DNA of 32,310 bases, from positions 1 through 32,310 of the forward strand of contig NZ_RAWK01000089.1 in NCBI RefSeq assembly GCF_003612165.1, read 5' to 3'. A program made the translations under genes and the position numbers. Within the stretch, counting starts at the first letter, position 1. Each line of letters begins with the position of its first letter. This document shows positions 1 through 32,310 of the stretch, piece after piece. Under the pieces are notes generated by a model. The model worked only from the letters and a program-made list of their open reading frames with translations, was not told the origin of the DNA and searched no databases. Origin of the DNA: Corallococcus aberystwythensis (GTDB lineage: Bacteria > Myxococcota > Myxococcia > Myxococcales > Myxococcaceae).

Positions 1-46
1 CTCCCATGCGGGCCATGACTCCCCCACCTTCTTCTGGGGGTGCACG

Positions 47-445
47 ATGAAGCGAGGCCGTTGGAGAGGAACCTGGGGGCTGGCTGCCGTGCTGCTGGGG
101 CTTCCAGCGCTGGGGCAGCTCGAGGAACCGCCCCGGGGCGCGCCGCAATACTCCTGCTTCGAAGCGGCGCGCGAGGGCAGCGGGGTGAGCGAGAGCCTCG
201 CGGCCCAGCTCTGCCAGGGTGCCAGTTCCGACGCCCCTGCGCGGTGCTTCCTCCGGGCCCGGGAGGGAGGATTCCTCGCGGAACCGCAAGCGCTCCAGCT
301 CTGCCAGTACGCCGAGCCCTCGGACGATCCCGCGGCCTGTTTCCTCAAGGCGCGGACGTCCTCGTTCCTGGACGAGCCACAGATCTTGCAGCTCTGCCGC
401 CCACCCCTCGCGGAGATACAGAATCTGTGTCCCTACGGTCCCTGA
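47..445 (+). CDS. small secreted Cys-containing repeat protein (hypothetical)
   Basis: ATG at 47 with a GGGGGTG SD-like stretch upstream. N-terminal signal peptide (MKRGRWRGTWGLAAVLLGLPALG). Three degenerate tandem repeats of about 31 aa, each with the pattern P..CF..AR...E...LQLC. Convergent with the aminopeptidase gene. Confidence 0.5.
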   Translation: MKRGRWRGTWGLAAVLLGLPALGQLEEPPRGAPQYSCFEAAREGSGVSESLAAQLCQGASSDAPARCFLRAREGGFLAEPQALQLCQYAEPSDDPAACFLKARTSSFLDEPQILQLCRPPLAEIQNLCPYGP

Positions 446-464
446 ACCTCCCCCCTCCGCGGGC

Positions 465-3149
465 TCACCGGGTCCGGAGGAACGCCTTGACGCTCGGGGC
501 CTGGACCTTCTGGGACTCGATGCACAACCGGATGGACTCCAGGGCGCGGGCCAGCGCGCGCGGACCGCCTTCGATTTTGTCCACGCGCGGCGTGAGGAAC
601 GTTTCCACCTGTGCAAGGTTGATTTCGTCGCAGAGGTTCCCTGTCTGGCCAATCAGCCGGCCCAGCTCATCCGAGCGCAGCCGCTGCGTCAGCGCATCGA
701 AGTGCGTCTGGTAGAAGTTCCACGCCAGCGACTGCGACTCCGGCGACATCAGCGCCATCGTGAGGATGACCTGCGAGTCCCGCACGTCGAAGTCCGGTGA
801 CACCACGAGCCCCAGCGCCCGCCACAGCAGGTCCGAGTTCCGGAAGTACGCCAGGGACATCAGCAGCCTGGAACGCTCGGTGCGGTCCTGCTCCTTCTTC
901 GCGGCCTCCAGCAACGCGTCGAACAGCGCCGCGTCACCATGCGTCGCGGCCCGGGGCAGCGCGCTGCTGAACGCCTCCGGGTCCACCGACTTCCGGTCCG
1001 CCAGCCACGCACGCACCAGGGGCAGCGCTTCCTTCACCAGCTGCGGGTCGTCGCCAATGCCACCCGCCAACCGGAGGAACATCGACCGTGACTCCTTCAC
1101 GGAGTCGTCCTCGCCCGGCTTGGGCACCCACCCCATGGCCCGAGCGCGTGCGGAGTAGAGGGATGCCACCCACGCGCGGAAGCGCTTGCGCTCCTCCGGC
1201 GTGAGTTGATCCACGCGCACTCCTTCGAGCAGCGAGGCGCCACTCGCCACCACGAGGCGGTTCGTCGATTTCGCGGAGGCCGGCACCGCCTTCAGCGCCT
1301 CACCCAGCGGCAGGTCTCCGCGAGACACCGCCGCGTCCACGTCCGCCCAGAGCGACACCTGCTCCGCCGGGGTGAAGGCAGCCACCGGGGTCGCGAGCAG
1401 CTTCGTCAGCTGTTCGCGCGTGTACCCGCCGCGGTAGTACCCCGTACCGCCCGCGTTGAGCAGCACCCACGCCGGGCACTGCTTCGTGGGCAGCGCCACC
1501 TCCGCAGTGGGGCCCTGCAACATCGAGCACACCCGCGATGATTGCGTGCCCGTCCCCACGCGCAGACACACGGGTACCTGCCATTCCTGCTTTGCGTCCG
1601 CCTTGGACCCGACGGGCAGGTAGCGTTCCTGAGACAGCTTCACCGTCGGAGCACCGCCCGCCGGGCACGACAGCTGTGCGGTGATTCGCGGCGCGCCCCG
1701 CTGCGTGATGAACCCGCCGAAGGATTGCGCGACCTCCGGGCCCGCCGCCTGGGACAGGTCCGCGAGGAAGTCCTCCATCGTCGCGACCTTCCAGGCGTGC
1801 TTGCGGACATAGCCCCGGAGCATGTCGCGGAAGCGCTCAGGCCCCAGCCAGGCCTCGTACATGGCGATGACGGAGGAACCCTTGTCATACGTCGTCCCGT
1901 TGTCGAACGCCCCCACGATGTCGTCATTGCTGGCCACCGGCTTGCGCACGGGCAGTGCTGCCTCCAGCGCATCCGATTCCAGCGCGGAACGCGTCGCGGA
2001 CATGGCGCGCATCTGCTGGTAGTCCCAGGACGGCTCCAGCCGATCCACCGTCTGCCGGTCCAGCCACGCGGTGAACGACTCGTTCAGCCAGATGTCGTTC
2101 CACCACGAGCAGGTGACGACGTCTCCGAACCAGTAGTGGCCCAGCTCATGGTTGGCGATGACCGCGTAGGACTTGCGGCGGACCAGCGTCTCTTCACCGG
2201 GCGGGATGAGCGTGAGCGGCTGCCCGAGCGCGACGATGCCCGGGTGTTCCATGGTGCCCCAGTACCGGGGCACGACCGCCACATCCAGCTTCTCGTACGG
2301 ATAGGGCTGGTCGAAGAAGTCCTCCAGTCCCTTCACGATGCGCGGCGTGATGCTGGCGGCGTAGCGCGTCTCCGCGCCCCGGCCCTTGGGGACGATGAAG
2401 CGCAGCGGCACGTTCGTGCGGCCCACGGTGCCGGCCTCCACCACGTCGAACGGCCCCACCATGAAGGCCACGAGGTAGCTGGGCATCGGCTTGCTCTCCG
2501 CGAAGGTGACGCGCTCCAGCCCGTCCGCCAGCGGCTCGCGAGACACGACGGGATGGTTGGCGAGCGCCACCTGGCCAGCCTTCACGGTGAAGCGCAGGCG
2601 CCACGGCACCTTGAAGGTCGGCTCGTCGAAGCAAGGGAAGGCGCGGCGCGCGTCGATGGGTTCGAAGAACGTGTAGAGGTAGGACTCCCCGCCCTCCGCC
2701 ACGCCGTAGAGACCCTGGCTGCGCTCACGGTCCACCTTGCCGGTGAAGTCCAGCAGGAGCTGGGCCTTGCCGGCAGGCAGTTCCTCCGGCAGCAGCAATC
2801 CCAGACGTCCCTCGTTCGCGGTGACGGGCTTCGCGTCGAACGTGCGACCGCCCACGGTGACGCGCGCCCGCGTCACGTCCAGGTCCTGCGCGTGCAGCCA
2901 CACCTGGCGCACCGGCTCACGGACCTCCACGTCGATGGTGACGCTGCCCGGGTACGTGTCCTCCGTGGGCACGAGCTTCAGGTCCAGCGCGTAGTGCACG
3001 GGCCGCACGGTGTCCGGCAGCCGCAGCGCGGGCGGCAGTGCCTCCGGCCACGAGACAGTGGCCGGTAGGGACGCGGGCGGTGCGGCGTCCGGCGCGTGGG
3101 CACAGCGGACGGTCAACACCACCAGGATGAAGAGTGGGAGCAGTCGCAT
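465..3149 (-). CDS. M1 family zinc aminopeptidase (aminopeptidase N-like), secreted
   Basis: 894 aa with signal peptide MRLLPLFILVVLTVRCAHA. GAMEN-like motif (WGTMEHPG). HEXXH-X18-E motif (HELGHYWFGD...WLNESFTAW). Long ERAP1-like C-terminal helical domain. Confidence 0.9.
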   Translation of the reverse strand: MRLLPLFILVVLTVRCAHAPDAAPPASLPATVSWPEALPPALRLPDTVRPVHYALDLKLVPTEDTYPGSVTIDVEVREPVRQVWLHAQDLDVTRARVTVGGRTFDAKPVTANEGRLGLLLPEELPAGKAQLLLDFTGKVDRERSQGLYGVAEGGESYLYTFFEPIDARRAFPCFDEPTFKVPWRLRFTVKAGQVALANHPVVSREPLADGLERVTFAESKPMPSYLVAFMVGPFDVVEAGTVGRTNVPLRFIVPKGRGAETRYAASITPRIVKGLEDFFDQPYPYEKLDVAVVPRYWGTMEHPGIVALGQPLTLIPPGEETLVRRKSYAVIANHELGHYWFGDVVTCSWWNDIWLNESFTAWLDRQTVDRLEPSWDYQQMRAMSATRSALESDALEAALPVRKPVASNDDIVGAFDNGTTYDKGSSVIAMYEAWLGPERFRDMLRGYVRKHAWKVATMEDFLADLSQAAGPEVAQSFGGFITQRGAPRITAQLSCPAGGAPTVKLSQERYLPVGSKADAKQEWQVPVCLRVGTGTQSSRVCSMLQGPTAEVALPTKQCPAWVLLNAGGTGYYRGGYTREQLTKLLATPVAAFTPAEQVSLWADVDAAVSRGDLPLGEALKAVPASAKSTNRLVVASGASLLEGVRVDQLTPEERKRFRAWVASLYSARARAMGWVPKPGEDDSVKESRSMFLRLAGGIGDDPQLVKEALPLVRAWLADRKSVDPEAFSSALPRAATHGDAALFDALLEAAKKEQDRTERSRLLMSLAYFRNSDLLWRALGLVVSPDFDVRDSQVILTMALMSPESQSLAWNFYQTHFDALTQRLRSDELGRLIGQTGNLCDEINLAQVETFLTPRVDKIEGGPRALARALESIRLCIESQKVQAPSVKAFLRTR

Positions 3150-3297
3150 GGGGCCGGAGCCTAGACCAAGCGCGGGTTGCGCAAGGGTGTGGTGACTCCG
3201 GCGCGTCGGTCATCCTTGCTGGCGGTGCGTGCCGCCATACTCCAGGGCTGACCCGCTTGCCCTCGTGAAGCTCCGGCTGAATCGAACGGACGTGACC

Positions 3298-4215
3298 ATG
3301 CGTCTTTGCGCCTGCCTCGCAGTTCTCCTCCTTGTGTCGGCCTGCGCTACGTCAGGTCCGGCCCCAAGAGAGCGCACGTCCCGGAACCCGCGGATCGCCA
3401 ACCTCCAGAGAGCAGCGGAGCTGCCGTGGAGTGAAGAGGGACGCTGTGTCATCCAAGAGGCGTCCCAGCCCTGGTCCGTGGTGGCGGAGCGCTGCTTTCG
3501 GGCCCTCGACCACGACAAGGTCCGGTTTCACGACCCGACGGGACGCTGCACGGTCGCCTCCGCAGGCGCGGCGACCCTGGGCCTTGGAGTCTGCGTCCTG
3601 GCGGCCCCTGAGATCGTCGTTGGTGCCGTCATCATCATTGGCGTGGTGGTGGTCGCGGTGGCCATCAAGGAAGAGCTGGATGCGTATGAGCTACGCCACC
3701 TCTATCCCGAGGAAGCAGGAACAGCGCGAGGAACGAAGGCGACTCCCCGGGAGGCCACAGCGAACCGGAAGCCCAAGCTGGAGCCGAAACCCGCAGGGCA
3801 GGACTGGCAGCCCCCCATGCCGCCCGGTCCCCAGGACCGGACACGCCCCGCCAGGTGCGAACCCATCCCGGTAAAACACCGGGGCGGTGATGACGCGCAC
3901 AACAAGTGCGCCGACACGTTTCCACCCAACCGCTATCCCGGCAAGGACGTGCTGGTAGACGGCAAGCACTTCGATGCACTGCAAATCAAGCTGCCCGTGC
4001 TGTGGGAGATCAAGACCGACCGGTTTGATACGTACAGTGACTTTCTGCAGGAGCAGGTAGTCGCCGATCAGGTGGAGGAGATGAGGGAAGAGCGGGACAT
4101 CGCGGCTTCATGTGGATATGGCTTCGTGGTGGGAGTGAGCACCGAAAAGCACAAAAAAGCGCTGGAGTCCCAGGCGCGCGAACTCAAGGTCGTAGTCACA
4201 GGGTGCACTCGATGA
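3298..4215 (+). CDS. lipoprotein with C-terminal PD-(D/E)xK nuclease-like toxin domain (candidate polymorphic toxin)
   Basis: ATG at 3298 gives MRLCACLAVLLLVSAC with a lipobox (VSAC). A 30-aa hydrophobic segment (LGLGVCVLAAPEIVVGAVIIIGVVVVAVAI) follows. The C-terminus carries D...E-x-K signatures (HFDALQ ... LWEIKTD) typical of restriction-endonuclease-fold toxins. The C-terminal half is visibly GC-poorer than surrounding genes. The ORF track begins at 3229, an upstream in-frame M. Confidence 0.55.
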   Translation: MRLCACLAVLLLVSACATSGPAPRERTSRNPRIANLQRAAELPWSEEGRCVIQEASQPWSVVAERCFRALDHDKVRFHDPTGRCTVASAGAATLGLGVCVLAAPEIVVGAVIIIGVVVVAVAIKEELDAYELRHLYPEEAGTARGTKATPREATANRKPKLEPKPAGQDWQPPMPPGPQDRTRPARCEPIPVKHRGGDDAHNKCADTFPPNRYPGKDVLVDGKHFDALQIKLPVLWEIKTDRFDTYSDFLQEQVVADQVEEMREERDIAASCGYGFVVGVSTEKHKKALESQARELKVVVTGCTR

Positions 4216-4973
4216 CCCAGCGAAGGACCCTCAACATCATCGTCTACGCGCCCGCGCTGATGGACAGCGATGGCCGCGCCCTCGCCATTGTCGAAGGGAT
4301 GGAGCGGGCACTTCCCGGCTTACACCTCGCGTGGAAGGTCTCCAAGGAGGGGAAAACCATCGCATTGCCACAGCGTGATGCATGGCTCATGGAAGGAACC
4401 CGGAAGGGGAAGTTCCCTTTGGTGTGCAATGGAGACGAGGGGCATCCCATCACGATCTATGGGCTTCAGACGCCCGCGCGGCAGGCGCCGGGTGGCCGAC
4501 AACTGCTGGACGTCCACGCAGGGCTACCACTCGACGCAACTGTGATTGGGACTGCAGCGGATGTGCTGGAAGGTGTGGCAGCGGGCGCAGGTGCATTCTG
4601 GGGGTATGCGACACCGCTCCCGGCGGGAGTGGAAATCGCACGCCAAACGGTTGATCCCGTGCACAAACCGGGGGTTCCGCCGAGAGGGCTGCCTGCGCTA
4701 AAACTCCCCGAGAAGATCCGCTCGCCGGAGATTCCTTATTGCCTCGGCTGGCTGAATTACTGGTCTGCCGCTGCTGCACAAGCCGTGGGGTTCCCAGATC
4801 CCGCTCGCGACGCGGACCTGCTCTCACGCTCGCGGCGCACCGCGACGGGCGGGTGGGTCGTGCAACTCACGGACGCACCTCTCGACCTGGACATCCCTGA
4901 GCACCTGGACGCGCTGAAACAAGCCTACGAACGCTTCCCGGTGATTGGCGGACGGCCCGCACCTTCGCCCTGA
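4212..4973 (+). CDS. candidate cognate immunity protein (hypothetical)
   Basis: ATG at 4212 overlaps the toxin stop codon as ATGA (translational coupling). It is in frame with the longer track ORF 4110..4973. No recognisable domain. Lower GC3 than neighbours. It follows the toxin gene on the same strand. Confidence 0.45.
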   Translation: MTQRRTLNIIVYAPALMDSDGRALAIVEGMERALPGLHLAWKVSKEGKTIALPQRDAWLMEGTRKGKFPLVCNGDEGHPITIYGLQTPARQAPGGRQLLDVHAGLPLDATVIGTAADVLEGVAAGAGAFWGYATPLPAGVEIARQTVDPVHKPGVPPRGLPALKLPEKIRSPEIPYCLGWLNYWSAAAAQAVGFPDPARDADLLSRSRRTATGGWVVQLTDAPLDLDIPEHLDALKQAYERFPVIGGRPAPSP

Positions 4974-5019
4974 TGCCTTCCAGATGCACGCGGCGGTGGA
5001 CTGGGCCAGGATGCGCCCC

Positions 5020-5841
5020 ATGTCCAACCTCCAAGGCAAGACCCTCTTCATCACCGGCGCCAGCCGCGGCATCGGCAAGGCCATCGCGCTGCGCGCGGCC
5101 CGCGACGGCGCCAACATCGTCATCGCGGCCAAGACGACGGACCCGCACCCCAAGCTGCCCGGCACCATCTACACGGCGGCGAAGGAGATTGAAGAGGCCG
5201 GTGGCAAGGCCCTCCCCTGCGTGGTGGACATCCGCGACGAGGCGCAGATCCACGCCGCCGTCGCCAAGGCCGTGGAGACCTTCGGCGGCATCGACATCCT
5301 GGTGAACAACGCCAGCGCCATCAGCCTCACCGGCACCCTGGAGACGCCGCTCAAGCGCTTCGACCTCATGCACGGCATCAACACGCGCGGCACCTTCGCG
5401 TGCTCGCAGGCGTGCATCCCGTACCTCAAGAAGTCCTCCAACCCGCACATCCTCAACAACTCGCCGCCGCTCAACATGGAGCCGCGCTGGTTCGGCCCGC
5501 ATGTGGCCTACACCATCGCGAAGTACGGCATGAGCCTGTGCGCGCTGGGCATGGCGGAGGAGCTCAAGGACGACGGCATCGCCGTCAACACGCTGTGGCC
5601 CCGCACCGTCATCGCCACCGCCGCCGTGCAGAACCTGCTGGGCGGCGACGACACCATCAAGGGCAGCCGCACGCCGGAGATCATGGCGGACGCCGCCTAC
5701 GCCATCCTCACCAAGCCCAGCCGCTCCTTCACCGGCAACTTCTGCATCGACGATGAAGTGCTGCGCGCCGCCGGCATCACCAACCTGGACAAGTACCAGT
5801 CCGTCCCCGGCGCGGAATTGCTGCCCGACTTCTTCCTCTAG
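5020..5841 (+). CDS. SDR family NAD(P)-dependent oxidoreductase (HSDL2-like)
   Basis: TLFITGASRGIGKAIA glycine-rich Rossmann motif, NNAS motif and YTIAKYG (YxxxK) catalytic motif. ATG at 5020; the in-frame upstream extension from 4945 overlaps the previous gene. Confidence 0.85.
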   Translation: MSNLQGKTLFITGASRGIGKAIALRAARDGANIVIAAKTTDPHPKLPGTIYTAAKEIEEAGGKALPCVVDIRDEAQIHAAVAKAVETFGGIDILVNNASAISLTGTLETPLKRFDLMHGINTRGTFACSQACIPYLKKSSNPHILNNSPPLNMEPRWFGPHVAYTIAKYGMSLCALGMAEELKDDGIAVNTLWPRTVIATAAVQNLLGGDDTIKGSRTPEIMADAAYAILTKPSRSFTGNFCIDDEVLRAAGITNLDKYQSVPGAELLPDFFL

Positions 5842-5862
5842 GAACGCACGGCCTCCGGCCCC

Positions 5863-6783
5863 ATGCCCCCGCGCAAGCTCCAGCGACACCTGGTCTGGCT
5901 CGAGTCCTTCACCGCCGCCGTGGAGGCCGGCAGCATCGACGCCGCCGCGGAGCACCTGGGCGTCGCCCGCTCCGTCGTGAGCGAGCACATCCGCGCCCTG
6001 GAAGAAGTGCTCGCGGACGGCGCCGTCCTGCTGGAGCGGGGGCCGGGCCGGCGCCTGCAACTGTCCGCGCGCGGAGAGCGCCTCTACGCGGGCACCCAGA
6101 CGCCGCTGCACCAGCTGGACGTGAAGCGGCTGATGGACCTGGCCCGCGTGGAGCCCACCCTGCGCCTGGGCCTCAACCCCACCCTCTCCATGTCGCTGTT
6201 GGGCGGCATCGCGCAGGACGCCGCCGCCACCGACCTCAAGCTGGTGGTGGGCTTCGGCGGCTCGCACGAGCTCATGCGCCAGGTGCAGACCCGGCAGCAG
6301 GACCTGGTGCTCGACTTCACCCCCCTGCCTCCACATGACGGCGTGGACACCGAATCCCTGCTGCGCATGTCCTTCGTCGTCATCGCGGGCCCGGACTCCG
6401 CGCTCGCCCATGCCCACCCTTCCCGCCGCTCCCTGGACGTGAAGGACCTCCAGGGCCAGCGCTTCGTGGACTGGCTGCGGGACGACCCCTACGGCGGCGC
6501 CAACAGCGCGCGCTTCGCCGCGCACGGCGTCTCCGTCACGGAGGTCGGCCGGGTGGAGAGCTTCCTCCACCTCTATGAGCTGCTGCGCGCCTACCGGGCC
6601 TGCACCATCGCCCCGGACGTGCGCCCCGCCCAGCCGTTCCCCGCCGACCTCCACGTCTGGCCCCTGCGCGAACAGGAGCCCCAGCTCGTGGAGGTGGTCG
6701 CCCTGTGGCCCTCCGGAGGCCTCAGTCCCGCCGTCCGGGCCATCCTCGACGGGGTGCGTCGTCGCCTGAACAAACGGCGATAA
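5863..6783 (+). CDS. LysR family transcriptional regulator
   Basis: N-terminal HTH (LQRHLVWLESFTAAVEAGSIDAAAEHLGVARSVVSEHIRALE) followed by a periplasmic-binding-like effector domain, about 306 aa. Starts 21 bp after the SDR stop. Confidence 0.8.
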   Translation: MPPRKLQRHLVWLESFTAAVEAGSIDAAAEHLGVARSVVSEHIRALEEVLADGAVLLERGPGRRLQLSARGERLYAGTQTPLHQLDVKRLMDLARVEPTLRLGLNPTLSMSLLGGIAQDAAATDLKLVVGFGGSHELMRQVQTRQQDLVLDFTPLPPHDGVDTESLLRMSFVVIAGPDSALAHAHPSRRSLDVKDLQGQRFVDWLRDDPYGGANSARFAAHGVSVTEVGRVESFLHLYELLRAYRACTIAPDVRPAQPFPADLHVWPLREQEPQLVEVVALWPSGGLSPAVRAILDGVRRRLNKRR

Positions 6784-6803
6784 TCCGACGAAGACGTCGG
6801 ATT
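6782..6803. promoter_or_regulatory. perfect 9-bp inverted repeat AATCCGACG-aaga-CGTCGGATT at the LysR stop, upstream of phhA
   Basis: Read directly from the sequence. It overlaps the TAA stop of the LysR gene and lies about 75 bp upstream of the phhA start. It could be a terminator hairpin or a LysR-type operator. Confidence 0.35.
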
Positions 6804-6875
6804 CTGCCGGATTTCCGTCTTGCGGTGCGATGCGTATCCTTCAGCAGTCCTGGTTCTTCAGAAGGAGCCGCCCCG

Positions 6876-8471
6876 ATGACCCCCACGGAACGGACCATTG
6901 CCCGCCTTCCCGCCCACCTGCGCCGCTACGTGGTGGCCCAGGACTACGCGGCGTACACGCCTCGGGACCAGGCGGTGTGGCGGCACATCCTGGGGCAGCT
7001 GCGGGAGCACCTGAGCGACAAGGCGCACCCCGTCTACCTGGAGGGCCTGGAGGCCACGGGCATCGGCGCGGAGGCCATCCCCAGCCTGGACGAGATGAAC
7101 GAGAAGCTGTCGAAGCTGGGCTGGGCCTGCGTGGCGGTGCGCGGCTTCATCCCGCCGGCCGTCTTCACTGAGTTGCAGGCGCTGGGGGTGCTGGCCATCG
7201 CGGCGGACATCCGTACGCACGAGCACATCCAGTACACGCCCGCGCCGGACATCGTCCATGAGAGCGCGGGCCACGCGCCCATCATCGCGAACGCGCGGTA
7301 CGCCCAATACCTCAAGGCCGTGGGGCTGGTGGGGTTCAAGGCCATCGCCAGCGTGGAAGACCAGGCCGTCTTCGAGGCCATCCGCAACCTCTCCGTGGTG
7401 AAGGAGGACCCCACCGCCACCGAGGAGGAGATTGCCCACGCCCAGGCCCGCCTGGAGGCCGCCAACGCCAGCCACCGCTACATCAGCGAGAGCACCCGCG
7501 CGAGCCGCCTGTACTGGTGGACCGCGGAGTACGGGCTCATTGGCGACCTGAAGCACCCGCGCATCTACGGCGCGGGCCTGCTGTCCAGCATCGGCGAGGC
7601 GAAGCACTGCCTGACCTCCGCCGTGCACAAGCGGCCCCTGGGCGTGGCGTGCGCGGACACGGACTACGACATCACCCGCATGCAGCCGCAGCTCTTCGTG
7701 GCGCGCGACTTTGAACACCTCTTCGAGGTGCTGGCCGAGTTCGAGTCCACGCTCGCGTGGAAGCGCGGCGGGGACCTGGGCCTCCAGGAAGCGCTGCGCG
7801 CGCGCACGGTGAACCACCTGGTGCTCGCGGATGGCCGCGAGGTGACGGGCAAAGTCGTGGAGTTGCTGCCGGCCGGGAAGGACGTGGCCCCGGGCCTGTC
7901 CTCCGCGCTGGCCCGGCTGGAGGGCCCCATCCTCACGTCGCGGAGCGGACAGGCGCTGGACAAGCCCTTCAGCGGCGCGGCGCTGGTCGCGTTTGGACAG
8001 GGCACCCTGCCGGAGCGCGGACGCTTCAAGCTGACGCTCGACAGCGACCTGGTGCTGGAGGGCTTCGCGGTGGGCGGCGGTGAGGTGATTGACCTGAGCG
8101 GCACGCTCGGGGGACGTGAGCTGACGCTGCCGTCCATGGCGCGCCTGTACCTGACGGAGCGGCTGCCGTCCGTGGCGGGCGGGCCCGCGGACCCGGGCAC
8201 GTGGGACAAGTGGTTCGGGGAGATGGACGCCTTCACCGCGGGCGACGGCGAGGCCCAGGCGCGCGAGCGCAAGGCGCAGGCCCTGCACCCGTCGCTGGCC
8301 GCCCTCTACACGGAGGTGCGCCGCATCCGCGAGACGGGGCAGCTGGCCCCCGAGCGGCTGGAGCAGATTGCCCGCGCGTCCACGGACTTCCCCACCGACT
8401 GGCTCCTGCGCGCGGAAGTGGCGGAGCTGCGCGGTGAGGTGCCCTCGCGGCGCGAGACGGCGCACGCGTAG
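6876..8471 (+). CDS. phhA: phenylalanine-4-hydroxylase (aromatic amino acid hydroxylase) with about 250-aa C-terminal extension
   Basis: ATG at 6876 preceded by GAAGGAG SD. Catalytic-core motifs HEHIQYTPAPDIVHESAGHAP, YWWTAEYGLIG and PRIYGAGLLSS (iron-binding 2-His-1-Glu region). The product is 531 aa, against about 300 aa for typical bacterial PhhA. The track ORF starts at 6705, inside the LysR gene end. Confidence 0.85.
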   Translation: MTPTERTIARLPAHLRRYVVAQDYAAYTPRDQAVWRHILGQLREHLSDKAHPVYLEGLEATGIGAEAIPSLDEMNEKLSKLGWACVAVRGFIPPAVFTELQALGVLAIAADIRTHEHIQYTPAPDIVHESAGHAPIIANARYAQYLKAVGLVGFKAIASVEDQAVFEAIRNLSVVKEDPTATEEEIAHAQARLEAANASHRYISESTRASRLYWWTAEYGLIGDLKHPRIYGAGLLSSIGEAKHCLTSAVHKRPLGVACADTDYDITRMQPQLFVARDFEHLFEVLAEFESTLAWKRGGDLGLQEALRARTVNHLVLADGREVTGKVVELLPAGKDVAPGLSSALARLEGPILTSRSGQALDKPFSGAALVAFGQGTLPERGRFKLTLDSDLVLEGFAVGGGEVIDLSGTLGGRELTLPSMARLYLTERLPSVAGGPADPGTWDKWFGEMDAFTAGDGEAQARERKAQALHPSLAALYTEVRRIRETGQLAPERLEQIARASTDFPTDWLLRAEVAELRGEVPSRRETAHA

Positions 8472-8509
8472 CGGCCCCGCCTTCCTCAACGACAGACGGA
8501 TGACGTGAA

Positions 8510-8545
8510 ACGGCCCGGTCGACCTCTTGATGAGGTCGCCGGGCC
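8510..8545. terminator. imperfect hairpin between convergent phhA and LysM-hydrolase genes
   Basis: CGGCCCGGTCGACCTC-ttgat-GAGGTCGCCGGGCCG gives a stem of about 15 bp with one bulge. It lies between two convergent stop codons. There is no strong U-tract. Confidence 0.4.
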
Positions 8546-8576
8546 GAATCGCTTCCAGGGGCTTTCGCCGCCGGGA

Positions 8577-10202
8577 CTACTTGTTGATGCGCACCATCGC
8601 GACGTCGTAGTGGCGCTCCGTCACGTAGCCGTTCGCGGCCTTGCCGGGGCGGTACATGTTCCCGGTCTTGTCATCCACGTAGAAGCGGTTGTTCGGGTTC
8701 GTGTCCTTGCCCGTGCTGGCGTTCTTCGTGCCCGGGTCGTGGAACGTGTAGTAGGTGCGGCCCTTGTCGTCGACGCCGCGGCCCGTGATGGTCACGAAGT
8801 GGTCCGTGAGGCCGTCCGCGTTGTAGCTCGCGTCCTTGTGGCTCACGCCCACGACCACCGGCTTGCCGGCCTCCAGCTGCTTGTCGATGTAGCTGCGGCC
8901 CTCGGCGGCCTTCTTCGAGTCCACGTTGAGCGCGCCGACGCCGTTCTCGCTCTTGCCCACCTGGATGCGGCGGTCGGGGCCCAGCACCGTCGCGCCGGAG
9001 TCACGCGCCATCGCCGTCGCGGCCTTGAAGCACGCCGTGTCGCTCGCGGTGTAGCCGTGGCCGTTCTCGAACTGGCTGTAGTACGGCACCTTCACGTGCA
9101 CCGCCGGCTTGTCCTTGGACGGGGCCACCTGCTCCGTGTTCGCGGGGGCCGCCTCCGTGGTGGGCTTGGAGGTGTTCGCACCCTGCGTCGTGGGCTTTCC
9201 GTCCGTGCGGCCCGGCTTGGAGTCGCCGTTCACGGACGGGGGAACCACGCCCGTGTTGGTGTTGGCCGGCTTCGTCGTCGTGCCGCCGCCCGCCTGCTCC
9301 TTCTTGAGCATGGCGAGCGCGTCCTTCGACTCCGCCTTGAAGCGGTTGGCCACGCCCTTCTGCACGTCCTTGGAGTTGCCGGAGAAGTGCACCAGGGTGC
9401 CGCTGGCGTTGGTGCGGCCGCGCTCGGCGTAGATGTCCTTGATGAGCTGCTCGTCGCTCACCTTCGCGGGGTCGCGGCCGGCCAGCGCCTTCTTGAAGAT
9501 GTCGTCCGCCCCACCCGGGCCGTGCTGCACGGAGGTGGACCAGGCCACGTCACGCAGCGCCGCGGAGCGCTTGTCCAGGTCGATGCCCGTCGCCTTCTTG
9601 ATGTTGGCGGCGCCCGGGTCGTAGTGCGTGGCCTTGATGTAGTCGTGCTGCGCCTTGTCGAAGCCCTTCGGGTCCTTCGCCGCCAGGTCCTTCCACGCGG
9701 CGGAGAACTGCGGGGAGCCCGGCTTGCTGCCCGACAGCGCCTTGTGGAACTCGGGGTTCGTCTTCTTCAGCGAGTTGACGAAGGACTGCGCGGAGCCGTT
9801 CGCGGACGCGAACTGGTAGGAGCCGTACGACACGCCGCCCTTGTCGCCCTTGCCCGTGGACACCGTGCCGGGGCCGCGCGCCTCGTACTTGCGGCTCAGC
9901 CCGCCCAGCTCCCCGCCGGCCGTGCTGGTGGAGCCTCCCTCCGTGGAGGGCGTCGTCTTCTGCGTGCCGCCGGTGGACTGCGTGAAGGTGTCGCCCGACG
10001 TCTTCGTCCCCGAGCTCGACTTGTTGCCCGTGCCCTTCGCTTCGAACCCGTCCTGCTGCACCTTGAGCGACTGGCCGGCGAGGATCTTGTTCGGATCCTT
10101 GATGTTGTTGGCCTTGGCCAGCTCAGCGACGGACGTGTTGTAGCGCTTCGCGAGCCCGGTGAGCGTGTCGCCCGATTTGATGCGGATGTTGGAGACGGTC
10201 AT
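8577..10202 (-). CDS. LysM domain protein with lysozyme-like middle domain and C-terminal C39-like (papain-fold) cysteine peptidase domain; putative peptidoglycan hydrolase
   Basis: N-terminal LysM ([41 protein letters not shown]). Gly/Ser/Thr-rich linkers. Middle domain with GVSYGSYQF, reminiscent of phage-tail lysozyme-like domains (tentative). C-terminal [28 protein letters not shown] ... TDHFVTITG fits the Peptidase_C39-like Cys/His pattern. Strong GAGGGGG SD. No N-terminal signal peptide. Confidence 0.8.
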
Positions 10203-10333
10203 GGGAAGCCCCCTCGTGTCGGGCCGCGAACACAGGCGCCGCGGTCGTGCATGGATTGGCGGGATTATCGAAAGCCAATGCGATCAGTTTCGCATTCCCA
10301 GCCACAATCGTGTCAAACCAGTGATTCCAGCAA

Positions 10334-10369
10334 CTTCAGTTTCAGCGGATCGTTCCGCTGAAACTGAAG
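10334..10369. promoter_or_regulatory. perfect 16-bp inverted repeat CTTCAGTTTCAGCGGA-tcgt-TCCGCTGAAACTGAAG
   Basis: Read directly from the sequence. It sits in the 191-bp divergent intergenic region, 24 bp upstream of the ATG at 10394. Both flanking genes point away, so it is not a terminator. It is a candidate operator or 5' leader hairpin. A second 7-bp inverted repeat, AATGCGA-N6-TCGCATT, lies at 10277-10296. Confidence 0.4.
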
Positions 10370-10393
10370 AAGCCGCTCAGGAGGGTCAATCGG

Positions 10394-11428
10394 ATGTCCA
10401 GGATCCAACCGGATTTCAAAAGTGTGGCATTGCTGTTTGCCATTTGCGTCACGGGCGCGGTCCCGGACGCCTCGGCCCAGGGGCCCGAGGGACTCACGGG
10501 GGTCTATTCGAGCAAGCAGGGCCGGCTCGCCATCGTCGAGGGGAGCAACGAGACGCTCGTGCACTTCTCGGGGTCGTTCCCGCAGGGCAACAGCGCGGGC
10601 ACCTGTGATTGCGCCTGGGTTGTCCAGAAGAAGACAGCCACCGCCTGGACGCTGAGCCACGCGGACGAGCCAAACCCCTGGACGCTGCGCGTCAATCCCA
10701 AGCAGTTCGTGCTGGAGTCAGGGCCTACGCCCCAGTGCTGCGGCGCGGGCTACCCGGGCAAGGACACGTTCGCCCGGAGCACGTCCCAGCCGCTGGGCAT
10801 CTGCAAGGTGAAGGCGTCCAAGGCGGGCTTCCACGCATCGGACGCGGCCAACACCGCGCGCAAGGCGTTCGTGGTGTCTGGCGACGCGGTGGAGGCCTAC
10901 GTCGACCCGCTGGAGCCGGACTTCCTCGCCGCGCGCTTCCAGGGGCCGCAGAAGGCCACTGCGGGGCTGCTCAAGCGCACGGACCTGGACTGCGCCGCGG
11001 AGGCAAGCCCCACGGCCGCCAAGGCCCCGGTGGCCGCGGACAAGCTCCAGCCCTTCGCGGGGACGTGGGTGGAGCTGACGAAGCAGGGCAAGGGCTTCGT
11101 GGTCCTCAAGCCCTGTTCGGCAGCGACGCGCAGCTTCACCGTCAAGCCCGCGACGGGCGAGGTGGAGGTGCAGCTGGGCCAGGAGGCCACGACGGTGAAG
11201 GTGACGTCCGTGGAGCCCGGCAAGGGCGCCGGGGCCTGGGTGCTGGGGCTCACGGCTTCGGACGGCAAGCCGGAGGCGCTCCAGTGGAAGACGGCCGACG
11301 CCGCGAAGGGCACCGTGACCGTGACGAGCCCGGACCTCTTCTCCCAGAGCCACGACTACGTGCGCCAGGAGAAGCAGTCCGCGTTCCCGTCCAAGCAGGA
11401 GACGGGGTGCGACGAATACGAGCGCTAA
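10394..11428 (+). CDS. secreted hypothetical protein
   Basis: AGGAGGG SD and signal peptide (MSRIQPDFKSVALLFAICVTGAVPDASA). 344 aa with several Cys pairs. No recognisable domain. Confidence 0.7.
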   Translation: MSRIQPDFKSVALLFAICVTGAVPDASAQGPEGLTGVYSSKQGRLAIVEGSNETLVHFSGSFPQGNSAGTCDCAWVVQKKTATAWTLSHADEPNPWTLRVNPKQFVLESGPTPQCCGAGYPGKDTFARSTSQPLGICKVKASKAGFHASDAANTARKAFVVSGDAVEAYVDPLEPDFLAARFQGPQKATAGLLKRTDLDCAAEASPTAAKAPVAADKLQPFAGTWVELTKQGKGFVVLKPCSAATRSFTVKPATGEVEVQLGQEATTVKVTSVEPGKGAGAWVLGLTASDGKPEALQWKTADAAKGTVTVTSPDLFSQSHDYVRQEKQSAFPSKQETGCDEYER

Positions 11429-11740
11429 CCCAGGGCCCGAGGGCGCCAGGGTCGTCCTCGCGGCGATAGCGCTTGATGCTTCCTGGAGCGCTACCTCCAC
11501 GGCAAGCGCACGCGGGTGAAGCCGTGTGGGCAGGGCTCAGAGACATACCGACCAACAGTGAATCATTTGTCACCCGGGGTGAAATAGCACCCGGATTGAC
11601 GCAGTGATCACTTTTTTCGGAAGTTCACCTTGTCGCGGACACCGTGATGTCCATGCCGCGACATGTCTCGACGCCAGGATGCGATGCATTCCGTGCACCG
11701 TGCCTGGTCGTGAGGCCGTCTTCTTCCCGTGGAGCTTCCC

Positions 11741-12580
11741 ATGACTGGTTGGAATGCCCTGGCGCGGCACGCCTGGATGTCTGTTGTTTCCTTGAGCCTC
11801 GTCCTCACGGCATGCGGTCCCGAAATGGAAGAGGGGCCGTCCGCGCCTCTCGACGAGCCGGTGCTCGAGACGTCCCGGAGTGCACTGACCGAGCCGGGTC
11901 AGATCCTCACAGGAGGTGACCGATACACGCACCCCTACTACGCCTCGGGCGGCCGGTGCGTGTTCGAGACGACGTTAGGGACGCTGCCGGACACGTACCT
12001 CTCACTTTTCGGACCGAACAGCTCGACGAACCTGCTCGCCGTGGATGACGACAGCGGCGTGGGGCTTGCCTCACGCATCGAGGCGTACCTGCAGCCGGGC
12101 ACCTATTACGCGACGGTGCGAGGCTTCAACTCCGCCCAGACAGGGAACTACCAGATCGACATGAACTGCTACGGGGGCATCCGCTACCAGTCCCACGTGG
12201 CGAGCTACGGGTGGACGGGCTGGACTCTGGATGGGCAGCAGTCGGGCACCACCGGGCAGAACCGCCGAATGGAGGCAGTGCAGATGTACCTGCTCAGCCT
12301 GCCAGGCGTGTCTGTCCGGTATTCGGTGCACCTGGGCGATGTGGGCTGGACGGGCGAGTACTACGACGGTCAGGCCGCAGGAACGACGGGGCAGCAGCGC
12401 CAGATGGAGGCAATCAAGATCTGGTTGACGGGGGCGGTGCCCTCGGGCTGCCACGTCAATTATGACGCCCACCTCGCGGGTTCGGGCTGGCAGGGCACGC
12501 GTTCGGATGGTCAGGTGTCGGGCACGACGGGCCAGAATCGTCGCATCGAGGCGTTGCGCATCTGGCTCAGCGGTTGCTGA
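11741..12580 (+). CDS. lipoprotein with PPC-like domain and three ChW (clostridial hydrophobic W) repeats
   Basis: ATG at 11741 (MTGWNALARHAWMSVVSLSLVLTAC lipobox); the track ORF uses GTG at 11729. Pre-peptidase C-terminal-like region (DDDSGVG...PGTYYATVRGF). Three repeats of about 46 aa matching the ChW pattern Y.xHV...GW.gW..dGq..GTTGq.rR.EA..i.L. Confidence 0.8.
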   Translation: MTGWNALARHAWMSVVSLSLVLTACGPEMEEGPSAPLDEPVLETSRSALTEPGQILTGGDRYTHPYYASGGRCVFETTLGTLPDTYLSLFGPNSSTNLLAVDDDSGVGLASRIEAYLQPGTYYATVRGFNSAQTGNYQIDMNCYGGIRYQSHVASYGWTGWTLDGQQSGTTGQNRRMEAVQMYLLSLPGVSVRYSVHLGDVGWTGEYYDGQAAGTTGQQRQMEAIKIWLTGAVPSGCHVNYDAHLAGSGWQGTRSDGQVSGTTGQNRRIEALRIWLSGC

Positions 12581-12604
12581 GCGGCGCGAAGGCGCTGCAT
12601 GACG

Positions 12605-12636
12605 AAGCCCGGCAAGCCCTCACGGTTGCCGGGCTT
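12605..12636 (+). terminator. hairpin AAGCCCGGCAA-N10-TTGCCGGGCTT downstream of the ChW lipoprotein gene
   Basis: 11-bp stem and 10-nt loop, 25 bp after the stop, followed by TGTCG (a weak U-tract). It lies between convergent genes. Confidence 0.4.
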
Positions 12637-12739
12637 GTCGAAGATGAACGTGGAGCGTCAGGTCGCCCGGGCCACGAAGGACCTGGACCCTGCGGGTTCC
12701 GCCACTGCCTCTCCATCCTTCACTCAACTGATCCTGGCG

Positions 12740-14254
12740 TTAACGCGCCCGTGAACGCCGCCGGGCCCGTAAGCACCCGCCGAGCAGCAGCGCGACGAGC
12801 GCACCGGCCAGGGGGCCTCCCGCCGCCTGGCAGCCCCCGTCATCGGCGGGCGTCCGTGGATCATCAATCGGATCCACAGGCCTGCCCGCGTCGACGGTGC
12901 CCGCGTCCTGCGCTTCAAGTGGCGCGCAGGAGGCGGCCTGACCCGTGGCCGCGATGCACAGCCGGCCATAGCGCCCCAGGCCTTCCATCCGGCCATCCAC
13001 GACCGCGACCACCACGCGCGTGGCGCCGCCCGCTGCCACCTGGGCTCGCAGCGCGTCCGGCCCGTCCGCGGTCACCACCCGCAGCACGGCGGTGTCCGTG
13101 ACGGCCGCGAGGACCAGGTGCAGCGCGGCCGGGTCGGTGCCCGGCTCGGGCTCGAAGGACGCGCCCACGAAGGACGCGCCACCGGGGACCTCGAAGAGCC
13201 GCGAGGCCGCCGCCGCGACGCGCACTCGCTCCTGCGCATGGGGCAGCCCTACCGATGTCGTCGTCACCGGTGCATAGCCCTCGCCTCGCGCGTAGCCGAA
13301 CCCTGTCGTCGCGCGGGGGCCGGTGCCCAGGTTCCAGGTGGCGAACAGGGCGAAGGCCGCGTCGAAGCTGGAGGCGAAGTCGCGGCGCAGGCAGGTGTCC
13401 AGCAACACCGGCCAGCGGGCCTCCGGCTGCCGCACGGACTCCTCCAGCAGCGCGAGGAGCACGCCGTCGCCGTAGCGCTCGCCGAGGAACTGGAAGAAGA
13501 GCCCCGCGCCGTAGCTGAAGGCCACGCCCGGCCCCGCCGGGTCCAGCGCCAGCGTGCTGTCCGGGGTGAGCATGTAGCCGCGAGTGAAGCCCTCCAGGTC
13601 GTCGAGCGCGGGCTCGAAGCGCTCGGTGGCCCAGACGGCGGTGCCCTCGGAGGCGATGCTGCCCAGGCCGGGCCGGTAGGCGGCCTGCACCGCGTGGAAG
13701 AACTCGTGGCTGGCCAGGGTGTCCACGGCCTCGGCGTCGGACGGGTAACCGTAGCCCGCGAAGTCGTTCTCCTGGAGCATGAAGCCCGTGCAGCGCGTGA
13801 CGCCGTCCAGACAGGTCTCCTGCCGGAAGGCGCCGTCGCCAATCCTCGCGAAGTCCACCAGGTACACGTCGAAGCGGCCGTCGCCGCCGTCGTCCCCGGT
13901 TGGGTTCGTGTCGTCAGGTGGCAGGCGGAAGCCCAGGCCCGCGTAGAACGTCGCCACGCGTTCGTAGGTGCTGGCGACGCGCTCCACGAAGTCGGGCACG
14001 CCGCTGCCATCCGCGTCCGCCGCGGGCACGGCGTGGGGACCCTGGCGGGTGAAGTGGATGCGGAAGCGCTCGCCCGGCGACACGACGGACTCCACCGTGT
14101 CCTCGGGCTGGTAGCGCGGCGCGGGCGCGGCGGGCGAGGTGGGCCGCCCGGACCCGGCGGCCAGCCCCACCACGGCCTCTCGCTCGTGCGGCAGGCCTCG
14201 CGGGGTTCCCGCGCCGGCCAGCAGCAGGAGCAGCGTGGGAACCCCGGCGGTCAT
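12740..14254 (-). CDS. secreted HExxH zinc metallopeptidase with MYXO-CTERM sorting tail
   Basis: Start taken at MTAGVPTLLLLLAGAGTP (signal peptide) at 14254; the track ORF extends to 14446 through the upstream gene. HEFFH motif (ASHEFFHAVQ). The C-terminus GGCQAAGGPLAGALVALLLGGCLRARRRSRAR matches the MYXO-CTERM pattern (Cys/Gly, hydrophobic stretch, Arg-rich). The start overlaps the upstream stop by 1 nt (TGATG). Confidence 0.75.
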   Translation of the reverse strand: MTAGVPTLLLLLAGAGTPRGLPHEREAVVGLAAGSGRPTSPAAPAPRYQPEDTVESVVSPGERFRIHFTRQGPHAVPAADADGSGVPDFVERVASTYERVATFYAGLGFRLPPDDTNPTGDDGGDGRFDVYLVDFARIGDGAFRQETCLDGVTRCTGFMLQENDFAGYGYPSDAEAVDTLASHEFFHAVQAAYRPGLGSIASEGTAVWATERFEPALDDLEGFTRGYMLTPDSTLALDPAGPGVAFSYGAGLFFQFLGERYGDGVLLALLEESVRQPEARWPVLLDTCLRRDFASSFDAAFALFATWNLGTGPRATTGFGYARGEGYAPVTTTSVGLPHAQERVRVAAAASRLFEVPGGASFVGASFEPEPGTDPAALHLVLAAVTDTAVLRVVTADGPDALRAQVAAGGATRVVVAVVDGRMEGLGRYGRLCIAATGQAASCAPLEAQDAGTVDAGRPVDPIDDPRTPADDGGCQAAGGPLAGALVALLLGGCLRARRRSRAR

Positions 14255-15204
14255 CACGGCAGCCAGGCCCACCGCAGGCGGATCGACCCCGCGCTGGCCG
14301 TCGAGCTCACCATGCCCGTCGTGTTGCACTCCTCCTGCACCGCGGGCTCGTAGAAGTCCCTGACCTGCAGCTTCACGTGACGGCCGTCCGCCAGTTGGAC
14401 GAGGTAGACCTTGTTCGTCATCTGCAAGCAGCTGGCGTAGTCCCAATACGAGAGGGTCTGGGTCGCCGGGCTCTGGAGGCCAAACGAGTCCCCGGTGAAC
14501 GTGCAGGTGTCGGGGGTGTAGTAGTTCTCCGCCTGGAACTGCGCCTCCGAGGGCACGGCCGTCACCGCTTCGAACGTCGTGCCGTCAGGCGTCTGCGACA
14601 CCGTCACGCACGACGGCCCGGACACGCCGCTGTTGAAGCGAACGACGTACCGGCGCACCGCGACATCCCACGCCGTCGAATCCAGCGAAGCCTGGTCATC
14701 GATGTAGACCTTCTCGAGCCCCGTCGCAGTGAAGCGCGCGTAGGTATACGAATCCGGCACGCTGGTGCCACCTCCGCGGCCGTCCAGGAACGTGAGGTAC
14801 TCGCCCTGCGTCGTGCCTTCCTCCACCACGCCACCGTCGGAGACGGCCGAGCGGAGCCGGAGCTTGTCGATGCTCTGCTCCGTGCAGGCCACGGCGTTAC
14901 GGCACAGCTGCGCGCCAGCGTCCGCGGTCGTGCCCGCGTCGGTGGGCGTGCCCGCATCGGTCTCCGTGCCCGCGTCCGTCTCGGGCTCGTCCGGCGTCAG
15001 GGTGTGCAGCTCGCACTTGTTGTCCGCGTTGCAGGCCCAGGCCTGGCCCGCCGGGGCCACGCCATTTTCGCGGCAGTCGAATGCGTCCACGCACTCGTCG
15101 CTGCTGCACCCCGACACCACCGCGGCCAGCGCGAGGGCCGCCAGGGCCCCCATGCCGAACCACCGCGCGCCGCTCTTCCGGACCACCCCTCCAGGGTTGC
15201 TCAT
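14254..15204 (-). CDS. lipoprotein (hypothetical; possibly HmuY-like beta fold, unverified)
   Basis: Signal plus lipobox (MGALAALALAAVVSGCSS). Asp/Thr/Gly-rich linker (TDAGTETDAGTPTDAGTT). AAGGTGA SD upstream of the ATG at 15204. The stop overlaps the start of the downstream metalloprotease (TGATG), so the two are translationally coupled. Confidence 0.7.
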   Translation of the reverse strand: MSNPGGVVRKSGARWFGMGALAALALAAVVSGCSSDECVDAFDCRENGVAPAGQAWACNADNKCELHTLTPDEPETDAGTETDAGTPTDAGTTADAGAQLCRNAVACTEQSIDKLRLRSAVSDGGVVEEGTTQGEYLTFLDGRGGGTSVPDSYTYARFTATGLEKVYIDDQASLDSTAWDVAVRRYVVRFNSGVSGPSCVTVSQTPDGTTFEAVTAVPSEAQFQAENYYTPDTCTFTGDSFGLQSPATQTLSYWDYASCLQMTNKVYLVQLADGRHVKLQVRDFYEPAVQEECNTTGMVSSTASAGSIRLRWAWLP

Positions 15205-15252
15205 TCGCCGTCACCTTTCGCCGCGGAGCCCCGCGTTCATCGAACGGTGACG

Positions 15253-15300
15253 ATCTCTAATCGATAACGATTATCATTTTCAATATCGCCCACCCAATTT
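15253..15300. promoter_or_regulatory. AT-rich island with nested palindromes (AATCG-ataa-CGATT / GATAA-cga-TTATC) between the MVP and lipoprotein genes
   Basis: tctctaatcgataacgattatcattttcaatatcg is strikingly AT-rich for this roughly 70% GC window. It lies immediately 3' of the MVP stop and about 50 bp upstream of the lipoprotein start. It is a candidate promoter/operator for the lipoprotein-protease pair. Confidence 0.3.
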
Positions 15301-31389: not shown

Positions 31390-32271
31390 TCAGGGCACCG
31401 GCGCGGCGGCGGTCTCCAGCGGCGCGCGGATGCGGGCGGAGAAGTCGTCCCGCCCCTGCGCCGCCAGGGCCCGCGCGTTGATGTGGTAGCGCTGGCGGAC
31501 CTGCGCCAGCGGCACGTCCGTGTCGATGATGCCCAGCGCGTAGGCCAGCTCGTCCGCGAACGCCGGCAACAGCGTGCGGTGGTCGTACGGCACGTCCTTC
31601 GTGGCCACCTTCTCGAAGTGGCGCACCAGGTTGGTGGTGCAGTTGCTGGTGAGCGTGTCGTAGAACTCCGGCTGCGTGTGCAGCCCGTTCATCCGCTGCA
31701 CCATGTCCATGAAGAACGCGGTGATGCGCTCCTTCGACGCCGTCACCGGATACACATAAACGTCGTCATGCCGGAAGTTGGACCGCAGCTGCACCAGGTC
31801 CCGCTCGTCGCCCACGACGTAGGTGATTTCGAAGCGGCGGAACAGCCCGCCCAGCGCGGAGAACGTCTCGCCCTTCTCGCGCCGCACCTCCACGGAGAAC
31901 ACCACGTGGCGGCCGTCCTGGAAGCCGAAGCTCACCATCGTGTGCGCGGCGCCGTAGACCCCGGAGAAGGGCTCCACGATGAACGATGCGCCCGTGAGCG
32001 CGTCCGTGTCGTAGGTGGCCGTGTACCAGGCCGGGTCCCAGTCCGTGGTGCTGCGGTAGCGGAAGTCACGCACCTCGTGCAGCGTCACCTTCGAACCGGC
32101 CACCTCCGCCCACGGCGCCCGCAGCAGGTCCGGTGCCCAGTCCCGCGTGTTGGAGGCCTGGAACGTCCGCACCCAGCCGTACACGGACACGCAGCCCAGC
32201 AGCATCACCGCCACGCTCCAGCGCCGCGAACGCCACCGCCACGCGGCCACCGCCAGGGCCGCCAGGCCCAC
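31390..32271 (-). CDS. DUF4105 (Lnb N-terminal periplasmic domain) family protein, 5' end possibly beyond the window
   Basis: TM segment ARALIAVGLAALAVAAWRW. Motifs typical of DUF4105 (VTLHEVRDFRY, LTSNCTTNLVRH). The track start is a GTG at 32271. The reading frame stays open for 13 more codons to the window edge with no ATG, so the true start may lie upstream outside the window. Confidence 0.7.
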   Translation of the reverse strand: MGLAALAVAAWRWRSRRWSVAVMLLGCVSVYGWVRTFQASNTRDWAPDLLRAPWAEVAGSKVTLHEVRDFRYRSTTDWDPAWYTATYDTDALTGASFIVEPFSGVYGAAHTMVSFGFQDGRHVVFSVEVRREKGETFSALGGLFRRFEITYVVGDERDLVQLRSNFRHDDVYVYPVTASKERITAFFMDMVQRMNGLHTQPEFYDTLTSNCTTNLVRHFEKVATKDVPYDHRTLLPAFADELAYALGIIDTDVPLAQVRQRYHINARALAAQGRDDFSARIRAPLETAAAPVP

Positions 32272-32310
32272 CGCGATGAGCGCCCGGGCCCCGTGCGCCC
32301 CCTCCGGTCC

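Follow-up and report, generated by a model that had tools for sequence, protein, structure and literature searches.

Between an aminopeptidase N/M1-type peptidase gene and an SDR oxidoreductase gene of Corallococcus aberystwythensis, flanks already identified as such in the original prediction, lie two overlapping reading frames. What do they encode, and if the first is a toxin, how would it reach its target? The window, meaning the whole stretch of DNA analysed, spans 32,310 nucleotides. In this study, the pair emerged as a new and as yet unnamed addition to a well-known class of bacterial weapons against neighbours, and very probably consists of an exported lipoprotein nuclease toxin and its cognate immunity protein.

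Gene models and genomic setting

Both reading frames are real genes, given their Pfam matches. Gene 1 matches DUF6310 (PF19829; E 6.7e-58, 194.6 bits against a gathering cut-off of 27) and gene 2 matches DUF5953 (PF19378; E 3.1e-118, 394.1 bits against a cut-off of 25). Gene 2 had been described as having no recognisable domain; this has to be revised, as it belongs to DUF5953, an uncharacterised family. A literature search for DUF6310 and DUF5953 found no papers naming either. A protein search retrieved 1132 homologues of gene 1, mostly of ~305 aa, from Corallococcus, Myxococcus, and related genera. In the public annotation of the contig (C. aberystwythensis, P0001, 245 aa), gene 1 begins at an internal GTG and loses its lipoprotein signal. 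The upstream start at 3298, chosen in the original prediction, is favoured over the GTG and is backed by ~100 homologues of ~305 aa. The truncated public model is thereby corrected, and an export signal that it had hidden is restored. The lipobox (L13-V-S-A-C17) can be read directly from the longer frame, and the ATGA at 4212-4215, in which the stop of gene 1 overlaps the start of gene 2, was also confirmed. This overlap suggests that translation of gene 2 may be coupled to that of gene 1. The features of the locus are listed in Table 1.

Table 1. Features of the candidate toxin-immunity locus (positions in the window)
Feature	Position	Strand	Basis
Non-coding DNA of the insert upstream of gene 1, presumably the promoter region, divergent from the M1 peptidase gene	3184..3297	+	Synteny with C. 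exercitus
Gene 1, predicted 305-aa prolipoprotein toxin (DUF6310 family)	3298..4215	+	ORF, ATG 3298 to TGA 4213-4215; Pfam DUF6310
Type II (lipoprotein) signal peptide, lipobox LVSA/C17 (cleavage at the slash), Ala at +2	3298..3348	+	Sequence
N-terminal Cys-containing domain, residues 18-96	3349..3585	+	Conserved across the family; not seen apart from DUF6310 except in truncated fragments
Hydrophobic, transmembrane-like segment, residues 97-129	3586..3684	+	Hydropathy
Pro/Lys/Glu-rich linker, residues 130-186	3685..3855	+	Sequence
Predicted C-terminal PD-(D/E)xK nuclease toxin domain, residues 187-305, DUF6310 core	3856..4212	+	
Predicted catalytic motif: D226 (3973-3975) and E237-I-K239 (4006-4014)	3973..4014	+	Family alignment
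Gene 2, predicted 253-aa cytoplasmic immunity protein (DUF5953, Imm52-like fold)	4212..4973	+	ORF, ATG 4212 to TGA 4971-4973

The pair is an accessory insert of low GC3, with values of 0.75 and 0.69 against 0.81-0.98 among the window's remaining long ORFs. The match to the syntenic locus of C. exercitus stops at about position 3183, and the insert occupies exactly 3184-4967; in seven related Corallococcus loci, the same slot between the M1 peptidase and SDR genes is empty of the pair. The promoter presumably lies in the upstream part of the insert; a scan of 3100-5100 gave no consensus match to a sigma-70 promoter or an intrinsic terminator. C. aberystwythensis carries at least six paralogues of gene 1 among the matches listed. 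Transposases adjoin the pair at one locus (L002) and lie within a few kb of it at two others (L003 and L088), and the plasmids and phages searched held no copies. The named sources of gene 1 all belong to Cystobacterineae genera, except for two assemblies labelled Comamonas.

The predicted nuclease and its partner

A D...(L)WEIK arrangement had been noted at the C-terminus of gene 1; it is present as F225-D226-A227 and W236-E237-I238-K239. In an alignment of 50 diverse DUF6310 members, D226 and K239 never vary, and E237 is kept in at least 90%. FDA and WEIK fit the D...ExK pattern and the signature 'FDG...EAK' listed for Tox-REase-5, for which Imm52 is the listed immunity family (PMC3482391); the comparison is one of motifs, structural equivalence of the residues aside. 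Structure prediction gave the PD-(D/E)xK fold that had been anticipated, a restriction-endonuclease core closest to TseT. For both proteins, the top structural matches were the two chains of the solved TseT-TsiT complex (PA3907-PA3908) of the Pseudomonas aeruginosa H2-T6SS, representing Tox-REase-5 (PF15648) and Imm52 (PF15579), at ~10-13% identity. The FD[GA]...E[AI]K-type motif and an immunity gene directly downstream are likewise common to the two systems.

At the level of profiles, the assignment of the C-terminus held in part: the match to DUF6310 is strong, but a plain HMM link to Tox-REase-5 was not found. In Pfam scans at E up to 10, the window protein did not match PF15648, the best result among 50 DUF6310 members being a single hit (1/50) at E 0.16, and none of 39 DUF5953 members matched PF15579. 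Searches of PDB sequences by phmmer and profiles returned only noise for gene 1 and DUF6310; those with DUF5953 stayed at noise level without a link to Imm52, 4rho being matched weakly and over a local motif only (E 0.16-0.75). Homology of DUF6310 to Tox-REase-5 and of DUF5953 to Imm52 is thus supported by predicted fold and motif, at ~10% identity. Two further differences from TseT-TsiT are the carrier, a lipoprotein with an internal hydrophobic helix here as against a PAAR/chaperone-loaded T6SS effector, and the four conserved cysteines of the DUF6310 domain.

Based on fold and motif, the last ~120 residues of gene 1 are probably a metal-dependent DNase of the TseT/Tox-REase-5 type, with D226, E237, and K239 as predicted catalytic residues. 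The product of gene 2 has no signal peptide, shows a predicted Imm52 (TsiT-like) fold, and is encoded beside the toxin; it would remain in the producer's cytoplasm and neutralise the cognate nuclease through binding. This reading offers a candidate function, DNase toxin and cognate immunity, for two Pfam DUF families (~1100 and ~1600 members in the protein searches, at E up to 0.001). It would also carry the TseT/TsiT structural class over to the lipoprotein toxins of social myxobacteria.

The genomic record of the pair points in the same direction. DUF5953 lies directly downstream of DUF6310 in all 13 loci examined, mostly with a 4-bp overlap and including one tandem array of four pairs; gene 2 is thus conserved together with gene 1, as expected of an immunity gene. 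Across these 13 pairs, four of them from the one array, distances between toxin domains co-vary with those between immunity proteins (Mantel r 0.57, p 0.003), whereas within the toxin the N-terminal distances do not follow the C-terminal ones (r 0.05). A metagenome scan with gene 1 gave just 3 loci, which kept the test at 13 pairs. Because the distances co-vary in this way, the data indicate that the toxin domain and the immunity gene move as a single cassette.

DUF6310 is C-terminal without exception in proteins of ~300-1130 aa, and is preceded by eCIS_core, DUF4280 (PAAR-like), Transglut_core, CBM_2, or one of several lipoprotein N-termini. Since the same C-terminal domain follows different delivery modules, it bears the signature of a polymorphic toxin. 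PD-(D/E)xK CdiA-CT and other polymorphic-toxin cassettes similarly have a C-terminal nuclease common to different trafficking modules and a cognate immunity gene adjacent (Zhang et al. 2012). Polymorphism of the locus was therefore borne out for DUF6310, which occurs on several delivery modules with co-varying immunity, but not for the lipoprotein N-terminus, which is paired with DUF6310 only: a search with residues 18-135, of limited sensitivity (62 hits), brought up nothing but DUF6310 proteins and truncated fragments, and no alternative C-terminal toxin was found on this carrier. The lipoprotein family is allelic, not modular.

Could the pair instead be a non-toxic envelope nuclease, acting for example in turnover or uptake of extracellular DNA, with a partner of unrelated function? 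Both families are annotated as DUFs only, and the toxicity of the pair is a prediction. However, each protein independently matches a solved toxin-immunity complex, and strict pairing, allele co-variation, multi-copy arrays, and presence/absence polymorphism would be unexpected for a housekeeping nuclease, which makes this alternative highly improbable. The toxin-immunity architecture proposed at the outset thus gains support from co-conservation, modular reuse, folds, and the conserved motif.

The route of delivery

As a toxin with cognate immunity, the gene 1 product would be made as a prolipoprotein, exported from the cytoplasm, and cleaved and lipidated at Cys17. In M. xanthus, a lipoprotein is kept in the inner membrane by Lys at +2 (PMC3222651). 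Gene 1 has Ala at this position, which gives it a type II signal sequence free of the retention residue, one of the traits of SitA/SitI toxins, and in 13 of the 13 paralogues examined the lipobox ends in [SA][AG]C with Ala at +2; the product is presumably located in the outer membrane. The toxin may then be transferred to neighbouring myxobacteria, most likely as outer-membrane lipoprotein cargo of TraAB exchange. Cells without a matching immunity allele would be killed, and the locus would act as a marker of kin discrimination or competition. We give delivery by TraAB-mediated outer-membrane exchange, in the manner of SitA, about an even chance.

The comparison with the TraAB-delivered SitA/SitI families (SitA1/2 to SitA7) shows considerable resemblance. 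In both, a lipoprotein with a lipobox ends in a nuclease toxin and shares its operon with an immunity gene; both occur in the same genera and exist as many alleles per genome. The numerous loci of gene 1, in variable or mobile contexts (paralogues, the four-pair array, transposases, and presence/absence), resemble the pattern described for sitAI loci, and SitA4, SitA6, and SitA7 are likewise non-modular, each being one toxin family with varying alleles (PMC8546572). Unlike them, the pair matches no existing SitA or SitI model in NCBIfam, nor did it give any other meaningful match there, though the models for SitA6/SitI6 exist and work. SitA4 to SitA7 were reportedly defined in a PNAS paper of 2019. 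SitA7 is available for comparison by description only, as a non-modular predicted DNase, so the DUF6310 pair is not set apart from it by sequence. The region ahead of the toxin is ~170 aa in gene 1, compared with ~375 aa in the escort domains described (PMC8546572), for which six families have been defined; SitA6, however, is small too.

This short escort region, together with the lack of an NCBIfam SitA match, could also mean that the same toxin-immunity pair is delivered without TraAB, through vesicles, another export system, or an undescribed contact-dependent pathway, in which case the targets may be unrelated prey or competitors. T6SS-type and eCIS-type carriers use the same nuclease cassette, which implies that the route is set by the carrier rather than by the toxin, and the window, which contains no tra, T6SS, or eCIS genes, offers nothing linking the pair to traAB. 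Nevertheless, the non-Lys +2 lipobox, the many paralogous alleles per genome, the co-variation with immunity, and the near-exclusive Cystobacterineae sources fit SitA loci as published (PMC8546572), and vesicles alone would give a cytoplasm-acting nuclease no route of entry into a Gram-negative target. Delivery without TraAB is considered rather unlikely. If outer-membrane exchange does deliver the pair, a compact toxin family is added to the 'barcodes' of kin recognition.

The hydrophobic helix ahead of the predicted nuclease

The long hydrophobic segment and the Pro/Lys-rich linker reported earlier are both present, the former as 33 residues (97-129) and the latter at about residues 130-186. 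Among 13 paralogues, residues 97-135 are the best-conserved part of the protein (16% mean distance) and residues 136-186, in the linker, the most variable (37%). Of 60 representatives, 34, drawn from several architecture types, have a comparable helix upstream of DUF6310; none of 97 control windows does. In Tse6/prePAAR T6SS effectors, transmembrane helices aid toxin entry. Here too, whatever the carrier, a hydrophobic helix is physically joined to a toxin domain acting in the cytoplasm; it differs in standing immediately upstream of the toxin, not at the N-terminus, and its role is a predicted one. The helix and linker probably help the nuclease through the recipient's inner membrane.

One observation counts against the lipoprotein-toxin reading: so hydrophobic a segment of 33 residues is unusual for an outer-membrane-bound lipoprotein, and could serve as an inner-membrane anchor that leaves the nuclease on the cytoplasmic side. 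This topology would fit an intracellular module of the toxin-antitoxin or abortive-infection kind, with the helix, placed between an exported N-terminus and the nuclease, as a stop-transfer anchor and gene 2 restraining the nuclease until a stress or phage signal. The cytoplasmic immunity protein suits such a module, and a preprint argues that Tox-REase-5/Imm52 pairs also serve as defensive toxin-antitoxin systems (10.1101/835710). Yet the helix is followed by acidic residues (KEELDAYE), whereas a stop-transfer anchor should show a positive-inside pattern; PADLOC gave no defence-system match at the locus; secretion-linked carriers (DUF4280, eCIS_core) reuse the domain; and the lipoprotein signal would have no purpose. 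The cysteines of the nuclease domain also argue for export. Because C204 and C303 are lost jointly, mainly in two confirmed DUF4280 (T6SS-type) members and three similar sequences, the pattern suggests that disulfides may form and that the domain may fold outside the cytoplasm. An intracellular module is thus improbable, and an exported toxin remains the preferred reading.

With the exported toxin, a further and more tentative proposal can be made. Helix, linker, and DUF6310 may form a self-contained cassette that carries its own inner-membrane entry device and has been built into otherwise unrelated vehicles: myxobacterial lipoproteins, PAAR-like T6SS effectors, eCIS cargo, and transglutaminase-type carriers. 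In its lipoprotein form it would represent an unrecognised, or at least unannotated, family of kin-discrimination toxins of outer-membrane exchange, able to enter cells without a large escort domain. We regard this as possible rather than probable. The carrier-independent link between helix and nuclease is nonetheless a concrete lead on how cytoplasm-acting toxins pass the recipient's inner membrane. The presence of the helix ahead of the nuclease across several delivery architectures is the one feature that is still intriguing.

Identity of the two gene products

In the Pfam search, the C-terminal domain of gene 1 fell in DUF6310 (E 6.7e-58) and the gene 2 protein in DUF5953 (E 3.1e-118), so both are real genes belonging to these families. 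Gene 2, originally thought to have no recognisable domain, therefore has an assigned, though uncharacterised, family. The gene 1 protein consists of a signal peptide ending in a lipobox (LVSA/C17), a Cys-containing region of ~80 residues, a very hydrophobic stretch (residues 97-129), a linker rich in Pro/Lys/Glu, and the DUF6310 domain. The predicted lipobox, hydrophobic segment and Pro/Lys linker were all read directly in the sequence, as was the ATGA at 4212-4215, where the start of gene 2 overlaps the stop of gene 1. The deposited gene 1 protein, P0001 (245 aa), is read from a GTG within the gene (residue 61) and lacks signal peptide and lipobox; P0112 of Corallococcus sp. BB11-1 is truncated in the same way. 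The start at 3298 is backed by about 100 homologues of roughly 305 aa.

Coordinates of features in the window and at compared loci in other genomes
Feature	Location	Position	Strand	Length	Remarks
Gene 1	window	3298-4215	+	305 aa	candidate lipoprotein toxin
Gene 2	window	4212-4973	+	253 aa	candidate immunity gene
Start of gene 1, compared with P0001	window	3298-3480	+		from comparison with gene 1
LysM protein	window	8577-10202	-	541 aa	N-terminal LysM; T6SS VgrG3-like C-terminal (peptidoglycan-hydrolase-type) domain
ChW-repeat protein	window	11714-12580	+		three ChW (clostridial hydrophobic W) repeats
Major Vault Protein-like ORF	window	15301-17616	-	771 aa	MVP_shoulder E 3e-45; Vault, Vault_2, Vault_3, Vault_4
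Gene-1-like remnant	L005	481-724	-		covers only residues 86-154
DUF2381/kinase module	L002	12877-17300			small HTH protein also present
DUF2381/kinase module	L003	3732-6711			small HTH protein also present
DUF2381/kinase module	L088	4673-8662
SitA6/SitI6 pair	L089	17925-19250			TIGR02269, TIGR02264

Searches of NCBIfam, PADLOC and PDB sequences with the proteins gave no useful match. The decisive evidence for their identities came from structure prediction: the predicted structures of gene 1 and gene 2 each independently matched one chain of the same solved toxin-immunity complex. It is very unlikely that neighbouring genes would match both chains of one complex by chance. In the DUF6310 family alignment, D226 and K239 were invariant and E237 nearly so, and the resulting motif FDA...WEIK fits the predicted D...ExK catalytic pattern and resembles the 'FDG...EAK' signature of Tox-REase-5, for which Imm52 is the given immunity family (Zhang et al., PMC3482391). 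Some DUF5953 clusters in UniRef are already named 'Immunity protein 52 domain-containing protein'. HMMER-level searches linked neither DUF6310 to Tox-REase-5 nor DUF5953 to Imm52. The link is one of fold and motif, the pair being a structural relative of Tox-REase-5/Imm52 rather than a profile-level member.

By mechanism, the nearest known system is TseT-TsiT, a T6SS effector-immunity pair of Pseudomonas aeruginosa. By analogy with TseT/TsiT and polymorphic-toxin biology, the DUF6310 domain would kill from the cytoplasm as a metal-dependent DNase, and the gene 2 product would bind the toxin and so protect the producer. A toxin-immunity assignment is unsurprising in a myxobacterium.

DUF6310 as a probable toxin cassette

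Searched exhaustively with the C-terminal domain of gene 1, a set of 1.84 billion representative proteins yielded 204 clusters at E up to 0.001. In proteins long enough for judging (~300 to 1130 aa), the domain lies at the extreme C-terminus, behind N-termini that include eCIS_core (DUF4157), a marker for cargo of contractile injection systems; DUF4280, which is a T6SS domain of PAAR-like type; transglutaminase-like and CBM_2 domains; and several unrelated lipoprotein types. Such a domain architecture is classic for a toxin cassette. DUF5953 directly followed DUF6310 in all 13 loci with room to look, among them four pairs arrayed in tandem in C. coralloides, so the expected co-conservation of gene 2 with gene 1 was observed.

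Over 13 pairs, the nuclease domain and the immunity protein showed correlated divergence (Mantel r 0.57, p 0.003). Neither the hydrophobic segment (r 0.09) nor the linker (r 0.12) correlated with the immunity protein, and the N- and C-terminal domains of the gene 1 family were uncorrelated (r 0.05). This indicates that nuclease and immunity gene are a single unit in evolution and probably also in recombination. The N-terminal module of the lipoprotein family was found with DUF6310 only, or as truncated fragments; this distribution makes it an allelic family, not a modular one. The suspected polymorphism is seen in the different carriers of DUF6310 but not as alternative C-terminal domains within the lipoprotein family. 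Many N-terminal-only ORFs of 120-200 aa resembling gene 1 (P0391-P0409) occur in other genomes, and the remnant at L005 (C. exercitus SDU142) lies a few kb past the M1 peptidase gene. Such sequences may be toxin N-termini that were displaced or have decayed, or else truncated gene calls.

Export, delivery and the hydrophobic helix

Ala at lipobox position +2 was conserved in 13/13 paralogues; the inner-membrane retention signal in M. xanthus is Lys at +2 (PMC3222651). The lipobox and the conserved Ala therefore argue for a lipoprotein without inner-membrane retention. SitA/SitI, the lipoprotein toxins and immunity proteins of myxobacteria, are the nearest known system by biology; the pair is a candidate SitA-type toxin. 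The published description of SitA fits gene 1: a lipoprotein with many alleles per genome and variable genomic location (PMC8546572). Also in line with SitA, the named sources are nearly all Cystobacterineae genera, apart from two assemblies labelled Comamonas. SitA toxins are delivered by TraAB outer-membrane exchange, and by this analogy the same route has about an even chance for gene 1. The SitA/SitI models of NCBIfam matched neither gene; the SitA6/SitI6 models do recognise a neighbouring pair in Myxococcus virescens, ~7 kb from a DUF6310-DUF5953 pair. SitA6, at only ~200 aa, shows that SitA lipoproteins can be small. For SitA7, the description goes no further than a non-modular family with a predicted DNase (PMC8546572). 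Compared by description only, SitA7 could be the gene 1 family, in which case the pair would already be known. A literature search found no paper naming DUF6310 or DUF5953 in the library covered.

Conservation in the gene 1 protein peaks at the hydrophobic segment (mean distance 16% vs 30-37% elsewhere). Scoring as a helix any window with a Kyte-Doolittle mean of 2.0 or more in the 130 residues before the nuclease, we found one in 34 of 60 representative proteins and in 0 of 97 control windows taken from these proteins (Fisher p 2e-18). Helix carriers include eCIS_core, DUF4280, transglutaminase-like and lipoprotein forms, and the helix is thus not lipoprotein-specific. We prefer the reading that this toxin-linked helix would insert into, or cross, the recipient's inner membrane. 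The main alternative, given low probability, is that such a conserved hydrophobic helix serves as a stop-transfer anchor, which would make the pair an intracellular module. The cysteines bear on where the nuclease folds. Four are conserved in the domain alignment (gene 1 residues 187, 204, 272 and 303), and five members lack both C204 and C303, namely the two confirmed DUF4280 (T6SS-type) proteins as well as three similar sequences. This joint loss suggests a C204-C303 disulfide in exported versions, which argues that the nuclease domain folds outside the producer's cytoplasm. The carrier-independent helix-nuclease cassette offers a specific, testable lead to toxin entry.

Insertion and genomic neighbourhood

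GC3 was 0.75 in gene 1 and 0.69 in gene 2, vs 0.81-0.98 in the window's other long ORFs. The M1 peptidase and SDR flanks, recognised originally, and LysR are syntenic in seven related Corallococcus loci (six species); the gene pair is missing in all seven, where other genes occupy the slot. Nucleotide homology with C. exercitus ends at ~3183 and restarts at 4968, and the insert therefore comprises both genes with ~115 nt upstream. The slot itself is a variable region (L004-L007, L009, L011, L012), holding a ~300-aa secreted protein with three ~90-aa repeats (TYTTPTVNGYQVGT...ARRFCQDQGH) in C. exercitus and C. interemptor, a ~800-aa lipoprotein with PKD-like repeats in C. praedator, C. sicarius and C. 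terminator, and both in C. coralloides KYC2213.

The nearest homologues (~75% identical) lie in unrelated genomic contexts; a transposase gene directly adjoins one of them and lies within a few kb of two more. Plasmid and phage searches found no copies. The window has no tra, T6SS-core or eCIS genes, the remainder being ordinary chromosomal content. DUF2381 with one or two Ser/Thr kinases recurs beside DUF6310-DUF5953 pairs in three genomes, and these modules may represent a shared mobile or variable island. Assemblies under the name 'Comamonas sp. KCTC 72670 / JC664' contain DUF6310 proteins along with an SDR that is Myxococcus-like (88% identical) (locus BNCN01000020.1, L016; protein P0447); they seem to be either mislabelled or contaminated.

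Elsewhere in the window, the 541-aa LysM protein continues after its VgrG3-like domain with a low-complexity region rich in Thr, Pro and Lys and then another C-terminal domain; it may be a secreted enzyme that degrades cell walls (predatory). ChW repeats are known mostly from Firmicutes. The vault-protein homologue, with the domains of the eukaryotic Major Vault Protein, is unusual in a bacterium.
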